A stretch of 49,145 bases of DNA, taken from NCBI GenBank assembly GCA_017549405.1, contig JAFYUY010000027.1, forward strand, positions 1 to 49,145, in the 5' to 3' direction. The position numbers and the translations under genes are program-made. Origin of the DNA: Clostridia bacterium. Its GTDB lineage: Bacteria; Bacillota; Clostridia; Oscillospirales; CAG-382. The notes beneath the pieces were generated by a model that was not told the origin of the DNA, did not search any database, and saw nothing but the letters and a program-made list of their open reading frames with translations. Shown piece by piece: positions 1-49,145 of this stretch. Each line of letters begins with the position of its first letter. Positions within the stretch are counted from its first letter, which is position 1.

Positions 1-151
1 ACATTTTTGAATGGTATAACGGAGGTATTTCTAATGAAAAAAAGAATACTAAGATTGATGAATCTACATATAAAAACCTGCTCAACAAATGCGGAACTAT
101 AAGAAGAAAACTTATTGCTTCTGTTACTACTGCAAAAGGAGGAAATATTAA

Positions 152-421
152 ATGAAATTAAGTTTCAGTTTAAAAAATAAAGAGGCAAGTTTTGAAGCAG
201 ATGTGGAAGGACTTGTAGAAAAAAGTATAGAAAACAAAGCGAAAAATCCAGTAAAGAAAACACGCTATCAGCTCAAGCAAGAAGAAGAAAAAAGAAGAAA
301 TGAAGAACTGAAACATAAACAAGAAATGCAGAAAATATATATTTGTTTAGGTATTGTAAGTGTTGTTATTACTATTTGTATAGTTATGGCTATTTTATCT
401 AATGTTTTTGGTTGGGCATAA
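152..421 (+). CDS. hypothetical small protein with C-terminal transmembrane helix
   Basis: 89-aa ORF with SD aaaggagg about 8 nt upstream of the ATG. The N-terminal half is Lys/Glu-rich and the C-terminus is hydrophobic (IYICLGIVSVVITICIVMAILSNVFGW). No family recognised. Confidence 0.45.
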   Translation: MKLSFSLKNKEASFEADVEGLVEKSIENKAKNPVKKTRYQLKQEEEKRRNEELKHKQEMQKIYICLGIVSVVITICIVMAILSNVFGWA

Positions 422-489
422 ATCCATAGTGTAGTTGAATACGAACAAAACATGTGGAATCCGTTGCACTTTTGGTGCAATCGGATTCA

Positions 490-570
490 GCGATATAAAT
501 GCTGTCACATTTGCGATATATACTAAGTATGCGATATATTACTTCGTAGTGCGATATGTCCCTTCGGGAC
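490..570 (+). repeat. tandem array: invariant word GCGATAT x4, each followed by a different short palindromic hairpin
   Basis: Read directly: GCGATAT-aaatgCTGTCAcattt, GCGATAT-atacTAAgtat, GCGATAT-attacTTCgtagt, GCGATAT-gtcccTTCgggac. A 13-bp-stem hairpin at 457-488 (gaatccgttgcac/gtgcaatcggattc) precedes it. Confidence 0.8.
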
Positions 571-620
571 GTGAATTTATCCCACAGGGCAACCGAAAAA
601 AGTGAGGTTATATCAAAATT

Positions 621-1019
621 ATGCGAAGCAAAATATTCTCAGAACAGAGCACCCTCCACCGCATGAAGCTCGCCCCCGCACCGTTTGAACTGATAAAAAG
701 CGGTAAAAAGACGGTGGAGCTGCGCCTTTATGACGAAAAACGAAAAGAGCTGCGTGCGGGAGATATCATAGAATTCACAAATACGCACACAGGCGAAACT
801 CTGACCACCATGGTTCTGAAACTGCACATATTCGGCAATTTTGAGGAACTGTACCGCACATTGCCGCTTCTGAACTGCGGATATACGGAAGAAAACGTTA
901 CCTGCGCAACCCCGCATGATATGGAAAAATATTATTCTCCGGAACAGCAAAAACAGTATGGCGTTGTGGGCATTGAGCTTTGCCTTTCGGAAAACGTCAC
1001 GGAAAACTCCGATTTATAA
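621..1019 (+). CDS. ASCH (ASC-1 homology, PUA-like) domain protein
   Basis: MKLAPAPFELIKSGKKTVELRLYDEKRKELRAGDIIEF...YGVVGIEL matches the usual ASCH layout. The start could instead be the internal ATG at 663. Confidence 0.7.
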   Translation: MRSKIFSEQSTLHRMKLAPAPFELIKSGKKTVELRLYDEKRKELRAGDIIEFTNTHTGETLTTMVLKLHIFGNFEELYRTLPLLNCGYTEENVTCATPHDMEKYYSPEQQKQYGVVGIELCLSENVTENSDL

Positions 1020-1037
1020 AACCACCGTTTTGAACTA

Positions 1038-1066
1038 TTGACTTTATGTGGAAGTTATGGTAAAAT
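1038..1066 (+). promoter_or_regulatory. sigma-A type promoter upstream of tRNA-Leu
   Basis: TTGACT (1038-1043), 17-nt spacer, TAAAAT (1061-1066), about 43 nt upstream of the tRNA 5' end. Confidence 0.5.
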
Positions 1067-1108
1067 AACACTTGTGATTTTCAATTTCCCATTTTCAATT
1101 TAATATTT

Positions 1109-1192
1109 GCGCCCGTGGCGGAATTGGCAGACGCGCCGGATTTAGGTTCCGGTGTCCTTGACGTGAAGGTTCAAGTCCTTTCGGGCGCACCA
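1109..1192 (+). tRNA. tRNA-Leu (anticodon UAG), class II with long variable arm, encoded CCA
   Basis: Acceptor stem GCGCCCG/CGGGCGC, discriminator A and CCA. Anticodon stem CCGGA/TCCGG with loop TTTAGGT. Long variable arm and T-loop GGTTCAAGTCC. Confidence 0.93.
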
Positions 1193-1200
1193 ACAAAAAA

Positions 1201-1236
1201 ACGCACTTTTGTCTACCGACAAAGGTGCGTTTTTTG
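1201..1236 (+). terminator. rho-independent terminator after tRNA-Leu
   Basis: Stem acgcacttttgtc / gacaaaggtgcgt, loop tacc, followed by TTTTT. Confidence 0.75.
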
Positions 1237-1237
1237 A

Positions 1238-1406
1238 ATGATGTTTGCCTTCGGCAAATGATGTTGGCTTCGCCAATGATGACGGCTTCGCCTAATGATG
1301 TGTAGCTTCGCCACATTTTATGGCAAACATCGCATCATTGCGAGTAAAACGAGCAACATCATATTTGCGGAGCAAATGCATCATATCGCCTGCGGCGATG
1401 CTTCAT
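1238..1406 (+). repeat. composite tandem array: word ATGATG x4 then inverted word CATCAT x3-4, each separated by variable hairpins
   Basis: ATGATG-tttgccTTCggcaa, ATGATG-ttggcTTCgccaa, ATGATG-acggcTTCgcct, ATGATG-tgtagcTTCgccaca. The polarity then flips: CATCAT-..., CATCAT-atttgcGGAgcaaat, CATCAT-atcgccTGCggcgat, CTTCAT. Confidence 0.75.
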
Positions 1407-1530
1407 TTGAAAAGCAACTTTGATAAAAAGTTGGGGCTATTTTATTTGTTGTCCTTTTTATGGGACACATGCCGTGATAAAATTAAGATGTAAAGTAAAT
1501 CATGTCCTGAAAAACGAAAGGAGATTTATC

Positions 1531-1884
1531 ATGGAAACAATGTTTGTAACAATTACGGGAGTTAACCACTACTACGGACTCAAGCCATTTAAAGTGGGTG
1601 GTATTTTGAAACTTGTCAAGGATAAGCACAATGATTTTGACGGTGATGCTATCGAAGTAAAAATGCCATATATCAACACGGTAGGTTTTGTGGCGAACAG
1701 TCCTAACACAACGTTTAAGGGCACTTTCAGTGCAGGTAGAATTTATGACAGCTTTGGTGATTATTGCTATGCAAGAGTTATGTTTATAACGCATTCGTCT
1801 GTGATTGCACTTGTGCTTCCCGAGGAGGTCGGAAGCGTGTGTAACAATATGTTTGATTCTGAAGACGATGTAATACACTTTTAA
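1531..1884 (+). CDS. stand-alone HIRAN domain protein
   Basis: SD aaaggaga precedes the ATG at 1531; the track ORF starting at 1420 is an upstream extension. GVNHYYGLKPFKVGGILKLVKDKHNDFDGDAIEVKM..VGFVA fits the HIRAN pattern. Confidence 0.65.
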   Translation: METMFVTITGVNHYYGLKPFKVGGILKLVKDKHNDFDGDAIEVKMPYINTVGFVANSPNTTFKGTFSAGRIYDSFGDYCYARVMFITHSSVIALVLPEEVGSVCNNMFDSEDDVIHF

Positions 1885-1902
1885 ACAGAAAGGCAATTGT
1901 AT

Positions 1903-2361
1903 ATGTGTCAGCAAAGAACCGACCCTTTTGTGTGGGATAATAAAGAATATGTGTTTCTTCATGCAGATGACGTATACTCGTTATTTGATCCTGATGGTTA
2001 TGGATTAGTCCCTTCCGAACCGGATACTTCATGCTACAAGGGTTTCATTGTTCATTTTAAATTGAAGAAAAGTCAACTGTATCTTTCGAAACTTGAAGTA
2101 TATTGCGAAGATGGGAACTATCCACTGATTAACAAAGTCAAAGCTCATAAGGAATTATTTGATTCCTTTTATGTATATAGAAATTTGAATTTGCCGCTAA
2201 AATACACAGGAAATATTGTAATAGGTACAGAATTGAAAGAACGATATAGGGGCAGAACCTTTACGGGACTGCACTCATATGAAAAGACATATGATTTGCA
2301 TTTTGTAAATGGAGTTTTGGGAAATTATGTGGATTCATCGGATAAGTATTTCGGATTCTGA
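1903..2361 (+). CDS. hypothetical protein, probably co-transcribed with the HIRAN gene
   Basis: Starts 19 nt after the HIRAN stop. ATG at 1903 with agaaagg upstream; the track start at 1897 is TTG. No family recognised. Confidence 0.55.
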   Translation: MCQQRTDPFVWDNKEYVFLHADDVYSLFDPDGYGLVPSEPDTSCYKGFIVHFKLKKSQLYLSKLEVYCEDGNYPLINKVKAHKELFDSFYVYRNLNLPLKYTGNIVIGTELKERYRGRTFTGLHSYEKTYDLHFVNGVLGNYVDSSDKYFGF

Positions 2362-2528
2362 TTATATGAAAATATGTGAGATATTGTTTGATTATTTCGA
2401 CATCTGCATGGTGTGATAACTCTTAATAAAATAATCCCCTTTATAAAAAGGTTCACACCTATTAAATATAGGGGGTGCAAAAACACTCTGTATGAACCTT
2501 TTATCAAAATTAGAGTTATTTCCAAAAA

Positions 2529-2559
2529 AAGACAAGTTTCCTTTGAAGCTTGTCTTTTT
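2529..2559 (+). terminator. rho-independent terminator closing the AT-rich islet
   Basis: Stem aagacaag/cttgtctt, 12-nt loop, T-run. Confidence 0.55.
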
Positions 2560-2677
2560 CAGTTATATTCGGACTTCGTCCGGGTCATATCCCCCCGAGC
2601 CCCCTTTTTATATTGACAAACCCCACCCGTTATGTTAAAATTACCATAAGCTTACACTTTTGAAAAAGAGGTGCTTT

Positions 2678-4366
2678 ATGGTAAACGCGCAAATAGTTGA
2701 TTCAATGACAGAAGTCCTTATTTCGGGCAAATTTCCCGAAAAAAATCTTTCTTCGATCACCGTATGCCGTAATCAGACGGCAAATTTTCAGCTTGCATTC
2801 GGAATTACGGACGGAAGTGAAAAAAGCAAGAACTTTTACGTAAGGGTGGAAACATCACTTCCCCTAAGCCTTTATTACGTAAACAACGTGCCCGTTATAC
2901 ACACTTCATCTGCGGATACAAACGTTTCGCCCGGACTTTACCCCGATATGCTGCTTGAAAAGAGCATAAATCCTCCCCTTTCCGACAATTCCGCGCCCCC
3001 TTTCGGAAAATTCATGGCGGAGGACAACGAAAAAGTTCTTCTGCGTGCCTATGACGACAGCCCGCAGGCTTTATGGTTCTGCATAAACGAGCACGAAAAA
3101 ACACTGAAGCCCGGCAACTACCCCATTGATATTCGTATTTTTGACAGAGCAGAAACACTTCAGTGCACCGCTCACCTTGATGTGTGCGTGTTGGACAAAA
3201 AGCTCCCCGCACAGAAGATCACATACACCAACTGGTTCCACCACGACTGCCTTTGCGACACCTACGGTGTGGAGGTCTTTTCCGACAGATATTTTGAGAT
3301 CATGGCGGATTACGTGGAAAAAGCCGCACGAAACGGCATGAATATGATACTTCTGCCCGCTTTCACACCGCCCCTTGATACAGGCATCGGCCGTGAGAGA
3401 ATGACGGTGCAGCTTGTGAAAGTGACAAAAAACGGCAAAGAATACTCCTTTGATTTTTCCCTGATGAAAAAATTTATTGATATCTGCAGAAAATGCGGTA
3501 TCAAAAAGTTTGAACACTGCCATCTGTTCACCCAGTGGGGCGCAAAAAGCGCACCGAAAATAATGGTGCACGAAAACGGAAAGTATAAAAACGCTTTCGG
3601 CTGGAAAGCAAAAGCGTCAGGTAAAGCATATGTTTCGTTTTTGAATCAGTATCTTCCCGCATTAAAGGAATTTCTTATAAAAGAAAAGCTTGAAAAGAGC
3701 ATAATGTTCCACATCTCCGACGAGCCCGACAGCACCATGCTTGAGGACTACGCAAAAGCGCGCGGCGCCGTGCAGAAGCATCTTGACGGATTTACCGTGG
3801 GAGATGCCATGAGCCATGTGGAATATTACGAGCGCGGATTTTGCAAGACCCCCATTTCCGACATTCCGACCGTCCACGATTTTATAGGAAAATGCCCCGG
3901 ACTCTGGGCATATTACACGGGCGGCTCATCCATGAACGGCAGAAGCAGCAGAGTGCTCACCGTGCCGAGATACCGCAACAGAATGCTGGGAATTCAGATG
4001 TGGTATTACGGAATATCCGGATTTTTGCACTGGGGCTACAACAATTATTACGGCGAGCAGAGCAAATATCTTTTCAACCCCGCAACAAATACCAACGGCG
4101 GATTTTCACTCCCCGGCACTTCATATATAGTTTACCCCGCCTTTGACGGCACATGCATACAGTCCGTGCGCCAGAAGATCTTTGCCGAAGGTCTTTGCGA
4201 TATCCGCCTGCTCACTCTTGCGGAAAAGCTTTGCGGAAGAGATGCCTGCGAAAAGCTGATAGAAAAACACTTCAGTGTTCCTCATTTCGATAAGACCCCC
4301 GAAAACGCAGATACATTCCGTGCTTTTACAAAGGAAATATATGAAATGATAAAAAAAGTGGAATAA
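2678..4366 (+). CDS. DUF4091-type glycoside-hydrolase-like protein, cytoplasmic
   Basis: ATG at 2678 after aagagg. WFHHDCLCDTYGVEVFSDRYFEIMADYVEKAARNGMNMILLPAFTPPLD resembles the DUF4091/GH123-like core. No signal peptide. The family call is from memory only. Confidence 0.65.
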   Translation: MVNAQIVDSMTEVLISGKFPEKNLSSITVCRNQTANFQLAFGITDGSEKSKNFYVRVETSLPLSLYYVNNVPVIHTSSADTNVSPGLYPDMLLEKSINPPLSDNSAPPFGKFMAEDNEKVLLRAYDDSPQALWFCINEHEKTLKPGNYPIDIRIFDRAETLQCTAHLDVCVLDKKLPAQKITYTNWFHHDCLCDTYGVEVFSDRYFEIMADYVEKAARNGMNMILLPAFTPPLDTGIGRERMTVQLVKVTKNGKEYSFDFSLMKKFIDICRKCGIKKFEHCHLFTQWGAKSAPKIMVHENGKYKNAFGWKAKASGKAYVSFLNQYLPALKEFLIKEKLEKSIMFHISDEPDSTMLEDYAKARGAVQKHLDGFTVGDAMSHVEYYERGFCKTPISDIPTVHDFIGKCPGLWAYYTGGSSMNGRSSRVLTVPRYRNRMLGIQMWYYGISGFLHWGYNNYYGEQSKYLFNPATNTNGGFSLPGTSYIVYPAFDGTCIQSVRQKIFAEGLCDIRLLTLAEKLCGRDACEKLIEKHFSVPHFDKTPENADTFRAFTKEIYEMIKKVE

Positions 4367-4378
4367 AAACGTAAAATT

Positions 4379-4906
4379 ATGGAAAATCAATCCCGCTTGC
4401 CTGCAAGGAAAAATAACCGTCTTAAAGATTATGACTACAGTTCTTGCGGTGCATATTTTATAACTATATGCACAAAAGACAAAAAATGCATATTTTGGAA
4501 AAAAGAGCAGAACGGTTTTGTAGGGGAGGATATTATCCTCCCGCAAAACTGTATAGAATTATCGCCTTATGGAAAAATTGCAGATAATGCGATAAATGCA
4601 ATTCCTCTTCATTATCAAAACATAGAATTATTGCAATATGTCATAATGCCCAATCACATACACCTTATATTATTTATTCCGTATAATAACGGGAAGATGA
4701 TATCTTCCCCTACAATACGAAAATCTGTTTTGACAGCAGTGGGACAGATGAAACGGCATGTTTCAAAGGCAATAGGTCAACCCATTTGGCAAAAATCCTT
4801 TCACGACCATATCATACGCAACGGCAGTGATTATGAAAAAATAGCCAAATACATATATGAAAATCCGATAAAATGGCATTGCGACTGTTTTTATACAGAA
4901 CAATAA
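4379..4906 (+). CDS. IS200/IS605-family Y1 (HUH) transposase-like protein of the REP-associated (RAYT) type
   Basis: RLKDYDYSSCGAYFITICTKD, HUH motif in MPNHIHLIL, and WQKSFHDHIIRNGSDYEKIAKYIYENPIKW. Single gene with no tnpB or IS ends visible. Confidence 0.8.
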   Translation: MENQSRLPARKNNRLKDYDYSSCGAYFITICTKDKKCIFWKKEQNGFVGEDIILPQNCIELSPYGKIADNAINAIPLHYQNIELLQYVIMPNHIHLILFIPYNNGKMISSPTIRKSVLTAVGQMKRHVSKAIGQPIWQKSFHDHIIRNGSDYEKIAKYIYENPIKWHCDCFYTEQ

Positions 4907-4973
4907 ATTTTGGTGCATAATATTTGCAAACCGGCTATTATCGCTGAAAATTCTCAACAAAGGAGCAAAAACA

Positions 4974-6101
4974 ATGCTTGAATACACAAAAAAATTCTGT
5001 GATTCTTTTCTCGAAAAGGGTGTTCCATATTTTGATCTTGCAATCTTTAAGGACGGAAAAAGTCTTTTAAGATATTCGGGCGGTCATACCGACCCCGAAA
5101 AAAAGATCCCCGTCAGCGGAAAGGAAAGATACAACATCTATTCCTGCTCAAAGCCCATAACCTGCACCGCAGCACTTATGCTGTGGGAAAAAGGTCTGTT
5201 TTCCCTCGATGACAGGCTTTCCGACTATATGCCCGAATTTTCGCAAATGTATGTAAAGACCGAAGACGGTGTGAAAAAGGCGGAAAACCCCATTCTTATA
5301 CACCACCTTTTTGAAATGACGGCAGGCTTTTCCTATAATGTTTTCTCGCCCGTGTTCGATGAGTGCCGCAAAAATACCGACGGCAAGTGCCCCACACGGG
5401 AGGCGATAAAGTGTCTTGCAAAAGATCCTTTACTGTTTGAACCCGGCACAAAATGGGAATACAGTCTGTGCCACGATGTGCTGGCGGCTCTTGTGGAGGT
5501 GATATCGGGAGAAAAGTTTGAGGATTTTGTTAAAAAGAACATCTTTGATGTGCTTGGAATGAAGGATTCCACTTTCATGCTTCCCGAAAACGAGCTCGAC
5601 ACCATAGCCCCCCAATATGCTTTTCAGAACGGAAAAGCCGTGGCTATCGCCAAAAATATAAGAAGCTACAAGCTTGGAGCGCAATATGCCTCGGGCGGTG
5701 CGGGAGGCATCTCCACCGTGGACGATTACATAAAATTCCTTGAGGGACTTCGTACATACAAGCTGTTAAAGCCCGAGACCCTTACGCTTATGACCACCGA
5801 CCGCACAGCTCATCTCGGCAGAGTTGTGATAAACCACGGCTACGGTCTTGGTGTTCGCTGCTCCTGCGGAATATACGGAAATTCCGATTTCGGCTGGGGC
5901 GGTGCGGCAAGCGCATATCTTGCCGTGGATATGGAAAATGCCCTTTCGGTATATATCGGAATGCATCTTTTGGGCTCACCCGTGCAGGGCGCACGCTCCA
6001 TGCTCTATAACCTCATACGTGCAGAGCTTTTTGAGCCTTCATACGTGGAAACCGTTCTTGGAGAGCTGACAAAGCTGCATGGATATGAGCTCACCTATTG
6101 A
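4974..6101 (+). CDS. serine hydrolase, class C beta-lactamase/PBP4*-like family
   Basis: SD aaaggag. S-x-x-K motif in YSCSKPITCTAALMLWEKG. Length and overall pattern fit the beta-lactamase-related family. Confidence 0.85.
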   Translation: MLEYTKKFCDSFLEKGVPYFDLAIFKDGKSLLRYSGGHTDPEKKIPVSGKERYNIYSCSKPITCTAALMLWEKGLFSLDDRLSDYMPEFSQMYVKTEDGVKKAENPILIHHLFEMTAGFSYNVFSPVFDECRKNTDGKCPTREAIKCLAKDPLLFEPGTKWEYSLCHDVLAALVEVISGEKFEDFVKKNIFDVLGMKDSTFMLPENELDTIAPQYAFQNGKAVAIAKNIRSYKLGAQYASGGAGGISTVDDYIKFLEGLRTYKLLKPETLTLMTTDRTAHLGRVVINHGYGLGVRCSCGIYGNSDFGWGGAASAYLAVDMENALSVYIGMHLLGSPVQGARSMLYNLIRAELFEPSYVETVLGELTKLHGYELTY

Positions 6102-6169
6102 TATGTGAAAGTAAAAGCACGGATAACGGTGATTTTCAGACTGTCGCAAAAGTCTTTTTAAATAATTCA

Positions 6170-6224
6170 GGGCGAACCCTCACCGGGGGTTCGCCCTCTT
6201 TTCAACCGTAAACCGGTTGAAAAT
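6170..6224. terminator. bidirectional terminator region between convergent genes
   Basis: Hairpin gggcgaaccc/gggttcgccc followed by tctttt, then hairpin ttttcaaccg/cggttgaaaa. Confidence 0.7.
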
Positions 6225-6240
6225 TCATCTTCACTTATTT

Positions 6241-7164
6241 TTATATACCAAGCATTCCCTCAAGCCTGTCCGTTGCAAGCTTCATCTGCTCCATGCACTC
6301 TCTGCCGTAGCGTGTGAGCTCCGTGGCAAGTCTGTTGCGTGATATGACCTCCGTGGGAATGCCGCAAAGGTTCATATGATACTTTGCCGTAAGGGGATAC
6401 GGAAGTCCCACCTCCGTAAAGCCGAATGTGCCGATGACCGACTGCACAAGCTCCGCTTTCTGAGGCTCACTCTCATAATTTTTGCAGAGCCATGCGTAAA
6501 GCTTGGGGTGGAAATTTGCCATTATGCCGCAGTATCCCTTGCCGCCGCAACGCAGGGACGAAAGAAGGGTCTGACAGTTGGCATTGAGCAGGGCAAAGTG
6601 GCTGCCGTGCAAAAGCTCCATTCTTTTTTCTATCACGTTCATATCGCAGCAGGTGTCTTTCATGAAATAAAATCTTCCCGTTTCAAGGCACCATTTTAAA
6701 ATACGGTCGGTCACAAGGCGCTTATAGGGCATTGGGCATTCATAAAGACCAAGGTTTATATCCGGGGGCAGCTTTTTCAGAAGTGCCTCCGCATTTTTTA
6801 TCCACTCGTCATCACCGAGATTTTCCGGGTCAAGGCGGTTTGTTATAAGTATGAGCGCATCCGTACCCGAATCTGCAATGCGGCAAAGCTCGTCTGCCTG
6901 GGCATCTATTGAGTGCGCAACATGCCCCGATGACACCACCGTAAGACCGTAGCTCTTGGCGGCTTTATACACAAGTCCGTTGAGCTTTACACGCTCCTCA
7001 AGGGTGAGATATGCTATCTCGCTTGACTGGCAAACGGCAAAAATTCCGTCGCAGCCGTTTTTTGCATACCATTCAACGTACTTTTCCGCCGTAGCATAAT
7101 CCACTTCCTTTGCGGGAGTATAGGGGGTTATCATTGTGGGATATGAACCGAATCTGTAATTCAT
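6241..7164 (-). CDS. dihydrodipicolinate synthase / N-acetylneuraminate lyase (DapA) family aldolase
   Basis: MITPYTPAKEVDYATAEKYVEWYAKNGCDGIFAVCQSSE... with a candidate Schiff-base Lys in FYFMKDTCCD. SD aaaggag. Confidence 0.8.
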   Translation of the reverse strand: MNYRFGSYPTMITPYTPAKEVDYATAEKYVEWYAKNGCDGIFAVCQSSEIAYLTLEERVKLNGLVYKAAKSYGLTVVSSGHVAHSIDAQADELCRIADSGTDALILITNRLDPENLGDDEWIKNAEALLKKLPPDINLGLYECPMPYKRLVTDRILKWCLETGRFYFMKDTCCDMNVIEKRMELLHGSHFALLNANCQTLLSSLRCGGKGYCGIMANFHPKLYAWLCKNYESEPQKAELVQSVIGTFGFTEVGLPYPLTAKYHMNLCGIPTEVISRNRLATELTRYGRECMEQMKLATDRLEGMLGI

Positions 7165-7199
7165 GATAAAAATTCTCCTTTAAGTAATTATTTTATATA

Positions 7200-7805
7200 T
7201 TATTCTTCAAGATGCCCGCAAAACGGGTCTCCCTGCAAGAAGAAATTGCCGTCTGAAAAGTGTATTTCGGTTATTGATGTGTTTTTCATTGGTGTAATAT
7301 CAAGAACATTCTGACCGCGCCACATGGCAATAAGATTGCGGATTATACCGCCATGAGTACCCACTGCAATAGTTTTACCCTCGTTTTCAAGGGCAATTTC
7401 CCGAAGGGCATCAAGGGCACGGTAACGGATATTGCCGTAGCACTCGCCACCTCGGAAAGTATAATTTTCAGGATCGGCACGGTAAGTTGCGATCTCTTTC
7501 GGAAAATCCCTTTCGATATCGGAAACAAGGTTTCCGCTCCACACCCCCACATCCACCTCACGAAGGGCGGGGCAGGTTTTGATTTCAAGTCCCAGCTCCT
7601 TTGCCAGCGGCTCCACCGTGGCATAAGCTCTTATAAGGTCGGAAGAATACACCGCATCTATCTTAAAATTTTCCAGTATGTATTTAGTAACAGTCTGCGC
7701 CTGGCTGAGCCCTTTCTGTGTGAGAGGAGCATTTCCCTGCCCGCAAAAACGCTTTTCAAGGTTAGCAACGCTTTCACCGTGGCGGATAAGCAAAAATTTT
7801 ACCAT
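7200..7805 (-). CDS. histidine phosphatase (phosphoglycerate mutase-like) family protein
   Basis: LIRHGESVAN (RHG motif) and a later GTHGG motif. SD aaaggag. Overlaps the patatin gene's stop by 7 nt. Confidence 0.85.
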   Translation of the reverse strand: MVKFLLIRHGESVANLEKRFCGQGNAPLTQKGLSQAQTVTKYILENFKIDAVYSSDLIRAYATVEPLAKELGLEIKTCPALREVDVGVWSGNLVSDIERDFPKEIATYRADPENYTFRGGECYGNIRYRALDALREIALENEGKTIAVGTHGGIIRNLIAMWRGQNVLDITPMKNTSITEIHFSDGNFFLQGDPFCGHLEE

Positions 7806-8653
7806 TTCAAAAACTCCTTTAATTCATCAAGACACGAAAGTGCCGTTTCTCTGCCTATATTATAGACCTTATGAAGTTTTTTCGGATCCTTGCAGAGTCT
7901 GCCCACGGGAAGCTTCTGCGGTGGGCGGATTATAAAGACTCTGCCGTCTTTTTCCGCACTTTCGGCATATTTTACGGACTCGTTATATACCTCGTGGCGC
8001 ACCCTCATTGCTTCTGTTGCGGCAGGATATTCCCGAAGAGCTCTTTTTATGAGCGGCAGAGCTTTGTTTTCACCCTTTATGTAATCTGCGGGCCGGGTAA
8101 GTACCACAACATTTTTTTCGTATCCCTTATCTTCAAAGAATTTCAGAGGCACCGAATCGGCAATTCCGCCGTCAAGGAGCGGTGTTCCGTCCTTATAAAC
8201 GATGCGGGAAACAAGGGGCATGGATGCCGATGCACGGAAAACTTCAAGATCACGCTCGGCACCGTCATCGCATTTGTAATATGCCGCCTTGCCCGTGGTA
8301 AGGTCTGTGCAGACCACGTAGAATTCCATGGGGTTTTTGCGGAAGGTATCCACATCAAAGGGGTCAAGCTCAAAGGGGAGCTTCCGGTAACAAAAATCCA
8401 CACCGAAAAGATCGCCCGTTTTAATAAGTGAGCGAATACTGCAATAACGGCTGTCTCGGCAATATTTCAAATTATAGCGCAGCGCTCTGCCGTGCTGACG
8501 GCTTTTGAAATTACATCCGAATGCCGCACCTGCGGAAACACCCACCATGCCGTCAAACGTTATATCGTTTTCAAGAAATACATCGGTCACTCCCGCCGAA
8601 AAAAGCCCACGCATGGCGCCTCCCTCCAGCACAAGTCCTGATTTTTTGCTCAT
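7799..8653 (-). CDS. patatin-like phospholipase
   Basis: GLVLEGGAMRGLFSAGV oxyanion motif and GVSAGA (G-x-S-x-G). The ATG at 8653 with aagagg is preferred over the GTG at 8680. Confidence 0.85.
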   Translation of the reverse strand: MSKKSGLVLEGGAMRGLFSAGVTDVFLENDITFDGMVGVSAGAAFGCNFKSRQHGRALRYNLKYCRDSRYCSIRSLIKTGDLFGVDFCYRKLPFELDPFDVDTFRKNPMEFYVVCTDLTTGKAAYYKCDDGAERDLEVFRASASMPLVSRIVYKDGTPLLDGGIADSVPLKFFEDKGYEKNVVVLTRPADYIKGENKALPLIKRALREYPAATEAMRVRHEVYNESVKYAESAEKDGRVFIIRPPQKLPVGRLCKDPKKLHKVYNIGRETALSCLDELKEFLKW

Positions 8654-8733
8654 GTTGTTACCTCTTTTTTGATCATTCACTCGGTTTTTCGGGAAGATCG
8701 GTCTTTCCCTGCAGGGTGCGGTGTTCTGCTTTT

Positions 8734-9744
8734 TTATCCCTGCACTTTTTCAAACTCCGCCACAGTTTTTTCCATAACTTCCTCAAGAGTCCCCTCAATA
8801 GTACAGCCCGCCGCCTTTTTGTGACCGCCTCCGCCAAAAACGGCACACATCTCTGCCACATCGGCAAAGGTATTTGAACGCATGGAGATACGGTATTTTT
8901 CCACCCCGTCATCTCCGGTTTTTTCCTTGGCAAATATTGCCACTTCCACACCACGTATCATACGGAGAAGCTGAACGCAGGTCTCAAAGTCGCTCTCAAG
9001 AAGACCTTCCTCTTGCCTCATTGCATTGTTGACATGGGAAAAAGCAAGCTTTCCTCCGCAGAAAAATTTCACGTTGCGGGTACACAAAGCCTCGGCACGG
9101 AACGCTTCAAGACTGCGGATATCAAAAAGACGTCTTGATATTTCTCCGTTGTCGGCACCAAGACCCATAAGCTCGCCCGCGGCATGCATGGTGCGTTCTT
9201 TTGTGTTTGTGTATTTGAAATTTCCGGAATCCGATGCTATGGCACAGTAAAGTGCGCAGGCAGTCTTTTCGTCAATAAGCTTTTTACCCGTAATATTTTC
9301 AAGCTCGCGCAGAGCATAGTAAAGCGTTTCGCCCGCAGAAGAAGACTCGGGCTCCGCAAAAAGCCACGGAACTTCAAGGGTGTTTATATCGTGATGGTCA
9401 AGGGCAAGACATATTTTCGGAACATACTGAGAAAGAGAGCTTCCCACAAGAAAAGGAGAGGCAATATCCACGGAAACAACATTTTCCGCATCAAAAATGC
9501 CCTCAAAGGGAGTGCCGAAAAAGCATTTTTCGGGGTAGGCATACTCGTATAAAAACTCTATGTGTTCAGGCAATTCATCCGTGCAGGCAACTGCCGCATT
9601 TTTACCGAGAGCCGTGAGAGCCCGATGAAGCGCAATGCCCGTACCCGCCGTGTCACCGTCGGGATGGCTGTGGGTAAGGATGAGTATGTTATCAAGAGTC
9701 AAAAGCTTTTGTGCATATTCAAGCACCGAGATATTAGAGTTCAT
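8734..9744 (-). CDS. nrnA: DHH/DHHA1 phosphoesterase, NrnA-type oligoribonuclease/pAp phosphatase
   Basis: HSHPDGDTAGTG, DHH in ALDHHDIN, and GGGGHKKAAG (DHHA1 GGGH). Confidence 0.85.
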   Translation of the reverse strand: MNSNISVLEYAQKLLTLDNILILTHSHPDGDTAGTGIALHRALTALGKNAAVACTDELPEHIEFLYEYAYPEKCFFGTPFEGIFDAENVVSVDIASPFLVGSSLSQYVPKICLALDHHDINTLEVPWLFAEPESSSAGETLYYALRELENITGKKLIDEKTACALYCAIASDSGNFKYTNTKERTMHAAGELMGLGADNGEISRRLFDIRSLEAFRAEALCTRNVKFFCGGKLAFSHVNNAMRQEEGLLESDFETCVQLLRMIRGVEVAIFAKEKTGDDGVEKYRISMRSNTFADVAEMCAVFGGGGHKKAAGCTIEGTLEEVMEKTVAEFEKVQG

Positions 9745-9769
9745 TTGTGTGTTCCTTTTTTATTTGAAT

Positions 9770-10921
9770 TTATTGTTCTTTGCGCTTTGCAAGCAAGCCG
9801 AAAAGCCTTTCTGCCGCAAGCTGTTTTTTGTAAATTACGTACCCATCGGCAGGTAACTTGTCGATATCGCTGAGCCTTGAAAGAGTAATAAGCGGGCAAT
9901 CGCTTTTTTTCATTTTACGCAAAAGCTCCGTGCCATGCAATGAATATGCCAGAAGAAAAGACCACCGTGGCAACGTTTCAAGGTCATATTTTTCCGTATT
10001 TGTGATAAGATAAATAAGCATTCTGCGAAGCTTTGCGTTTGTAATATGGCGGGAGGAGGCATTTTTAAGAAGCTCTCCAAGGTCTTTGCATTCCGCCGCC
10101 TCAGTTTTCAGTTTGAACACATAGTCGCACGGAAGCTCCGCTATATCGGAAAGCAGCTTTTTTTCAGTAAACAAAAGCTTTGCACAAAGACAGGCAAAAT
10201 ATTTTTCCTCATCAACTGTGCGAGGCAGGTTTTCTTTTGTATATTCCGATACACATTCGGGACAGTATTTTTCAAAATTTTCGTGGGTTGGGTCCTCCCG
10301 CAGAAAGGAAGCGGAGCAAAAATTTCCCGTGGGCATTCCGTCGTGCTGACCTATTCTCGGAATGACCGAAATATCAAGCTTTGCATTCTGAGAAAGGATG
10401 GCTTTTGCATATTCAACACCAAGAATTGAGTTTGGGCGGGACAAAAGAAGCGCACATTTATCGCCGTAATTTTCGCGTATATAAAGCTCTCTCGCACGGG
10501 CAAAGCCGAGATTTTCATTTTTCTTCAGAAGATTTTTTATGCCGTCGGCATTTTTCCCTTCAAGAAGTATCTGCGCTGTGTCAAAAAAATCCTTTCCGCA
10601 AAGGTTTTCGCCCTCCTCGGCACCAAATGCAATACTGTCGCACACGCCCGACGAGGAAATAACAGATACCCCCGCTGCCGCAAACTTTTCTGCGGTGGCG
10701 CAGGAAAAGGGGAACGGTATCTCCGTCACAACGTCGGCTCCGCAATTTACCGCCCATTCGGCACGGATAAATTTATCGTATGCGGCATATTCGCCCCGCT
10801 GAACGAAATTCCCGCTCATGGCACAGAAAACGCTCTCTCCATAAAGCTTTTTTACCGTGGAGATAAGGTGCGCATGACCGTTGTGAAAGGGGTTGAATTC
10901 GCAGATTATACCTGTTGCCAT
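9770..10921 (-). CDS. tmcAL: tRNA(Met) cytidine acetate ligase (UPF0348/YlbM family)
   Basis: GIICEFNPFHNGHAHLI nucleotidyltransferase motif at the N-terminus; about 383 aa. The ATG at 10921 is preferred over the GTG at 10927. Confidence 0.8.
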   Translation of the reverse strand: MATGIICEFNPFHNGHAHLISTVKKLYGESVFCAMSGNFVQRGEYAAYDKFIRAEWAVNCGADVVTEIPFPFSCATAEKFAAAGVSVISSSGVCDSIAFGAEEGENLCGKDFFDTAQILLEGKNADGIKNLLKKNENLGFARARELYIRENYGDKCALLLSRPNSILGVEYAKAILSQNAKLDISVIPRIGQHDGMPTGNFCSASFLREDPTHENFEKYCPECVSEYTKENLPRTVDEEKYFACLCAKLLFTEKKLLSDIAELPCDYVFKLKTEAAECKDLGELLKNASSRHITNAKLRRMLIYLITNTEKYDLETLPRWSFLLAYSLHGTELLRKMKKSDCPLITLSRLSDIDKLPADGYVIYKKQLAAERLFGLLAKRKEQ

Positions 10922-10923
10922 AC

Positions 10924-11595
10924 TCACTTACCGTAATATTTGTCAAAATATGTGTCTTCGTCCACAAGGGTATAATCGGCAGGTATTTCAAGCCATCCCT
11001 CGGGGATATCTGCGGAAAATACCGCCACATCACGTTCGATGCGGGAGGATTCGTCATAATCCACAATGGCATAAAGACTGCCGTCGGTATCGGTAAAAAG
11101 TTTTACTCCGCAAGCTCTGCCGTCATAGGTCTCGCAGGAAAAATCCTCATAAAAGCAGGTCTTTCCCGTGGAAAGAACCTCTTCTCCGTTGCCGATAAAT
11201 TTTGCCGATGAATAGTTTATGACACTTCTAAGACCGCCATCGGTCGCATCTGCTTTAAAATATACCTTGTGACTGTCGTCAAGAAAGAATGTCTCTCCAT
11301 CACGGGAAAGGGTGTGGGAAACACTGCCGTTATAATTTGAACGGCTCTCTATCACCCCGTCCGCCATGGCGACCGTGTTGTATATGAGCATACCGTTTGC
11401 AAACATGGAGATATCAAGATAATAGTGCTCGTCGGAAAGCGCCTTGAGATATGGCGAACATACAAGTTCACCGCCAATGGGTTTTACCGTTGTGTCCTCA
11501 AAGTCGTGCTCTTTTCCGCAGGAACACATAATAAGACCGCACGCAAGTAACAACGCACTCAGTTTTCTGATCTTTGAGATAAGTGTTTTTTTCAT
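10924..11595 (-). CDS. putative lipoprotein, function unknown
   Basis: True start is MKKTLISKIRKLSALLLACGLIMCSCGKE (signal peptide with a lipobox-like Cys). The upstream 67 codons of the track ORF are read-through of the hairpin array. Confidence 0.7.
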   Translation of the reverse strand: MKKTLISKIRKLSALLLACGLIMCSCGKEHDFEDTTVKPIGGELVCSPYLKALSDEHYYLDISMFANGMLIYNTVAMADGVIESRSNYNGSVSHTLSRDGETFFLDDSHKVYFKADATDGGLRSVINYSSAKFIGNGEEVLSTGKTCFYEDFSCETYDGRACGVKLFTDTDGSLYAIVDYDESSRIERDVAVFSADIPEGWLEIPADYTLVDEDTYFDKYYGK

Positions 11596-11626
11596 GTTTA
11601 TGGATGTCCTTTCGCCATAGGTGTGT

Positions 11627-11875
11627 AATTTAGCTGCCGAAGGCAATTTAGCTGCCGAAGGCAATTTAGCTGCACCGAAGGTGCAATTTAGCTGACCGAA
11701 GGTCAATTTAGCTCGCCGCAAGGCGAATTTAGCTCGCCGCAAGGCGAATTTAGCTGACCGAAGGCAATTTAGCTGCCGAAGGCAATTTAGCTGCACCGAA
11801 GGTGCAATTTAGCTGACCGAAGGTCAATTTAGCTGCACCGAAGGTGCAATTTAGCTGACCAAAGGTCAATTTAGC
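11627..11875 (-). repeat. tandem array: invariant word GCTAAAT (plus strand reads ATTTAGC) x13 alternating with 12 short palindromic hairpins
   Basis: Counted by hand. Unit lengths are 18-22 bp. Hairpins come from a few alleles (sense orientation): tgccTTCggca x3, tgaccTTCggtca x2, tgcaccTTCggtgca x3, tcgccTTGCggcga x2, tgaccTTTggtca x1, and one hybrid tgccTTCggtca. Confidence 0.9.
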
Positions 11876-11879
11876 TCTC

Positions 11880-13706
11880 TCATCTGCCGACACAGACCGC
11901 TTTCAGAAGTTCACTTTTTTTGTTTTCTGTTCTTCCGGAAAGGGCATCAATGAGAAGCGCATCAAGGGTATTTCCGATATCCTTTCCGCAAAGCCCCAAA
12001 GCCGCAAGGTCGTTACCTGATATATCGAGCTGTTTTATGCTTTTCGGAATTTCAGGATTTGCGAAAATATCCTCAAAAAGAGCAGATTTTCCGAAAATCT
12101 CAAGATATTTTTCGAAAAATTCCCCGTATTTTGCAATAAGCTCTATTCCCTTTTCTCTTTGGATATCTTCCGCACCCTCAAGGGTATCGAAGATATCCTT
12201 GAATTGCAGAATATCCTTTTGCTCAGCTCCAGAAAGCTTCATTTCGCAAAGCAGTTTTTTAATATCCTCTGCCCTGAAAAAACGAAGAAGATAAAACATC
12301 CGGCAGGTGAAAACGGGGGGAACCGCATCTATGCCGTTTCCCGAAAAATTTCCCACAATTTCCGAAAAAACTTCGGGAAATTCCCTCAAAACACCGAAAA
12401 CACGGGCACAAACAAGGATTTTTCGCAATTCTTCGCTCTTTCTCTCCGCAGAAATGTGGGAAAGTAAGTGAGCGTTTTTTGTTATCGATGCGGCAGTTTC
12501 GGGGGAAATGTCAAACCCCAGACGCACGGCAAAGCGCAGAGCACGGAGTATTCTCAGAGCGTCCTCGTAAAATCTTGTGTCGGGATGCCCCACGCATTTT
12601 ATCACATGGTTTGAGATGTCTGAAAGTCCGTCGAAATTATCGGTAAGGAATATATTTTTGCCGTCAAAGGTAAGCGCCAAGGCATTCACCGTAAAATCAC
12701 GGCGGGAAAGGTCTTCTTTAATATCCTTGACAAACACTACCTCTGACGGATGGCGGTGATCGTTGTATGCCCCCTCGGCACGGTATGGGGTGATTTCCGC
12801 CTCACACTCTCCGTATTTTAAAAGCACAGTACCGCAGCTTCCGCCCACAAGTGTTGCCTGCGCACCGCAAGAATCTGCGGCAGAGATTATTTCATCGCTC
12901 GATGCGTTTGTGGTAATGTCAAAATCATGGGGAGCAATTCCCATAAGATAATCACGCACACAGCCTCCCACAAAATGGGCACTGTACCCGCTCTTTATTA
13001 AAATTTCAAGGATCTTCAGCACATCTTCAGGGAAAAAATCAAAAAATTCCGCATCGGGAAGCACTCCACCTGCGGTATCCTCCGCAAAGGTCTGCTCACA
13101 AAGCTTGCAAAGGTCGGCATATTCCACCCCAAGCATCTCGAATGCCGAAAGCATGGCATTTGCCGTAAGGTCACATGGAAGCTCAAGCTTTTTAAGAATC
13201 TTCTCACGCTTTTCGGCACTGTCATTCTGCCCCGAAAGTCCGAGTGAATAAAGCTGGGCTTTTGTTACGGGCACGGCACTTTTTCCGTCAGGGTCCTCCG
13301 TAAGTCCCGCCCGTGCAAAAACCTCGCGCAGAGTATCGGGACTCATACCCTCAACGCCCAAAAAACCGTCCTTTGAATACTGAGTTTTTCTTTTTTCCTT
13401 TCCTCGTATCTGCGGAATATATATATTTTTCACCTTGCCCGCAGGAAGCATACCTTTAAGCTTTGAGCGGATAAATCCTCCCGCTCTGTCGCTATCGGTA
13501 ATTATCACAAGGCCGCGCGCCTCGCACAACTTGCGGAGCATGGCTTTTTTCTGAGAATTGTTAAAAACGGAAAAACCGTCGGTGGTAAATATCTGCGCAT
13601 CAAGAACCGAGGAAAGCTTTATTTTATCGTATTTTCCCTCGCACAGAACGGCGCAGTTGAGTTTTATTTTTTTCAGATCACTTTCCTCCTTTCTTTGAAT
13701 GTGCAA
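11880..13706 (-). CDS. cca: fusion protein: N-terminal Toprim/DUF4093 (RNase M5-like) domain plus CCA-adding tRNA nucleotidyltransferase
   Basis: N-terminal 200 aa: VLCEGKYDKIKL...LVIITDSDRAGGFIRSKLKG (Toprim E...DxD). From about aa 220: FVGGCVRDYLMGIAPHDFDITT plus RRDFTVNA (PolyA-pol/CCA head). Start uncertain: TTG at 13706, with a GGAGG just inside. Confidence 0.85.
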   Translation of the reverse strand: MHIQRKEESDLKKIKLNCAVLCEGKYDKIKLSSVLDAQIFTTDGFSVFNNSQKKAMLRKLCEARGLVIITDSDRAGGFIRSKLKGMLPAGKVKNIYIPQIRGKEKRKTQYSKDGFLGVEGMSPDTLREVFARAGLTEDPDGKSAVPVTKAQLYSLGLSGQNDSAEKREKILKKLELPCDLTANAMLSAFEMLGVEYADLCKLCEQTFAEDTAGGVLPDAEFFDFFPEDVLKILEILIKSGYSAHFVGGCVRDYLMGIAPHDFDITTNASSDEIISAADSCGAQATLVGGSCGTVLLKYGECEAEITPYRAEGAYNDHRHPSEVVFVKDIKEDLSRRDFTVNALALTFDGKNIFLTDNFDGLSDISNHVIKCVGHPDTRFYEDALRILRALRFAVRLGFDISPETAASITKNAHLLSHISAERKSEELRKILVCARVFGVLREFPEVFSEIVGNFSGNGIDAVPPVFTCRMFYLLRFFRAEDIKKLLCEMKLSGAEQKDILQFKDIFDTLEGAEDIQREKGIELIAKYGEFFEKYLEIFGKSALFEDIFANPEIPKSIKQLDISGNDLAALGLCGKDIGNTLDALLIDALSGRTENKKSELLKAVCVGR

Positions 13707-13714
13707 AAGTAAAA

Positions 13715-15406
13715 TCAGCTTTTAATATCGGCACAAAATTCAGATGCCTCAAAATACCCGCACGCAGTTCCGAATTTTTCACCGTTTATGAGCTTTTGTC
13801 TGTAAAGCCGCATAACACGTGTGGTATCGGGAAGCTCCATGGGTTTTTCAAGGTCTGCGTTTCCGAATATGTGGCGCAGAAATTCCTTTTCTTCGTCGTA
13901 ATATTCCGAAAAGATTTTAAAATCCGCACGGAATGAATTTATGTTACACTTCCCGAGCGCCTCGTTATCGTGGCACAAAAGCCAGCTTTCGCAGGCAAAA
14001 ACAAGCTTTTTAACACCGAATTTTTTTGAAAAGAATTCGTATGCTCTTTTATAAGATGTGTATCTTGCGCCGTCCGAAAGATCGCACCCATGCGGTGCAT
14101 GAAGCTTTATGATAAGGTCGCCCTCACAAAGACCGGGGATACCTAAGAACGTGTTTCCGCAGGGCTCAAACTCAAAAGAGCCTATTTTAAAGACCGCACC
14201 GCAAAGGTTCCGGACACAGAATCTGTAATCGGAAAGACCTGTCTTTCCCGAAGCTTTAAAATACTCCCTCGCTCGGTCAAAAACAGCGTTCAGGGTATCG
14301 GAAATTATTTCTCTTTCAACACAAAGCTTTTGCAAAAAGCTTATGGCATACGGCAAAAGACGGGTATAGGTGTCAAGGAAAAATCTTTCCTTGTCTTGAT
14401 ATTTTTCGCTCTCGCAAAGCAAAGTCTTGAAAAACTCAGATGCAAAAAACTCTTTATAAAAGGGAAAATCATTTATATTACTGTGGGGTATGTTCTTCAA
14501 ATGTTCTTCAAGAGAGCGGATAAATGCGGAAAATTTCGCATTTTTTTTGGGAAATGTGTAAAAAGGCAAATTAGCGGCTCTCTCGTTATTGATTTTGCCG
14601 TCGCAATCTGTTATAATATACTTGATCACGGCATTGCGCAAAATAACATCCTTACCGCGCCAGGAATACGCACGGCGGGAAAATTCCCCGTCATCCATGC
14701 CGTAAATATCGGAAACCGAAAGATACGGAACACGGTCTTTTTTGAAAAATTCAATGGGAGTGCTTTGCGAATTCTTGTTATGGGGGCATACCTCCTGGCA
14801 GATATCGCATCCCCACAAAAGGCCGTGGGTGAGAATTTTTTCATTTTCCTCCGGAGAAAGCTCTTTTTTCTGAGTAACGGCAGATACACATTCTTCTCCC
14901 TTCGCAGGGCATGATGATCTGCATCTTCCGCATCCGTCACAGCTTTTAAGTAAGGGTGAGGGCTCGTTCCGAAGATCATAAATATTTTCGGAATCGGTAA
15001 CTATTTCCGCCACAAAAACATAGCTTCCGTATTTTCCGTTTATTATAATTCCGTTTTTTCCAACAGTACCAAGTCCGCAAATAAGCGCAAGACTTCTTTC
15101 GTCAAAGGGCGATGTATCGGCAAAAATTTCGGTCTTAACATCAATATCCGCATTTTTAAGGAATCTCTTCAGTTCTTCCGAAAGCTCCTTAACGTAAAAA
15201 TGATAATCCCTCGGGACGGCATAGGCGGAAATATTTCTTTTTTCCCCTTTTACGTTATAGGGAATGAGAAACACCACGGCACTCTTTGCCCATTCGGGAA
15301 GTCTTCCGGGAGCGGTTATAAGCTCTTTCGGCAAAGAAGCTATACTGCAGGCGGAAAAAAATTCTATATTCTGAGCTTTTAAAAAAGATAAAAATATTTC
15401 TTTCAT
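13715..15406 (-). CDS. queG: fusion protein: epoxyqueuosine reductase (QueG-like, 2x4Fe-4S) plus a C-terminal acyltransferase-like (NAT_N/GNAT_C-like) domain
   Basis: N-terminal 265 aa contain CDGCGRCRSSCP and CDICQEVCPHN ferredoxin motifs in a QueG-like context. The C-terminal 300 aa (LHAPHGCDLSDGARYTSYKRAYEFF...) resemble the N-acyltransferase N-domain plus GNAT-like C-domain family; that call is from memory. Confidence 0.75.
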   Translation of the reverse strand: MKEIFLSFLKAQNIEFFSACSIASLPKELITAPGRLPEWAKSAVVFLIPYNVKGEKRNISAYAVPRDYHFYVKELSEELKRFLKNADIDVKTEIFADTSPFDERSLALICGLGTVGKNGIIINGKYGSYVFVAEIVTDSENIYDLRNEPSPLLKSCDGCGRCRSSCPAKGEECVSAVTQKKELSPEENEKILTHGLLWGCDICQEVCPHNKNSQSTPIEFFKKDRVPYLSVSDIYGMDDGEFSRRAYSWRGKDVILRNAVIKYIITDCDGKINNERAANLPFYTFPKKNAKFSAFIRSLEEHLKNIPHSNINDFPFYKEFFASEFFKTLLCESEKYQDKERFFLDTYTRLLPYAISFLQKLCVEREIISDTLNAVFDRAREYFKASGKTGLSDYRFCVRNLCGAVFKIGSFEFEPCGNTFLGIPGLCEGDLIIKLHAPHGCDLSDGARYTSYKRAYEFFSKKFGVKKLVFACESWLLCHDNEALGKCNINSFRADFKIFSEYYDEEKEFLRHIFGNADLEKPMELPDTTRVMRLYRQKLINGEKFGTACGYFEASEFCADIKS

Positions 15407-15452
15407 AAACTTTTGAACCGTATAATCTTACATTTTTCAAGGAGGACAAAGT

Positions 15453-16214
15453 ATGTCCGAAAACAATACTACATGCTCTATTATAAAGCATTTCTGTGAA
15501 AAATACAATATCAGTTTGCAAGAAAAAGCATACAATGATCTTGAAATTTTAACTCAAGAGCTTCTGGAATACAACTCCCACACAAATCTCACTGCGGTGA
15601 GAGATGAAAGAGAAGTTGCCATAAAGCACCATGCAGACTCTCTTTTTCTGTTATCAACGGGACTTTTGCCAAAAAACCCCCGCATTATAGACGTTGGCTG
15701 CGGAGCGGGTTTTCCGGGACTTCCGCTGAAGATCGCCGAAAGAAACATTGACATTTCTTTCCTTGACAGCACGGAAAAAAAGCTGAAATTCACATCACAC
15801 GCAGCAAATATCTTAGGGTTTGAAGCGGGCATCTACCCCCTTCGTGCAGAAGATGCCGCAAAGGATAAAACTCTTCGAGAAAGCTTTGATGCGGCAGTAT
15901 CCCGAGCAATGGCAAATCTGCCCGTACTGTGCGAGCTTTGTCTGCCTTTTGTTAAGGTCGGCGGCTTTTTTGCGGCATATAAATCAGCGGCATCTGCCGA
16001 TACAAATGATCCCGAAAGCGAGCTTTCGCGCTCCCTTTCAGGAATAAAGACCCTTGGCGGCAAGGTGGAAAAAGTTATTTATTACGATCTTTGCGATTTT
16101 TACGATACCCATGATGAAGACAAAAAGCACTGCATCATAGTTATCCGTAAAACATGCAAAACACCCGATATCTACCCGAGAAGATATCCGCAGATATTAA
16201 AAAAACCGCTGTGA
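15453..16214 (+). CDS. rsmG: 16S rRNA (guanine527-N7)-methyltransferase
   Basis: NLTAVRDEREVAIKHHADSL and SAM motif IIDVGCGAGFPGLPLKI. SD aaggagg. Confidence 0.9.
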   Translation: MSENNTTCSIIKHFCEKYNISLQEKAYNDLEILTQELLEYNSHTNLTAVRDEREVAIKHHADSLFLLSTGLLPKNPRIIDVGCGAGFPGLPLKIAERNIDISFLDSTEKKLKFTSHAANILGFEAGIYPLRAEDAAKDKTLRESFDAAVSRAMANLPVLCELCLPFVKVGGFFAAYKSAASADTNDPESELSRSLSGIKTLGGKVEKVIYYDLCDFYDTHDEDKKHCIIVIRKTCKTPDIYPRRYPQILKKPL

Positions 16215-16318
16215 AGATAAGTGTGATCAAAAATCAATATCAAACATCAGATAATTTAAGAGGAAGACCGTGCTTGCGGTTTTCTTCTTTTATTTATTAT
16301 ATAATTTTTATAAACCCC

Positions 16319-16347
16319 TTGCAATAAAATCTTTTTTGTGGTATAAT
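16319..16347 (+). promoter_or_regulatory. dnaA promoter (extended -10)
   Basis: TTGCAA (16319-16324), 17-nt spacer ending in TG-n, TATAAT (16342-16347), about 50 nt upstream of the dnaA ATG. Confidence 0.6.
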
Positions 16348-16397
16348 TACTCTATATAATTTTATCGTGGAATATTATTGCGGAAAGGAGAAAATCC

Positions 16398-17972
16398 ATG
16401 TCATCGGAAGCGCAGATATGGCCCGAAGTTTTGGGGCTTTTACAAGAAAGAATAGAACGTGAAGTTACATACAACCTGTGGTTCAGCGACCTCATACTCA
16501 AAAAACTGGTGGATGACAAAGCATATCTTCAGACCCCCAGCATTTACAAAAAGAAAATACTTGAATCCCGTTTTATGGATCAGCTAAAGGAAGCTTTTAC
16601 CGATGTTATGGGATTTGAAATAACTCCCTACGTCATAACAGTCGAAAGCCGCCCGTTTGAAGATCAGTATTTTGAACTCATAGAAAAAGAAGCAAAGGAA
16701 CAGCTTATTGCCGAGGAAATTAAAAAAGGCACCTTTGTGGCACCCGATTATTCCATGCCCGAGCCCGAAGAATCGGAACCCGAGCTTATGGAGCCGCAGG
16801 CATTTACGGGTGATTTCAAGCTTTCAAAAAAGAACCTCAATTTCCCAAAAGCCTATAATCCCGAAAGTGGAGAGCTTGAGGATATTTCCCTTATGAGCTA
16901 CCTTGAAGAACTCGGAAACAAAGACGGAATGCTGCTTATGTCGCAATCGGTTCCCGAATACAGACCAAGCTACACCTTCCGCAACTTTGTGGTAGGTGAT
17001 TCCAACAGAATGGCTTATGCCTCCTGTCTTTCCGTTGCCCAGTATCCTGCGGCACAGTGCAACCCGTTATTTCTTTACGGTCCGCCCGGAATAGGAAAGA
17101 CACATCTTCTTTATGCCATAGCTCACCACATAGAAAAAACAAGACCGTCGTTCAACATAGTTTACTGCACGAGCGAGGATTTCACAAACGAGCTGATGTC
17201 GGCAATAACCCATAAGACCACGGCGGATTTCCGTGAGAAATACCGCACGGCAGACATACTTATGATAGACGATATTCAGTTTATCGGCGGAAAAGAAGCA
17301 ACTCAGCTTGAATTTTTCAATACCTTCAATACCCTTTACGAATCAAATAAACAGATAATATTCGCAAGCGACAGACCCCCGAAGGAAATAACGGTGCTTG
17401 AAAAACGCATACGTTCAAGATTTGAATCGGGCGTTATAATAGACATAAAAACTCCCGATCCCGAGCTCCGTGCCGCAATTATCCGCCGCAAAGCCCTTGA
17501 TATGAATGTGGCGATCCCCGTTACCGCCTTAACTTATATGGCAGAGCATGTTACAGAAAACGTGCGTCAGATAGAGGGAATAATAAAGCATCTCAGCGTT
17601 TATTCTTCTCTCAAGAAAGAACCGATCACGGAAGAACTCGTCCGCTCGCTTGTAGGAAACGTTGTAACGGCACCCATTGAAGTAAATCCCGACAACATAA
17701 TAGATTCCGTTGCAAAGTTCACAGATGTCACACGCGAAGAAATAATGGGCTCCCGCCACACAAAAAATGCCACCATGGCGCGTCACATATGCTCATATCT
17801 TTTACGTAATATGACAAGCATGAAGCTGCAGCAGATAGGCAAATTCATGGGCAGGCACCATTCCACCGTTCACGATTCCATACGCTTTATAGAAGATGAG
17901 CGCAAGGAAGACAAGGCTCTTGACGAGCAGATAAGGACCATAATCCGAGATCTTGGCGGAAAGAACGAATGA
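16398..17972 (+). CDS. dnaA: chromosomal replication initiator DnaA
   Basis: Walker A GPPGIGKTHL, IDDIQF, sensor and box VII regions, and C-terminal HTH (KFMGRHHSTVHDSI). At 524 aa it has a long acidic domain II linker. Confidence 0.98.
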   Translation: MSSEAQIWPEVLGLLQERIEREVTYNLWFSDLILKKLVDDKAYLQTPSIYKKKILESRFMDQLKEAFTDVMGFEITPYVITVESRPFEDQYFELIEKEAKEQLIAEEIKKGTFVAPDYSMPEPEESEPELMEPQAFTGDFKLSKKNLNFPKAYNPESGELEDISLMSYLEELGNKDGMLLMSQSVPEYRPSYTFRNFVVGDSNRMAYASCLSVAQYPAAQCNPLFLYGPPGIGKTHLLYAIAHHIEKTRPSFNIVYCTSEDFTNELMSAITHKTTADFREKYRTADILMIDDIQFIGGKEATQLEFFNTFNTLYESNKQIIFASDRPPKEITVLEKRIRSRFESGVIIDIKTPDPELRAAIIRRKALDMNVAIPVTALTYMAEHVTENVRQIEGIIKHLSVYSSLKKEPITEELVRSLVGNVVTAPIEVNPDNIIDSVAKFTDVTREEIMGSRHTKNATMARHICSYLLRNMTSMKLQQIGKFMGRHHSTVHDSIRFIEDERKEDKALDEQIRTIIRDLGGKNE

Positions 17973-18367
17973 AAAAATAAAGAACATGGGAAAAGCTTAG
18001 TATCATAGTGCTTTTAATAACACTTTTCCACAAAACCCACAAGGGTTTCCCTCAAAACCCGAAATTTTCTTTGTGTGGGTGTTTATGGAAAAAACATCGG
18101 TTTTCCACAATTATTTTCCAAACTTTTTCGGAAAATAAAAAAGGCAAAAAGCCCTGTATACGTGGAAAAAAGGGGGGTTATTATGAGTTTCCCGCAAAAC
18201 CCGCAATAACTACTACTATATACTACTGACCTTTATATATTTATACACTATTATCTGCGGATATTTCCGAAAGAAATTTTCGGAATTTCCCGAAAGAAAA
18301 ATATCCCTTTTCACACTCATAGATCATAGACCACAAAAGCGCAGAAATTCTGAAAGGAAATACCAAA
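17973..18367. other. oriC: DnaA-box cluster, DnaA-trio-like repeats and AT-rich unwinding element in the dnaA-dnaN spacer
   Basis: TTTTCCACA at 18024-18032 and 18101-18109. Related boxes at 18084-18092 (rc TTTTCCATA), 18114-18122 (TTTTCCAAA) and 18161-18169 (rc TTTTCCACG). CTA x3 at 18210-18218 (bottom strand TAGTAGTAG) next to a GC cluster. AT-rich stretch at 18205-18255. Confidence 0.75.
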
Positions 18368-19498
18368 ATGAAATTTACGGCTGAAAAGAAATCACTTGAA
18401 AGATCCATTACCCCGGTCTCCCTTGGCGTTGCTCCCAAGAACACAGATCCTCTCCTCGAGGGCATATATATCGAAGCAAAAGACGGAATTATCACCATGT
18501 GTTCTTACGACCGCGAAAAGGGTATCAGAACTACCCTTGAAGCAGATGTGGTACGTGAGGGAAAGATAGTGGTCGATGCACAGAAGACCTCCGCCATAAT
18601 TCATTCACTTCCCGACGGACCCGTAACCGTTGAAGCCGACGAAAACCTTATTCTGCGTATTATCACAGACGAAGCCGATTTCCAGATATCCGGCAAGGAT
18701 GCCACAAACTATCCCGGACTTCCCGATGTTCACGGCGACCTTGACTACACTCTGCAGCAGAATAAATTGCGCGCCATGATAAACAAGACTCTTTTTGCGG
18801 TATCGCAGGATGATTCAAAACCCATATACACAGGCTCGCTCTTTGAAATAAAGGGTAATTCCATGAGAATAACCGCCCTTGACGGTTTCAGAGTTTCCAT
18901 GCGATGTGACGAAGGTCTTACCGAAAGAGATGACCTTGATCTTCGCTTTATAATGCCGGGCAAAGCTCAGAACGACCTTCTGCGCTTAACCTCCGACAGT
19001 GAAAGACCTATTTCCGTTAACATGGCAAGAAAGCATATCATATTTACTTTCGATAATATCTACTTCATAACCCGACTTCTTGACGGTGAATTCCTTGATT
19101 ACAAAAAGAAGATACCCCCTCAGCGTGAAGTTTCCGCAAGAATGAACACCGCAAGATTTATAGACAGTATAGAGCGTGCCGCACTCATTATCGACGAGCG
19201 CATAAAAAGCTCCATCAAGCTCAATTTTGACGGAGGCGTTCTCAATATCAGCGTTGCGACCATGCTTGGAAAATTCAAGGACGAATTTACCTATGAAGAC
19301 CCGCAGAACGGCATTCTTGAAATAGGCTTTAATCACAAAATACTTCTTGATGCCCTGCGTGCGGTAAACGAAGAATATATAAATGTTACTCTTTCGCACA
19401 ATCTCAGTCCCATGATAATCACTCCCGATGAAAAGTCCGAGGGCGATCCCGAAAGATTCCTTTACATGATACTTCCCGTAAGACTTGAAAATTCATAA
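18368..19498 (+). CDS. dnaN: DNA polymerase III beta sliding clamp
   Basis: 376 aa in the canonical position after dnaA. MKFTAEKKSL...IITMCSYD...; three-domain length. Confidence 0.97.
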   Translation: MKFTAEKKSLERSITPVSLGVAPKNTDPLLEGIYIEAKDGIITMCSYDREKGIRTTLEADVVREGKIVVDAQKTSAIIHSLPDGPVTVEADENLILRIITDEADFQISGKDATNYPGLPDVHGDLDYTLQQNKLRAMINKTLFAVSQDDSKPIYTGSLFEIKGNSMRITALDGFRVSMRCDEGLTERDDLDLRFIMPGKAQNDLLRLTSDSERPISVNMARKHIIFTFDNIYFITRLLDGEFLDYKKKIPPQREVSARMNTARFIDSIERAALIIDERIKSSIKLNFDGGVLNISVATMLGKFKDEFTYEDPQNGILEIGFNHKILLDALRAVNEEYINVTLSHNLSPMIITPDEKSEGDPERFLYMILPVRLENS

Positions 19499-20689
19499 AT
19501 GAAAGTTCTTAAGCTCAAAGCTTCACGATACAGAAATATAGAAAATGCCGAAATAGAATTTTCCGACGGAGTAAATCTGCTCTACGGAAAAAACGGTGCG
19601 GGCAAAACAAATGCTCTTGAGGCGGTCTACCTTTTTGCCATATGTAAAAGCTTCCGCACGGGAAAAGAAAGCGATTTCATAATGCACGGCAGTGAAAATG
19701 CCGAAATTTCCCTTTCCTTTACCGATAGCTTTTGCAAAAATTCCGAAAACAAGAACATGGGTCTTGAATTTTTGAAAAACGGCAAAAAGAAAATGCTTTA
19801 TGAGGGCGTGGAGATCCCGAAGATTTCAGAATTTGTGGGAAGATTCCGTGCCGTATTCTTCACTCCCGACCATTTATCGCTGATAAAAGGCGCACCCGAT
19901 GAGCGCAGACGTTTTGCCGATATGGCTCTTTCTCAGATAAAGCCGTCGTATATAAAGTGCCTTAATGAATACTACCGTATCCTTTCTCAGCGGAACAGTC
20001 TTTTAAAAAAGGCAAAGCTTGGCGAAAAGACGGATAAAGACCTTCTTTATGTATACTCCGAGGCTCTTTCGCAAAGTGCCGCGGTAATAACAAAGCAAAG
20101 AGCATATTTTTCCGAATATCTTGAAAAAGAGGCGGAAAGATTTTACAGAGAGATCTCGGGCGGCAACGAAAATCTCTTTATACGATATATCTCCTCGGAA
20201 AAAGACGAACCGAAGGATACCGAAAAAACAAAAAATAAATATCTTTCGCTGTATACCTCAAATATCGAATCCGAAATAAGATACGGTGCCACAAAGTACG
20301 GACCGCACAAGGATGACCTTATGTTTTATATAGCAAAAAAGCGCGGAGATGCGGAAATATTAAAGGTCTGCGGCAATGAAGATGAAGAAAACGAAAATTC
20401 AAATCTTTACGCAGAATTTGCCGCAAGAACATTCGGCTCCCAGGGGCAGCAGCGAAGTGCCGTTTTATCGTTAAAGCTTGCCGAAGGTGAAATCATCCGC
20501 TCCCTTTGCGGTGAATATCCGGTATATCTTTTCGATGATGTGTTGTCGGAGCTTGATAATCAAAGAAAATATCAGCTTATGTCGCTCTTTTCCGATAAGC
20601 AGGTGGTAATTACCTGCTGCGACGAAAATGCCTTTGATAAAAGCCTTACTCAAAAAAGGATTTTTGTTGATAACGGCAGCTACTCATAA
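19499..20689 (+). CDS. recF: DNA replication and repair protein RecF
   Basis: Walker A GKNGAGKTNALEA, signature FGSQGQQRS, Walker B YLFDDVLSELD. The ATG directly abuts the dnaN stop. Confidence 0.95.
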   Translation: MKVLKLKASRYRNIENAEIEFSDGVNLLYGKNGAGKTNALEAVYLFAICKSFRTGKESDFIMHGSENAEISLSFTDSFCKNSENKNMGLEFLKNGKKKMLYEGVEIPKISEFVGRFRAVFFTPDHLSLIKGAPDERRRFADMALSQIKPSYIKCLNEYYRILSQRNSLLKKAKLGEKTDKDLLYVYSEALSQSAAVITKQRAYFSEYLEKEAERFYREISGGNENLFIRYISSEKDEPKDTEKTKNKYLSLYTSNIESEIRYGATKYGPHKDDLMFYIAKKRGDAEILKVCGNEDEENENSNLYAEFAARTFGSQGQQRSAVLSLKLAEGEIIRSLCGEYPVYLFDDVLSELDNQRKYQLMSLFSDKQVVITCCDENAFDKSLTQKRIFVDNGSYS

Positions 20690-20699
20690 AGGTGTGTTT

Positions 20700-20774
20700 T
20701 TCGGCAACAAAGTCACCAAAAAACACGAATTTAATTTTTATTTTATGTTTTGCTATACTTTATCGACAGCCTGA
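20700..20774 (+). repeat. about 70-bp dispersed intergenic module, copy A (promoter-like, TGcTATACT)
   Basis: Aligns over about 70 nt with the reverse complement of 33365-33432: ttcggca..aaagtcacc.aaaa.cac.aatt...ttttattttat...tatactttatcga(c/g)ag. The core ACTTTATCGACAGnCTGAA recurs at 35044-35062. Confidence 0.7.
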
Positions 20775-20852
20775 AAGAAAGTTATTGAGCATTTTCAAAA
20801 AAAGCAATTATAAAAAATACAAATTCACAAATAAACAGTAAGGAAAGATCTC

Positions 20853-21140
20853 ATGTTTATAAACATAGGCTCAAACAAGCTTATTCGTAAAAAAAACATA
20901 GTGGGAATATTCGATCTCGACACGGCATCCCATGAAAAAGAAACGCGTGATTTTTTAAAGAATGCCGAAAAAAAGGGAACCGTCGAAATGATAGGCTCCG
21001 ACCTTCCAAAAGCCTTTATCGTGGCAAGCGGAACAGGTACGGAAAAGATCGGAAAGAAAAACAGTAAGAAAAAAAATATAGTATATTTAACCACCTTATC
21101 TTCATCCTCCCTTGCGGGACGTGCAAGACACAAGGAATAA
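20853..21140 (+). CDS. remB: DUF370 protein (RemB/YaaB family)
   Basis: MFINIGSNKLIRKKNIVGIFDLD and C-terminal VYLTTLSSSSLAGRA, in the conserved recF-remB-gyrB position. Confidence 0.85.
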   Translation: MFINIGSNKLIRKKNIVGIFDLDTASHEKETRDFLKNAEKKGTVEMIGSDLPKAFIVASGTGTEKIGKKNSKKKNIVYLTTLSSSSLAGRARHKE

Positions 21141-21151
21141 TAAAGCAGTAA

Positions 21152-23269
<2,118 letters not shown>

Positions 23270-23282
23270 GCGGATTCGGGAA

Positions 23283-23464
23283 GCTAATTGCACCTGCGGT
23301 GCGGCTAAATTGACCTTCGGTCAGCTAAATTGACCTTTGGTCAGCTAAATTGCACCTTCGGTGCAGCTAAATTAACCTTCGGTCAGCTAAATTTGCCTTC
23401 GGCAAGCTAAATTGACCTTTGGTCAGCTAAATTGACCTTCGGCAGATAAATGCACTTTGTGCAT
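23283..23464 (+). repeat. tandem array: invariant word GCTAAAT (7 exact plus 2 degenerate copies) alternating with 9 short palindromic hairpins
   Basis: GCTAAT-tgcaccTGCggtgcg, then GCTAAAT followed by tgaccTTCggtca, tgaccTTTggtca, tgcaccTTCggtgca, taaccTTCggtca, ttgccTTCggcaa, tgaccTTTggtca, tgaccTTCggca, then ATAAAT-gcacTTTgtgc. Uses the same word and hairpin alleles as the array at 11627-11875, on the opposite strand. Confidence 0.9.
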
Positions 23465-23528
23465 TCTGGCGAAAAAAGGTATTAAATTAAAAATCAATTA
23501 TGTTTTTTCATAAAGGAGAACAAAAAAC

Positions 23529-26141
23529 ATGAAATGGACAGGATTAAACGAACTGCGTGAAAGCTATCTTTCGTTTTTTGAAAGCAAGGGACATTTAAGA
23601 CTTCCCAGCTTTTCGCTCATTCCTCAGAACGACAACTCTCTTCTTCTCATAAACTCGGGCATGGCTCCTATGAAGCCCTATTTCCAGGGCACAAAAGAAC
23701 CGCCCAGAAGAAGAGTTACCACTTGTCAGAAGTGCATCAGAACCCCCGACCTTGACAATGTCGGAAAAACTGCACGCCACGGCACATATTTTGAAATGCT
23801 TGGCAACTTCTCTTTCGGAGATTACTTCAAGACAGAGGCAATAGAATGGTCCTGGGAATTCCTCACAAAGACCCTTGAAATACCCGAAGAGCTTCTCTGG
23901 CCGTCGGTTTACGAAAACGATGACGAAGCATATGCACTCTGGCAGAAATATGTTCCAAAAGAGCGCATAGTAAAGCTCGGCAAGGCAGATAACTTCTGGG
24001 AGCACGGCAGCGGTCCCTGCGGTCCCTGCTCCGAAATATACTTTGACCGTGGCGAAAAATACGGCTGCGGCAGCCCCGATTGCCGCCCCGGCTGTGAGTG
24101 CGACAGATACATGGAGATATGGAACAACGTATTCTCCCAGTTTGATAATGACGGTAAGGGCAACTATACAGAGCTCGTTCAGAAAAACATAGATACCGGT
24201 ATGGGTCTTGAACGTCTTGCCTGCGTAATGCAGGGGGTTGACAACCTTTTTGAGGTCGATACCGTAAGAAAGATACTTGATACCGTTTGCGGTCTTTGCG
24301 GCAAAAAATACGGTGATAATTACGATAACGATGTTTCCATCCGCATAATCACCGACCACATCCGTTCCACCACATTTATGATATGCGACGGTGTTATGCC
24401 GTCCAACGAAGGCAGAGGCTACGTTCTCCGCAGAATTCTCCGCCGTGCCGCACGTCACGGAAGACTCCTTGGAATTTCGGGAGCATTCCTTGCCGATCTT
24501 TCCTCACTTGTTATTTCTCAGAACGAGGGCGCATATCCCGAGCTTTCAACAAAGAAGGACTATATCCGCAAGGTTATATCCATCGAAGAAGAACGCTTTG
24601 ATGCAACGATAGATACAGGTCTTTCTCTGCTTTCAAAGATGATAGAAGACCTTACCTCAGCCGGAAAAAATGTGATTTCCGGCGAAGATGCCTTCAAGCT
24701 TTACGATACATACGGATTCCCCATCGACCTCACAAAGGAAATTATCGGTGAAAAGGGCTTTACCGTTGATGAAGAAAGATTCAAAGAGCTTATGACCGAG
24801 CAGAAAGTTCGTGCGCGTGAGAATCGCAAGGCGGGCGGCGGCTGGTCCAAGGATGGCGTTGACCTCTTTGAAAACTGCGAGCAGACAAACTTTACGGGAT
24901 ATGCCGAAAACACTACCTGCGATGCAAAGATAATTGCCATTGCAGCGGGTGAGATGCTTGTGGACGAGGTTTCCGACGGTGAGTGTGTTATCCTTCTCGA
25001 TAAAACTCCCTTCTATGGTGAAGGCGGCGGTCAGGTGGGCGACACGGGAACATTTAAAGCAGACGGCTTTACCGCAGAAGTAGTTGACACCAAAAAGGCA
25101 AACGGAAGATATATGCACATTTGTAATGTAACCTCCGGCTGTGCAAAGGTCGGCATGACAGTATGTGCTGCGGTAGATTCCGCAAAGCGTGAGGCAATAC
25201 GCCGTAACCACTCGGCAGTTCATCTTCTCCAGGCGGCACTCAGAAAGATACTCGGAGATCATGTTGAACAGGCAGGCTCATATGTTGATGCAGAGCGTTT
25301 CCGCTTTGACTTCTCTCACTTTGAACCCATGACAAAGGAACAGATAGAAAAGACCGAAGCCCTTGTTAACGCAAAGATCCTTGAGGGACTTGATGTTACC
25401 ACCCTTGAAACAGATATTGAAACTGCAAAGGGCATGGGTGCCATGGCTCTCTTCGGAGAAAAATACGGAAATACCGTTCGTGTTGTTAAAATGGGCGATT
25501 TCTCCACCGAGCTTTGCGGCGGTATCCACATGACAAATACTGCAAAGGCAGGTCTTTGCAAGATACTTTACGAAAGCTCCGTTGCGGCGGGTGTTCGCCG
25601 TATTGAGGGCATCACGGGTGAAAATGTACTCAACTATATTTACGAAAATCTCTCCGTAATGCATGAAACCGCAAAGAACCTCAAGGCTCAGAACATTTCC
25701 GATATTGCCGAAAAGGCAGCGTCTGTTTCGGGCGAGGTAAAGGAATTAAAGAGTAAGATAGAAGAGCTTTCCGCAGAAATTGCAAAGTCAAAGACAAAAG
25801 ATCTTTCCGAAAAGGCAGAAAAGATCGGAGAATTTAACTTTGTTTCCGCACGCCTTGACGGTATGAGCGGTGATGAACTCCGTGCGGCAGGCGATATCCT
25901 TAAGGATTCCGATGAAAACATCGTTGCAATACTCGGTGCCGTTACCGACGGAAAAGTAACACTTCTTGCGGTGTGCGGTAAAAATGCCGTTAAGAACGGT
26001 GCCCACGCAGGAAAGATAGTTAAAGCAGCAGCGGCAGTTGTTGGCGGAGGCGGTGGCGGAAGACCCGACAGCGCTCAGGCGGGCGGTAAGGATCCTTCAA
26101 AGCTTGACGAAGCACTCTCTGCTGCAAAAGCGGCTCTTTAA
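23529..26141 (+). CDS. alaS: alanine--tRNA ligase
   Basis: 870 aa. FFESKGH, HGTYFEMLGNFSFGDYFK, editing-domain HSAVHLL and CGGIH, and C-terminal DHHA1-like GGGGGGRPDSAQAGG. Confidence 0.98.
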   Translation: MKWTGLNELRESYLSFFESKGHLRLPSFSLIPQNDNSLLLINSGMAPMKPYFQGTKEPPRRRVTTCQKCIRTPDLDNVGKTARHGTYFEMLGNFSFGDYFKTEAIEWSWEFLTKTLEIPEELLWPSVYENDDEAYALWQKYVPKERIVKLGKADNFWEHGSGPCGPCSEIYFDRGEKYGCGSPDCRPGCECDRYMEIWNNVFSQFDNDGKGNYTELVQKNIDTGMGLERLACVMQGVDNLFEVDTVRKILDTVCGLCGKKYGDNYDNDVSIRIITDHIRSTTFMICDGVMPSNEGRGYVLRRILRRAARHGRLLGISGAFLADLSSLVISQNEGAYPELSTKKDYIRKVISIEEERFDATIDTGLSLLSKMIEDLTSAGKNVISGEDAFKLYDTYGFPIDLTKEIIGEKGFTVDEERFKELMTEQKVRARENRKAGGGWSKDGVDLFENCEQTNFTGYAENTTCDAKIIAIAAGEMLVDEVSDGECVILLDKTPFYGEGGGQVGDTGTFKADGFTAEVVDTKKANGRYMHICNVTSGCAKVGMTVCAAVDSAKREAIRRNHSAVHLLQAALRKILGDHVEQAGSYVDAERFRFDFSHFEPMTKEQIEKTEALVNAKILEGLDVTTLETDIETAKGMGAMALFGEKYGNTVRVVKMGDFSTELCGGIHMTNTAKAGLCKILYESSVAAGVRRIEGITGENVLNYIYENLSVMHETAKNLKAQNISDIAEKAASVSGEVKELKSKIEELSAEIAKSKTKDLSEKAEKIGEFNFVSARLDGMSGDELRAAGDILKDSDENIVAILGAVTDGKVTLLAVCGKNAVKNGAHAGKIVKAAAAVVGGGGGGRPDSAQAGGKDPSKLDEALSAAKAAL

Positions 26142-26203
26142 ATAAAAAATGCAGGAATCACAATTCGTTACAAATTGGAATTTATTTGCGGAATATTTAT
26201 GAA

Positions 26204-26287
26204 TGGCGGGTCGATGCCCACATCGATCCCTCCAACAATTTTAATTTATGTATTTTAATCGTAGGGGCGATTCACGAATCGCCCGCA
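26204..26287. repeat. pair of inverted GTAG-type REP-like hairpins (BIME-like)
   Basis: Plus strand 26261-26287: GTAGGGGCGATTCACGAATCGCCCGCA. Minus strand of 26204-26233: GGAGGGATCGATGTGGGCATCGACCCGCCA. Shared frame is G(T/G)AGGG-stem-loop-stem-CCCGC. Confidence 0.55.
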
Positions 26288-26346
26288 TGCCCAAGGCACG
26301 CGCAAGCGGTTGATGAGGTGTTTAAGGAATAAGAAAGGAGAAAAAT

Positions 26347-26685
26347 ATGGACTGCATTTTCTGTAAAATAATCGCGGGAGAGATCCCCTCATCCAAAGTT
26401 TACGAGGATGAAAAAATACTCGCATTCAACGATATCAATCCCATGGCGCCCGTTCATGTTTTGGTGATACCAAAAATCCATATTCCTTCATGCGACGGAA
26501 TCAATGAAGAAAATTCATGCTTTGTTAAGCACATTTTCGAAAAAATTCCCGAGATCGCAAAGACTGCGGGCATCACAAACGGATACCGTGTTATAACAAA
26601 TTGCGGTGAGGATGCAAAGCAGTCGGTAAAGCATCTGCATTTCCACATTTTAGGCGGTAGATCTTTGCCCGAAAACATGGGTTGA
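26347..26685 (+). CDS. HIT family (histidine triad) nucleotide hydrolase
   Basis: CIFCKII...HLHFHILGG histidine triad. 112 aa. SD aaaggag. Confidence 0.93.
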   Translation: MDCIFCKIIAGEIPSSKVYEDEKILAFNDINPMAPVHVLVIPKIHIPSCDGINEENSCFVKHIFEKIPEIAKTAGITNGYRVITNCGEDAKQSVKHLHFHILGGRSLPENMG

Positions 26686-26833
26686 AAATTAAAGCGTCTG
26701 ATTTTTAAAAGAAGCGCTTGCTTTATGCATTATCTTAAAGATTTGTTCTGACCGTAGAGCACGTTTGCCCTGCGGTCAGCTGATTTGCATTGATACAGAA
26801 TATTTTAAGATTAAAGGTCGGAGGACTTTTATT

Positions 26834-27379
26834 ATGGCACGTGAATATTACACTATTAATGTTGCGGGTCTTACCCGTGACCTTCCCATTTGTCCCGTAA
26901 GCGATACACTTTCCATTGCGGGTTTTGTTATTTTCGGAGATTACGAACTCACAGAAGCGTGTGCGCGCGAGCTTATAAAAAAGATACCCGAGCACGATTA
27001 TATAATCACCGCCGAAGCAAAGGGAATTCCGCTTGCCCACGAAATGGCACGTCAGCTTGGCGAAAAGAAGCATTTTGTTGCCCGCAAGAACATAAAGGTC
27101 TATATGGTAGATCCCATTGCCGTTGAAGTGCGTTCTATCACAACTCAGAAGCAGCAGACCCTTTATATCGACGGTGCGGACGCAGAACTTATGCGCGGAA
27201 AGCGTGTGCTTATCGTTGATGATGTTATAAGCACGGGCGAATCCCTTGCCGCTGTGGAAAAGCTTGTGACGGAAGCGGGCGGAATCATTGCCGGTAAAGC
27301 TTGCATTCTTGCTGAGGGCGATGCTGCAAAGCGCAATGATATAGTGTTCCTCGAAGAATTGCCCCTTTTCTTTAAATAA
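26834..27379 (+). CDS. type I phosphoribosyltransferase family protein (adenine/xanthine PRT-like)
   Basis: ATG at 26834 after ggagga. PRPP-binding loop VLIVDDVISTGESL. Confidence 0.75.
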   Translation: MAREYYTINVAGLTRDLPICPVSDTLSIAGFVIFGDYELTEACARELIKKIPEHDYIITAEAKGIPLAHEMARQLGEKKHFVARKNIKVYMVDPIAVEVRSITTQKQQTLYIDGADAELMRGKRVLIVDDVISTGESLAAVEKLVTEAGGIIAGKACILAEGDAAKRNDIVFLEELPLFFK

Positions 27380-27384
27380 GATAA

Positions 27385-28512
27385 ATGGCAGGAAATTTTT
27401 ATCCCGGAAGGAAAGCACCTGCGGATAATGCCGCCTTTGAGGAACTAAAGGCGCGCATAAAGGAAAAAAATATCTCAGGTGTCTATATCTTCCGGGGAGA
27501 AGAAGAATATATGAAGCGGTTTTATTTTTCTGAGCTTACAAAAGGCTCGGGAGATACCGCAACAAATGTGAATGTTATAGACGACGAGGATTTTTGTGCC
27601 GAAACATTTCTCGATGCAGTAAATACCGCACCGTCTATTGATTATTCCGACAGTTTTTTTGACGACGAGCCCCAAAGTGCACCGTCTGTGCGTATTGTCA
27701 AGGCAGTATGTCCTGCCGTCGGAAAGCTTTCCGAGCGTGAAAAACAGGCTCTTTTTGAACTGTGCGAATTTTTGCCGCAGGGTGTGTGTGTGGTATTTTA
27801 TTTCCACCATGCGGAAGAAACTCGCCGTGTTAAGGAATACGAAAAAAGCACAAAGATACTTTCGGAAATACATGGGATCCTTGATGTTGATTTCAGACGT
27901 GAGGCTCCCACAAGTCCCCTACTTAAAAAATGGGTAAAACGGCATTTTGATGCTAAAAAATGCGCCATAGACTCTGCGGGTGTGGAATATCTCATAAATG
28001 CCGTGGGTAACGATATGAGCACCCTTGCTTATGAGATAGAAAAGCTGTGTACTTATATCAGCTCCCGTTCTGAAAAGACGGTCTATAATGCGGATATAGA
28101 TTATGTTTGCATACGCAACACCGAAGCGCGCCTTGACGATATATCCCGAGGGGCGCTGACAAAAGACTATAAAAAGGCAATAGCCGCACTTTGCACTTTG
28201 GCATCGGAAAAGGTGCCTGAAACCTACATTTTCGGTGCGGTATCCAATAAAGTTTCCGAGCTTTGCACCGTGGAGTATTACAGAGCATCGGGATATTCTC
28301 CCGCCGATATTTCAAAAAGGGCAGGGATCCGTGATTTTGTTGTTAAAAACGATATAACTCTGCTCGATTCCATGGCACGTTCTTCCCGAAAGGGCGGGAG
28401 CGTCTGCGATAAATATATAAAGATCCTTGCGGAATATGACGTAAAGCTAAAAAGCTCTGCGGGAGATAAGTATCTGCTTTTGCAGAATATGATATTCAAA
28501 ATGTGTGTTTAA
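27385..28512 (+). CDS. holA: DNA polymerase III delta subunit
   Basis: VYIFRGEEEYMKR N-terminal pattern. The roughly 375-aa length and helical C-terminal region fit HolA. This is a weaker motif call. Confidence 0.65.
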   Translation: MAGNFYPGRKAPADNAAFEELKARIKEKNISGVYIFRGEEEYMKRFYFSELTKGSGDTATNVNVIDDEDFCAETFLDAVNTAPSIDYSDSFFDDEPQSAPSVRIVKAVCPAVGKLSEREKQALFELCEFLPQGVCVVFYFHHAEETRRVKEYEKSTKILSEIHGILDVDFRREAPTSPLLKKWVKRHFDAKKCAIDSAGVEYLINAVGNDMSTLAYEIEKLCTYISSRSEKTVYNADIDYVCIRNTEARLDDISRGALTKDYKKAIAALCTLASEKVPETYIFGAVSNKVSELCTVEYYRASGYSPADISKRAGIRDFVVKNDITLLDSMARSSRKGGSVCDKYIKILAEYDVKLKSSAGDKYLLLQNMIFKMCV

Positions 28513-28556
28513 GACTTTCATCAATAATTTGATATTAAAAAATCGGAGGTGCGGTC

Positions 28557-29309
28557 ATGAAATACGTAATACTAACCGGCATTTTTGCCGCACTTTCGGT
28601 GATCTTTGCGATATTTTCGCTTGTTTTATATAAAAAGCTCAAAAAAAACAGTCTTTTTTTGTCGACTGTTGCGCACGATATGCGAGCGCCCCTTGCCGCA
28701 ATTTGCGGTTTTGCGCAGCTTATTTTGGAAAGACCGCAGGACAGAGAGCTTCAGGAGAAAGCCCTTGCCGTAATTTCAATGGAATCGGAAAGACTTTCGA
28801 CAACGGCGTCCCGCCTTTGCCGGGGAAAAAAGCTTTCGGTAAATAAAAGCGTTTTCGGCATATGCGATATGCTGGCACGCCTTGAATTCATAATGCAAAA
28901 CGAAGCGGCACGGAAAAACACGGGAATTTCCGTAAAACTTGAGCTTCCCGATGATGAGATATATGTTCATGCTGATAGTGATGCGATATTTGAAGCGCTT
29001 TTTAATATTGCCAACAATGCCGTTAAATACTGCAAAGACGGCGGAACAGTTTTAATATTTGCCGAAAACTGCGAAGATCGTGCAAAAATTTTAATATTAA
29101 ATGATTCTTTGCCGCCGTCAGACGGAAAATTTGACGGCAAAAAGCTTTTTTCACCTCATTTCAGAGGAAAAAACACAAATAATATTTCGGGTTCCGGTCT
29201 TGGACTTTATGTTTCAAATGAAATAATAAAAGCCCACGGAAAAAAACTGAATGCAAGTTATTCAGACGGTGTTTTTGAAATGAGCTTTTATCTTGATATA
29301 ATAAAATAA
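28557..29309 (+). CDS. small membrane-anchored sensor histidine kinase with no adjacent response regulator
   Basis: One N-terminal TM helix, H-box STVAHDMRAPLAAICGF, N-box NIANNAVKY, G-box GSGLGLYVSNEII. Confidence 0.88.
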   Translation: MKYVILTGIFAALSVIFAIFSLVLYKKLKKNSLFLSTVAHDMRAPLAAICGFAQLILERPQDRELQEKALAVISMESERLSTTASRLCRGKKLSVNKSVFGICDMLARLEFIMQNEAARKNTGISVKLELPDDEIYVHADSDAIFEALFNIANNAVKYCKDGGTVLIFAENCEDRAKILILNDSLPPSDGKFDGKKLFSPHFRGKNTNNISGSGLGLYVSNEIIKAHGKKLNASYSDGVFEMSFYLDIIK

Positions 29310-29486
29310 ATGTTTTTATTATAAAACAAAAGTTTATAGCAAGTATTGTGAATTCAGAAAACAGAAGATAGAACACCTTATGCAGTTTTATTTGCAGAAG
29401 TTGTTTCACCACACTTTTCACTTAAAATACGAAAGACCGTGCATTTTGCACTGTTGATAAAATTATCAAAGAAAGGAGAAAAATAC

Positions 29487-30506
29487 ATGAACAACATTGC
29501 GATAGATCTTGGAACCTCCACCGTGCAAGTCTACGTCAAAGGTAAGGGAGTGGTTCTTGAAGAACCCTCGGTCGTTGCTGTGGATAAGACATCGGGCAAG
29601 GTTTTAAAGGTCGGCAGAGAAGCAGAGCTTATGTTGGGCAGAACTCCGGGAAATATACTGGCTGTACGCCCCATGGTTGGCGGAGTTATATCCGATTATG
29701 ATGCAACCTTAAAGCTTTTGCAATCTCTCATAAAGCGCGCCCAGGAGCAGACATTTTTTAAGCCCAAGGTAATGATATGCGTACCCAGCAGTATTACCGA
29801 GGTTGAAGAACGTGCTGTGTGCGATGCTGCTATTTGTGCAGGCGCAAAGAAGACTTATCTCATAGAAGCTCCCGTTGCGGCTGCGATAGGTGCGGGAATC
29901 GATATATCCCGTGCGGTAGGTAATCTTGTTGTGGATATCGGCGGCGGAACTACCGATGTGGCAGTTATTTCCATGCACAACGTGGTAACAGGCGAATCCA
30001 TAAAGATAGCGGGAGATGCCATAAACGATGCCATCATCAAGTATATACGTCGTAAGTATAATATGCTCATAGGCGAGCGCACCGCAGAAGATGTGAAAAT
30101 ACAAATTGGTTGTGCGTGGCCTGCGGATAAGATAAACTTCATGCAGGTAAAGGGCAGATGTCTTATTGAAGGTCTTCCCAAGATGATTGAGGTTTCTTCT
30201 CAGGAATTGCTCGAGGCAATAGAAGAACCCGTGACTTCCATAGTGAATGCCATTTGTGCCGTTATAGAGCGCACACCTCCCGAGCTTGTGGGCGATATTG
30301 CAGCTGCGGGAATCGTTATGACGGGCGGCGGAAGTCTGCTTTCGGGACTTGATAAGCTCGTTGAGCACGTAACGGGAATCCGCACTTTTATTGCCGATAA
30401 CCCCGCAAAGTCTGTGGCGATAGGTGCGGGAAGATCTCTTGATAATCTTTCCACCAATATGCCGGGAACTATAAACCTTGCCCGCAAAAGACAGGAAAGA
30501 CTTTGA
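29487..30506 (+). CDS. mreB: rod shape-determining actin homologue MreB/Mbl
   Basis: ATG at 29487 after aaaggaga. IAIDLGTSTVQVYVKGKG, VVDIGGGTTDVAVIS, MTGGGSLLSGL. No mreC or mreD follows. Confidence 0.93.
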   Translation: MNNIAIDLGTSTVQVYVKGKGVVLEEPSVVAVDKTSGKVLKVGREAELMLGRTPGNILAVRPMVGGVISDYDATLKLLQSLIKRAQEQTFFKPKVMICVPSSITEVEERAVCDAAICAGAKKTYLIEAPVAAAIGAGIDISRAVGNLVVDIGGGTTDVAVISMHNVVTGESIKIAGDAINDAIIKYIRRKYNMLIGERTAEDVKIQIGCAWPADKINFMQVKGRCLIEGLPKMIEVSSQELLEAIEEPVTSIVNAICAVIERTPPELVGDIAAAGIVMTGGGSLLSGLDKLVEHVTGIRTFIADNPAKSVAIGAGRSLDNLSTNMPGTINLARKRQERL

Positions 30507-30529
30507 TCATTTTCTGCAAAAAATGTCGT

Positions 30530-30545
30530 TGTTTCACGTGAAACA
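30530..30545. promoter_or_regulatory. parS (ParB/Spo0J binding site), perfect palindromic consensus
   Basis: TGTTTCACGTGAAACA equals the canonical 16-bp parS palindrome. Confidence 0.85.
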
Positions 30546-30556
30546 CGGCAGAAATA

Positions 30557-30572
30557 TGTTTCATGTGAAACA
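30557..30572. promoter_or_regulatory. parS, one central mismatch
   Basis: TGTTTCATGTGAAACA, starting 27 bp after the first site. Confidence 0.75.
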
Positions 30573-30664
30573 TTTTGTGTGTTTCGAAACACATTAGTCA
30601 TAAATATATATTGAGTAAGCCGGGCACTTTGCCCGAAGTGAAAAAGCAAATTTTGGGGTGCAAT

Positions 30665-31675
30665 ATGCCAAAAAATAATTTTGTGTGCGACCTTTCAGAT
30701 ATTTCAGATGCAGAACAGAGAGTTCTCGATAGAATTCTTTCGTCAATATCTGCGGGAAACCATGCACATTCATTTATAATAGACGGCGGAAGCGCAATTT
30801 CACGCTTTCGTTGTGCAATATGTGTGGCGTGCGCTCTTGTTTGCGAGGATAAAAGGGGAGTAATGCCCTGTATGACCTGCTCACAGTGTTTGAAAATACT
30901 TTGCGGGGATCATACAGATATAAAGACGCTTGGCGAAGAGGACGATGTCCGTGTGGACGATATCCGCGCCATAAGCAAAGAGGCATATATCCTTCCCACA
31001 GATTGCGAATACCACGTATATATATTAAAATCAGCGGACAGAATGAACAGCTTTGCCCAGAATGCATTGCTGAAAATAATGGAAGAACCGCCTAAAAATA
31101 CTGTGTTTATATTACTTTCACCGTCAAAGGAGCTTCTTTTGCCGACTGTTGTTTCGCGCGCTCAGGCGCTGACTTTGGGCAAAAGCAGTCTTGACGAGAT
31201 GGAAAAAGCCTTGTGTGCAAAATTCCCGAATATTTCACCGCAAGCTGCACGCAGAGCAGCACGTCTGCAAAGCGGCATGGATAAGATCGAGCTTGATGCG
31301 GGAAGCTTAAAGACCGCTGATGCGGCATATGATACAGTGCACAGTTTTTACGTGGAAAAGCAATACAGAATCAACGAGGCACTGCCAAAGACCCGCGATG
31401 CATTGGTATTTACGCTCAGCATCCTTGCAATGGCTGCAAGGGATATTGCTGTGGATAAAAATACAGCAAATGCGCAGCTTTTGTTTTCGAAAGAGGGGAA
31501 GACTTTGAATCTGCAAAGTCTAACTTTTCTCTTAAGCGTGCAATGGAGCTTTATGAGATATTCTCAAATGCTGCAGAACGTGCTGATAATGCGGGAAATC
31601 AGGCATCTGTGCTTGCAGAATTGTTTGCCGCGGTCAGAAAATGACCGCATACTACGAAAGGTAATTAATAATTAA
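30665..31675 (+). CDS. holB: DNA polymerase III delta-prime subunit, with an apparent frameshift near the 3' end
   Basis: HAHSFIIDGG, Zn module CMTCSQCLKILCGDHTDI, LLKIMEEPP, TVVSRAQAL. After about 31459-31500 the -1 frame encodes a far more plausible helical tail that ends at 31644. Confidence 0.85.
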   Translation: MPKNNFVCDLSDISDAEQRVLDRILSSISAGNHAHSFIIDGGSAISRFRCAICVACALVCEDKRGVMPCMTCSQCLKILCGDHTDIKTLGEEDDVRVDDIRAISKEAYILPTDCEYHVYILKSADRMNSFAQNALLKIMEEPPKNTVFILLSPSKELLLPTVVSRAQALTLGKSSLDEMEKALCAKFPNISPQAARRAARLQSGMDKIELDAGSLKTADAAYDTVHSFYVEKQYRINEALPKTRDALVFTLSILAMAARDIAVDKNTANAQLLFSKEGKTLNLQSLTFLLSVQWSFMRYSQMLQNVLIMREIRHLCLQNCLPRSENDRILRKVINN

Positions 31676-33318
31676 TGGAAAAGAAAGACAGAAACGCAAA
31701 ACCGGGCGATAACGAGATAGTTACCAAAAAAGGCTTTCTCATTTCGCCTCCCAAGAGAGTGCCGTCGCCAAAGCCGTCATTCCTTATGAATAAATCCGAT
31801 GCAAAGGAAAAGCCTGCGGAAAATAAAAAAGAAAACAATAATAAGGATACGGCAAGGGAAAATAATCCCGCAAATAATAATGCCGAGAAAAAGAACTTTG
31901 ATAAAAAGAACGGCAAGAAGCATTTTGGCGGCAACAAAAATGCCGATAAGCGCGATAACAAAATAAAGGAATCCGAAAAAAATAATGCACCCGAGCAGAA
32001 CAAAAACAATGCTCCCGTGGTGCAAAAGGAAAATAAGGAAAATAAGGAAAATTCGGATAACCGTAAAAACAACGGTAAAAAGCACAAGAACGGTGGGGAA
32101 AATAAAAACCATCCTCAGGAGCAGACTTCCGAAAAGAACCATAACAATAATCACGCCAAAGGCGGAAAAAATGAAAAGCGCCGCGATAAAAATGAGCAGC
32201 GGGAAAATGATCAGCGCAAGAACGGCAAGGAAAAGGATGCCGGAAGAATAGTTCCGTCTGTACTCGGAGATCTCGGCTTTGTATCCGATGCTTTTAAAAA
32301 GCGTTCGGGTGCTTTGAATTACAGCACAAATGAAGATGATACTCCCGAGGAAAAAATAGACTATTCCAAGGCAATACCGCTGAGAGATCAGATATATCCG
32401 CCAAAGAAAGAAAAGAAAGTACTTTCCGAGCAGGAAAAAGAGGGCAAGACCGAAATAATCGGCATAAGATTCAAAGAAGCGGGAAAAATTTATTATTTTG
32501 ACCCCGACGGAAAAGAAGTGCCCTACGGAACCCCCGTAATAGTTGAAACTGCACGAGGTCTTGAATATGGTTATACCGCAATATCAAACAGATTCATACC
32601 CGTGGATGCAATAGTTACCCCCCTCAAAAAAATAATCCGCCTTGCCACAAATGAGGATAAAGAGCGCCTTGATGCCAATAAGCTTCTCGAAAAGCAGGCA
32701 GAGGGCGTATTCGTGGAAAAGGTCGAAAAGCTTGGCCTTGCAATGTCGCTCGTTGGGGTGGAATATACCTTTGACAACACAAAGCTTCTGTTTTACTTTG
32801 CGGCAGAAAACCGCATAGATTTCCGAGAGCTTGTAAAGGAGCTTGCCGCTGTGTTCCGCACAAGAATAGAGCTGCGCCAGGTCGGTGTGCGTGATGAAGC
32901 AAAAATGCTCGGAGGTCTTGGAGTTTGCGGACGTCCGCTTTGCTGCAATACTTTCCTTGGAGAATTTGCACAGGTATCCATAAAGATGGCAAAGGATCAG
33001 AGCCTTTCCCTCAGCTCCTCAAAGATATCGGGCACTTGCGGAAGACTTCTGTGCTGCCTGCGTTATGAAGACGAAGTATATCAGCAGGAATACGAGCGCA
33101 CTCCCAAGGTAGACGCTATTGTTGAAACCCCCGAGGGCAAGGGAGTTGTTGTGGAAACAAATCCGCTTAAGGGCATTGTGCGTGTGCGCATGGACGACCG
33201 CAAGGAGGCTCCTCCTCAGGCATTCCACCGTGACAGTGTGAAGATAGTTGGATATCTTAAAAATAATAAAAATAACGACGAAGATCTTGCAGAGCTTAAA
33301 GAGCTGGAAAAAGAATAA
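31675..33318 (+). CDS. ricT: RicT/YaaT (PSP1 C-terminal domain) protein with a 260-aa Lys/Asn/Glu-rich N-terminal extension
   Basis: From aa 261: IIGIRFKEAGKIYYFDP...VETARGLEYG...CGRPLCCNTFL...CGRLLCCLRYE, the PSP1 core with Cys clusters. Conserved holB-ricT order. The N-terminus is low complexity (KKENNNKD, NKENKEN). Confidence 0.88.
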   Translation: MEKKDRNAKPGDNEIVTKKGFLISPPKRVPSPKPSFLMNKSDAKEKPAENKKENNNKDTARENNPANNNAEKKNFDKKNGKKHFGGNKNADKRDNKIKESEKNNAPEQNKNNAPVVQKENKENKENSDNRKNNGKKHKNGGENKNHPQEQTSEKNHNNNHAKGGKNEKRRDKNEQRENDQRKNGKEKDAGRIVPSVLGDLGFVSDAFKKRSGALNYSTNEDDTPEEKIDYSKAIPLRDQIYPPKKEKKVLSEQEKEGKTEIIGIRFKEAGKIYYFDPDGKEVPYGTPVIVETARGLEYGYTAISNRFIPVDAIVTPLKKIIRLATNEDKERLDANKLLEKQAEGVFVEKVEKLGLAMSLVGVEYTFDNTKLLFYFAAENRIDFRELVKELAAVFRTRIELRQVGVRDEAKMLGGLGVCGRPLCCNTFLGEFAQVSIKMAKDQSLSLSSSKISGTCGRLLCCLRYEDEVYQQEYERTPKVDAIVETPEGKGVVVETNPLKGIVRVRMDDRKEAPPQAFHRDSVKIVGYLKNNKNNDEDLAELKELEKE

Positions 33319-33364
33319 TTATTAACAAAGTGTTAACAAACGGGACGGTTGACAAACCGTCCCA

Positions 33365-33432
33365 TCACTCTCTCGATAAAGTATAATATAAAATAAAATC
33401 CAATTTGTGTTTTCGGTGACTTTACTGCCGAA
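33365..33432 (-). repeat. about 70-bp dispersed intergenic module, copy C
   Basis: The reverse complement aligns with 20700-20774 (see copy A). It is followed on the minus strand by the hairpin gggacgg/ccgtccc at 33342-33363. Confidence 0.7.
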
Positions 33433-33480
33433 GATCCGAATATAAAGACATTGCAAATTTTTAAAAAAGGAGAACCGAAA

Positions 33481-34860
33481 ATGAAAGGTCATTCAAATCT
33501 CAGTTACTCCCATTATGTGCCGCCACTATTTAACGGCGGAGATATCTACATATGCCGCATAGTGCCTTTTTCGGAAAGTATCCATTTTGAATGGAAAGAT
33601 GACCTTGAAAATGCGGAATACGAGATCTTTTTCCGCAAAAGAGGCACAGAAAGCTTTGCTTCTGCGGGAAAGACCGCAGAGTGTGAATTTGATATACAAA
33701 AGCTGTGCGACGGAACCGATTACGAATTTTATGTGCAAAGCGGCAATAAAAAGAGCAGGATACGCCTTGCACGCACGGGCGAGCCGATAGGTACTGTTGT
33801 AAACTACCTGCATCCCGAGGACGGAGCGTATTCTTTTTCGGGCAGCTACCTTTGCTCTCCGTCGCTTGTGCGCCACCCCGAAGGATATTTGCTTGCCTCC
33901 ATGGACGTTTATGATCTTGGTGCTCCGCAGAACCTTGCGCTTATTTTCCGCTCCGATGATGACGGCAAGACCTGGCATCATGTGAGCGATCTTATGCCTT
34001 GCTTCTGGCCCAAGCTGTTTATCCACCGAGGCGATCTTTATGTGCTTGCGTGCTCCTGCGAATACGGTGATCTTTTAATATCACGCTCGTGTGACGGCGG
34101 AAAGACATTTTGCGCACCCGTGGCACTCTTGCGGGGTTCGGGCGGCAAGAAGGGGAATTGCGGAGTTCACAAAAACCCCCAGAATGTGTTTTATCACGGC
34201 GGCAGGATATATGAAACTCTTGAATGGGGCACATGGGAAAATAAGGAATACGGCCATGCTGCAATGGTCATGTCGTGCAGTGAGGACGATGATCTTCTTG
34301 TTCCCGAGAACTGGAGCTTTACGGAGCCTGTGAAATTCGACCATTTTGCGCCCGAGATATCGCACCTTAAAAAGCCCGTGATGACCATTGAGGGAACACT
34401 TACTCTCTCGCCTTGCGGAAAGCTTTTAAACATCATGCGCTTTGGCATGAGAGATCACGTGCTTGCGTACGAGGTGAATACCGAGCATCACGAAGCGCCG
34501 CTTAAGTATCACGGCATTATAAAAATGGGTGTTACCTTTGCAAAATTCATGATAAAATTCGATGATGTTTCGGGGAAATATTACAGTGTGGCTTCAAAGA
34601 CCCACGACGGTTGCCCCGATTACGCACGTAATTATCTGGTGCTGCTTTGCTCACCCGATCTTGAAAACTGGACCGTGGAGCGTGAGCTTTTCGACTTCCG
34701 TCACATAGATGCGGAAAAGGTGGGACTTCAGTACATTGATTTTTCCTTTGACGGAGATGATATTATATATCTTTGCCGCACGGCAATAAATGATGCGGCA
34801 AGCTTCCACGACAGCAATTATTCCACATTCCACCGGATCTGCAATTTCAGGGGAGAATAA
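33481..34860 (+). CDS. BNR/Asp-box repeat protein (sialidase-like beta-propeller) with an N-terminal Fn3-like segment
   Basis: ATG at 33481 after aaaggaga. Asp-boxes SDDDGKTW and SCDGGKTF. No signal peptide. Confidence 0.6.
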   Translation: MKGHSNLSYSHYVPPLFNGGDIYICRIVPFSESIHFEWKDDLENAEYEIFFRKRGTESFASAGKTAECEFDIQKLCDGTDYEFYVQSGNKKSRIRLARTGEPIGTVVNYLHPEDGAYSFSGSYLCSPSLVRHPEGYLLASMDVYDLGAPQNLALIFRSDDDGKTWHHVSDLMPCFWPKLFIHRGDLYVLACSCEYGDLLISRSCDGGKTFCAPVALLRGSGGKKGNCGVHKNPQNVFYHGGRIYETLEWGTWENKEYGHAAMVMSCSEDDDLLVPENWSFTEPVKFDHFAPEISHLKKPVMTIEGTLTLSPCGKLLNIMRFGMRDHVLAYEVNTEHHEAPLKYHGIIKMGVTFAKFMIKFDDVSGKYYSVASKTHDGCPDYARNYLVLLCSPDLENWTVERELFDFRHIDAEKVGLQYIDFSFDGDDIIYLCRTAINDAASFHDSNYSTFHRICNFRGE

Positions 34861-35000
34861 CGGCATGTGCGTTGCAAAACCATCAAAAGTTTCAGAGTCA
34901 AGGGGCAGCGCTTTTGTCGTCCCGTGCTGAGGACGAAACCCTTTTTGCGTCCGCAAAGCGCAGGAGAGGTGAATTTTTGATCATTTTGTGGTCGAAAAGA

Positions 35001-35037
35001 GGGAAACCCCCAGCGGGGGTTTCCCTTGAGCTTTTTA
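35001..35037 (+). terminator. rho-independent terminator
   Basis: gggaaaccccc-agc-gggggtttccc followed by a T-rich tract. Confidence 0.6.
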
Positions 35038-35102
35038 TAAGTAACTTTATCGACAGACTGAACGGAGCCGTAGCTTATGCTGCGGCTCCGTAATTTTTAT
35101 TT

Positions 35103-35147
35103 AATTAATCAGTTAATTTTCAATTAATCAGTTAATTTTCAATTAAC
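35103..35147. repeat. 19-bp tandem duplication (2.4 copies) spanning the stop codon of the SLH protein gene
   Basis: aattaatcagttaattttc at 35103-35121 and 35122-35140, plus a partial copy from 35141. Confidence 0.85.
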
Positions 35148-38100
35148 TGGCGGATTCATCCACAACTACCACTACGGCATTGTTATCGCCAAGATGGTTC
35201 TTTATATTGATGTGGGAATTATAATCGCAGGTCTTGTTGACACCCTTAAGAGATCCGAGGGTGCAGCCTAAAGTCTGGATATAAATGTTCTTGTCGTAGA
35301 ATTCGTTGGAATTTGCAGGAACGGAAACAAGGTATCCCGCACAGCGGTCGAGAATGTTATATTCCGTTGTTTCATCATAGTTTTCCGAAAGGGAAGCACC
35401 ACAGTAGAGGCGCGCACCCTTCTGACGGAAGCGGACTATGGAGCCCCAGCCGTAACCGCCGTTACGCAGAACATTATAGCGGTAAATAACGTCATTTGTC
35501 ACACGGGTATAGGTATCCTCAGCATCACCGAGCTGGTCGGCTGTGGGGGGAGCGTTGTAGAATTCGATTCCCCAGTGAACAAGCTCCATAAGGTTTGAGG
35601 TATAGCGGATATTTTTCTGGATACAGTCGCCTTTTGATGCCGAGCGCTGATGGGTAACGGCGGTATCGTAGATCTGATACATCCAGTTGTTTTCCACAAA
35701 GTAGCCGTCGCATGCGCCGTAAATTTCCACGGCATTACCGTAGTTTACGGCAGAGCCGTTTGCATGTAAGCTGAGCACCGAACCGCCAAGCCATGAGAAT
35801 ACGCAGTTTGTAACGGTACGGTTTTTGCATCCGCCCGCACCGCCCATAGCATGGGCTCCCGTGAACTTAAAGGAAAGGTTATCTATGATAATATCGTTTG
35901 CCTTGCCGTTAAATGTATTTGCTCTTTCGCCTATTTCAATGGATGAGAAGCGCTCACCGGGATTTCCGCCCGTACTGTAAACGTAAAGGTCGCCGTTCGT
36001 TGTCAGTTCATTGTCCGGAAGCACGGAATAGAATTGCAGGTCTTCGCAAAGATCCTGAACTCCCGTAAATCCCAAGGTGTCTTTATTCATTATCTTGCCG
36101 TAGAGCTCGTCGTAGGAAGCATCACTGTAGTCCTGAAGATCGTGGTCGAAGCCGATGACACCGACGTTCGCAAGCTGCTCTGTGCAGCGGTAAACGTTTT
36201 CATATTCCGTTTCCTCCCACAGTGCGGGGTCGGCATAGTTCTTTTTGGACTGAAGGATAAGGGGCTTGTTGCCCGTTCCGTAGGAGCCGTAGATAATACC
36301 GTCTTTATTAACGTTAACAGTTCCGCGGTAAACACCGCCGCGCTCAAACAGAATGGCATCGCCCGCCTTGAGCTTGGACGAAATGTTTGCAATACCTGCG
36401 ATGGTTTTGAGCGGAGAGTTTTTGCTTGCGGTTGTGTTTTTCAATTCAAGCGATCCATAGGAGACCCAAACGTCTTTTCCGGATTTTTCGGAAACGTAAT
36501 ATTTATTACCGGTAATTTTATCGGCATAGATCTCCTCGGTGTTGGGGGTATTGAGGATGTCCTGCTTCATCTGATCGGCAATGACCTCAACACCGTCGCG
36601 GATAGCTGTGCCGGAAAGCTGTTTGGACTGATCGTAAAGAGCGGTCACATATTCCTTTGCGGTGCCCTCGGGCATCTTGAAGGTATTGTTGTTTACATTT
36701 TCGCCAACTGTCCACACACCGTCGCCAAGCTCTGCAGCAGCTGCTGCTATCTGACCCTGCGCCCAGTGACCGTTTGTATCGGCAAAGGGTGCCTTCACTC
36801 CGTCTGCGGGAAGTCTTTTTGCATAGCGGTTGATAAAGGTTATCGCTTCTGCGCGGGTAAGAGTGTTATCGGGCATAAAGTAGCCGTTTGCGTAACCTAC
36901 TATTATTCCGTCGCGGGCGGCAGCGGAGATATCCTGATAATAGGGATTGTCGATTCTCACGTCATAAAAATCGTAAAGCTTTGAATTTATTTCATTGTCA
37001 TGGGGCATAAGTGATTCCGCAATGCTGATAAATTCTGCGCGGGTGATGGGGGCGTTGGGGTTATATTTTTTCTCTGCGATCCATGCTTCGGGAAGACATG
37101 CCACGGATTCGAGATATGCCGCGGTGTTGTAATACCAGTCGGCAACGGATATATCGGTGAATGAGCTTGTGAGAGCTTTGTTGTTTGCGGAAGCTTCGTC
37201 TGTTGAAAGGCTGACGAGAAGCTTTGCTGCTTCAGCTCTTGTGACTGCCTTTTCGGGATAAAAATTCCCGTCGGGATACCCCTGCGCATAAGCATCGTTT
37301 GATGTGGGAACACTGCCTATGCGGGTATAGGTTATGTGGTTTTCGCCTTTGGAAAGCATAATGTTTCCGCCGTTGAACTTTGTTCCGTTTACAGTGGCAT
37401 AGAAGCCCTTGTCGGGAGTAACTTTAAATATTCCCGCAGTTTCCGTTGCGGAAACAGAACCGTGCATTCCGCTGAAAACGATATATTTGCCTTTGGCACT
37501 TTCGGGAAGATTGTGAGATACATATGTGTCGTTGTTCATAATGACAGCAATGTATCCGCCAACGGTATTGTTGAGGATATTGGAATGGTTTATGTTGCCA
37601 ATGTTTCCGCCGTTTGATGTAATTACAACGTTTCCGTTGATGGGGCCGTCGGTATCGTTAGCGAAATATTTGTTGAAGCCAAGGTTCAAGGTGTTCATCT
37701 GACCGCCGTTTACGGTAATATTAACATTGCCGTTGATACCCTCGGTGGTCTTTTTGGGATAACCGCCGCCTGCAAAATAGGAGTTTATAATACCGCCGTC
37801 AAGCGTGAAGTTTATGGAATCAACGTATTGCTTGTATCCGCCTGCCTGCGCGCGAGAGGTTTCACCAACACCGTCGTGGATGCATATGCCGTGGTTATTT
37901 ACGGTTACTTCTTTGCCAATCGTAAAGGGGTAGCCGACGGTGTTTATAAAAAGACTTCCGCGGCTTGGTTCAAGCTGTATGTATTCCACCTTTGTGGGTC
38001 CCTGAAGACCGATGGAAGTATAATAAAGCTTTGCATCGGGATAGATATTACCCGTTGCGGGGTCTTTACCGGTTATGGTTATGAGTCCCGTGTGCTTGTA

Positions 38101-38409
38101 CTGATATAACAGGTGTTCACCTGAAGCATCGGTGAATTTTGCTGCATTGTCCCATTTGACATCGGGCATATCACCGGTGACAACAATGGTTCCACCTGCG
38201 GGGTAAAGTGCTGCATATGCCCTTGCATAAGAAGCAAAGGGAGCATTTTTTGTACCCGATGCGGAGTCACTTCCGTTTGAGGAAATATACACCACCGCAG
38301 AGCTTGCGGAAACATTTGCGGGAGCAAAGATGATGCAAGCAGTAATAAGCATTGCCGCTGCAAGAACGGCGGAGAGGATCTTTCTGAAATCTGCCTTAAA
38401 GTTTTTCAC
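35143..38409 (-). CDS. secreted cell-wall protein: beta-helix (pectin-lyase-fold-like) regions flanking three central SLH domains
   Basis: GTG start after GGAGG. Signal peptide/TM ILSAVLAAAMLITACIIFAPANVSA. SLH-like segments: YPDGNFYPEKAVTRAEAAKLL, FTDISVADWYYN, GYANGYFMPDNTLTRAEAITFINR. Gly/Asn-rich beta-helix repeats. Confidence 0.8.
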   Translation of the reverse strand: MKNFKADFRKILSAVLAAAMLITACIIFAPANVSASSAVVYISSNGSDSASGTKNAPFASYARAYAALYPAGGTIVVTGDMPDVKWDNAAKFTDASGEHLLYQYKHTGLITITGKDPATGNIYPDAKLYYTSIGLQGPTKVEYIQLEPSRGSLFINTVGYPFTIGKEVTVNNHGICIHDGVGETSRAQAGGYKQYVDSINFTLDGGIINSYFAGGGYPKKTTEGINGNVNITVNGGQMNTLNLGFNKYFANDTDGPINGNVVITSNGGNIGNINHSNILNNTVGGYIAVIMNNDTYVSHNLPESAKGKYIVFSGMHGSVSATETAGIFKVTPDKGFYATVNGTKFNGGNIMLSKGENHITYTRIGSVPTSNDAYAQGYPDGNFYPEKAVTRAEAAKLLVSLSTDEASANNKALTSSFTDISVADWYYNTAAYLESVACLPEAWIAEKKYNPNAPITRAEFISIAESLMPHDNEINSKLYDFYDVRIDNPYYQDISAAARDGIIVGYANGYFMPDNTLTRAEAITFINRYAKRLPADGVKAPFADTNGHWAQGQIAAAAAELGDGVWTVGENVNNNTFKMPEGTAKEYVTALYDQSKQLSGTAIRDGVEVIADQMKQDILNTPNTEEIYADKITGNKYYVSEKSGKDVWVSYGSLELKNTTASKNSPLKTIAGIANISSKLKAGDAILFERGGVYRGTVNVNKDGIIYGSYGTGNKPLILQSKKNYADPALWEETEYENVYRCTEQLANVGVIGFDHDLQDYSDASYDELYGKIMNKDTLGFTGVQDLCEDLQFYSVLPDNELTTNGDLYVYSTGGNPGERFSSIEIGERANTFNGKANDIIIDNLSFKFTGAHAMGGAGGCKNRTVTNCVFSWLGGSVLSLHANGSAVNYGNAVEIYGACDGYFVENNWMYQIYDTAVTHQRSASKGDCIQKNIRYTSNLMELVHWGIEFYNAPPTADQLGDAEDTYTRVTNDVIYRYNVLRNGGYGWGSIVRFRQKGARLYCGASLSENYDETTEYNILDRCAGYLVSVPANSNEFYDKNIYIQTLGCTLGSLKGVNKTCDYNSHINIKNHLGDNNAVVVVVDESAS

Positions 38410-38569
38410 TTGGCACCTCCGTGTTTTAAAAAAATAAGCATAAAACTACATTATATTTATAATAACACTTTTTTGTTATATTGTCAACATAAATAAATCG
38501 GCAAAGAATGAATATGTGCCGTTTTTGCGGAAAAAATAAGAATGAGCTTAAGAAAAAAGAACGATACTG

Positions 38570-38914
38570 TCAGATCCTTATTATTTTATAACTTTTTTTG
38601 CTGTCCCTGCATTTTATCAGGGTATCAAGAGTGCCGTTTGAATTCATGTCCCAAAAGGCATAAACCTCGTCGGCATATTCAACTATCTGCGTATTGCGCA
38701 AAAGGGCGGCACGTCTGCCGTATTTTTTGTAATCCGGCTGAAAGATCGTGAAAATAAGTCCCATTTCCTTAGCATATCTTTCGGCAAGAGTATCTATTCC
38801 TTTTGCCCCGCCGCTTACGATCTCCGTGCATTCCTTGGGAATATTTTCTTTTATAAGACGATAAGCCTTTTCCTCGTCGGGAATATTTCTTGAACCCACG
38901 ATCGCTATTTTCAA
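38570..38914 (-). CDS. SLOG-fold protein (DUF2493/YpsA-like, DprA-related Rossmannoid)
   Basis: KIAIVGSR...SGGAKGIDTLAERYA...YGRRAALLRNTQIVEYADEVYAFWDMNSNGT. A TTG at 38914 after GGAG is preferred; the track ATG is at 38956. Confidence 0.65.
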   Translation of the reverse strand: MKIAIVGSRNIPDEEKAYRLIKENIPKECTEIVSGGAKGIDTLAERYAKEMGLIFTIFQPDYKKYGRRAALLRNTQIVEYADEVYAFWDMNSNGTLDTLIKCRDSKKSYKIIRI

Positions 38915-39029
38915 AAAAATCACTCCATTTTTTATATTTTTTTCATCACATAACAAAATACACGACTGTACATATTAATACAGGTGCAACGCACCGCAAA
39001 TTTTGAGAAAGCTCAGGATTTTGGGAAAG

Positions 39030-40226
39030 ATGATAAGAAAAACAAAGCAAAAAACAAAATATCCGCGCATTGTTTATGCTCTTCCGATAATATCGCTGTG
39101 TGCCGTGATGTTTCTGGGAGGCGCACAGAAAGCCATTCCCGATGAGATAAACCTTGCAAATGCAGAAAGCTATGCACCGCAAACGGCATATACTCTGGCG
39201 GATCCGTCGGAAGAACAAAGCTCCCATAATATATATACCGCAAAACTCTTCGGAATACTTCCGACAAAATCGGTAAAAAGTAAATTTTTTTCGAACATTT
39301 ACCTTGTTCCGGGCGGAGATGTGTTCGGAGTGAAGTTTTTTACCGACGGAGTGGTGGTGACGGACCTTTCGGAAGTGGAGAGTGACGAGGGCATAATATG
39401 CCCCGCAAAAAAGGCGGGGCTCAAACCCGGAGATGTGGTTACATCCGTAAACGGGCATGAGCTTGCGTCATCGGAGGATCTCACAGAAATTTCCGAAAAA
39501 AGCGGGGGAAAGCAACTGTCCCTTGAATTTGAGCGGGACGGGAAAAAATACAAAGCAAATCTTTTGCCGGTGAGATCTTCATCCGACGGAATGTATAAAC
39601 TCGGAATGTGGGTGCGTGACAGCACGGCGGGAATAGGCACAGTGACCTTTTATGATCCGTCCGACGGCAGCTTTGCGGGACTTGGCCACGGAATATACGA
39701 CGCCGACACGGAGCTTCTTTTGCCGCTTCGGCGCGGAGCTGTGGTGGATATAGAGCTCGATGATATCGTGCGCGGAAGACAGGGGCATCCGGGGGAGCTA
39801 AAAGGCAGCTTCGGAACCGAAAAAACGGGAAGTATTCTGAAAAACACCCCTGCGGGAGTTTTTGGAATAATGGCATCGCCTCCGCAGACCATTTATGAAA
39901 AGACCGAGTGTGCCGCCCGCGAGGAAGTGACACTTGGGGATGCGGTGATACTTTCAAATGTTGACGGACGCGGTGTTAAGGAATATGCCGTGGAGATAAC
40001 GAAGATCTACTCGGGAAACGAAGAAACGAAAAATTTTGTGATCACCGTGCGTGACGAAAAGCTCATGGAGCTTACAGGCGGCATAGTGAGGGGGATGAGC
40101 GGTTCACCGATAATTCAGAACGGCAAGCTTGTGGGAGCAGTAACTCATGTTTTTGTGAATGATCCGACTCGTGGATATGGGATATTTATTGAAAATATGC
40201 TGGCGGAAGCGGAGAAAATCAAATAA
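39030..40226 (+). CDS. spoIVB: SpoIVB peptidase (S55), sporulation signalling protease
   Basis: PDZ segment AKKAGLKPGDVVTSVNG, GIGTVTFYDP..FAGLGHGI, and catalytic-Ser region [36 protein letters not shown]. Confidence 0.93.
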   Translation: MIRKTKQKTKYPRIVYALPIISLCAVMFLGGAQKAIPDEINLANAESYAPQTAYTLADPSEEQSSHNIYTAKLFGILPTKSVKSKFFSNIYLVPGGDVFGVKFFTDGVVVTDLSEVESDEGIICPAKKAGLKPGDVVTSVNGHELASSEDLTEISEKSGGKQLSLEFERDGKKYKANLLPVRSSSDGMYKLGMWVRDSTAGIGTVTFYDPSDGSFAGLGHGIYDADTELLLPLRRGAVVDIELDDIVRGRQGHPGELKGSFGTEKTGSILKNTPAGVFGIMASPPQTIYEKTECAAREEVTLGDAVILSNVDGRGVKEYAVEITKIYSGNEETKNFVITVRDEKLMELTGGIVRGMSGSPIIQNGKLVGAVTHVFVNDPTRGYGIFIENMLAEAEKIK

Positions 40227-40229
40227 ATT

Positions 40230-40262
40230 AAATGCTCGTCTGAACTTCAGGCGAGCATTTTA
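40230..40262 (+). terminator. spoIVB terminator
   Basis: aaatgctcgtctgaa / ttcaggcgagcattt followed by T residues. Confidence 0.7.
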
Positions 40263-40276
40263 GGTTAAAGGGTATA

Positions 40277-41149
40277 TTAAGTTTTCAAACCTTCACTTAT
40301 TTCGTATGTTTTGTTGATATTGCTTATACATCGGTCATAATGGATTGTAAGATATGCCATGAACAGAGAGTCCATCATGGCAAACTGACTTACACGGGAT
40401 GTGATGGCAATTTTGTGCAGAGGACTTTCTCTTGTTTGTGTAAGCAAAGTATAATCTGCTGTTTTGCAAATATTACTGTTACTGAAAGTTGTTACAGCAA
40501 TTGTGATAATACCCATTTTTTGTGCCATTTTCATTATTTTTTCTACAGTCTCATTGTTTCCCGAATGAGAAATGCCAAATACTACATCACCTTTTTTCAT
40601 ATTTGATAGAATGATTGCTGCCGAGGTGGATTCACAGGCACATTCTGTATCAATGCCTATTCGTTTGAATTTAATAGCTGCATCCTGACAAACTATATAG
40701 GATGTTCCCACACCAAAAAATGCGGTTTTTTCGGCATTATGCATAACTTGTACAATATCAGATAAGGTATCATATTCCATATTCTGTCGGGTTAGGTTTA
40801 AGCATTCTGCGCAGGATATAAGCATTTTTGAAATCTGAGCTTCAGGGGAGTTTTCGTTTTTATGAAAATCTAAAACGAAGTCTTCATGTTCATTTCCCAG
40901 TTGAGCGAGATGCAGTCTGAATTCTTTATATCCTTCAAACCCCATATGCTGCGCAAAACGAACGATGGTTGCAACGCTGATGTTAAGTTCCGATGCCAAC
41001 GCCTGCACACTAATGGAAAGCACATGTTCAAAATTGTTAATTATATAGTCTGCAATCGTTTTTTCGCTGTTTGTCATAGACGTATATTTTTCTGTAATAA
41101 ATTGAACAATATCTTTCTTCATAATAGTTTTTGTGGCCTTTCTGTTCAT
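40277..41149 (-). CDS. RpiR/MurR family transcriptional regulator (HTH plus SIS domain)
   Basis: SEKTIADYIINNFEHVLSISVQALASELNISVATIVRFAQHMGFEGYKEFR, then a SIS domain (FFGVGTSYIV...ISHSGNN). Confidence 0.88.
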   Translation of the reverse strand: MNRKATKTIMKKDIVQFITEKYTSMTNSEKTIADYIINNFEHVLSISVQALASELNISVATIVRFAQHMGFEGYKEFRLHLAQLGNEHEDFVLDFHKNENSPEAQISKMLISCAECLNLTRQNMEYDTLSDIVQVMHNAEKTAFFGVGTSYIVCQDAAIKFKRIGIDTECACESTSAAIILSNMKKGDVVFGISHSGNNETVEKIMKMAQKMGIITIAVTTFSNSNICKTADYTLLTQTRESPLHKIAITSRVSQFAMMDSLFMAYLTIHYDRCISNINKTYEISEGLKT

Positions 41150-41308
41150 TGAAAATTATTGTTGTAACTTTGTTACCATAATTTTACAATGTTTTTGCCT
41201 TTTTTTCAAGACTTTTTATTGAAAATCCTTGACATTTATAACACCGGTTTGTATAATTGTTACATAAAAAGAAAATGGTGTAATATTTGATCATGCGGAG
41301 GATTACAT

Positions 41309-43198
41309 ATGTCAATATTGATTATAAGTGATAATAAAAGTGATTTAAGCAATGTTCTAATGAGCTCAGCAAAATGCGAAATGCTCTCATTCAAAGAAGC
41401 TGAACAGGAGGATTTATCTGTCTATTCAGCTGTAGCTTTGCTTTGCGGTACAGAAAACACAAGACCTCGAGTGCTTTCAGCTAATCTTCGTATAAAGATT
41501 GAGGAATTTGCTGAAAGCGGCAAGCCAATTTTTTATGAATGGTGTGCAAGTTTTGGATATACTTTAACCAAGGGTGATGATTACAACGACGGCAGAGATT
41601 CTATGGGCGACGCTATGAACAGATATGTATATATCGGAAGCGACACCGAGAGGCTGACATATGGTGATTTGGTTGACAGTCAGGCAAATTTGGGATGCAA
41701 TTATATCCATATACCGGAAAATGCATATCCAATACTTTATAACGGCGGTCATGTTATCAGCCACGACCACATAGATTCTTCTGAAATAAAAACCAACGAA
41801 ATTGCTGCAAAGGACTGGCGTCTTTGGTATCATGACGAAAAGATACTTGTATGCTCATTTCGTATTTCAAATTTTGTAAAAGCAAGATTTGCACCGTTCG
41901 ATTCCTGGTGCGGAATTGTTGAAATCATTCTTAAACATTTGGGTGCAGAACAAATACAGATGCCCGCACCTTACTATACACTTGGCAGTAACTGCGATGC
42001 TCAGGGCACATTTAACAAAGGAATGGACTGGTTTGACGGATGCAATATTCTTATTGATAACGGAAAAGCGGGCGCAAAAGAGGGAATGTCTCATCCAATT
42101 ACCCCTGATGGCGTTCAGGCTGAAAGAAACAATGTTCGTGTTGACTGTGTGGGGGAGATAGCAGGTGCATATCTTTTTGATTATATTCTTAAGAATAACA
42201 CAGAATCACTTGCTGTTTATAAAAATCTTTCAGGTTTTATTTTTGATAAAATGCAGATTAAATCGGGAAAATTTGCGGGAATGCTTCGTTGGACAGAAAG
42301 TGCGTGGTGTACTGTTTATGGAGATGATACCGGCAGAGCTGTTATCAGTACTTTGTTTTATATGATGTATACCAAAGATATGCGCAAAATGACTCAGGTT
42401 GAAGCAGCTCTTGATTTTCTTATCGGTATAACCGGTACTGACGGGCTTATGGAACATGGTGTTCATGTAAGCGAGCTTACAGATGAAAATATAAAACAAA
42501 TGCACTCTAATCCTTCTAATCAATACTGTGCACACAGAAATGCTTATTACAGCGCCGCACTTCTTCTTGCATATCAGCTGAACCACAAAGAGATATATAA
42601 AGATATTGCGGTAAAAGGCTTATCGACCATTATGGGAGTATATCCTGAAACTATGCGTGCAATCAGCGAAACAGAAGAATTATGCAGACTTATTTTTCCG
42701 CTTTCGTGCCTTTATCAGGTAACGAGAGATGAGACACACAAAAAATGGCTATATGATGTCTGTGAACGTCTTGAAAATTATAGGCACAAAAGCGGTGGTT
42801 TTGTCGAGGTTGACCCGGGTTATACAGCTTACCGAAGCAGAACAGAGGGTACGGAATCATCTATGCTTGCAGAAAACGGGAATGAAATAGCAGAACTGCT
42901 TTATTCCCTGAACTGGTTGCCTTTAGGATTTTCTTATGCCTATTATGTAACAGGTGACAAGGTTTTTCTTGAAAAATGGGAAAAGATCGTAAAATTCATG
43001 TCCGATGCGCAAATTGTAAGCGACGATAAAACAATTGACGGTGCATGGGCAAGAAGTCTTGACTTAAAACGTATGGAAATATATGGTATGCCTCATGATG
43101 TTGGTTGGGGACCCTGTTGTATTGAAAGTGGATGGACTGTGGGTGAAATTCTTATGGGCCTTGGTTTTGGTATTGCTTTGAAAAAAGGACTATTCTAA
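41309..43198 (+). CDS. uncharacterised 629-aa cytoplasmic protein; C-terminal half looks like an alpha/alpha-toroid (glycoside hydrolase/lyase-like) fold
   Basis: SD GGAGG. No signal peptide. No motif confidently recognised. Repeated aromatic/helical segments (YYSAALLLAY, LNWLPLGFSYAYYVTGD, GWGPCCIESGWTVGEIL). Confidence 0.6.
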   Translation: MSILIISDNKSDLSNVLMSSAKCEMLSFKEAEQEDLSVYSAVALLCGTENTRPRVLSANLRIKIEEFAESGKPIFYEWCASFGYTLTKGDDYNDGRDSMGDAMNRYVYIGSDTERLTYGDLVDSQANLGCNYIHIPENAYPILYNGGHVISHDHIDSSEIKTNEIAAKDWRLWYHDEKILVCSFRISNFVKARFAPFDSWCGIVEIILKHLGAEQIQMPAPYYTLGSNCDAQGTFNKGMDWFDGCNILIDNGKAGAKEGMSHPITPDGVQAERNNVRVDCVGEIAGAYLFDYILKNNTESLAVYKNLSGFIFDKMQIKSGKFAGMLRWTESAWCTVYGDDTGRAVISTLFYMMYTKDMRKMTQVEAALDFLIGITGTDGLMEHGVHVSELTDENIKQMHSNPSNQYCAHRNAYYSAALLLAYQLNHKEIYKDIAVKGLSTIMGVYPETMRAISETEELCRLIFPLSCLYQVTRDETHKKWLYDVCERLENYRHKSGGFVEVDPGYTAYRSRTEGTESSMLAENGNEIAELLYSLNWLPLGFSYAYYVTGDKVFLEKWEKIVKFMSDAQIVSDDKTIDGAWARSLDLKRMEIYGMPHDVGWGPCCIESGWTVGEILMGLGFGIALKKGLF

Positions 43199-43210
43199 GA
43201 AAGGGAAAAT

Positions 43211-44143
43211 ATGAAAAATTTACTTGTTGCTGATATTGGAGGTACAAATACACGACTTCGAATAACAGATATAAATGGAAATATATTGTGGGAGTCTGTT
43301 ACAGCCGGAGTTGCGGCGGCAACGGACAGTAACGCTCCGCTTGTTTCACTGGAAAAGCAGCTTGATGAAATGCCCGGCAAAGAAAATATCGGTGCTATAT
43401 CTATAAATCTCGGCGGGAAAAACACGGTGCAGGTTAAGCTTTGCTTTTGCAGTTTTTTTCCTGATGTGCCATTAAAAATATTCCGTGAATCAGAGGGCGC
43501 TGCCGCATACGCTCTGGGAGAAGAATATGATGCTCCAATTGTCCTTATGGCAGGAACAGGCGCAATTGCGGTAGGAAAATCAGATAATGGTTTTGTAATT
43601 ACAGGCGGATGGGGAATCAACATAGGAGACGATGGAAGTGGCTATGATATCGGACTTCAGGCAATCCGCATGAGTTTAACGGCACTTGACAATACTGAAG
43701 ATTTATCACCTCTTACAAGGTTTTTGTGCGGTTTGGAAAAGTCACTTTCTGCAACCGATGATCCAACAGTTTACAGAGACAAAAGAGACCGCGTTAGAGA
43801 ACATTTGTCACCATTTGACAGAAAAAATATCGCATCTCTTTCCAAAACAGTTGCCAAATTCGCAGAAAAGGGCGATAAAACAGCACTTGATATATTCAGG
43901 TATTCAGGTGAGAAGCTTTCGGAATTGGTTATATGTACTGCAAAAAAACTTACAGGTGAAATCCCTAATATTGTTGTGACGGGAGGACTTATTCATTCCC
44001 GCAAATTTTGGGCACCGAGTTTTGAAAATTCTATACTTAAGATCATTCCCGATGTTAAAATACACTATGTTCCGAGCGGACTTCTCAGAGGAACTTTTAA
44101 AATTGCCAAAGATTTATATGAGGAGGCAAAAGAAAATGATTGA
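43211..44143 (+). CDS. BadF/BadG/BcrA/BcrD-type ATPase, N-acetylhexosamine (GlcNAc/MurNAc) kinase-like
   Basis: LVADIGGTNTRL phosphate-1 motif, MAGTGAIAVG, GGWGINIGDDGSGYDIG. Confidence 0.75.
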   Translation: MKNLLVADIGGTNTRLRITDINGNILWESVTAGVAAATDSNAPLVSLEKQLDEMPGKENIGAISINLGGKNTVQVKLCFCSFFPDVPLKIFRESEGAAAYALGEEYDAPIVLMAGTGAIAVGKSDNGFVITGGWGINIGDDGSGYDIGLQAIRMSLTALDNTEDLSPLTRFLCGLEKSLSATDDPTVYRDKRDRVREHLSPFDRKNIASLSKTVAKFAEKGDKTALDIFRYSGEKLSELVICTAKKLTGEIPNIVVTGGLIHSRKFWAPSFENSILKIIPDVKIHYVPSGLLRGTFKIAKDLYEEAKEND

Positions 44144-45650
44144 CTTTCCAACAGGATTAATAGTGTCTGCGCAGGCACTCGACGGGAACCCCTTCCGCAA
44201 TTCTCAGGCACTTGCGCTTATGGCAGAATCTGCCGCTATCGGAGGTGCTTCGGCAATCCGTGCCAATGGTGCCGATGATATTTCTGCTATGAGTAAGCGT
44301 GTTTCTATTCCGATTATAGGTATTGATAAGAAGAAAGACCCAACAGGACGAACAGTAATTACCCCTGATTTTGAAGGGGCGAAAAAAATTTATGAGGCAG
44401 GTGCAAGCATTATCGCACTTGACGCAACCTTTTACCCAAGCGATATTGCGGAAGACCGCAAGGAATTGATCCGTCGTATTCACGAAGAATTAGGTATACC
44501 TGTTATGGCAGATATTTCAACATTTGAAGAAGCTGTCAATGCTGCAAAGATGGGCGTGGATGCAATATCCACTACACTGGCAGGATATATTCCCGGTGCA
44601 CTACATACCGATGACGAACTGTATGTACCTGATTTTACGTTGTTATCCCAAATTGTTGCAGCCAAACTCCCGTGTAAAGTTGTGGCAGAAGGAAGAATAT
44701 GGGGACGGGAGGATATAAGAGAAGCGTTTAATATTGGTGCAGATGCTGTTGTTATAGGAAAGGCTATTACAAATCCCATAGCAATCACGCGTTATTATAA
44801 CAGCTTTATACCAAAGAAAGATGAGTCCGGTTACGTTCCTACCGAAACACGGAACCCACGTTCGGATAATATGGCAGATGGCCCAAGCGAGTCAATTTTG
44901 CGGATAATTCAAAGAGAGGATGCAACTGTTCCTGCGATTGTAAAGAGCTGTATACCGCAGATTGCAAAATTGGTTGATGCAGGAGTTGAATCTCTTAAAA
45001 AGGGTGGACGCATTATATACTGCGGTGCAGGCACAAGCGGTCGTCTTGCAGTTGCAGATGCGGCGGAATGCCCTCCGACATATGGTGTTTCAAGAGAAAC
45101 AATAACAGCTGTAATTGCAGGAGGAGAAAAAGCCATCACTAACGCATCTGAAGGTTGTGAGGACAATCGAGAAGCAGGTATTGCAGCTTTTGAAAATCTA
45201 AAATGTACTGAAAACGATTTAATTATCGGAATATCTGCTGCAGGGCGTGCTCCATTTGTAGTTGCATTTATGGAAAAAGCCGGGGAGCGTGGCTGTAAAG
45301 TGGGAGCAATCGTCAACAATCTTGATACAGAAATGTCGAAATTATCTGATATTACAATAGAAGCGTTGACAGGTGCCGAAGTTATCAAAGGCTCTACCCG
45401 AATGAAGGCGGGAAGTGCCCAAAAAATGATACTGAATATGTTTTCAACCGCTGTTTTTGTTAAGATGGGCTATACATGGCAAAATTATATGACCCATATG
45501 AAACCCTCAAACAGTAAACTAAAGAAAAGAGCGGTGGCTATGATTTGCGAAATACTGAAGATAAAGAAAGATAAAGCCGAGGAGCTTTTGGTTTCTCATG
45601 ATTGGGATATACATACCTCTTTGGTCAGCCACAAGAATAACAACAAATAA
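44136..45650 (+). CDS. fusion protein: ManNAc-6-P 2-epimerase (NanE) plus MurNAc-6-P etherase (MurQ)
   Basis: ATG at 44136 after gaggagg, overlapping the kinase stop by 8 nt. NanE part: LIVSAQALDGNPF...AIRANG...VVAEGRI...AVVIGKAIT. MurQ part: TETRNPRS...GGRIIYCGAGTSGRLAVADAAECPPTYGV...GSTRMKAGSAQKMILNM. Confidence 0.85.
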   Translation: MIDFPTGLIVSAQALDGNPFRNSQALALMAESAAIGGASAIRANGADDISAMSKRVSIPIIGIDKKKDPTGRTVITPDFEGAKKIYEAGASIIALDATFYPSDIAEDRKELIRRIHEELGIPVMADISTFEEAVNAAKMGVDAISTTLAGYIPGALHTDDELYVPDFTLLSQIVAAKLPCKVVAEGRIWGREDIREAFNIGADAVVIGKAITNPIAITRYYNSFIPKKDESGYVPTETRNPRSDNMADGPSESILRIIQREDATVPAIVKSCIPQIAKLVDAGVESLKKGGRIIYCGAGTSGRLAVADAAECPPTYGVSRETITAVIAGGEKAITNASEGCEDNREAGIAAFENLKCTENDLIIGISAAGRAPFVVAFMEKAGERGCKVGAIVNNLDTEMSKLSDITIEALTGAEVIKGSTRMKAGSAQKMILNMFSTAVFVKMGYTWQNYMTHMKPSNSKLKKRAVAMICEILKIKKDKAEELLVSHDWDIHTSLVSHKNNNK

Positions 45651-45695
45651 TTTAACATAACTTTTAGAAATGTTGGCCCCTATTGACAACAGTGG

Positions 45696-45826
45696 TGAGC
45701 GGTTCACCGATAATTCAGAACGGCAAGCTTGTGGGCGCAGTTACTCACGTTTTTGTGAACGATCCAACTCGTGGGTATGGGATATTTATTGAAAATATGC
45801 TGGCGGAAGCTGAAAGAATTAAATAG
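45696..45826 (+). pseudogene. displaced 3' fragment of spoIVB (last 43 codons plus stop)
   Basis: 120 of 131 nt are identical to 40096-40226. Would encode [42 protein letters not shown]. No upstream ORF is joined to it. Followed by its own terminator-like hairpin at 45828-45866. Confidence 0.85.
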
Positions 45827-46108
45827 CAAAAATGCTCACTTATACCGGATATAGGTGAGCATTTTGTTTATTCATTTTCGCATATTCGTCTAAAGTGTAG
45901 TTGTTTTGATATCCCTTGTTCATTTTTTGAATAACAAAAGAAAGTGACAGACAGCAAAGGAGCGAAAATTCTCTTTCGGGTTGTCAGAGGAGAACGGACA
46001 AACCTTGATGACAAATATCATACGGCATTTATTGCCGAAACACCAGCTATAGGGTATGTTGTTTATAAGTTTTTTACCGAAAAAGAAGAAGTCAATATGA
46101 TTGAACTT

Positions 46109-46909
46109 TTATAATGTATTTATATATGCGGTTGGTGATACACCGATATGCTTTTTGAATACATTGGAAAAATAATAAACATTATCAAACCCGCACAATT
46201 CTGCTATTTGAGTTATTGAATATTTTTTTGTTATCAACAGTTCTTTGGAATAATCAATTTTCATTTTGGTTACATATTGAATCGGTGTCATATTACTTAC
46301 GGCTTTAAAAAGTGTGATAAAATAGGAATAACTCAAATTGCACACCTTACATAACGCATTATAATCAAAATCAAAAGCTTTATAATTCTGACTTATATAT
46401 TCAAAGGCAGGTGCAAGCTTTAGGCGTTGCGTGTTTGTGCGATATCTGTTCACATCCTGCAGGACTGCAATTATTTCATAAAATACAGACATCGCCCTTG
46501 CATAATAGTTGCTTTTTTTGTTTGACCAAATATTATAAAGTTTAATAAATTTATCACGAAGAATAGCGTAATCATACAAGCCTATTGGATATAAAGGCAT
46601 TTCGGCATCTGTGTCAAAGTACACATCTATACAATACCCTGCTTTGAGACCGCGCACGGTATATTTGCCATTGAAATTTCCTTTTGGAAGATAGCGTATA
46701 CTGTTTTCCTTGTCTAAAATGTCAACCCCGCAAAAATGCGTCTCTGATGAGCTTGAAACATAGAAAATAAGCTCATAAGTTTTGAGATTTGCAGAGTATT
46801 TTACGGTTTTGTTGTTTTTGGCAAAACTTTCGGACATTTCATATTTGCGTACGGAAATTATGCTTGAAATATTGGTTTTTTCATTTGTAAAAATAGCCAT
46901 ATTTATCAC
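46109..46909 (-). CDS. AraC family transcriptional regulator
   Basis: C-terminal HTH_18: ITQIAELCGFDNVYYFSNVFKKHIGVSPTAY. Divergent from the glycyl-radical enzyme gene. Confidence 0.88.
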   Translation of the reverse strand: MINMAIFTNEKTNISSIISVRKYEMSESFAKNNKTVKYSANLKTYELIFYVSSSSETHFCGVDILDKENSIRYLPKGNFNGKYTVRGLKAGYCIDVYFDTDAEMPLYPIGLYDYAILRDKFIKLYNIWSNKKSNYYARAMSVFYEIIAVLQDVNRYRTNTQRLKLAPAFEYISQNYKAFDFDYNALCKVCNLSYSYFITLFKAVSNMTPIQYVTKMKIDYSKELLITKKYSITQIAELCGFDNVYYFSNVFKKHIGVSPTAYINTL

Positions 46910-47046
46910 CTGTAATTATTCTAATCAATAAGCATATCAATGTCAAGTATTTATAGAATAAATTATAAATTATAAGTATTTTATATTGTAAAAACACTCT
47001 AATAATAGTATTATTAAGAAAAAACGCAAAGGAGTGTTTTATAAAT

Positions 47047-49145
47047 ATGACAGAAAGAATTGAAAGAATGGTTAAAGGGGTTTTAAAAAAATCAATCTAC
47101 CCCGAACCAAAGTCGGTAGAATATGACAGGCAAGATTTATTTTTACCTGATGTAATACTTCAGACCAAAAGATTGTGCGATTATATGATAGCTCAGGATG
47201 TGGCAATTTCCGATGATGCAAGACTTATAGGGCAAATAAGATTTGATAATTGTCCGTATCCTTCAAACTTTATGGCACAGACGGGTGCTAAACATTTTCA
47301 GGAAATGTGTAGTTATTTTTATAACAAGCCTTTTGAAAATTTATGTACTCTTGAGTGGCAACACGCAACGCCTAATTTTGCCGATGTTATTGAAAACGGA
47401 ATAGAAGGGATAAAAGAGCGCATAAATAAATCTCTGACAGAACATAAAGGCAACGAAAAAAAAGAAGAGTTTTTAAATGCTTGCCTTATGATGTGTGACG
47501 GAATAATTGCGTGGCAGAATAAATGCTTAGAGGCTTGTTTGAATTTAGCGGAAAGCACAAAAGACGAAGTAAGAAAAGAAGAGCTTCTTTTGATGGCAGA
47601 AAACTTAAAAAGAGTGCCCAGATATCCTGCAAGAAACTTTTACGAAGCTGTTCAGAGTTTATATTTTTGCTTTGACTTTTTAACTGATAGTATAGGCACA
47701 CCTGACAGATATCTGTACAAATATTACATTAACGATATAAAAAACGGCACTTTGACAGAGGGAGAAGCCACAGAGCTTCTACAGGAACTTTTTATGAGAA
47801 TACAAAGCTTCACCCGTGTTGAGAGCGATAATTTTACCCGAGGCGGAGAAAGTCATTTTTCTGTGGGAGGATACACTCTTGAAAAAGAGGATGGCTATAA
47901 TGAGCTTTCTGAATTAATCTTAAATGCACTGATGGATATTCCGCTTTATATTCCGCAAGTTTCCTTGCGTTGGACACCCAAAACGCCATTTAAAACATTT
48001 CTTCACGTTATGGATTTAGCGAGAAAAGATACAAACAAGCGCATTGCATTTGTCAATGACGAACCAAGAATAACAGCGTTTATGGAAAATGGTGCTATCA
48101 GTTGGGAGGATGCTGTGAATTACACAATGGTTGGTTGCAATGAGCCGGCACTTCAAGGCGGAATGTGGTCAGGGTCAAGCTCAAGTAATCCGGTGCGTTG
48201 TTTAGAGTGCACATTATACGACAGACAAGAAGATATCATAAATGCCGAAAGCTTTGATGAGTTCTTTGAAATTTTTAAAGAAGAACTGCACAAAAAAATG
48301 GCGCGTAGCAGAGAAATCGACAATTATTTCAACTATGTTCGCTCAAAGGATATAAATGTACTGGGAAGCCTGTTCTTGAAAGGTTGTATAGAAACAGCAA
48401 CTTCCGTCACAGGAGGCGGTGCTGTTGCAATGTCAGGACTTGGCGGTGGAGCCGGAATGGTATGTGTAATAGATTCGCTTTCGATTATTAAGCAGTTCGT
48501 ATATGAAGAAAAAATTATTTCAATGAAAGAGCTTTTAACTGCTCTTGAAAGCAACTGGGAAGGTTACGAAGAGCTCCATAGCCTCATTTTGAAAAAGGGT
48601 AAATTTTTCGGAAATGATTATGAACTGTCAAACGAGGTTGCACGCAGATACACAACAGCTATTCACGAATACGCCAAAGATAAAACTAATATTTTTGGTA
48701 AAAGATATGTCGCAGGCAATCTGGTTGGATACAATCCTCATAACGTATTCTTTGGAAAAATGACAAAAGCAACACCTGATGGTAGATACGAGGGCGACCC
48801 ATTCTCCGTAATAGGCATTTGTCAAAATGAAGGCAAGGATAGAGAAGGGCTCAGTGCTCTTTTAAATTCGGTAGCACAGTATGACCCGACACATCATTTT
48901 TGTGGTCCGTCAGTAACAAATGTAAATCTCGATGAATCTTTAATATATAACAACGAAAACTTCAAAAAAACTGTTAAACTAATCGAAACATATTTTAAAC
49001 AAGGCGGTATTCACATTCAAATTAATACAGTCAAAAGAGAAGAATTGATTGCTGCAAAAGAAAATCCCGAAAAGTACAAAAGTTTGAGAGTAAGAGTCAG
49101 CGGTTTTTCAGATTATTTTGTAAATTTATCTGAGCCACTTCAGGA
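47047..49145 (+). CDS. glycyl radical enzyme (PFL2/glycerol-dehydratase-like family), 3' end truncated by the window
   Basis: Not in the supplied ORF track because no stop falls in the window. I translated frame 1 by hand for 47047-48180 and again for the last ~65 nt of the window; both stretches are open. The stretch between was not translated codon by codon. SD aaaggag. ARNFYEAVQSLYF, Cys loop MVGCNEPA, glycyl motif LRVRVSGFSDYF near the window end. Confidence 0.85.
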   Translation, partial: MTERIERMVKGVLKKSIYPEPKSVEYDRQDLFLPDVILQTKRLCDYMIAQDVAISDDARLIGQIRFDNCPYPSNFMAQTGAKHFQEMCSYFYNKPFENLCTLEWQHATPNFADVIENGIEGIKERINKSLTEHKGNEKKEEFLNACLMMCDGIIAWQNKCLEACLNLAESTKDEVRKEELLLMAENLKRVPRYPARNFYEAVQSLYFCFDFLTDSIGTPDRYLYKYYINDIKNGTLTEGEATELLQELFMRIQSFTRVESDNFTRGGESHFSVGGYTLEKEDGYNELSELILNALMDIPLYIPQVSLRWTPKTPFKTFLHVMDLARKDTNKRIAFVNDEPRITAFMENGAISWEDAVNYTMVGCNEPALQGGMWSGSSSSNPVRCLECTLYDRQEDIINAESFDEFFEIFKEELHKKMARSREIDNYFNYVRSKDINVLGSLFLKGCIETATSVTGGGAVAMSGLGGGAGMVCVIDSLSIIKQFVYEEKIISMKELLTALESNWEGYEELHSLILKKGKFFGNDYELSNEVARRYTTAIHEYAKDKTNIFGKRYVAGNLVGYNPHNVFFGKMTKATPDGRYEGDPFSVIGICQNEGKDREGLSALLNSVAQYDPTHHFCGPSVTNVNLDESLIYNNENFKKTVKLIETYFKQGGIHIQINTVKREELIAAKENPEKYKSLRVRVSGFSDYFVNLSEPLQ

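Follow-up and report, generated by a model that had tools for sequence, protein, structure and literature searches.

Twelve mini-hairpins between two Clostridia genes: an apparently overgrown relative of the Gut-1 motif

The window, a stretch of 49,145 nucleotides from a Clostridia bacterium (contig JAFYUY010000027.1), contains an intercistronic spacer that is filled by a constant seven-letter word and small palindromes in alternation, which raises the question of what kind of element this is and what it might do between two genes. The basic observation of the original prediction, a constant word alternating with variable hairpins, holds, since 13 words and 12 hairpins are found at 11627-11875 (Table 1). 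All 13 copies of GCTAAATT in this region lie on the minus strand, and 21 copies are present across the whole window, where 4.15 would be expected; a count of 21 was reached in 0 of 100 shuffles. In sense order, the first six inter-word segments are TGACCTTTGGTCA, TGCACCTTCGGTGCA, TGACCTTCGGTCA, TGCACCTTCGGTGCA, TGCCTTCGGCA and TGCCTTCGGTCA, the last of which is a hybrid, imperfect hairpin, and segments 7 to 12 are TCGCCTTGCGGCGA (twice), TGACCTTCGGTCA, TGCACCTTCGGTGCA and TGCCTTCGGCA (twice). The 11 perfect palindromes are 11-15 nt long and have TTC, TTT or TTGC loops. As every hairpin is bounded by a T at its 5' end and an A at its 3' end, the constant part is effectively A-GCTAAAT-T. The array is built from merely four to five recurring unit types, with TGACCTTCGGTCA as the most frequent of them, and all units are in direct orientation, which is the sense orientation relative to the flanking genes. 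Tandem Repeats Finder describes the array as 12.6 copies of a 21-nt period (score 295) and detects a higher-order repeat with a period of 121 nt (2.1 copies, 90% matches), which is reflected in the block GACC-GCACC-GCC-GCC that recurs at a distance of six units.

Table 1. Positions of the hairpin arrays and associated genes in the window
Feature	Position	Strand	Description
Target array	11627..11875	-	13 x GCTAAAT(T) words, 12 mini-hairpins between them (11 perfect, 1 hybrid)
Upstream gene	11880..13706	-	DUF4093 + PolyA_pol (CCA-adding enzyme-like) fusion
Downstream gene	10924..11595	-	Lipoprotein-like ORF; signal peptide + Cys, no Pfam match
Second GCTAAAT array	23275..23451	+	7 exact words + degenerate end units, ~8 hairpins
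Composite element	1238..1399	+	4 x ATGATG with hairpins, centre, 3 x CATCAT with hairpins
Short array, third word	457..570	+	Long first hairpin, then hairpins between 4 x GCGATAT
ORF 3' end truncated by window start	3..152	+	50-aa fragment, no Pfam match

The stop codon of the DUF4093/CCA-nucleotidyltransferase fusion (11880-11882) lies 4 nt ahead of the first word, and the array fills the gap from there to the ribosome binding site (RBS; AAAGGA at approximately 11607-11612) and ATG (11595-11593) of the lipoprotein-like ORF. No array is present in the closest relative (70% amino acid identity), where the gap between cca and the orthologous lipoprotein gene measures 18 nt, and a relative with 59% amino acid identity is likewise without it. 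Since the closest relative has no array between these two genes, the target array is a lineage-specific insertion, which grew by unit duplication. Shuffling and duplication of units, also part of the original prediction, are corroborated by the 121-nt higher-order repeat and by a related element, for which strains with the same protein and the same context differ by two units that were lost between identical hairpins.

Several simple readings of the array could be discarded. No terminator-like site was found in 11596-11885 on either strand, which ruled out an array of terminators; an intrinsic terminator has a G+C-rich hairpin directly before a U-tract, whereas the hairpins of the target array precede AGCUAAAUU. 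A protein-coding repeat was rejected because the units of 18-22 nt are not multiples of three. To our knowledge, the GCTAAAT word matches no known operator or box, and this reading was rejected as well. A promoter scan returned no promoter-like site in or adjoining the array. The global fold of the array exceeds that of shuffled sequences only modestly (z = -2.2 for the sense and -3.0 for the antisense strand), and alternative pairings among the repeated arms prevail in the minimum-free-energy fold, which therefore says little about the local hairpins.

The original prediction had regarded the array as an undescribed repeat class, a claim that has to be withdrawn, as the architecture matches the Rfam family Gut-1 (RF01706). 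The Gut-1 model scores 36.5 and 30.8 bits in the target array and 34.9 and 31.6 bits in the second GCTAAAT array of the window, with E-values of 1e-5 to 3e-4; these scores lie below the curated gathering cut-off of 50 bits, and at gathering level the Rfam scan of the whole window reports tRNA-Leu alone. In the model alignments, every target hairpin and linker is in register. Gut-1 RNAs and the target array both consist of tandem short hairpins with CCUUCGG-like tops and an invariant A/U-rich word in between, and both the Gut-1 motif and the GCTAAAT family usually have three hairpins and stem from gut microbiomes. Gut-1 elements lie downstream of stop codons, behind a hairpin that resembles a terminator, and in many cases an inverted array of the complementary word comes next; the seed alignment has the same hairpin/linker layout, inverted partner arrays included. 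The target array shares this layout, with at least three short hairpins, an invariant A/U-rich linker and a position downstream of a gene or terminator. The linker itself differs, as it reads GUGAAAU or GUGAUAU in Gut-1 and GCUAAAU in all 13 and 7 exact copies of the two arrays in the window, which furthermore contain 12 and approximately 8 hairpins rather than 3. In L066, a locus of a related MAG that also contains a GCTAAAT array, a GTGAAAT array passes the Gut-1 model with 51.4 bits. The target array is thus an unusually long copy of a repeat family that is related to the Gut-1 motif and scattered through gut and rumen Clostridia. Gut-1 was listed as a likely sRNA of uncultivated bacteria (Rfam; Weinberg et al. 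2010, PMC2864571), and our literature search found no work on Gut-1/RF01706 beyond this study; described solely from uncultivated human-gut bacteria and with no assigned function, it has been an orphan since 2010.

An exact-pattern scan for GCTAAAT arrays, in which each species was represented by one genome, identified at least 119 loci. Among the matches listed, nearly all hosts are MAGs of rumen or gut Clostridia (Oscillospiraceae/Ruminococcus-type) that often carry several loci, the arrays mostly have three hairpins and typically lie just 3' of a gene's end, and 184 of the 242 distinct inter-word segments are perfect hairpins, while 229 of the 242 start with T and end with A. For arrays with no detected inverted partner, again among the matches listed, 42 upstream ORFs point in the same direction as the array and 10 in the opposite direction (p = 9e-6), with a median distance of 80 nt from the stop codon; of the downstream ORFs, 11 point in the same and 15 in the opposite direction. 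Many GCTAAAT arrays are paired with an inverted arm bearing the complementary word, and many copies begin right behind a terminator or a long hairpin. One GCTAAAT array (L054) belongs to a cultured carrier, Ruminococcus sp. JL13D9 (NZ_CP162392.1). The same architecture is found with other words, namely GCGATAT, TCGATAT, GTGATAT and ATGATG, two of which occur in the window. The linker is invariant within the target array but not across the architecture as a whole, where at least six words are used; the constant word exists as several 'alleles', and in a complete element both arms always carry matching ones. The target array can thus be assigned to a large superfamily of modular repeats built from hairpins in gut and rumen Clostridia. 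When viral contigs were scanned with the same pattern as a control, 35 of 37 matches were ordinary tandem repeats with identical non-palindromic spacers, and only L145 and L153 were true hairpin arrays, so there is no link to phages.

Across the family, the stems covary strongly. In 58 distinct 13-nt hairpins, 95.5% of the cells are paired compared with 59% in shuffles, and the covariation score of 0.872 (0.176 when shuffled) was reached in 0 of 500 shuffles. It had been argued from the compensated stems of the target array that the hairpin is under selection. Across the family, compensated changes do keep the hairpins paired, but within the target array compensation is weak evidence for selection, since its four to five stem types copy units that are common elsewhere in the family.

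The complete element begins with a promoter and a first hairpin, continues with a forward arm (three to four times word plus hairpin), a centre and an inverted arm that bears the complementary word, and ends with an RBS and a gene. This gene codes for a four-helix-bundle protein of approximately 115-125 amino acids, which belongs to PF05635/TIGR02436 and is Avd-like, and the complete promoter-plus-two-arm element is predicted to form the transcribed 5' leader of the gene. In three independent loci, a sigma-70-like promoter (10/12) ends approximately 22 nt ahead of the first word. Homologues of the Avd-like gene fall into thousands of protein clusters, mostly on contigs shorter than 1.5 kb, which probably reflects assembly breaks within the repeats; contig ends are indeed found in the arrays, and this repeat class can be flagged as one that fragments metagenome assemblies of gut and rumen Clostridia. 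A Gut-1-type element is thereby linked to the leader of an extremely abundant Avd-like gene. Our literature search found nothing that links four-helix-bundle proteins to hairpin arrays and no published description of a hairpin-array leader for the PF05635 family. Gut-1 was described as a stand-alone sRNA, whereas it is seen here as one word-variant of a modular dispersed element that is tied to a protein gene.

The target array has the features of the forward arm, i.e., the word, hairpins closed by T and A, and TNC or TNNC loops. Its segment TGACCTTCGGTCA is shared with the leaders L167 and L199 and is the fourth forward hairpin in leaders of four-helix-bundle genes. In the window, neither GCTAAAT array adjoins an ATTTAGC inverted arm with its RBS, an upstream promoter or a four-helix-bundle gene, and both are solo forward arms. 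We consider it probable that the target array is the forward arm, on its own and amplified in tandem, of a dispersed modular Clostridia element and that this array is transcribed. The direct observations behind this explanation are that the array belongs to the family, was inserted in this lineage and bears a pattern of amplification, that arrays of the family are biased in orientation and that their hairpins are maintained. The basic unit would be a short G+C-rich hairpin closed by T and A, followed by a constant A/U-rich word (here GCTAAAT), with three hairpins in the usual element. Forward-arm units would have entered the 18-nt spacer between cca and the lipoprotein gene in this lineage, and a second set the gyrB-alaS spacer, and the arrays would then have grown to 12 and approximately 8 units via duplication and unequal recombination or slippage. 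As the target array reads in the sense direction within what looks like an operon, and neither a promoter nor a terminator surrounds it, it is most likely transcribed, and the transcript would be a string of 12 stable mini-hairpins presenting 13 single-stranded GCUAAAU words. The likeliest effects, to be read with the same reserve, would be a barrier of the REP/BIME type against RNA decay and processing in the stretch that separates the two cistrons, or a platform for the cognate factor of the element. The element may be largely selfish.

REP/BIME elements of Enterobacteria and Pseudomonas (REPINs) resemble the family in that they are short extragenic palindromes in multiple copies, are located at gene 3' ends or in intercistronic spacers, form clusters of variable unit number and are present or absent between relatives; the target array has the same extragenic, intercistronic position and belongs to a multi-copy family. 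The palindromes, however, are of a different kind: REPs are conserved, imperfect palindromes with a GTAG-type head whose orientation alternates within clusters, while the target array has no GTAG head, variable stems with a constant word between them and units that are all direct, and the hosts here are Clostridia. A RAYT (IS200/IS605-like TnpA) was not noticed in the gene contexts returned, i.e., the 49-kb window and the 8-kb loci. REP hairpins in transcripts protect the upstream mRNA from 3' exonucleases, and this protection was adopted as a model of how the target array may work. The BOX elements of Streptococcus pneumoniae, boxA-(boxB)n-boxC, are likewise modular and intergenic, contain an inner hairpin-forming module in variable copy number and are transcribed together with neighbouring genes. 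Their units measure 45 nt compared with 18-22 nt here and have no sequence relation to the target family, and we know of no protein gene that is associated with them.

A possible, though not a probable, extension is that the GCUAAAU words between the hairpins are putative multivalent sites for a cognate pentameric Avd-like protein. The two-arm leader would then be an autoregulatory site, and solo arrays would be extra targets or sponges that tie in neighbouring mRNAs, which is compatible with an amplified forward arm. Protein-first searches detected GCTAAAT/ATTTAGC composites upstream of the clade-1 genes P0220, P0217 and P0197, and GCGATAT/ATATCGC composites upstream of the clade-2 genes P0322, P0317 and P0273 and in L087. 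This pairing of word and clade has no exceptions in at least eight independent contexts; the proteins of the two clades are 48% identical to each other, and all eight words of one module switch together between the clades. Together with the promoter directly upstream, from which the leader is predicted to be transcribed, this one-to-one match argues for recognition. PF05635 proteins are homologous to the Avd protein of diversity-generating retroelements (DGRs) and assemble into pentamers of four-helix bundles. Avd is a basic pentamer that works with a reverse transcriptase and the DGR RNA, and other PF05635 members ride inside structured RNA insertions as ORFs of 23S rRNA intervening sequences. 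The modules described here differ from DGRs in that no reverse transcriptase and no template/variable repeat pair adjoins those that were examined. A correlation of this kind would, however, also arise with no binding at all if leader and gene are inherited together as one module. A four-helix-bundle gene follows only about a quarter of the composites, and one GCGATAT composite, in L167, precedes a Bro-N gene. Moreover, the words of the two arms in a composite are predicted to pair with each other and thus need not be protein sites. The full proposal, in which Gut-1-type arrays are cognate recognition elements of stand-alone Avd-like pentamers, with a clade-specific 7-nt word between hairpins of purely structural role, autoregulation at the leader and amplified solo arms such as the 12-unit array as high-valency targets or sponges, is offered as tentative. 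If it is true, these solo arms would link host operons to a very abundant, apparently mobile module. Word-specific protein binding, RNA processing at the linker and gain and loss of units between strains provide handles on the function of both Gut-1 and the stand-alone PF05635 proteins.

A purely DNA-level element is, in our view, unlikely, but much of the stem data is consistent with it. According to this explanation, DNA palindromes or single-stranded DNA hairpins would spread and expand as selfish DNA, for instance because a hairpin-recognising recombinase or nuclease acts on them or because replication slips or switches template at them, and it would be template switching within a strand, not selection on RNA, that keeps the stems perfect. 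The stems are almost purely Watson-Crick, as G-U pairs account for 5 of 290 cells, and mismatches on the GCTAAAT (sense) strand are A.C in 20 and G.T in 7 cases (16 and 8 in short-type arrays); these small counts of wobble pairs suggest a tendency away from the signature of a sense RNA rather than towards it. Sense-strand loops are of the types TNC (52/77) and TNNC (49/74), which correspond to GNA and GNNA, classic stable loop types, on the opposite ATTTAGC strand, and the sequence GCGAAGC, which forms a very stable mini-hairpin in DNA, is present in many hairpins. These loop and mismatch features are no less compatible with a DNA palindrome, or with a fold of the opposite strand, than with a sense RNA, and the stem data do not single out a sense-strand RNA helix. 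The dispersed multi-copy arrays in which contigs break, the lineage-specific insertion and the strain-variable unit number would also be expected of such an element. In 43 of 59 loci, GCTAAAT lies on the G-rich strand; gene orientation and skew agree in 38 loci, and where they disagree the array follows the gene in 11 and the skew in 5, a comparison that does not cleanly separate transcription from replication orientation in 8-kb loci. Orientation thus follows the upstream gene at least as closely as the skew, and the word and the loops are strand-asymmetric, both of which speak against this reading. The complete element furthermore lies between promoter and RBS and is predicted to be transcribed. 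No transposase, RAYT or recombinase gene was seen adjoining the elements in the contexts examined, and no target-site duplication was identified for them.

An independent small RNA gene, in which the array would be a separate non-coding RNA that runs from its own promoter to its own terminator, is improbable, even though Rfam classes Gut-1 in this way. In L118, a 7-word array is located approximately 17 nt downstream of an extended -10 sequence, which fits this idea; however, there and in the other promoter-bearing cases the predicted transcript runs on into the protein gene. The target array has no promoter-like or terminator-like site, and its spacer measures 18 nt in the closest relative.

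It is very improbable that the target array is a collapsed or expanded repeat created by assembly. The identical 12-unit array is present in the metagenome assemblies ERZ28653764 and ERZ28653778 (one SNP in 7.8 kb for the latter), so that three assemblies share it, including two from different samples, and the same architecture occurs at more than 100 loci from many studies. On the other hand, a Logan contig (SRR12529252) ends 49 nt into the array, and short reads cannot resolve how many units there are where a 121-nt higher-order repeat runs through 249 bp; as the assemblies look short-read metagenomic, judging from their sources, the exact unit count is not independently established. A 20-nt pattern spanning the junction of cca stop and first word gave five matches in the metagenome collection, all of them chance matches in unrelated DNA.

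The inverse-CRISPR-like nature suggested by the original prediction can be dismissed as a formal analogy of layout, a constant element alternating with variable ones, since in CRISPR arrays repeats 23-47 nt long alternate with unique spacers that are not palindromic and about equally long, and a leader and cas genes lie close by, whereas the constant word here has 7 nt, the variable parts are 11-15-nt palindromes of four to five recurring types common to unrelated loci, no leader or cas-like neighbourhood is seen around the arrays, which lie next to the housekeeping genes cca, queG, rsmG, dnaA, gyrB and alaS, and the family is dispersed at gene 3' ends with a usual copy number of three.

The window contains further arrays of this architecture, two of which, at 490-570 (within the element at 457-570) and 1238-1399, use other words. 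The second GCTAAAT array, which was absent from the original prediction, occupies the spacer between the gyrB stop codon (23267-23269) and the alaS ATG (23529) in sense orientation. The ORF fragment at the window start, upstream of the short GCGATAT array, shows a weak match to the C-terminus of a GCGATAT-associated four-helix-bundle protein (64% identity over its last 28 amino acids). The ATGATG composite begins immediately 3' of the intrinsic terminator (1196-1236) of tRNA-Leu (1109-1192).

The GCTAAATT word occurs in 13 exact copies separated by 12 segments of 11-15 nt, which confirms the mini-hairpin array described in the original prediction. In the whole window, the word matches 21 times, compared with 4.15 expected and reached by no shuffle. 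The statement that the segments are perfect palindromes only holds for 11 of the 12, with stems GCC, GACC, GCACC and CGCC and loops TTC, TTT and TTGC; the exception, TGCCTTCGGTCA, is the sole hybrid and combines two hairpin types. This hybrid unit and a higher-order repeat had both been pointed out, and a GACC-GCACC-GCC-GCC block indeed recurs at a distance of six units. Tandem Repeats Finder reports a period of 21 nt (12.6 copies, score 295) and a higher-order period of 121 nt (2.1 copies, 90% match). All hairpins have T as their first and A as their last nucleotide, which in effect extends the constant part to A-GCTAAAT-T. Upstream, the array is bordered by the stop codon of a DUF4093/PolyA_pol (CCA-enzyme-like) fusion gene and, downstream, by the RBS and ATG of a lipoprotein-like gene; it fills this spacer and is in sense orientation because both genes lie on the - strand. 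An assembly artefact is poorly supported: the 12-unit array, whose exact unit number derives from assemblies that appear short-read, was also found in two other metagenome assemblies, one of which departs from it by 1 SNP over 7.8 kb. In a third case, the assembly breaks off after 49 nt of the array.

The array had been thought not to belong to a described repeat class; however, its architecture is already known. At gathering level, Rfam detected tRNA-Leu alone in the whole window, and in a sensitive scan both GCTAAAT arrays matched the Gut-1 RNA motif (RF01706) over the full model (E 1e-5 to 3e-4), with 36.5 and 30.8 bits for the target array and 34.9 and 31.6 bits for array 2, all below the curated threshold of 50 bits. 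Gut-1 was described as a likely non-coding RNA of human-gut metagenomes that was present in no sequenced organism (Weinberg et al. 2010, PMC2864571), and no other mention of it was found in the literature searched. The Gut-1 consensus consists of three hairpins with CCUUCGG-like tops and GUGAAAU in between; in the seed alignment, the hairpins follow a terminator-like hairpin, and an inverted array with the complementary word often comes after them. The full-model matches and this shared layout show that the architecture is catalogued, and the GCTAAAT word-variant falls outside the capture of the Rfam model. In the related locus L066 of an Oscillospiraceae MAG, a GTGAAAT array at most 200 nt from a GCTAAAT array exceeds the threshold with 51.4 bits, and Gut-1 proper can therefore be assigned to this organism group. 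Within the known, uncharacterised Gut-1-like interspersed hairpin repeats, the target array stands out by its new word-variant and its unusual degree of amplification.

The family was scanned with an exact pattern of three GCTAAATT words with 9-16-nt gaps in one genome per species. At least 119 loci were obtained, almost all from rumen/gut Clostridia MAGs and often several per MAG; Oscillospiraceae, Ruminococcus, Acutalibacteraceae and Faecousia are among the matches listed. About a dozen listed matches from other phyla are ordinary tandem repeats, as are 35 of 37 pattern matches in viral contigs, which served as a control. Among the matches listed, a typical element has 4 words and 3 hairpins, and the longest true arrays are the two of the window. 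The distinct inter-word segments of the listed Clostridia loci are perfect hairpins in 184 of 242 cases and start with T and end with A in 229. Tabulating stem covariation, as proposed originally, revealed compensated pairing across the family: in 58 distinct 13-nt hairpins from the matches listed, 95.5% of the cells are paired (59% in shuffles), 100 cells are doubly changed (31 in shuffles), and the covariation score is 0.872 compared with 0.176, a value reached by 0 of 500 shuffles. Slid controls gave 19-41% pairing. Hairpin triplets such as TCGC..GCGA / TGAACAAGTTCA / TGCCTGCGGCA recur across many MAGs, and the elements are 85-93% identical to one another with different flanks, which fits a dispersed, mobile-like repeat. 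The sole reverse-transcriptase-related signal near any element examined is an RT-5 RNA (RF03026, 87.7 bits) in locus L033, located ~2.2 kb from a 6-word GCTAAAT array.

Many family copies are two-armed, with a forward arm of word-hairpin units (spacing ~21, 19, 18), the centre GCTAnnnnnGCnAATTTA and an inverted arm with the complementary word and longer hairpins (spacing ~25, 26, 22). The same layout is found with the words GTGAAAT, GTGATAT, GCGATAT, TCGATAT and ATGATG, and in each case the second arm has the complement of the respective word. Folding of two-arm elements greatly surpasses that of shuffles, with z = -7.6 and -6.2, and the predicted fold pairs words across the two arms. In 10 GCTAAAT loci, a gene for a protein of 114-124 aa starts 23-97 nt past the last ATTTAGC, and gene remnants are present in L024 and L108. 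The product matches PF05635 with 100 bits and TIGR02436, 'four helix bundle protein', with 115 bits. Relatives with solved structures are themselves uncharacterised, each entry containing five chains, and the PF05635 family reportedly shares homology with the DGR protein Avd and forms assemblies of five bundles. A converse search, begun from the protein rather than the DNA word, yielded 7994 clusters at E < 1e-10 for clade 1 of these Avd-like proteins, the best 120 of which are all 85-100% identical and mostly on contigs <1.5 kb. Clade 2, which is 48% identical to clade 1, yielded 4385 clusters. A GCTAAAT/ATTTAGC element lies upstream of the clade-1 gene in all three further contexts, GCGATAT/ATATCGC accompanies the clade-2 genes in three further contexts and in L087, and the contexts retrieved contain no exception in either clade. 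The module has the order promoter, first hairpin, forward arm, centre, inverted arm, RBS and PF05635 gene. In three independent loci, a sigma-70-like promoter (10/12 matches, TATAAT) ends ~22 nt 5' of the first word; the two-arm element therefore constitutes a 5' leader of ~200 nt in the mRNA of this gene, and its forward arm is in GCUAAAU sense. The unit that recurs most often in the target array, TGACCTTCGGTCA, is also found as the fourth hairpin in the forward arm of clade-1 leaders. In the inverted arm, the middle hairpin is conserved and non-palindromic (e.g., L167 2420-2440, L199, L191, L174, L182); it reads UAUGGAGCGAAGCGGAAUA or AACCGAAUGAGAUGAGGUU on the transcribed strand and, with its short stem, purine-rich symmetric internal loop and GNA/GNRA-type top, looks like a specific RNA motif. 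This link between array and Avd-like gene is the most interesting by-product of the analysis of a real and striking array.

Strains differ in the unit number of a related clade-2 element. Upstream of the same protein (P0322), in the same context downstream of a trmA-like gene, the forward arm ~140-300 nt from the gene contains either 4 or 2 words depending on the sample (L174/L180 vs L176-L179), and the loss of two units took place between identical ATCCCTGCGGGAT hairpins. Farther upstream of P0322, the two groups of loci also have different coding sequences. The top matches for both clades are 78-100% identical and mostly on 0.5-1.5-kb contigs, and contigs L171, L173 and L186 end inside arrays. 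The four-helix-bundle proteins are extraordinarily abundant, and the repeat class appears to fragment rumen/gut assemblies. Two or more elements 300-600 nt apart give several loci a cassette-like look (L024 5967-6397, also L056, L111, L118, L041, L167); such elements, of which neighbours can use different words, flank small genes or remnants (four-helix-bundle gene, 123-aa membrane ORF, Bro-N gene).

Features of the window and related loci
Feature	Position or loci	Strand	Description
Target array	11627-11875	-	13 words, 12 mini-hairpins
Array 2	23275-23451	+	GCTAAAT
GCGATAT array	457-570 (words x4 at 490-570)	+	long hairpin, then GCGATAT x4 between hairpins
Two-arm ATGATG element	1238-1399	+	ATGATG x4 with hairpins, centre, CATCAT x3 with hairpins
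tRNA-Leu	1109-1192; terminator 1196-1236		two-arm ATGATG element directly after terminator
queG-like gene	13715-15406; L121 1301-2992		
L066 arrays	3623-3706; 3477-3543	-; +	one GTGAAAT and one GCTAAAT array
RT-5 RNA	L033 4385-4489	+	RF03026
Loci with 114-124-aa gene	L021, L024, L034, L039, L045, L072, L087, L092, L111, L118		L045 copy cut by contig end
Module loci, clade 1	L167, L172, L191, L199		GCTAAAT
Module loci, clade 2	L087 5701-6230, L174-L181, L182-L189, L190		GCGATAT

Scanning the window for any 6-mer recurring at 14-30-nt spacing gave 40 word chains (at most 2 in shuffles), which collapse to four hairpin arrays. Array 2 comprises 7 exact words plus degenerate end units in the gyrB-alaS spacer in sense orientation. 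The GCGATAT array, whose word elsewhere accompanies clade-2 genes, is preceded by a truncated ORF resembling clade 2 (3-152) and by a membrane-like ORF of 89 aa (152-421); the window begins within an ORF with a clade-2-like C-terminus (64% over 28 aa). The ATGATG element folds with z = -6.2, its arms pairing with each other. The window covers the replication origin region (rsmG and dnaA at ~15.4-18 kb, cumulative GC-skew minimum at ~18-21 kb). The pair of GCTAAAT arrays, at 11.6 kb and 23.3 kb, flank this region (rsmG, dnaA, gyrB; ~15.4-21 kb) about equidistantly and in inverted relative orientation, which probably follows from their co-orientation with both transcription and replication.

Listed arrays for which no inverted partner was detected run in the direction of the nearest upstream ORF 42 times and against it 10 times (p = 9e-6), at a median of 80 nt from its stop codon; relative to the downstream ORF, 11 are co-oriented and 15 opposed. 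A long hairpin or a true terminator, in some cases that of a tRNA gene, immediately precedes many copies. L024, L036, L010 and L172 contain arrays that directly follow a tRNA gene or its terminator, as the ATGATG element of the window does. The GCTAAAT strand is the G-rich strand in 43 of 59 listed loci, and where skew and upstream gene disagree, the array sides with the gene 11 times and with the skew 5 times; transcription and replication polarity are thus not cleanly separable.

The cca-fusion protein lacks close relatives; those that come next are 70%, 59% and 55% identical. In the 70% relative, 18 nt with the RBS alone separate the cca stop from the ATG of the orthologous lipoprotein gene, and in the 59% relative the next gene begins 21 nt past the cca stop; the array therefore entered the intercistronic spacer in this lineage. 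It is best read as a solo forward arm of the modular two-arm element, which would have been inserted into the operon spacer and then amplified via duplication of units and unit blocks. Promoter-like or terminator-like sites were not found in or next to the array, so that co-transcription with the operon is the simplest inference, most likely as a row of mini-hairpins displaying GCUAAAU words. In a conservative model by analogy with REP/BIME elements, these hairpins would act as barriers to RNA decay or processing, thereby uncoupling the two cistrons; the array may also have no function beyond its own persistence.

The statistics of pairing and loops make a mechanism at the DNA level a serious rival. 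On the GCTAAAT strand, the loops of the listed family loci are TNC in 52 of 77 triloops and TNNC in 49 of 74 tetraloops, so that the opposite strand carries GNA/GNNA loops, and many family hairpins contain GCGAAGC on that strand. GNA/GNNA loops and GCGAAGC are classic, very stable loop types in both DNA and RNA. In the matches listed, G-U pairs occupy 5 of 290 cells, and single mismatches on the GCTAAAT strand are A.C/C.A in 20 and G.T/T.G in 7 cases. The signature that an RNA helix of the sense strand usually has is missing from these features, which leave room for folding of the opposite strand or an explanation at the DNA level. Across the family loci listed, the strand asymmetry of the loops is strong. 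According to a more novel model, the GCUAAAU words might be recognised by a pentamer of the cognate four-helix-bundle protein; this would agree with the match between word and clade, for which co-inheritance of leader and gene is an equally good explanation. CRISPR-like readings, including the original inverse-CRISPR analogy, as well as terminator-array, stand-alone sRNA and artefact readings, are poorly supported.

The queG-like gene of the window encodes 563 aa, whereas gene calling split it into ORFs of 358 aa and 87 aa in L121, a locus from another sample; the DNA of the two samples differs at one base over 7.8 kb, pointing to a possible nonsense polymorphism.

What the first reader, a model, noticed from the sequence alone, without database searches (positions are those of the whole stretch)
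23283..23464. Second GCTAAAT/hairpin array in mirror orientation on the other side of oriC
The gyrB-alaS spacer carries the same word and the same hairpin alleles (tgaccTTCggtca, tgaccTTTggtca, tgcaccTTCggtgca) as the array at 11627-11875, but on the opposite DNA strand. The two arrays lie about 6.3 kb left and about 5.0 kb right of the putative unwinding site (about 18.2 kb). In both arms the GCTAAAT/TTC-loop polarity is therefore on the sense strand of the flanking genes, which is also the lagging-strand template. Two explanations fit. One is an RNA-level intercistronic element. The other is an ssDNA hairpin element spread by an HUH/Y1 enzyme, which is known to act on the lagging-strand template; a RAYT-like gene lies at 4379-4906. 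The arrays at 490-570 and 1238-1300 have TTC loops on the sense strand of plus-strand genes in the left arm. This favours transcript polarity over replication polarity.
Basis: partly seen in the sequence, partly recalled or inferred. Interest (0 to 1): 0.75.

Follow-up and report, generated by a model that had tools for sequence, protein, structure and literature searches.

The report
Dispersed word-plus-hairpin repeat, not origin-specific
The two mirrored repeat arrays beside the replication origin are real, but they are lineage-specific copies of a repeat family scattered through gut Clostridia, related to the orphan Gut-1 RNA motif and repeatedly found next to small four-helix-bundle protein genes, and they show no sign of being part of the origin.

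Summary
Window 23283-23464 holds nine units of GCTAAAT plus a short hairpin on the + strand. The array at 11623-11876 holds the same word and hairpin alleles on the - strand. Each array fills an intercistronic spacer in the sense orientation.

Four relatives (GyrB 83-91% identical) keep gyrB-alaS adjacent, and none carries the array.

The family is widespread in Oscillospirales gut MAGs and sits in many unrelated contexts. 13 of 96 arrays lie 33-46 nt after a tRNA or tmRNA gene. Stems covary strongly. Rfam places the arrays just below threshold for Gut-1, an orphan motif built on the word GUGAAAU.

In other species the usual form is a composite: four sense units followed by four antisense units. 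Full-length copies continue into a PF05635 four-helix-bundle gene and a small membrane ORF. The window's own genome has the same layout with another word (CGATAT). No RAYT homologue lies near any array.

Best reading: these are amplified solo copies of a selfish cassette's repeat, transcribed within operons as RNA hairpin strings. The conserved word is the likely recognition element; its binding partner is inferred, not shown.

The parts
23283..23464 (+). Array B. Nine units of word plus hairpin: seven exact GCTAAAT words, a first unit GCTAAT and a last unit GATAAAT. Stems are 4-6 bp with TTC, TTT or TGC loops. The array starts 13 nt after the last base of the gyrB stop codon (23269) and ends 64 nt before the alaS ATG.
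   Evidence: sub-threshold Gut-1 hits of 35-40 bits; no promoter-like site and no sense-strand terminator-like site
11623..11876 (-). Array A. Thirteen GCTAAAT words with hairpins and a 121-nt higher-order duplication. It starts 4 nt after the stop codon of the upstream gene; the last word ends 23 nt before the downstream ATG.
488..582 (+). Sister array with the word GCGATAT(A): four units of word plus hairpin. It lies downstream of the four-helix-bundle gene and the small ORF.
   Evidence: Gut-1 44.3 bits, E 4.6e-7
1237..1407 (+). Sister composite with the word AATGATG. Four sense units (1237-1313) are followed by a central segment, GGCAAACATC, that is complementary to the word end plus the 5' half of hairpin 1. 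Antisense CATCAT(T) units follow (1327-1407). The composite begins directly after the tRNA-Leu terminator.
1..137 (+). 3' end of a four-helix-bundle protein gene (PF05635). In same-strain contigs the full 117-aa gene is preceded by a composite of 4 sense plus 4 antisense units with the word TCGATAT.
152..421 (+). 89-aa ORF with a hydrophobic C-terminal segment. Its start overlaps the stop of the four-helix-bundle gene. It is the second gene of the cassette; analogous small membrane ORFs follow the gene in other species.
1109..1192 (+). tRNA-Leu gene. Its terminator is directly followed by the AATGATG composite.
21176..23269 (+). gyrB, the upstream neighbour of array B.
23529..26141 (+). alaS, the downstream neighbour of array B.
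11880..13706 (-). RNase M5 (Toprim/DUF4093) fused to a CCA-adding enzyme; the upstream neighbour of array A.
4379..4906 (+). RAYT-like Y1 HUH protein, with HIH and YIYENP motifs read from the translation. It is context only and not linked to the arrays by any test.

Best explanation
Arrays A and B are solo, tandemly amplified copies of a dispersed repeat made of a 7-nt word plus a short hairpin. The repeat belongs to a family of small cassettes in Oscillospirales.

A full-length cassette runs in this order:
- a promoter-like extended -10 box,
- a 5' hairpin,
- four sense units (GCTAAAT plus hairpin),
- four antisense units,
- a PF05635 four-helix-bundle gene,
- a small membrane ORF.
Gene-less composites and one-orientation arrays are derivatives of this layout.

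The copy in the gyrB-alaS spacer arose in this lineage only and then grew by unit duplication. It is most likely read through as part of the gyrB-alaS transcript. There it would fold into a string of 4-6-bp hairpins separated by single-stranded GCUAAAU.

At this locus it probably acts, at most, as a 3'-exonuclease barrier or processing site, and as extra binding sites for whatever recognises the word. My candidate for that factor is the cognate four-helix-bundle protein. An alternative is pairing with the AUUUAGC words in the cassette's own 5' UTR.

The mirror symmetry about oriC follows from the arrays being sense to genes that themselves point away from the origin.

Shown: sequence, stem covariation, distribution, absence in relatives, gene association.
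Inferred: transcription, RNA as the active form, word recognition by the protein, and how copies spread.
For: 1. Lineage-specific. Four relatives with GyrB 91, 89, 87 and 83% identical keep gyrB-alaS adjacent. Their spacers are 125, 66, 135 and 1062 nt with no GCTAAAT array. Two same-strain contigs carry an identical spacer.

2. Dispersed family. About 70 of the 119 genome-scan loci carry hairpin-type arrays (78 before removing non-Clostridia hits; 71 after). These are Clostridia/Oscillospiraceae/Ruminococcus gut MAGs, in unrelated gene contexts.

3. Hairpins are selected. In 38-39 distinct four-unit arrays the stem positions are 95-100% canonical, against 41-61% for the variable positions in shuffles. 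Each position shows 3-4 pair types.

4. Architecture matches Rfam Gut-1 (three hairpins separated by GUGAAAU) at 35-44 bits, against a threshold of 50, for three different words.

5. Orientation is biased to the sense of neighbouring genes. Solo arrays: 26:8 for the upstream gene. Composites: 36:11 for the downstream gene. Eight solo arrays start within 30 nt of the end of a co-directional ORF.

6. Antisense-part hairpins carry 44 C.T/T.C and 8 A.C mismatches and no G.T when read in the GCTAAAT sense. On the gene-sense strand these become G.A and G.U, which suggests one functional strand.

7. Gene association. A PF05635/TIGR02436 gene starts about 25 nt after the composite in 7 of 71 loci, in different contexts. 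It is the only recurrent neighbour. Full modules are seen in L263 and L273. Their right-end motif, GGCATCTAAATTGTTCAC, recurs directly after gene-less composites.

8. The window's own genome has a TCGATAT composite, the four-helix gene, the small ORF and a GCGATAT array, in that order.

9. All 8 four-helix-bundle genes sampled independently from PLSDB are flanked by tandem 7-8-nt words or short repeats with the reverse complement on the other side.

10. There are no promoter-like sites and no sense-strand terminator-like sites at the window arrays.
Against: - No expression data exist, so RNA rather than single-stranded DNA is not established. Sense-array stems show no G.T versus A.C asymmetry (11 vs 14).
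- Orientation is not absolute. One 186-kb contig carries sense and antisense arrays among genes of the same direction.
- No four-helix-bundle gene with the GCTAAAT word is seen in the window. Its presence in this genome is inferred from a relative with GyrB 91% identical (L039 and L122 are from the same assembly).
- The loci were chosen by the word pattern. The 7/71 association rate is therefore not a genome-wide rate, and some of these loci could share ancestry.
- No insertion boundaries or target duplications could be defined, and no enzyme that would move the repeat is identified.
- ORF calls used for the orientation counts are crude (longest ORFs).
Confidence: 0.55

Rival explanations
1. 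REP-like single-stranded-DNA hairpin element. It would be copied or moved by the RAYT-like Y1 HUH enzyme (4379-4906) acting on the lagging-strand template.
For: - The ORF matches REP_Tyr_transpos at E 6e-19 and carries HIH and YIYENP motifs.
- 'Conserved word 5' of a hairpin' resembles GTAG plus REP (my own knowledge of REP/RAYT).
- In both arms the GCTAAAT strand is the lagging-strand template.
- The inverted composites recall REPIN doublets.
Against: - The ORF scores below both curated cut-offs (68 vs 80 bits; 22 vs 23 bits).
- Its 13-nt and 68-nt flanking spacers hold no repeats.
- tblastn finds no homologue in any of the 119 word-selected genome-scan loci.
- At least three word families coexist in 49 kb with one such gene.
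- Arrays of both orientations occur in one contig whose genes mostly point one way.
- Left-arm arrays of sister families lie on the + strand.
- Stems differ between neighbouring units, unlike REP copies within one genome.
Confidence: 0.1
2. Purpose-built RNA element of the host. This could be an intercistronic stabiliser or processing site, or a protein-sponge or sRNA of the kind proposed for Gut-1. It would be selected at this locus for gyrB/alaS expression.
For: - Sense orientation, filling the spacer from the stop codon to the RBS.
- Strong stem covariation.
- Weinberg 2010 rated Gut-1 as certainly RNA and probably not cis-regulatory.
- Some composites elsewhere have extended -10-like boxes upstream.
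Against: - The array is absent from the same spacer in four relatives, so it is not needed for gyrB/alaS.
- The same units sit in dozens of unrelated contexts.
- Recent higher-order duplications point to expansion rather than a tuned length.
- No promoter-like site and no sense-strand terminator-like site that would define an independent sRNA here.
Confidence: 0.2
3. Double-stranded DNA binding-site arrays that organise the origin domain. These would be centromere-like, iteron-like, or ParB/SMC/DnaA-related sites placed symmetrically around oriC.
For: - Two arrays lie about 6.3 kb and 5.1 kb either side of the dnaA-dnaN spacer in mirror orientation.
- The 20-nt period is about two helical turns.
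Against: - Not conserved in relatives; the left flank of dnaA is not even syntenic.
- The family mostly lies at non-origin loci such as tRNA and tmRNA 3' ends.
- The variable part keeps base-pairing while its sequence changes freely. That is expected for folded single strands, not for duplex recognition.
- The word does not resemble the DnaA-box consensus searched, or parS (my own knowledge of its consensus).
Confidence: 0.03

Closest known systems
Gut-1 RNA motif (Rfam RF01706; Weinberg et al. 2010, PMC2864571)
   Same: Tandem short hairpins, often with CUUCGG-type tops, separated by a conserved 7-nt A-rich word. Found in gut bacteria. The covariance model aligns to both window arrays and to the CGATAT-word array end to end. 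An inverted pair of Gut-1-like hits occurs in L092.
   Different: The word is GCUAAAU, not GUGAAAU. This breaks the outermost modelled A:U pair. Scores are 31-44 bits, below the 50-bit threshold. The window has 8-13 units, not 3, embedded between cistrons. Gut-1 was described from 43 human-gut metagenome examples, with no organism, context or function.
REP/BIME elements and their RAYT transposases (Enterobacteria, Pseudomonas; my own knowledge)
   Same: Short extragenic palindromes with a conserved 5' word. High copy number. Located after stop codons and between cistrons. Inverted doublets occur. A RAYT-like gene is present in the window.
   Different: There is no GTAG word. Units are tandem and head-to-tail with differing stems. 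The RAYT-like gene is not flanked by the repeat and is absent from the 119 word-selected genome-scan loci. The only associated gene is a four-helix-bundle gene.
PF05635 '23S rRNA intervening sequence protein' elements (Avd-like four-helix bundles)
   Same: A small four-helix-bundle ORF bracketed by inverted repeats and inserted co-directionally into transcribed units. All 8 PLSDB examples have inverted tandem words or short repeats on their flanks. PF05635 resembles DGR Avd (PMC10053308). The closest PDB entries have five chains.
   Different: In Oscillospirales the words are interleaved with hairpins, and both arrays lie upstream of the gene. The window arrays have no gene and no inverted partner. 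No reverse transcriptase is adjacent.
Tandem heptamer arrays: cyanobacterial STRR (my own knowledge) and the paired tandem 7-8-mers of Geobacter metallireducens (Aklujkar 2009, PMC2700814)
   Same: Dispersed intergenic arrays of 3-5 or more 7-8-nt words, often as pairs on opposite strands about 100 nt apart and between cistrons. AATCCCC (the STRR1 repeat in another register) flanks a Planktothrix four-helix-bundle gene.
   Different: Those arrays have no hairpin between words. The Geobacter sites were guessed to bind IHF/HU. No paper in the held library linked them to PF05635 genes.
CsrB/RsmZ-type sponge RNAs (a 'works-like' comparison only; my own knowledge)
   Same: Many repeats of a short recognition motif presented on or between small hairpins.
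   Different: There is no GGA motif and no CsrA link. The binding partner here is hypothetical.

Membership tests
Gut-1 RNA (RF01706) | Score at or above Rfam's gathering threshold (50 bits) | tested here: not met
   34.9-40 bits for array B, 30.8-36.5 bits for array A, 44.3 bits for the CGATAT array. No hit at the gathering threshold.
Gut-1 RNA (RF01706) | Three or more short hairpins separated by a conserved GUGAAAU linker | tested here: inconclusive
   The architecture is met end to end (model positions 1-77). The linker is GCUAAAU, which gives an A.C mismatch at the outermost pair.
REP/BIME with RAYT | Conserved GTAG-type tetranucleotide 5' of an imperfect palindrome whose sequence is shared by the copies in a genome | tested here: not met
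   The word is GCTAAAT. Neighbouring stems differ (TGACC, TGCACC, TGCC, TCGCC).
REP/BIME with RAYT | RAYT gene flanked by its REPs, or co-occurring with them | tested here: not met
   The 13-nt and 68-nt spacers around 4379-4906 hold no repeats. There is no tblastn hit in the 119 word-selected genome-scan loci. Genome-wide co-occurrence could not be tested.
CRISPR array | Identical repeats of 23-50 nt alternating with unique spacers of similar length | tested here: not met
   The period is 18-22 nt. The constant part is 7-8 nt. The variable part is a self-complementary hairpin that recurs between arrays.
Intrinsic terminator | GC-rich hairpin followed by a U tract on the sense strand | tested here: not met
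   No sense-strand terminator-like site in 22900-23700. The one hit is on the antisense strand and has no T run.
Origin-domain DNA sites (DnaA boxes, parS, iterons) | Sequence-conserved duplex sites kept at the origin in related genomes | tested here: not met
   Absent from the four relatives examined. DnaA-box-like words lie in the dnaA-dnaN spacer, not in the arrays.
Repeat arrays of PF05635 four-helix-bundle cassettes (grouping proposed here) | Tandem 7-nt word arrays, with the reverse complement as partner, adjacent to a PF05635 gene | tested here: inconclusive
   Met for GCTAAAT arrays in L039, L045, L049, L063, L078, L084, L263 and L273, and for the CGATAT word in the window's own genome. 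Arrays A and B themselves have no partner and no adjacent gene.
Repeat arrays of PF05635 four-helix-bundle cassettes (grouping proposed here) | The protein recognises its own word | not testable with these tools
   Only co-location is available. Different paralogues sit with different words (GCTAAAT, CGATAT, and the heptamers near the L088 gene).

The most novel reading that the evidence does not exclude
Word arrays may be the cis-sites of an unrecognised, phylum-spanning class of selfish cassettes. These arrays are pure heptamers in Cyanobacteria, Bacteroidota and Spirochaetes, and word plus hairpin in Oscillospirales. The cassettes' only constant gene is a pentameric PF05635 (Avd-like) four-helix-bundle protein, and each paralogue would be matched to its own 7-nt word.

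If so, one mechanism would explain the orphan Gut-1 motif, the cyanobacterial STRR heptamers and the paired 'global regulator sites' of Geobacter. Solo arrays such as the two beside this oriC would be satellites that bind the cognate protein, or pair with the cassette's antisense words, in RNA.
Probability: 0.3. Interest if true: 0.85.

Novelty: new variant of a known kind. Interest (0 to 1): 0.6.

Why it matters
For origin biology the result is negative. The symmetry is a by-product of gene direction, so these arrays should not be read as origin-domain sites.

The family itself matters for three reasons.
- It gives Gut-1, an RNA motif orphaned since 2010, a set of host organisms (Oscillospirales MAGs), genomic contexts, sister families with other words, and a candidate protein partner.
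- It shows a repeat class that prefers the 3' ends of tRNA, tmRNA and protein genes in abundant gut and rumen bacteria. The many very short contigs that carry the associated gene suggest it also tends to break metagenome assemblies.
- If the link to four-helix-bundle genes holds, a large 'function unknown' protein family (over 7900 clusters for one subtype alone) would gain a testable nucleic-acid target. Long-known heptamer repeats would gain an explanation.

Tried and rejected
- Rfam at gathering threshold found only tRNA-Leu in the window. Fifteen composite-bearing loci gave no relevant family.
- CRISPR, terminator and promoter readings were rejected on anatomy and pattern scans.
- The DnaA-box search shows boxes in the dnaA-dnaN spacer and none in the arrays.
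No genome-wide map was therefore possible.
- Conserved context with window genes: tblastn of 13 window proteins against the loci found nothing relevant.
- RAYT association: none.
- Phage origin: 110 viral contigs match the word pattern, but only 2 hold genuine hairpin arrays. blastn of array B against phage and plasmid collections found nothing; the low-complexity filter may contribute.
- PADLOC defence models gave no hit for the four-helix-bundle proteins, the small ORF or the RAYT-like protein.
- The metagenome scan for window-like arrays returned only 14 loci, mostly composites.
- Strain variation of array A could not be checked. The 226-aa ORF is not on record, and the contigs that carry the upstream gene end before the array.
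- The G.T versus A.C strand test on sense arrays was uninformative (11 vs 14).
- Word-to-word pairing in composites is predicted by folding. It cannot be tested by covariation because the words do not vary.
- Literature searches found no paper linking PF05635 genes with tandem word arrays.
Full report
**1. What is there**

Window 23283-23464 is a head-to-tail array on the + strand.
- It has seven exact GCTAAAT words, spaced 20-22 nt.
- Each word is followed by a 4-6-bp hairpin: TGACC-TTC-GGTCA, TGACC-TTT-GGTCA, TGCACC-TTC-GGTGCA, TTGCC-TTC-GGCAA and similar.
- A degenerate first unit (GCTAAT) and last unit (GATAAAT) complete the array.

The array at 11623-11876 carries thirteen words on the - strand.
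- It uses the same alleles plus TCGCC-TTGC-GGCGA and TGCC-TTC-GGCA.
- It contains a 121-nt higher-order duplication at 90% identity.

Twenty of the 22 GCTAAAT words in the window lie in these two arrays. Shuffles give 11 +/- 3.3 words, and none of 100 reaches 22.

- gyrB lies at 21176-23269 and alaS at 23529-26141.
- dnaA, dnaN and recF lie at 16398-20689.
- Array A lies between an RNase M5/CCA-enzyme fusion gene and a 226-aa ORF, both on the - strand.

Each array fills its spacer from a few bases after the stop codon to just before the next ribosome-binding site, in the sense orientation. The scans find no promoter-like site and no sense-strand terminator-like site.

The GC-skew minimum and DnaA-box-like words in the dnaA-dnaN spacer make an origin near 18 kb plausible.

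**2. Is it tied to the origin? No**

Homologues of the window's GyrB were found and their contigs fetched.
- Relatives at 91, 89, 87 and 83% GyrB identity all keep dnaA-dnaN-recF-gyrB-alaS.
- Their gyrB-alaS spacers are 125, 66, 135 and 1062 nt. None holds a GCTAAAT array.
- The region left of dnaA is not even syntenic in these relatives.
- Two contigs from the same strain have an identical 259-nt spacer.

The closest relative (assembly GCA_045532495.1; L122) does carry the repeat elsewhere in its genome (L039). The family is thus present in that genome, but this copy is not.

**3. The family**

- About 70 of these are Clostridia/Oscillospiraceae/Ruminococcus gut and rumen MAGs with genuine hairpin-type arrays. 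The count is 78 before filtering out non-Clostridia hits and 71 after.
- The remaining loci are unrelated tandem repeats.
- Flanking genes differ from locus to locus.

The usual form is not a long array but a compact composite of about 170 nt. It consists of:
- four sense units;
- a short central segment (GCT..GGCGAATTTA);
- three or four antisense units (ATTTAGC plus hairpin).

Each hairpin position has its own character, and stems change by compensatory substitutions.
- In 38-39 distinct arrays, stem positions are 95-100% canonical.
- The variable positions are 41-61% canonical in shuffles.
- Each position shows 3-4 pair types.

The hairpins are therefore under selection as folded single strands.

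**4. Relation to Rfam**

With permissive thresholds, both window arrays align end to end to RF01706, Gut-1. That motif is three hairpins separated by GUGAAAU.
- Scores are 31-40 bits against a gathering score of 50.
- The difference is the word. GCUAAAU turns the outermost modelled A:U pair into A.C.

Gut-1 was described from 43 human-gut metagenome sequences.
- It was rated certainly RNA and probably not cis-regulatory.
- No organism or function was assigned.

Two further arrays in the window also hit Gut-1: word GCGATAT at 488-582 (44.3 bits) and word AATGATG at 1237-1313 (25 bits). L092 has an inverted pair of Gut-1-like hits next to a GCTAAAT composite. The model is therefore detecting a shared architecture that exists with at least four different words.

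**5. Where the elements sit, and which way they face**

- 13 of 96 sense arrays with enough upstream sequence lie 33-46 nt after the 3' end of a tRNA (Leu, Val, Met, Cys, Asn, Pro) or tmRNA gene on the same strand. That distance is one terminator hairpin.
- The window's AATGATG composite sits the same way, after tRNA-Leu.
- Eight solo arrays, including array A, begin within 30 nt of the end of a co-directional ORF.

Orientation is biased but not absolute.
- Solo arrays are co-directional with the upstream gene 26:8.
- Composites, taking the short-hairpin half as sense, are co-directional 31:14 with the upstream gene and 36:11 with the downstream gene.
- These counts rest on crude ORF calls.

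One 186-kb contig has three sense arrays in one 8-kb tile. A second tile, with genes pointing mostly the same way, has two antisense arrays.

A 3:1 bias cannot by itself separate transcript polarity from replication polarity, because genes in these bacteria mostly follow replication. Inside the window, however, the left arm holds + strand arrays among + genes and a - strand array among - genes. That pattern favours gene direction.

Antisense-half hairpins carry 44 C.T/T.C and 8 A.C mismatches and no G.T when read in their own GCTAAAT sense. On the other strand these are G.A and G.U. This points to one functional strand for the whole composite, the strand that is usually sense to the genes. Sense-half stems give no such signal (G.T 11, A.C 14).

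**6. The gene link**

All-against-all clustering of ORFs in the 71 loci gave only one recurrent neighbour. It is a 117-122-aa protein beginning MAESIMLDKAK, and it starts about 25 nt after the composite in 7 loci.
- It matches PF05635 (23S rRNA intervening sequence protein) at E 2e-28.
- It matches TIGR02436 (four helix bundle protein) at E 1e-33.
- Its closest solved structure is 2RLD (E 2e-31, five chains).
- PF05635 is reported to resemble the DGR accessory protein Avd (PMC10053308).

The contexts of these seven differ: after tRNA-Val, tRNA-Met and tmRNA, upstream of an S10 leader, and others.

Full copies fetched through protein homologues (L263, L273) read in this order:
- an extended -10-like TGATAGAAT;
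- an AT-rich hairpin;
- four sense units, the central segment, and four antisense units;
- the four-helix-bundle gene;
- an overlapping small ORF with hydrophobic segments;
- the motif CGGCATCTAAATTGTTCAC.

That last motif also follows directly after gene-less composites in L038, L059, L062, L081 and L082. The gene-less form therefore looks like a deletion derivative.

The MAESIM-type protein has over 7900 clusters at E < 1e-20. About 120 of those listed are 91-99% identical to the query, and most sit on contigs under 2 kb. That is what a multi-copy or mobile sequence would give.

**7. The window's own genome shows the same layout with another word**

The window starts inside a four-helix-bundle gene (tblastn to 54-137). 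Same-strain contigs extend to the left.
- Upstream of that gene are four TCGATAT-plus-hairpin units.
- Next comes a central GAGATTTATATC.
- Four ATATCGA units follow, and then the ATG 15 nt later.

Downstream come the 89-aa ORF with a hydrophobic tail (152-421) and the GCGATAT array (488-582).

In all three word families the central segment is complementary to the end of the word plus the 5' half of the first hairpin. Within the GCTAAAT family this complementarity is 4.56 of 5 positions. Shuffles give 4.23, with a maximum of 4.46.

**8. A wider pattern**

As an independent sample I took eight four-helix-bundle genes from PLSDB by tblastn. All eight have tandem 7-8-nt words or short repeats on one flank and the reverse complement on the other.
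- Bernardetia: (TTAGTGA)x15 on one side, TCACTAA on the other.
- Euhalothece: ACCAGTG-type words, with (CACTGGT)x13 opposite.
- Nostoc: (TTCAAAA)x4, with (TTTTGAA)x4 opposite.
- Treponema: about 35 GGAAAG-type units, with CTCTCCG-type units opposite.
- Planktothrix: GATTTAC and AATCCCC words. The latter is the classical cyanobacterial STRR1 heptamer in another register (my own knowledge).
- Chondrinema, Monoglobus and Chlorohelix show weaker versions.

These genes sit between cistrons: hsdS-hsdR, RND adaptor-permease, and helicase-methylase.

Among the word-selected loci, a Paludibacteraceae four-helix-bundle gene is preceded by pure (GCTAAAT/GCTGAAT)n. An Ignavibacteria-like gene is preceded by (GACGAGT)x4.

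Aklujkar et al. 2009 listed 24 + 21 + 8 pairs of tandem 7-8-mers on opposite strands in Geobacter metallireducens. Some lie between cistrons about 100 nt apart. The authors guessed they were IHF/HU sites (PMC2700814).

I found no paper in the held library that links such arrays to PF05635 genes. That is not proof that none exists.

**9. Mechanism I commit to, and its limits**

Arrays A and B are solo, amplified derivatives of the sense half of this cassette family.
- They share its word.
- They share its unit alleles. TGACCTTCGGTCA is the commonest fourth unit. TCGCC-type and TGCC-type units are typical of the first and third positions.

They entered these spacers in this lineage and grew by duplication of units and blocks.

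With no promoter-like or sense-strand terminator-like sites and a sense orientation, they are most likely transcribed within the operon mRNAs. There they would fold as hairpin strings with single-stranded GCUAAAU between the hairpins.

The invariant word, set against freely varying stems, argues that the word is what is recognised. The co-location of different words with different four-helix-bundle paralogues makes that protein the leading candidate. Pairing with the AUUUAGC words of the cassette's leader is an alternative. That pairing is predicted by folding only and cannot be tested by covariation.

Still inferred: transcription, RNA versus ssDNA, the binding partner, any effect on gyrB/alaS, and the way copies spread. 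No transposase is evident.

**10. Rivals**

- *HUH/RAYT route.* The ORF at 4379-4906 looks like an intact Y1 enzyme. However, it is below the curated cut-offs, is not flanked by repeats, and is absent from the 119 genome-scan loci. Trans action from a distant single gene cannot be excluded.
- *Origin-domain DNA-site idea.* It fails on conservation, on distribution, and on the covarying stems.
- *Host-selected regulator of gyrB/alaS.* This is unlikely given the array's absence from relatives.
- *Phage or plasmid origin.* Not supported.

**11. Verdict**

The origin significance is coincidental. The arrays are a new word variant, in an unusually long solo form, of a poorly known kind: Gut-1-like hairpin arrays.

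The more interesting lead is the recurrent link between tandem word arrays and PF05635 genes. That link deserves a genome-wide test and a binding experiment.

Noticed in passing
window 488-582 (+): A four-unit array with the same architecture but the word GCGATAT(A). It lies downstream of the four-helix-bundle gene and the small ORF. It gives the best Gut-1 score in the window (44.3 bits).
   Followed up: yes
window 1237-1407 (+): A composite with the word AATGATG: four sense units, a central segment complementary to the word end plus the first half of hairpin 1, then antisense CATCAT units. It starts directly after the tRNA-Leu terminator. L079 also has an ATGATG array beside a GCTAAAT array.
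   Followed up: partly
window 1-421 (+); L252 650-1462; L251 2453-3270: A two-gene cassette: a PF05635 four-helix-bundle gene (117 aa) whose stop overlaps an 89-aa ORF with a hydrophobic C-terminal segment. The same pairing, with a small membrane ORF of 66-123 aa, recurs in L263-L279. It could be an addiction-like pair; nothing was tested.
   Followed up: partly
composites in L012-L116; window 1314-1336; L252 736-750: The central segment between the sense and antisense halves is complementary to the word end plus the 5' half of the first hairpin, in three word families. It could close a multi-helix junction over hairpins 2-4, or compete with hairpin 1 as a possible switch. Covariation within the GCTAAAT family is weak (4.56/5 vs 4.23 in shuffles).
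   Followed up: partly
L255-L262 (PLSDB), L102, L107: Four-helix-bundle genes in Cyanobacteria, Bacteroidota, Spirochaetes, Chloroflexota and Clostridia are flanked by tandem 7-8-nt words, with the reverse complement on the other side. They are inserted between cistrons of operons such as hsdS-hsdR and RND adaptor-permease.
   Followed up: partly
window 11880-13706 (-): A single 608-aa ORF fuses RNase M5 (Toprim + DUF4093) to a CCA-adding enzyme. These are two RNA 3'/5'-end maturation activities in one protein, directly upstream of array A.
   Followed up: no
window 4379-4906 (+): A RAYT-like Y1 HUH protein with HIH and YIYENP motifs. Residues 1-79 do not match the REP_Tyr_transpos model. It is tightly packed between unrelated genes with no flanking repeats, and may be a domesticated copy.
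   Followed up: partly
L125 6136-7299, 8900-10000, 12167-13228, 15842-17432: In a relative with GyrB 83% identical, the origin-region spacers are each about 1-1.6 kb. The gyrB-alaS spacer, the only one read, is filled with other hairpin-rich repeats, and ATTTCAC/GTGAAAT words recur across the locus. This is a different, much larger intergenic repeat load in the same gene order.
   Followed up: no
L059 about 1270-1311 and 1500-1545 (reverse-strand coordinates as): A direct repeat of about 35 nt (cagtctttatatgcggtgca[t/c]agcacc) flanks one gene-less composite on both sides. It could be a duplicated target or a duplication junction. It is the only boundary clue seen.
   Followed up: no
window 35103-35146: A perfect 19-nt direct repeat (AATTAATCAGTTAATTTTC, 2.3 copies) just upstream of the start of the 1088-aa ORF on the - strand.
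   Followed up: no

Follow-up and report, generated by a model that had tools for sequence, protein, structure and literature searches.

With a probability of about three in four, the DNA inserted at the 3' end of spoIVB in this Clostridia genome is a cargo module without a recombinase, lodged in an attachment site of large serine recombinases (LSRs) inside that end. The last 43 codons and the stop codon of the gene are present twice in the window (the whole stretch of 49,145 nt analysed here), at 40096-40226 and 45696-45826, and a repeat search returned them as the single direct repeat in the window: 142 nt at 90% identity (40096-40237 against 45696-45837) with a spacing of exactly 5600 bp. 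Between the copies lies a 5.4-kb cassette of four genes, whose cargo probably serves amino-sugar catabolism (Table 1). A perfect sigma-70-like promoter is found within it at 41229-41257, and its last gene, the NanE-MurQ fusion, ends 22 nt before the junction motif. Pfam and NCBIfam searches of these four genes found no recombinase, transposase or relaxase domain, and serine-recombinase queries gave no tblastn match in the whole window, in agreement with a preliminary description that had seen no integrase, transposase or relaxase between the repeats. The window ends 3.3 kb after the downstream (orphan) copy, and one module is visible.

The copies are unlike at 11 of 131 positions (offsets 41, 47, 53, 65, 71, 80, 116, 119, 121, 125 and 131 counted from the Met/Val codon), which comprise nine synonymous third-position changes, an AAA/AGA (Lys/Arg) exchange and a TAA/TAG difference in the stop codon. 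Re-reading the sequence thus returned the doubled end, its spacing and its differences as they had been described. A hairpin follows each copy, and the claim that the two terminators share their stem ends and have different interiors also stands, with stems AAATGCTC...GAGCATTTT common to both and loops unlike. A Nei-Gojobori count between the window copies gives 9 synonymous changes to 1 non-synonymous; so few non-synonymous changes would have P ~0.001 under in-situ duplication with a neutrally drifting orphan, which upholds the earlier suggestion that both versions evolved as real coding ends. The differences between copies are nearly all synonymous in most arrays as well as in the window, and, as far as sequence comparison goes, both copies are shown to be under purifying selection.

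The spoIVB reading frame is uninterrupted, encoding 398 aa with a full-length Peptidase_S55 match, so that the target gene is intact after the insertion, and gene calling gives the identical 398-aa product on 6 contigs. Independent assemblies (L081-L085) have the identical structure, which excludes an assembly artefact. The relatives do not all share an identical duplication: among the 38 related loci that extend 9 kb or more downstream, 33 have a single spoIVB 3' end, and since most are single-copy the duplication is an insertion state and not ancestral. Nor does the orphan belong to a larger second spoIVB paralogue, there being no spoIVB-like sequence upstream of it. It is probably the displaced resident end, judging from its tail and terminator, which resemble those on intact spoIVB in related species.

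Table 1. Features of the spoIVB locus (window coordinates)
Feature	Position	Strand	Basis and remarks
Intact spoIVB, insertion-site target gene	39030..40226	+	Pfam Peptidase_S55 (2-210 of 210) plus PDZ; alternative TTG start at 39003
Copy c0, attL-like	40095..40237	+	Met codon of G-M-S-G-S-P, last 43 codons, stop, first terminator bases
Hairpin/terminator after c0	40230..40261	+	AAATGCTCGTCTGAACTTCAGGCGAGCATTTT; travels with cassette; same loop in L001 and L111
MurR/RpiR-family regulator	40277..41149	-	HTH_6 and SIS
629-aa protein	41309..43198	+	No Pfam or NCBIfam family; homologues within the same four-gene module in other Clostridia
BadF/BadG/BcrA/BcrD-type sugar kinase, weakly NagK-like	43211..44143	+	Pfam, NCBIfam
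NanE (ManNAc-6-P 2-epimerase)-MurQ (MurNAc-6-P etherase) fusion	44118..45650	+	Pfam, NCBIfam
Junction motif, putative element-side half-site of attR-type junction	45665..45694	+	Core GTTGGCCCCTATTGACAACAGTG at 45672-45694; A-rich run before core
Copy c1, orphan, putative B'-side of attR-like junction	45695..45837	+	GTG for ATG, 43 codons, TAG, terminator start
Intrinsic-terminator-like hairpin after orphan	45829..45865	+	Resembles terminators on intact spoIVB of L001 and L089

The junction motif and serine recombinase triplets

Every orphan is directly preceded by a motif of ~23-30 nt. In the window the orphan starts (45695) at the Met/Val codon before the catalytic SGSP, as it does in 19 aligned junctions and 73 recombinase-linked loci, and orphans with the identical start codon occur in at least 13 other species, beside unrelated cargo and often arrayed in up to 3 copies (loci L001, L010, L021, L037, L054, L061, L069, L071, L075, L088, L089, L111 and L112/L113). 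The arrays hold two cassettes in L089, L111 and L037, at least two in L001 and at least three in L112/L113, each with its own regulators and promoters. More than 15 different cassettes, of 0.1-5.5 kb, are free of recombinase remnants and have the motif immediately behind their final cargo gene. Orphans in L112 and L037 are decaying, with an internal stop and truncations.

The motif is non-coding, and 23 nt of it are kept across lineages whose spoIVB proteins are only 45-65% identical. The preliminary description did not include this motif, which is central to the proposed mechanism. A position weight matrix (PWM) trained solely on recombinase-linked junctions ranks 45665-45694 first of the 98,230 positions in the window, at 16.8 bits against 8.2 for the next position and a background of -48 +/- 13. 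This score is below the training minimum of 21.6, so the window motif is a diverged member of its family. Applied to 16 junctions without a recombinase, the same matrix puts the site beside the orphan in first or second place in 15. No dyad symmetry is detectable at the junction, and no contig with a circular junction was seen.

Outside the arrays, the motif and orphan follow three tandem LSR ORFs (~550, 568 and 535 aa) in the viral contigs L092-L098 and L101. These ORFs carry the Pfam domains Resolvase, Recombinase and Zn_ribbon_recom together with DUF4368, and the elements that bear them exceed 10 kb and have accessory genes. Viral and metagenomic loci with the junction 40-120 nt behind such a triplet number about 80; among 80 metagenome loci of LSR3 type, 73 have the junction together with a piece of spoIVB within ~40-600 nt of the LSR3 stop. 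Alignment of L095 with L098 has 0 mismatches over 6,583 nt through the motif and GTG, then 23 in 74 from offset 3, and on this comparison the triplet element is shown to break off at the spoIVB junction. The sequences support the view that the junction is the attachment-site junction of an element family with three large serine recombinases. By analogy with the cassette arrays, the triplet elements themselves would also bring a replacement spoIVB end.

Recent transfer and its boundaries

Compared with L111, the window shows 61% identity in the body of spoIVB and 97.9% in the cassette (40230-45690). Near the right boundary the match is perfect as far as 45675 and breaks down beyond 45694, the end of the motif. 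The left boundary lies at ~40176-40230 and not at 40095-40097, with a steep fall in divergence from L111 at ~40176-40193. The first ~81 nt of c0 are lineage-specific, diverging from L111 or L001 on a par with the rest of spoIVB, and the part of the gene that is demonstrably imported comes to no more than its 15 last codons and the terminator. In L001 the same cassette starts after the second copy and is preceded by an older GH32 cassette, which has its orthologue, at core-like divergence, in L089. By sequence identity, the cassette is horizontally acquired and has moved recently between gut bacterial species, and its left boundary favours a role for homologous recombination. The copies are mosaics whose first ~81-84 nt have been homogenised within genomes (6/81 differences in the window, 2/81 between c1 and c2 of L089). 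The preliminary description had suggested a type of element that enters a gene at its 3' end and brings a substitute end; the junction does belong to an LSR-element family and the cassette is mobile, while import of the end itself can be shown for the short stretch just given.

In the favoured model, the two 131-bp copies would be the attL-like (left) and attR-like (right) junctions of a site for site-specific insertion within spoIVB, placed at the Met codon that immediately precedes the catalytic-serine motif SGSP. This site would be owned by widespread integrative elements of gut Clostridia that carry three tandem LSRs at their right end. Because the crossover would fall 43 codons before the stop, incoming DNA would have to supply a substitute 3' end and terminator, and the previous end would be pushed downstream as an orphan behind the conserved half-site motif of the element. 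The cassette may be moved, now or formerly, by a triplet recombinase acting in trans, like the ccr-less modules in staphylococcal SCC islands, with homologous recombination or gene conversion between the repeated 3' ends reshuffling cassettes and homogenising the first ~80 nt within a genome. Since, in the window, the two copies agree throughout the 40 nt just rightward of the junction, an occupied gene would still look like an empty target and an orphan junction like an element site, which would explain tandem accretion.

Competing routes of movement

Could homologous recombination alone be enough? In that alternative an old LSR element made the first motif-orphan unit, the cassette entered the window genome, L111 and L001 by RecA-type recombination, with a left crossover in the GYGIFIENM-coding block of the repeat and a right crossover in the motif, and no recombinase acts on it today. 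This account has an appreciable chance of being right, and several observations that go against a trans-acting triplet speak for it. A pure recombinase cycle should carry the whole 131-bp end and the first ~81 nt of c0 did not travel, the left boundary falling at offset ~81-130 and not at the junction codon in two comparisons; the internal position of the recent cassette in L001 conflicts with a simple rule that the newest inserts at the gene; and the recombinase triplet is absent from the window, from the 10 kb flanking any cassette array and from tandem arrangement with extra orphans. The mosaic copies, homogenised over their first ~84 nt, point the same way. However, conservation of the motif across lineages implies selection for a sequence-specific function that homologous recombination does not need, the right boundary lies exactly at the recombinase junction, and the ~17-23 nt of uninterrupted identity at either crossover are very short for efficient RecA action with flanks that are 61% identical. 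That the cassette is the leftover of a full triplet element, now immobile after in-situ deletion of backbone and recombinases, is unlikely. The size and accessory genes of the triplet elements and the decaying orphans would fit such an origin, and decayed ICEs are common in streptococci (PMC4701971), but the compact four-gene cassette has the same ends and 98% identity in at least 2 other species and so has spread in compact form, and the more than 15 cassettes with the motif right after their cargo would each need a precise deletion.

Explanations that dispense with serine recombinases fare far worse. Direct repeats can come from replication slippage or unequal crossing-over, and copies that are 90% identical could suggest a partial in-situ duplication of the spoIVB end, or the remnant of a second paralogue, with ordinary chromosomal neighbours in between. 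This has next to no probability and can be regarded as refuted: the 9:1 ratio rejects neutral drift of the orphan, orphans open with exactly the same codon, each time following the one foreign motif, in at least 14 species as well as some 80 recombinase-linked loci, the cargo varies by species, most relatives are single-copy, and what lies upstream of the orphan is not spoIVB-like sequence but the NanE-MurQ gene, ending at 45650. Tandem small cassettes, each followed by a repeated ~190-bp unit with a hairpin, on a fixed platform and with cargo shuffled between species, do recall integrons, in which case a tyrosine integrase would act on the repeats as its attC or att sites, the way it does in integrons or in genomic islands of the tRNA type. 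This reading too is disfavoured to the point of being highly improbable, as no tyrosine recombinase (and no IntI) is found in or beside any array, the junction is physically linked to no recombinases other than serine recombinases, the cassettes, often of several genes, have their own regulators and promoters unlike those of integrons, and the repeat is a functional coding end and not an attC-type imperfect palindrome.

Related systems and biological meaning

For a recombinase-less module in an LSR site, the closest analogue is ACME and the other ccr-less modules of staphylococcal SCC composite islands, a group that the spoIVB cassette resembles without being a member. ACME, flanked by direct repeats at attB, takes part in composite islands and owes its mobilisation to the ccrAB genes of SCCmec; more generally, SCC modules that consist of cargo alone, without a recombinase, lie between repeats and are moved by recombinases from outside the module (PMC7029739). 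As in these islands (SCCmec with ACME, COMER or psiSCC at rlmH/orfX), an LSR site would lie in the 3' end of a conserved gene that stays intact, direct repeats flank the insertions, and the site is regenerated so that modules accumulate in tandem. The differences are considerable: a triplet of TnpX/TndX-like enzymes with DUF4368, as in the clostridial TnpX/TndX type, takes the place of CcrAB or CcrC, Oscillospiraceae and other Clostridia serve as hosts, spoIVB, at its catalytic-serine codon, replaces rlmH as the target, the cargo is for carbohydrate catabolism and not resistance, and mobilisation in trans is here inferred. The replaced end spans 43 codons (131 bp), whereas SCC repeats are about 15-30 bp.

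Streptococcal ICEs with triplet serine integrases likewise have three tandem Resolvase, Recombinase and Zn ribbon genes at one end, in the same orientation relative to the target, and insert site-specifically inside a protein-coding gene, a likeness of layout and domains; they disrupt mutT, traG and hsdM and leave repeats of 2-8 bp only (PMC4701971). At spoIVB, in contrast, the target would be kept intact by its 131-bp replacement end, and recombinase-less cassettes and arrays fill the site. At the fda 3' end of Streptococcus thermophilus, CIMEs are att-flanked islands without integrase and conjugation genes, presumed to move once they have accreted with a complete element; they use a tyrosine integrase and short att repeats, and multi-cassette arrays of metabolic operons are not known from them. 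Sporulation genes of endospore formers also harbour LSR elements, namely skin in sigK and SPbeta in spsM, which split mother-cell genes whose restoration needs excision. Unlike these, spoIVB is never interrupted here, which may fit the requirement for spoIVB in the forespore: this is the germ line, and an element excised there would be lost.

A more tentative and rather doubtful extension of the favoured model is that the spoIVB 3' end of gut Clostridia serves as an integron-like cassette platform, operated in trans by serine-recombinase triplets. An element-borne end would have to encode the same conserved peptide as the resident end, and because of this shared peptide an occupied junction would be equivalent to an empty target and an orphan junction to an element site. 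Metabolic cassettes might then be captured, stacked, excised and swapped between species without a recombinase of their own, possibly without a directionality factor. If true, this would make a second, independently evolved cassette-array system, built on serine instead of tyrosine recombinases and on coding sequence instead of attC hairpins.

No earlier description of an insertion site in spoIVB was found in the literature, and this conserved sporulation gene apparently harbours a hitherto undescribed hotspot of insertion, present in many uncultured Clostridia of gut and rumen. Operons for carbohydrate utilisation pile up at the site and pass between species with core genes of only ~60% identity. 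The logic of the SCC composite island, an LSR site in a gene 3' end together with recombinase-less modules, would extend beyond staphylococci, and triplets could spare their target by means of a 43-codon replacement end where the published triplets disrupt theirs. The motif and orphan together offer a simple marker for horizontally acquired metabolic cassettes in metagenome-assembled genomes, and the about 70 natural junctions with triplets are a data set for site recognition by multi-subunit serine integrases.

The spoIVB end occurs twice around a four-gene cassette

A repeat search of the window finds the 3' end of spoIVB twice in direct orientation, as a 142-nt repeat with 90% identity and a spacing of 5600 nt. 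Sequence comparison bears out the preliminary description: one copy (c0) ends the intact gene, the other (c1, the orphan) is displaced, and the two differ at 11 of 131 coding positions, namely nine synonymous third positions, one AAA/AGA (Lys/Arg) and TAA/TAG. A hairpin lies 3' of each copy, with a common stem (AAATGCTC...GAGCATTTT) and different loops. Independent assemblies of the same organism (L081-L085, 99.9-100% identity) have an identical structure, so neither repeat nor cassette is an assembly artefact. By Nei-Gojobori counting, 9 differences are synonymous and 1 is non-synonymous; such a deficit of non-synonymous changes has P ~0.001 under in situ duplication followed by neutral drift of the orphan. 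Both copies therefore diverged as functional gene ends, as had been proposed from the sequence alone, and displaced spoIVB ends were under purifying selection until recently.

Searches of the four cargo genes against Pfam and NCBIfam detect no recombinase, transposase or relaxase domain, in agreement with the earlier remark that the DNA between the repeats lacks such genes. The second gene encodes a 629-aa protein with more than 160 homologues at E <= 1e-30, and identity goes down to 37% among the 120 matches listed. Its gene adjoins the RpiR regulator in all four contexts inspected (the window and loci L001, L111 and L112-L115 of other genomes), and the kinase and NanE-MurQ genes also lie beside it there wherever downstream sequence is available. 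The protein is a candidate for a new enzyme in amino-sugar catabolism.

Coordinates of features in the window and in retrieved loci
Feature	Location	Strand	Remarks
YAcAr/SLOG, DprA-like gene	window 38570-38956	minus	small; divergent, upstream of spoIVB
spoIVB, intact, 398 aa	window 39030-40226		PDZ and full-length Peptidase_S55 (Pfam)
Direct repeat, c0	window 40096-40237		end of spoIVB
MurR/RpiR regulator	window 40277-41149	minus	
629-aa protein	window 41309-43198		no family in Pfam or NCBIfam
BadF/BadG-type kinase			third of four genes between copies
NanE-MurQ fusion			last of four; stop 22 nt before motif
Junction motif	window 45672-45694		GTTGGCCCCTATTGACAACAGTG
Top weight-matrix site	window 45665-45694		16.8 bits
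Direct repeat, c1	window 45696-45837		orphan
Inverted motif pair	L054 11027-11075; L069 10967-11015; L065 11005-11053; L021 3227-3271		
Third motif copy	L069 12942-12962		direct; 1.9 kb on, two ORFs between
Truncated orphan	L037 5243-5329		5' end lost; begins at residue 16
Decaying orphans	L112 3214-3342; 7260-7319		one with internal stop, one cut after 20 codons
Module run	L112/L113 1-21899		
Broken spoIVB end	L099 1-5300		IMG/VR contig
LSR2-like ORF	L095 6843-7868		45% identical to LSR2

The DprA-like gene is syntenic in the window, L001, L088, L089 and L111. In the window spo0A does not come next after spoIVB (40227-49145 compared), whereas it follows spoIVB in L091 and L100; this spoIVB may be a paralogue or lie at a rearranged locus. 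The identical contig L081 (20116-20127) stops 11 nt past the window end at 49145, within an ORF exceeding 700 aa. This shared assembly break possibly falls at a repeat, and more cassettes or orphans could lie beyond it.

A recurrent junction and the recombinases beside it

The C-terminal peptide was searched against the spoIVB loci of 84 genomes and metagenomes at species level. Additional 3' fragments follow the intact gene in L001, L010, L021, L037, L054, L061, L069, L071, L075, L088 and L089; L111 and L112/L113 are further orphan-bearing loci. Every orphan starts at the Met codon of G-M-S-G-S-P, usually GTG or CTG, with the truncated one in L037 as the sole exception. The DNA between gene and orphan is species-specific: GH32; AraC and GH2; AraC, SDR and FAD oxidoreductase; sialidase, NanA-like lyase and AraC; KDG-kinase-like gene, aldolase and AraC; XRE/TPR regulators; AAA ATPases; or, in L021, almost nothing (122 bp). 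It includes no recombinase in any of the surveyed orphan-bearing loci. Two orphans mark two tandem cassettes in each of L037, L089 and L111, and L112/L113 holds a longer run with decaying orphans.

The empty sites looked for in relatives exist between species: 33 of 38 related loci with at least 9 kb of downstream sequence have a single spoIVB end, so the unoccupied state is the norm. Within the species, all 5 contigs with identical SpoIVB (99.9-100% identical) carry the cassette, with no presence/absence polymorphism among them, and the next closest SpoIVB is 70% identical. Displaced old junctions erode, as the orphans of L037 and L112 show. The run in L112/L113 consists of small regulator-plus-enzyme modules (glycyl-radical enzyme and activase, SDR, RpiR module, M20 peptidase, GH32, PfkB) with recognisable motif-plus-orphan units only between the first ones, which suggests an old, partly eroded array.

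Directly abutting every orphan is a 23-nt motif, consensus TGTTGTCCCTAT-TTGACA-CACTC with an A-rich run before it. The intact gene has an unrelated sequence at the corresponding position. That the motif is conserved between lineages sharing only 45-65% SpoIVB identity implies a sequence-specific function. A sigma-70 promoter, to which the TTGACA might be assigned, is ruled out: there is no properly spaced -10, and promoter prediction lists none there. At the junction neither dyad symmetry nor a crossover dinucleotide rises above chance. In some loci an inverted motif pair forms a ~49-bp near-palindrome ~30 nt after the stop of a spoIVB copy, followed by a T-run, and in L054 and L021 a third, direct copy lies 38 nt on; the palindrome may be an att-like site with symmetry or may simply be a terminator.

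Where is the recombinase? Searches of viral contigs and metagenomes have produced a candidate family. Viral contigs L092-L098, retrieved with the C-terminal peptide, have the motif-plus-orphan junction ~40 nt after three tandem ORFs of about 550, 568 and 535 aa, a triplet of large serine recombinases (LSR1-LSR3) with Resolvase, Recombinase and Zn_ribbon_recom domains and, in the first two, DUF4368 (Pfam). When metagenomes were scanned with an alignment of LSR3, the recombinase nearest the junction, 80 loci emerged. In 73 of these a spoIVB fragment begins, at the same codon, within about 40-600 nt. L095 and L098 share every nucleotide of a 6,583-nt stretch that runs through motif and GTG and then differ at 23 of 74 positions, from offset 3 (counted from the Met/Val codon); a single element is here attached to two different spoIVB ends, and the breakpoint falls at the junction. 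This break places the crossover at, or just right of, the TG of that codon. Crossover by the recombinase inside the GYGIFIENM block is contradicted by the same break and ruled out by the orphan's first 81 nt, which differ between the window and L111.

A position weight matrix trained only on 33 distinct recombinase-linked junctions places the window junction best of 98,230 positions (the next scores 8.2 bits); in 15 of 16 recombinase-less junctions, the 30-mer next to the orphan comes first or second in its ranking. The window junction is therefore a diverged member of the triplet attachment-site class. The site-specific junction at the catalytic-serine codon region of spoIVB belongs to triplet serine-recombinase elements, and junctions of this type bound recombinase-less cargo modules, which form tandem arrays and one of which has spread between species.

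No intact spoIVB was found in IMGVR_UViG_2563367179_000007, followed to its end for the left end of a complete triplet element, or in the 10 kb upstream of the 80 LSR3 loci, so triplet elements exceed 10 kb or the prophage predictions are trimmed. Matches to the site in GenBank 'Bacteriophage sp.' entries are mostly bacterial contigs with ordinary spoIVB, and plasmid matches are annotated spoIVB genes on large replicons. L091 is ruled out as a site-bearing phage, being an ordinary spoIVB-spo0A locus beside a prophage. Triplet-element backbone genes have only weak HTH matches downstream of genomic spoIVB loci, and no locus with both a triplet and several orphans was found. The LSR2-like ORF in L095, ~140 nt past orphan and terminator, may be a second element in tandem. 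L099 shows a second, distinct insertion point in this part of spoIVB: phage-like DNA breaks the 3' end elsewhere, after ...HVLIN, and carries another two serine-recombinase-like genes, encoded on the opposite strand.

Spread of the cassette and origin of the present spoIVB end

A 98% identical homologue of the 629-aa protein lies on NCBI contig L111 (assembly GCA_054269915.1), in the order rpoC-rpoB-SLOG gene-spoIVB, the same four-gene cassette, motif and orphan, then a GH28/LacI cassette, motif and second orphan. Identity between window and L111 is 61% over the spoIVB body and 97.9% over the cassette (40230-45690), with no mismatch over 45300-45675 (50-nt windows listed from 45300, sites from 45500), and collapses after 45694. 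In L001, whose SpoIVB is 65% identical, the second copy comes behind a GH32 cassette and is followed by the same terminator and the same end of the RpiR gene, and the long array of L112-L115 holds an 82% version of the module. By these comparisons the cassette is horizontally mobile.

In a simple recombinase cycle, a circle of motif, 131-bp end and cargo would enter at the Met codon, and all 131 bp of c0 should therefore move with the cargo. Over the first ~81 nt of c0, however, the window departs from L111 (or L001) as much as it does in the gene body, and divergence falls at about 40176-40193. Across the clade, conservation of the spoIVB tail is generally about double that of the first part, so the left boundary of the shared segment is only bracketed, at 40176-40230; co-transfer with the cassette is clear for the terminator loop and all that lies downstream of it. 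The first 84 nt are homogenised within genomes: c0 and c1 of the window differ at 6 of 81 positions, the first 40 nt being identical, and c1 and c2 of L089 at 2 of 81, despite differing motifs and tails. The recently shared cassette of L001 sits behind a GH32 gene, motif and orphan orthologous to those of L089 at core-like divergence (69%). Together, these observations argue that homologous recombination or gene conversion between repeated ends contributes to shuffling; it may have been the route of the last cassette transfer.

The orphan tail and terminator (GCTGAAAGAATTAAATAG CAAAAATGCTC...) match the intact-gene end of L089 identically over 32 nt and resemble that of L001, whereas three species have the c0 terminator together with the cassette. 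It follows that the orphan is probably the resident end, now displaced. The earlier reading, insertion at the 3' end with a substitute end, is essentially right, with one restriction: in the working gene at least the terminator is imported, and probably the last 15 codons or fewer; the first ~81 nt of c0 are not shared with L111.

A composite cassette site in a sporulation gene

The closest analogue is the SCC composite island of staphylococci, where serine recombinases insert into the rlmH/orfX 3' end without inactivating the gene, repeats flank each module, and the ccrAB genes of SCCmec mobilise modules without ccr, for example ACME (PMC7029739). Serine-integrase triplets are also carried by streptococcal ICEs, which disrupt mutT, traG or hsdM and generate repeats of 2-8 bp (PMC4701971); the spoIVB family, in contrast, would preserve its target through a 43-codon replacement end, and hosts cargo-only arrays. 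In their defining features, neither integrons nor tyrosine-integrase islands nor intervening elements of the skin/SPbeta type agree with the spoIVB site, and the 'three serine recombinases' island of C. difficile is unrelated to it.

The triplet family is a strong candidate for the absent recombinase, acting in trans on the cargo modules, and homologous recombination on the 131-bp repeats would provide a second route of movement. Site-specific mobilisation of this cassette may continue, or its movement may by now rely on homologous recombination alone. A serine-integrase site typically spans 40-50 bp (PMC3783163). An element-borne end would have to encode the same conserved peptide as the resident one. 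Since the 40 nt right of the junction are identical in c0 and c1, the occupied gene would still resemble an empty target and the orphan junction an element site, which would explain the accretion of modules and raises the question of how directionality is controlled.

SpoIVB acts from the forespore, as established in Bacillus. If an element split the gene and had to excise, the germ line would lose it; insertions that leave the gene intact would thus be the only ones to persist, and spoIVB would make biological sense as a target. No connection of spoIVB to serine recombinases, attB or integration emerged from full-text literature searches. The spoIVB site is an SCC-like serine-recombinase cassette site: the kind of site is known, and what is new is the host group and the target gene.
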